Shown here: positions 1 through 8,769 of the stretch, one piece after another | Layout of the letters: each line of letters starts with the position of its first letter | Position numbering within the stretch: position 1 is the stretch's first letter | DNA from: a virus | Lineage: Duplodnaviria > Heunggongvirae > Uroviricota > Caudoviricetes | Strand: one strand, 5' to 3' | Length of the DNA stretch: 8,769 bases | Virus record (IMG/VR): IMGVR_UViG_2563366806_000007 | The notes under the pieces: generated by a model | Database searches by the model: none | What the model saw: the letters and a program-made list of their open reading frames with translations, nothing else | Told to the model about the DNA's origin: nothing | Translations under genes and position numbers: made by a program

Positions 1-504
1 TTATTGATAGTGTTTTATGTTCAGATAATGCCCGATGACTTTGTCATGCAGCTCCACCGATTTTGAGAACGACAGCGACTTCCGTCCCAGCCGTGCCAGG
101 TGCTGCCTCAGATTCAGGTTATGCCGCTCAATTCGCTGCGTATATCGCTTGCTGATTACGTGCAGCTTTCCCTTCAGGCGGGATTCATACAGCGGCCAGC
201 CATCCGTCATCCATATCACCACGTCAAAGGGTGACAGCAGGCTCATAAGACGCCCCAGCGTCGCCATAGTGCGTTCACCGAATACGTGCGCAACAACCGT
301 CTTCCGGAGCCTGTCATACGCGTAAAACAGCCAGCGCTGGCGCGATTTAGCCCCGACATAGCCCCACTGTTCGTCCATTTCCGCGCAGACGATGACGTCA
401 CTGCCCGGCTGTATGCGCGAGGTTACCGACTGCGGCCTGAGTTTTTTAAGTGACGTAAAATCGTGTTGAGGCCAACGCCCATAATGCGGGCTGTTGCCCG
501 GCAT
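1..504 (-). CDS. insB: IS1 InsB' reading frame (catalytic part of the transposase, normally made as InsAB' by -1 frameshifting from insA)
   Basis: ORF translation ...[60 protein letters not shown]... recognised as IS1 InsB. The Met at 504 given by the ORF track is internal; the stop codon is at 1-3. Confidence 0.9.
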
Positions 505-698
505 CCAACGCCATTCATGGCCATATCAATGATTTTCTGGTGCGTACCGGGTTGAGAAGCGGTGTAAGTGAACTGCAGTTGCCATGTTTTACGGCAGTGA
601 GAGCAGAGATAGCGCTGATGTCCGGCGGTGCTTTTGCCGTTACGCACCACCCCGTCAGTAGCTGAACAGGAGGGACAGCTGATAGAAACAGAAGCCAC
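423..698 (-). CDS. insA: IS1 InsA, transposition regulator / N-terminal part of the InsAB' transposase
   Basis: 91-aa [43 protein letters not shown]... with a zinc-finger-like CxxC...CxxC pattern; recognised as IS1 InsA. Confidence 0.95.
441..447 (-). other. IS1 A6C programmed -1 ribosomal frameshift motif linking the insA and insB' frames
   Basis: Plus strand reads GTTTTTT at 441-447, i.e. AAAAAAC on the coding strand, inside the insA/insB' overlap. Confidence 0.8.
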
Positions 699-854
699 TG
701 GAGCACCTCAAAAACACCATCATACACTAAATCAGTAAGTTGGCAGCATCACCGAATTAAGTCAGGTGTAAGTATAAGTGCCATTGCCCGGGAATTCAAA
801 ACCTCGCGGCAAACCATTTTAAGAGCCAAAGCAAAACTTCAGACACCTGACATA

Positions 855-878
855 TAAAAAATAATCTCGGTGTGAGAT
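855..878 (-). terminator. Candidate intrinsic terminator downstream of the tfa-derived stop codon
   Basis: On the minus strand, a 5-bp stem ATCTC/GAGAT with loop ACACC (864-878) is followed by TATTTTTTAT (855-863). It lies ~77 nt past the stop at 955. Confidence 0.35.
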
Positions 879-954
879 GCTTTACGTCTTCCAAGCCACC
901 TTCCTTGCCGTAAATGGAAAGATACATCTAATTATAGAATTTATATGTTTTACC

Positions 955-3944
<2,990 letters not shown>

Positions 3945-3970
<26 letters not shown>

Positions 3971-4490
3971 TCAGCAACCCCGGTATCAGTTCATCCAGCG
4001 CGGCTGCTTTGTTCATGGCTTTGATGATATCCCGTTTCAGGAAATCAACATGTCGGTTTTCCAGTTCCGGAAAACGCCGCTGCACCGACAGGGGGATCCC
4101 GTCGAGAATACTGGCAATTTCACCTGCGATCCGCGACAGCACGAAAGTACAGAATGCGGTTTCCACCACTTCAGCGGAGTCTCTGGCATTTTTCAGCTCC
4201 TGTGCGTCGGCCTGCGCACGCGTAAGTCGATGGCGTTCGTACTCAATAGTCCCTGGCTGGAGATCTGTCTCGCTGGCCTGCCGCAGTTCTTCAACTTCCC
4301 GGCGCAGCTTTTCGTTCTCAATTTCAGCATCCCTTTCGGCATACCATCTTATAACGGCGGCAGAGTCATAAAGCACCTCATTACCCTTGCCACCGCCTCG
4401 CAGAACGGGCATTCCCTGTTCCTGCCAGTTCTGAATGGTACGGATACTCGCACCGAAAATGTCAGCCAGCTGCTTTTTGTTGACTTCCAT
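3945..4490 (-). CDS. nohA: Terminase small subunit gpNu1 (Qin-type prophages call the homologue NohA)
   Basis: 181-aa ORF MEVNKKQLADIFGASIRTIQNWQEQGMPVLRGGGKGNEVLYDSAAVIRWYAERDAEIENEKLRREVEELRQASE..., recognised as lambda Nu1 with an N-terminal winged-HTH. It sits ~180 bp downstream of cosN on the minus strand, as in lambda. Confidence 0.95.
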
Positions 4491-4511
4491 TGTTCATTCC
4501 ACGGCCAAAAA

Positions 4512-4627
4512 CAGAGAAAGGAAACGACAGAGGCCCAAAAGCTCGTTTTCAGCACCTGTCGTTTCCTTTCTTTTCAGGGGGTATTTTAAATAAAAACATT
4601 AAGTTACGACGAAGAAGAACGGAAATG
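4512..4627 (-). promoter_or_regulatory. cosB terminase-binding region (R1 about 4512-4530, R2 about 4549-4566, R3 about 4608-4627, with an AT-rich IHF-type bend segment about 4580-4606)
   Basis: Minus-strand reading gives GCATTTCCGTTCTTCTTCGTCG (R3), AAAGGAAACGACAGGTGCTGAAAAC (R2) and CTCTGTCGTTTCCTTTCTCTG (R1), matching remembered lambda cosB elements. Spacing relative to cosN and the Nu1 start is lambda-like. Confidence 0.8.
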
Positions 4628-4667
4628 CCTTAAACCGGAAAATTTTCATAAATAGCGAAAACCCGCG

Positions 4668-4679
4668 AGGTCGCCGCCC
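4668..4679. other. cosN, the 12-nt cohesive-end site (GGGCGGCGACCT on the minus strand)
   Basis: Plus strand 4668-4679 is AGGTCGCCGCCC. The minus-strand context CGACAGGTTACG|GGGCGGCGACCT|CGCGGGTTTTCGCTATTTATGAAAATTTTCCGG is the lambda right-end/left-end junction. Confidence 0.9.
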
Positions 4680-4680
4680 C

Positions 4681-4711
4681 GTAACCTGTCGAATCGCCGG
4701 AAAGGACCCGC
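4681..4711 (-). other. cosQ-like region on the right-end side of cosN
   Basis: Minus-strand CGGGTCCTTTCCGGCGATTCGACAGGTTAC closely resembles the lambda right-end sequence GGGTCCTTTCCGGTGATCCGACAGGTTACG, with a few substitutions. Confidence 0.6.
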
Positions 4712-4878
4712 AAAATGATAATAATTATCATCTGCATGTCACAACGTGCATCTACGCAATCAAACCACGTCAAATAATCAATTATGACGCAGATATCGTA
4801 TTAATTGATCTGCATCAACTTAACGTAAAAACAACTTCAGACAATACAAATCAGCGACACTGAATACGGGACAACCTC

Positions 4879-5112
4879 ATGTCAACGAAAAACATAACCC
4901 GCAGAACAACAACCCGCAACATCCGCTTTCCTAACCAAATGATTGAACAAATTAACATCGCTCTTGAGCAAAAAGGGTCCGGGAATTTCTCAGCCTGGGT
5001 CATTGAAGCCTGCCGCCGGAGACTGTGCTCAGAAAAAAGAGTTTCTTCTGAAGCAAACAAAGAAAAGAGTGACATTACTGAATTGCTCAGAAAACAGGTC
5101 AGACCAGATTGA
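4879..5112 (+). CDS. ynfO: YnfO-like small protein with a probable ribbon-helix-helix DNA-binding fold
   Basis: 77-aa ORF MSTKNITRRTTTRNIRFPNQMIEQINIALEQKGSGNFSAWVIEACRRRL..., recognised as Qin-prophage YnfO. The pattern is a beta-strand (NIRFP), helix, G-containing turn, second helix, then a charged tail. No clear Shine-Dalgarno. Confidence 0.8.
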   Translation: MSTKNITRRTTTRNIRFPNQMIEQINIALEQKGSGNFSAWVIEACRRRLCSEKRVSSEANKEKSDITELLRKQVRPD

Positions 5113-5169
5113 AGCAATTTAGATAATCGTGCAGACTACGCCCCCTCATATCACATGGAAGGTTTATCT

Positions 5170-5580
5170 ATGGATCAGGTAGTCATTTTTAAACAAATAT
5201 TTGATAAAGTTCGAAACGATTTAAACTATCAATGGTTTTATTCTGAGCTAAAACGTCACAATGTCTCACATTACATTTACTATTTAGCCACAGAGAATGT
5301 TCATATTGTATTAAAAAATGATAATACAGTGTTATTAAAGGGCCTAAAAAACATTGTGTCTGTCAAATTTTCAAAGGATAGGCATCTTATAGAAACGACC
5401 TCTAATAAGCTGAAATCCAGAGAGATCACATTTCAGGAATACAGAAGAAACCTTGCTAAAGCAGGAGTTTTTCGGTGGGTTACAAATATCCACGAACAAA
5501 AAAGATATTACTATACCTTTGATAATTCATTACTATTTACTGAAAGCATCCAGAAAACTACACAGATCTTACCACGCTAA
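5170..5580 (+). CDS. ydfO: YdfO-like protein of unknown function (DUF1398-type)
   Basis: [50 protein letters not shown]... The ATG at 5170 is preferred over the track's 5155 because GGAAGG at 5157-5162 gives a 7-nt spacer and 136 aa. The gene is AT-rich. Confidence 0.85.
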
Positions 5581-5588
5581 ACCATAAC

Positions 5589-5617
5589 GTCCGGCTTCTC
5601 TCACTCCTGAGCCGGAC
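5589..5617. terminator. Stem-loop between the convergent ydfO and gnsB genes (possible bidirectional terminator, no strong U-tract)
   Basis: 8-bp stem GTCCGGCT/AGCCGGAC with a 13-nt loop, starting 9 nt after the ydfO stop. Confidence 0.3.
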
Positions 5618-5731
5618 TGCATTGGTTTAATAAAAACCATCAACAATTGTGATTTAGATATTCGGAACCATTCAAATATAACAAAACCCCGTAAAAACGA
5701 GGTTTATGGATAAATTTTATTATTGAATACA

Positions 5732-5905
5732 TCAGATTAAATTAATCTTGACATCATAGCTTTCAAGACCCGTCATTTTTTCCCGTGCGGTAAACTGAAT
5801 ACTGGTAACTTCTTTCCCGGTCTTTTTCTTAAGTTCAATAATTTTTTTTGTTATATATTCAGAAATATCTGCTTCTGCTTTTGTTTTTAAGTTTTCAATA
5901 TTCAT
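5732..5905 (-). CDS. gnsB: GnsB-like 57-aa protein (Gns family)
   Basis: Hand translation of the minus strand gives MNIENLKTKAEADISEYITKKIIELKKKTGKEVTSIQFTAREKMTGLESYDVKINLI*. It is below the ORF-track size cut-off. A Shine-Dalgarno AAGAGGA lies 5-6 nt upstream of the ATG. Confidence 0.9.
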   Translation of the reverse strand: MNIENLKTKAEADISEYITKKIIELKKKTGKEVTSIQFTAREKMTGLESYDVKINLI

Positions 5906-6076
5906 CATTTCCTCTTTTAGTCTGTTATGACTTTCCAGTTACACAGTAAGTCGATTATATGGTGCAAACGTGTAAAAGATAAGATGAAACATCGCAATAA
6001 TCAACATACGATAGTCTAAATTTTACACAAACAGACAAAGAGAATTTTCCTGAATTATCAATGCAATAGCATCAAA

Positions 6077-6232
6077 TCAACTCAAGAGCCTTATTGCTGC
6101 TTCCAGAATTTCTTCTGAAGTAACATGTCGATCCGCGGCTACATAAATGACTTTATGATCTCCGGTCAGAGATGGAAACCCTGCGGCCATTACAGTAAGG
6201 TGTGTTTTTTCGCCATTTGGATATTCACGCAT
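6077..6232 (-). CDS. ynfN: YnfN-like small protein (51 aa from the ATG at 6232; the ORF extends in frame to a GTG at 6268)
   Basis: ORF ...MREYPNGEKTHLTVMAAGFPSLTGDHKVIYVAADRHVTSEEILEAAIRLLS, recognised as Qin-prophage YnfN. Start choice is uncertain: ATG 6232 with GGAG 12 nt upstream, ATG 6253, or GTG 6268. Confidence 0.6.
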   Translation of the reverse strand: MREYPNGEKTHLTVMAAGFPSLTGDHKVIYVAADRHVTSEEILEAAIRLLS

Positions 6233-6350
6233 GATGGTGTTAACTCCAGTCATCGCTGGCACTACCACTGCTGGTTCAGAGTTAAAAAAACTATGATTTT
6301 TTTCATGATGTTACCGTAGTATGTGAGTATCCATCGAATAGACACCAAGC

Positions 6351-6370
6351 AAAAAAGCTCCCGAAGGAGC
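6351..6370 (-). terminator. Intrinsic terminator between cspI and ynfN
   Basis: On the minus strand, stem GCTCC / tetraloop TTCG / GGAGC (6357-6370) is immediately followed by TTTTTTG (6351-6356). Confidence 0.6.
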
Positions 6371-6577
6371 CTTCATTTTCACTTTTTTAAATCCAACGAC
6401 AGACGGCTGGCATTTAAGTATTGTGAAATATTATCAAATGTAATCATCATTGATTTACAAAAGATACATTTTGCCCCGAAAGGATTCATGTCAGAAACAT
6501 CAAAAGATGATGTTCTATACTGGGAACCATGACAACACGGGCATCTAAAGTGAATATGGTTTGTAATATTGTCTACC

Positions 6578-6790
6578 TCAAAGCGCCACTACATGAACAG
6601 CGGCAGGACCTTTAGGTCCGTTCTCAATACCAAATTCAACTTCCTGATTCTCAGTTAATGTTTTGAAATCGTTGCTCTGAATTGCTGAGAAATGGACAAA
6701 CACATCTTTGCTGCCATCTTTCGGCGTGATGAAACCAAAACCTTTTTCAGGGTTAAACCATTTCACTAAACCAGTCATTTTGTTAGACAT
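6578..6790 (-). CDS. cspI: Cold-shock protein, CspA family (CspI-like)
   Basis: 70-aa [73 protein letters not shown] with RNP1-like KGFGFI and RNP2-like VFVHF motifs. Shine-Dalgarno AAAGG upstream in cspA-like context. Confidence 0.95.
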
Positions 6791-6960
6791 AATTATTACC
6801 TTTTGAAGAAATTAGCCCTTGGGCAGAATGGTCCGAAAAAAATATCAGAGAGAAAAACCAACAAGGAAATCTCAAGAGGTACAAATAATAAAATTATAAC
6901 AATGACTGCTTCAGATAAATTTGTAACAAACCAGAACACCATTAACGCATGATTAACCAC
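6791..6960 (-). promoter_or_regulatory. cspI 5' leader and promoter region (long AT-rich untranslated leader typical of cspA-family genes)
   Basis: About 360 bp of AT-rich non-coding sequence lies between the rzpQ stop and the cspI ATG. A perfect TATAAT occurs on the minus strand at 6893-6898 without a good -35; transcription start not determinable by eye. Confidence 0.4.
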
Positions 6961-7151
6961 CCATAGCAAGGATTACTTTTGTAAAGAAAAACACAGCAAT
7001 GAAAGAATAGCTTTATTTATTAATAAAACGTGTCATTCTGATTAAGACCTTTTATCTTACCCTTAAGATTTCAGGAATTTTGGCTCATGGAAGAGTCCTT
7101 TTTATTTAAATTTTACATTCCGCGATGTAAATGTTCCGATTTAATATTACC

Positions 7152-8179
<1,028 letters not shown>

Positions 8180-8234
8180 GGATATTTATCAGGATGCTAC
8201 CAATGAAAGATACTGGAAAGCCAACTGCAAAAAG

Positions 8235-8549
8235 CTAACAACCCGTAATCGAGTTATCTGAACTGTTAATTTTTATGGTATACCGAGCCTCTGAACAGGG
8301 TCGCGTTTCTGGCAACAGCTCGTCCCCTTCACATAACCCGGCAGCAACATCCAGGAAGACCTGTCTGATGCTCCTTCTGGCTGCTGCCTCATAAAACTCC
8401 AGCGCGGCACCTTCAACATGGTCCAGCGAGATGTCCAGGTCAAAAATTTCACCGTCAAAGCGTTCTTTGTCCCGTAACGCTAAAGTTACCGTAACTTTAT
8501 TCTCAAAATTGCGGATCCCTTTCACAATCAGTTCATATTTTTGAGTCAT
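8235..8549 (-). CDS. ydfR: YdfR-like small acidic protein of unknown function (DUF1327-type), located between holin and endolysin
   Basis: 104-aa ORF MTQKYELIVKGIRNFENKVTVTLALRDKERFDGEIFDLDISLDHVEGAALEFYEAAARRSIRQVFLDVAAGLCEGDELLPETRPCSEARYTIKINSSDNSITGC. Shine-Dalgarno GGGGAGAG lies 7 nt upstream, inside the holin 3' end. No transmembrane segment. Confidence 0.85.
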   Translation of the reverse strand: MTQKYELIVKGIRNFENKVTVTLALRDKERFDGEIFDLDISLDHVEGAALEFYEAAARRSIRQVFLDVAAGLCEGDELLPETRPCSEARYTIKINSSDNSITGC

Positions 8550-8553
8550 TGAA

Positions 8554-8769
8554 TTACTCTCCCCGTGCAGCCTTACGCTTGTCTTCTTTAATCTTGAAAT
8601 AAAGGTTTGTCAGATACGTCAGCATGCCAAATACCAGACTACCCAATACACCTATTGCCGCCCACTGTGAGGGCGTGACTTTATCGAGCAACTGTAAAAA
8701 CCAGTAGCCAGCACTGCCTGCAGAGGTGCTGTAGGCGATGCCCGTTGTTAACTTATCCATGGATTTCAT
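8554..8769 (-). CDS. essQ: Class II holin (phage 21 S-type) with dual-start motif; start codon is the last three bases of the window
   Basis: 71-aa [74 protein letters not shown]. Two hydrophobic segments and a charged C-terminus; the M1-K2-S3-M4 arrangement is typical of holin/antiholin dual starts. The ribosome-binding site lies outside the window. Confidence 0.9.

Follow-up and report, generated by a model that had tools for sequence, protein, structure and literature searches.

The window (the whole 8,769-nucleotide stretch of DNA analyzed here) carries two short neighboring genes about 200 bp from the cosN site of a Qin-like lambdoid prophage. The first, ynfO (4879-5112, + strand), encodes a 77 amino acid protein of the DUF3950 or YlcI-YnfO family, which matches Pfam PF13132 (DUF3950) with an E-value of 2.7e-21 and 75.6 bits (cut-off 25) and lies above threshold for the NCBIfam model YlcI_YnfO_N, NF041551 (36.7 bits, cut-off 30). 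The second open reading frame (5155-5580, + strand, 141 amino acids) is ydfO; its product matches PF07166 (DUF1398) across profile positions 1-119 of 119 (E 1.7e-46, 157.5 bits, cut-off 22) and differs by a single residue from the NMR structure deposited as PDB 2HH8 under the name "hypothetical protein ydfO" (E 2e-90). Although this frame is open from 5155, the ATG at 5170 is a likelier start than the one at 5155, since it has a GGAAGG Shine-Dalgarno sequence (5157-5162, + strand) 7 nt upstream, the ATG at 5155 has none, and the DLP12 orthologue, which keeps the GGAAGG and has only the downstream ATG in frame, can be started only at the equivalent of 5170; ydfO then occupies 5170-5580 and encodes 136 amino acids, in agreement with RefSeq. 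In over 1000 genomes of E. coli, RefSeq names the same DNA ynfO and ydfO, and it annotates the K-12 Qin copies as b4533 (ynfO) and b1549 (ydfO). The Pfam, PDB and RefSeq matches thus all agree with the names that a preliminary description, made from the nucleotide sequence, had given to the two genes, and both are already catalogued E. coli prophage genes that are carried by lambda as well.

All the late genes (S, R and Rz, followed by nohA and terL) lie on the - strand, and ynfO and ydfO therefore run antisense to the late operon. The GC content at the pair is 32-42%, compared with 53-57% in the terminase genes. These strands, the distance to cosN and the base composition bear out the earlier picture of two AT-rich, cos-proximal genes that oppose the late operon. 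The same description had placed them where lambda carries bor; bor does lie there in lambda, but lambda also has homologues of ynfO and ydfO at that place. Both genes are under purifying selection, with dN/dS of 0.04-0.14 in ynfO (codons 1-47) and 0.18-0.23 in ydfO, and both products are soluble and basic.

A number of sites surround the genes. cosN itself, the packaging cut site, was read directly at 4668-4679 on the - strand (AGGTCGCCGCCC as given, GGGCGGCGACCT on the - strand), and alignment of the window to the right ends of lambda and 434 begins at 4680. The sequence AGGACCC (GGGTCCT on the - strand) at 4703-4709 is cosQ, - strand, at a position equivalent to that annotated as cosQ in phage 434. 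A repeat search found a near-perfect palindrome, ATGATAAT-A-ATTATCAT, between cosQ and ynfO (4715-4731); it is kept in DLP12, 434 and L138 and absent from the regions upstream of HNH-type ynfO genes, and we regard it as a candidate protein-binding site. The same search found two interleaved inverted repeats, ATCAATTATGACG/CGTATTAATTGAT and TGACGCAGAT/ATCTGCATCA, at 4777-4817, roughly 60-100 bp upstream of ynfO; they are kept in lambda-type relatives and form a candidate ynfO promoter/operator region. A strict sigma-70 consensus scan returned zero + strand promoters for ynfO or ydfO. Comparison of the lambda-type with the HNH-type ynfO upstream regions found no convincing shared word of 9 or more bases that might be a common operator, which is odd for a simple YnfO autoregulator with an identical DNA-reading strand. 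The 57-bp gap between the genes contains no terminator-like site, and within it GATAAT (5122-5127, + strand), missed by the strict scan, is a candidate -10 element of a ydfO-specific promoter, with a CGATAAT counterpart upstream of ybcV. Beyond the ydfO stop codon, a GC-rich hairpin (TCCGGCT...AGCCGGA, 5590-5616, + strand) that has no T-run and was not called by the terminator scan may mark the end of the ydfO transcript.

A further palindrome, AACAGGTCAGACCAGAT at 5093-5109, resembles a PdhR box and overlaps the last codons of ynfO; it is kept upstream of ybcV in DLP12 and lambda. Published gSELEX PdhR sites are listed for ynfO>ydfO and for ybcV/ybcW, and ybcV mRNA is 10-fold lower in a pdhR mutant (PMC7660256). 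ydfO/ybcV therefore has its own regulatory segment with a conserved PdhR box. Convergent transcription has been reported for ybcW and ylcI.

We examined the claim that YnfO has the layout of a ribbon-helix-helix (RHH) protein. Its residues 1-50 comprise a basic arm, a strand at about residues 12-18, a helix at 19-32, a G33-S-G35 turn and a second helix at 36-50, so that strand, helix, tight turn and helix follow one another within about 45 residues and polar residues alternate with hydrophobic ones in the strand; residues 51-77 form a non-conserved tail, and beyond residue 49-54 the homologues vary freely in both sequence and length. The strand carries an Arc-like N-x-R-[FW]-P motif that is followed by the Gly turn between the helices, and diverse family members conserve K-N-I-R-F-P-x-x-[LM]-I-E-x-I ... 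N-F-S-A-W-V-I-E-A-C. AlphaFold places helices at 19-32 and 34-50 (pLDDT 87-89 over residues 20-50) and leaves the strand unformed in the monomer model, as expected since the RHH strand pairs across the dimer. All seven of seven Foldseek matches in the PDB are RHH proteins (ParD2, a TCP domain and Reg576), with the ParD2 antitoxin the closest and every E-value 5 or more. A profile built from the diverse alignment has a CopG-family RHH protein, 9kkd, as its best PDB match, in register, at E 0.079; the close-homologue alignment gave no match in the same profile search of the PDB, and the CopG protein was reached only with the diverse alignment. hhalign aligns YnfO to Arc in register (E 0.013-0.05), and Pfam RHH_6 matches one distant member of the family (E 0.09). 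YnfO thus shares with Arc, Mnt, CopG and ParD its size, its order of elements, an amphipathic second helix and the Gly turn; it differs from them in having no significant sequence match to the curated RHH families, and its dimerization and DNA binding are predictions. Motif, structure model, structure search and PDB profile search are concordant in favor of the RHH layout, each score being sub-significant alone. From these comparisons and models DUF3950 is very probably an autonomous RHH domain, and YnfO very probably a small DNA-binding protein.

YdfO, for which the NMR structure is available, is a soluble, basic alpha+beta protein and has no hydrophobic segment (maximum KD19 0.48). Its AlphaFold model, built on a shallow alignment, had a pLDDT of 49 and missed 2HH8 in a Foldseek search, so we drew no inference about fold from it. 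A single-sequence match to parafibromin (E 0.014) fell to E 0.7-0.85 with a broader profile and was judged to be due to chance. DUF1398 is labeled a head or envelope protein in PHROG 413 and older lambda records; the gene lies on the anti-structural strand, the protein has no hydrophobic segment and lambdap78, the lambda orthologue of ydfO, is non-essential by CRISPRi, with plaquing unaffected by its knock-down, so we set these labels aside, and they appear to be propagated annotation. YdfO overexpression is said, second-hand, to raise resistance to oxidative stress (via PMC4077768). The other published data that we found on these genes are expression changes (ionic-liquid induction, DicC, PdhR and sabinene), and Wang et al. 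2010 mention neither ynfO nor ydfO. TraDIS calls ydfO essential, a call without a counterpart in the Keio deletion-library data; AT-richness together with the close paralogues ybcV and ycgX can yield such a TraDIS call.

Comparison with relatives shows that ynfO and ydfO belong to different mosaic blocks. By blastn the window has a block at 4401-5041, which contains cos and the N-terminus of ynfO, and a block at 5092-5599, which contains ydfO; between them is a unique 50-bp joint (5042-5091, + strand) inside the ynfO tail, at codons 55-71, flanked by a direct repeat, TGCTCAGAAAA(A/C)AG, at 5026 and 5084. In Stx and HNH-type phages homology to ynfO is limited to codons 1-47. The K-12 Qin prophage has the same order, spacing and neighbors (nohA, cos, ynfO, ydfO, gnsB, ynfN, cspI, rzpQ and rrrQ) as the window, and differs in that its nohA is joined to stfQ, whereas the window has an intact large terminase gene and a portal fragment, with an IS1 at the left end. 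Over 1.9 kb, the best-matching sequences from other E. coli genomes show 99.8-99.9% identity. The right end of lambda (an ylcI-like open reading frame that the lambda reference record leaves unannotated, then lambdap79, lambdap78 and bor) and DLP12 (ylcI, ybcW, ybcV and borD) have the genes in the same cos-proximal place on the anti-late strand, with DNA identity to the window of 94-96% over the first 54 codons of ynfO and 84-85% over the ydfO block. They differ from it in two additions that the window lacks: bor downstream, and a segment of about 600 bp that separates the two genes (about 740 bp apart) and carries ybcW or lambdap79 on the late strand. The earlier suggestion of a paralogous ylcI-ybcV pair at the equivalent place in DLP12 is therefore correct as to presence, but 656 bp separate those genes, and ybcW lies in the interval on the opposite strand. 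The 57-bp spacing of the Qin-type arrangement follows from the absence of the ybcW/lambdap79 segment.

The preliminary description had also suggested that the two genes form a module. Among phage records, 109 have DUF3950 alone, 42 have both domains and 1 has DUF1398 alone; DUF3950 is upstream in the same orientation in 42 of the 43 DUF1398 records, while DUF1398 is present in only 42 of the 151 DUF3950 records. In 5426 E. coli genomes we found 9568 ynfO-like places, and 3011 genomes had a ydfO-like match over 80% or more of the gene; all other ydfO-like matches are partial and are to ycgX, a chromosomal DUF1398 paralogue that is present in nearly all E. coli genomes and has no DUF3950 neighbor. 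The pair is adjacent at 77 of 78 Qin-type loci. Phage Tritos and prophage L028 keep ybcW-DUF1398-gnsB and have no DUF3950, phage 434 has cos-DUF3950-bor and no DUF1398, and in Stx and HNH-TerS phages a lone DUF3950 gene lies 40 bp from HNH. "Homologues" in the lambda arrangement on 3.5-kb and 48.5-kb contigs assigned to Pseudomonas, Kitasatospora, Staphylococcus and others look like contamination by lambda control DNA and so were not counted as independent evidence. An apparent 233 amino acid YnfO-YdfO fusion, which at first suggested a Rosetta-stone link between the proteins, proved to be a gene-calling artefact, as the DNA has a TGA at the joint and no table 11 translation gives the protein. 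The frames at 77 loci (TGA only at 60, a further in-frame stop at 11, and a different frame at 6) show that the in-frame arrangement is not universal, and programmed read-through was therefore dropped. The association is thus one-sided and positional, which does not sustain a two-gene module; nevertheless, the 42 of 43 co-occurrence and the adjacency at 77 of 78 loci may reflect some functional link between ynfO and ydfO.

We think it likely that ynfO and ydfO, which lie at the lysis-cos junction of a lambda-like prophage, are accessory ("moron") genes independent of each other. Like the morons bor and lom they deviate in composition, lie between modules, are independent of the late operon and are patchily distributed among relatives (here lambda, 434, Stx phages, Tritos and L028), with a GC deviation and an orientation opposite to the late genes; Bor differs from them in being an outer-membrane lipoprotein that is known for serum resistance, whereas YnfO and YdfO are soluble and of cytoplasmic type. 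Since the genes are transcribed against the late operon, they would be expected to be expressed from a repressed prophage. YnfO, with its basic N-terminal arm and RHH domain of about 50 residues, would most likely act as a dimeric, sequence-specific transcriptional regulator, and its C-terminal tail would be whatever DNA happens to follow the recombination joint. Inheritance of ynfO would follow that of the packaging module, be it cos-Nu1 or, in other phages, HNH-TerS, and not that of ydfO. YdfO appears dispensable for lytic growth, and our guess is that its most likely role is to modulate the physiology of the lysogenic host. With the Qin-type arrangement, read-through from a ynfO promoter into ydfO could occur.

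If YnfO were instead a dedicated repressor of a ynfO-ydfO transcription unit, the genes would be coupled by regulation, with no toxin or antitoxin involved. Their shared strand, the 57-bp gap without a terminator-like site, the adjacency at Qin-type loci, the upstream, co-oriented DUF3950 in nearly every DUF1398 phage record and the palindromes upstream of ynfO are what such an operon should have. However, in lambda and DLP12 the 600-bp segment with its opposite-strand gene splits the pair, and the reported ybcW/ylcI transcription is convergent; ybcV/ydfO is PdhR-dependent, with a conserved PdhR box of its own; in most phages DUF3950 stands alone; and Tritos and L028 have DUF1398 without it. 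We therefore consider a common repressor operon unlikely.

A broader proposal is that DUF3950 is a conserved DNA-binding factor, encoded on the anti-late strand, of phage and satellite packaging modules and that YdfO is one of several interchangeable cargo proteins under the DUF3950 promoter. We hold this to be quite unlikely; were it true, DUF3950 might act on DNA at cos or near the terminase genes, for instance to exclude related phages, in competition between phages and satellites, or to control transcription across cos. A narrower form, in which YnfO is a DNA-binding factor linked to cos and terminase (acting in terminase transcription, cos use or satellite competition) and ydfO an unrelated neighbor, seems to us slightly less probable still. 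DUF3950 adjoins, and is divergent from, the first packaging gene in the unrelated Nu1/GpA and HNH plus Terminase_2 systems, and a DUF1441-type block that replaces the cos-Nu1 block removes DUF3950 as well. DUF3950 genes also occur in PICI-like satellites, one of whose proteins has the domain fused to the DNA-binding N-terminus of a small terminase; this fusion is a real open reading frame, 64% identical to the N-terminus of a prophage TerS. On the other hand, ynfO is antisense to the late transcript and so poorly placed for a late function, the linkage may be hitch-hiking at a recombination hotspot, and a distant DUF3950 member sits in a non-phage chromosomal context. Furthermore, cos, terminase and IHF suffice for lambda in vitro packaging and for cosmids.

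The remaining idea, raised in the preliminary description as a toxin-antitoxin, exclusion or defence module, is that YnfO is an RHH antitoxin whose tail neutralizes a YdfO toxin in a type II toxin-antitoxin or abortive-infection pair. The arrangement does recall RHH antitoxins of the ParD, RelB and CcdA class, in that a small protein with an N-terminal RHH domain and a C-terminal extension is encoded first, followed by a small uncharacterized protein; ParD2 is the nearest Foldseek match, and the adjoining gnsB is annotated in an addiction-module toxin family, as though the region gathers such genes. In those systems the antitoxin C-terminus is conserved to match its toxin; the YnfO tail is hypervariable, changes without regard to the downstream gene and is here a recombination joint. 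The two families are not mutually co-inherited: at least two thirds of DUF3950 genes have no DUF1398 partner and DUF1398 stands alone in the isolated phage Tritos, in L028 and as ycgX. Nor do the genes form a tight bicistronic operon: the reading frames neither overlap nor couple closely, the interval of 57 bp here is about 740 bp, with an opposite-strand gene, in lambda and DLP12, each gene belongs to its own block, ydfO has a separate PdhR box, and the apparent fusion was an artefact. YdfO was made alone for the 2HH8 NMR work and so is presumably not strongly toxic, and ynfO is absent from the list of genes that TraDIS alone calls essential. A search of PADLOC-DB models with a threshold of E 1 matched none of YnfO, YdfO, GnsB and YnfN. 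A toxin-antitoxin or defence pair is thus not supported, and we regard it as highly improbable.

Treating ynfO and ydfO as separate accessory genes avoids a tempting misannotation as a toxin-antitoxin or defence pair. The DUF3950 domain has recombination joints directly after it and travels with packaging modules and not with DUF1398. These K-12 "y-genes" are also in lambda, the best-studied phage, and thereby belong to the small number of its genes whose function has yet to be found; current understanding is otherwise unchanged by our results. Finally, lambdap79 is reported to trigger the Vulcan NADase defence, which phages escape by recombining with Qin and so losing the gene. Taking lambdap79 out of the lambda arrangement leaves the Qin-type one, and such a lambda by Qin recombination would give the arrangement seen in the window.

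The window corresponds to a lambdoid E. coli prophage that resembles Qin, and K-12 Qin itself shows the same ynfO/ydfO arrangement. Its late genes lie on the minus strand: holin, YdfR, lysozyme and Rz (8769-7152) are followed, in late-gene order, by cspI, ynfN and gnsB, and beyond cos (cosN, AGGTCGCCGCCC, at 4668-4679; cosQ at 4703-4709) by nohA/Nu1 (4490-3945), the large terminase gene (3970-2045) and then gpW and a portal fragment, with an IS1 (insA/insB, 1-770) at the left end. The plus strand of the cos-gnsB interval contains a 77-aa ORF at 4879-5112 and a 141-aa ORF at 5155-5580; GC content there is 32-42% versus 53-57% in the terminase genes, which bears out the preliminary description's report of two AT-rich ORFs antisense to the late operon near cos.

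Several features of the surrounding DNA were also noted. In a 296-aa ORF (955-1845) the N-terminus is that of a portal protein and the C-terminus that of a tail-fibre-assembly protein, and most structural genes of the prophage have therefore been lost by deletion; Rfam IS009 is matched at 989-1187. The gnsB gene (Pfam 'GnsA/GnsB toxin'; 5732-5908, minus) is convergent with ydfO, the closest RefSeq genome records a frameshift in the counterpart of gnsB's upstream neighbor ynfN (6077-6306, minus), and the very small annotated genes ynfR and ymcF/ynfQ fall at about 6311-6567. The cold-shock gene cspI sits inside the late operon, with Rz on one side and gnsB on the other, and its leader is a cspA-type RNA thermoregulator (6551-6935, minus; Rfam RF01766, 114 bits). 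The sole sigma-70-like promoter match of the cos region (4715-4742, minus; GTGACA, 16 nt, TATCAT) overlaps a ATGATAATAATTATCAT palindrome and is directed from it toward cos and nohA.

The two ORFs are genuine, already known genes. The first matches Pfam DUF3950 (E 2.7e-21) and the second DUF1398 (E 1.7e-46), the second product differs from PDB 2HH8 ('hypothetical protein ydfO') at one residue, and RefSeq names identical DNA ynfO and ydfO. Of 5426 complete E. coli genomes, 1033 match the surrounding 1.9-kb region over 80% or more of its length. Both genes are under purifying selection (dN/dS 0.04-0.14 for ynfO codons 1-47 and 0.18-0.23 for ydfO). The ydfO start appears better placed at 5170 than at 5155, since GGAAGG lies 7 nt upstream, RefSeq chose it and it is the only in-frame ATG in DLP12. 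A YdfO helix (residues ~83-103, window 5410-5480) faintly resembles a phycobilisome linker-domain motif (ApcE, E 0.3-0.9), probably by chance.

YnfO is a basic protein (pI 10.3) that lacks any hydrophobic segment. Its residues 1-49 are near-invariant in close relatives, while the tail beyond residue 49 varies freely, and diverse DUF3950 members share the motif K-N-I-R-F-P-x-x-[LM]-I-E-x-I ... N-F-S-A-W-V-I-E-A-C, which reads as a strand of alternating polar and hydrophobic residues with an Arc-like [FW]-P end and, after it, a predicted helix, short Gly/Ser turn and second helix. AlphaFold gives coil at 1-18 and helices at 19-32 and 34-73 (pLDDT 87-89 for residues 20-50); the strand should form only upon dimerisation. 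All seven Foldseek matches to the PDB are RHH (ribbon-helix-helix) folds (ParD2 antitoxin, TCP domain, Reg576; E at least 5), the top PDB match of a profile of diverse DUF3950 members is the CopG-family RHH protein 9kkd, in register (E 0.079), and hhalign superposes the YnfO strand on that of Arc. Each of these tests is individually below significance, but all point in the same direction, and YnfO is very probably an RHH protein, as had been proposed. Lambda-type and HNH-type phages have the same RHH strand, yet we saw no obvious operator common to their ynfO upstream regions; the YnfO target may therefore be other than the gene's own promoter.

Reading away from cos on the strand opposite to late transcription, the lambda reference record has first a ylcI-like ORF without annotation, then lambdap79 (ybcW-like, itself on the late strand), lambdap78 and bor, and DLP12 has the same order (ylcI, ybcW, ybcV, borD). 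The ylcI-like DUF3950 ORF lacks a CDS in NC_001416 (~48110-48304, complement; tblastn 96% identity). The DUF1398 gene lambdap78 is mislabelled 'head protein' and 'putative envelope protein'; the former label in NC_001416 looks propagated rather than tested. Thus the DLP12 genes ylcI and ybcV named in the preliminary description exist, but 656 bp and a gene on the other strand separate them, and the pair lies beside bor near cos rather than in its place. The window's arrangement is that of lambda and DLP12 minus a ~600-bp segment with ybcW/lambdap79. Lambdap79 is reported to activate the Vulcan NADase defence, and lambda-vir escape mutants reportedly lose it through recombination with Qin (preprint, 10.64898/2026.09.04.749371); such recombination would yield the junction of ynfO and ydfO found in the window. 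When YdfO relatives were sought genome-wide, the matches also included dozens of contigs of 3.5 kb and 48.5 kb assigned to unrelated organisms; every one has the lambda arrangement, and they look like lambda control DNA contaminating assemblies; contigs L008-L047, ascribed to Pseudomonas, Kitasatospora, Brevibacillus, Staphylococcus, a spider and others, carry the lambda right end, and many database 'homologues' are error-laden translations of such DNA.

We searched a phage collection with a synthetic YnfO(1-49)+YdfO protein. Co-occurrence is one-sided: among the 152 records found, 42 have both (DUF3950 lying upstream on the same strand, no more than 1.3 kb away), 109 DUF3950 only and one, phage Tritos, DUF1398 only. 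Individual contexts agree: phage 434 has cos-DUF3950-bor, Stx and other HNH-TerS phages carry a solitary DUF3950 gene that diverges from the HNH gene at a distance of ~40 bp, and in one prophage (L028) a DUF1441-type packaging gene replaces the cos-Nu1-DUF3950 block while ybcW-DUF1398-gnsB is kept. Across the 5426 E. coli genomes there are 9568 ynfO-like loci, with as many as 12 in one genome, and 3011 genomes have ydfO-like matches (at least 80% of the gene); the other such matches are partial ones to the chromosomal paralogue ycgX, within 6 kb of which there is no DUF3950.

Pairwise alignment places the genes in separate homology blocks: 4401-5041 (cos and ynfO codons 1-54) is 94-96% identical to lambda, DLP12 and 434, and 5092-5599 is 84-85% identical to lambdap78/ybcV, so that the last six ynfO codons and stop codon belong to the ydfO block. 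The unique joint (5042-5091) is flanked by a direct repeat, TGCTCAGAAAA(A/C)AG, at 5026 and 5084. The ydfO block opens with AACAGGTCAGACCAGAT (5093-5109), which is among the listed PdhR gSELEX sites at this position and also ahead of ybcV, whose mRNA is 10-fold down in a pdhR mutant (PMC7660256); ydfO/ybcV thus brings its own regulatory DNA.

The preliminary description had suggested a toxin-antitoxin, exclusion or defence module. The pair fails the sequence-testable defining features of a type II toxin-antitoxin system, given the one-sided co-occurrence and separate blocks, zero matches of YnfO or YdfO to PADLOC defence models, a CRISPRi screen (PMC10695390) that found lambdap78 dispensable for plaquing, and the production of YdfO alone for its NMR structure; solitary DUF3950 genes and ydfO's own regulatory DNA also count against a module. 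Neither a toxin-antitoxin nor a defence role is supported. A 233-aa database YnfO-YdfO 'fusion' was rejected as an artefact of TGA read as Trp.

Most likely, then, ynfO and ydfO are accessory genes that are independent of each other and transcribed counter to the late operon. We infer that YnfO would regulate as an RHH dimer bound to DNA, with approximately its first 50 residues as the functional unit, and that YdfO, a soluble, basic alpha+beta protein, would be under PdhR-linked control and would affect the physiology of the lysogenic host; ynfO to ydfO read-through may occur in the Qin-type layout.

DUF3950 adjoins both Nu1-type cos and HNH plus Terminase_2, and is also present in PICI-like satellites, in one of which a genuine ORF fuses it to the DNA-binding N-terminal portion of a small terminase (64% identical to the N-terminus of a prophage TerS). 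This association with packaging genes could be hitch-hiking at a recombination hotspot, and we consider a real link of DUF3950 to cos-proximal DNA very unlikely. The satellite (L054/L055 4590-5363; E. coli CP027459, AP026754) has an integrase, D5-type primase, its own TerS and capsid, and two DUF3950 genes on the strand opposite to its other genes. The fusion gene, with 53 N-terminal residues of a Terminase_2 small terminase, is preceded by repeated GTTTAACAC motifs, and the non-fused gene by TATAAT between paired TGGTACGTACCA palindromes. Finally, a distant member (56% identical; L150 4001-4180) immediately follows genes for cytochrome bd oxidase at a chromosomal site unrelated to phage, and the DUF3950 family is therefore not strictly phage-bound.
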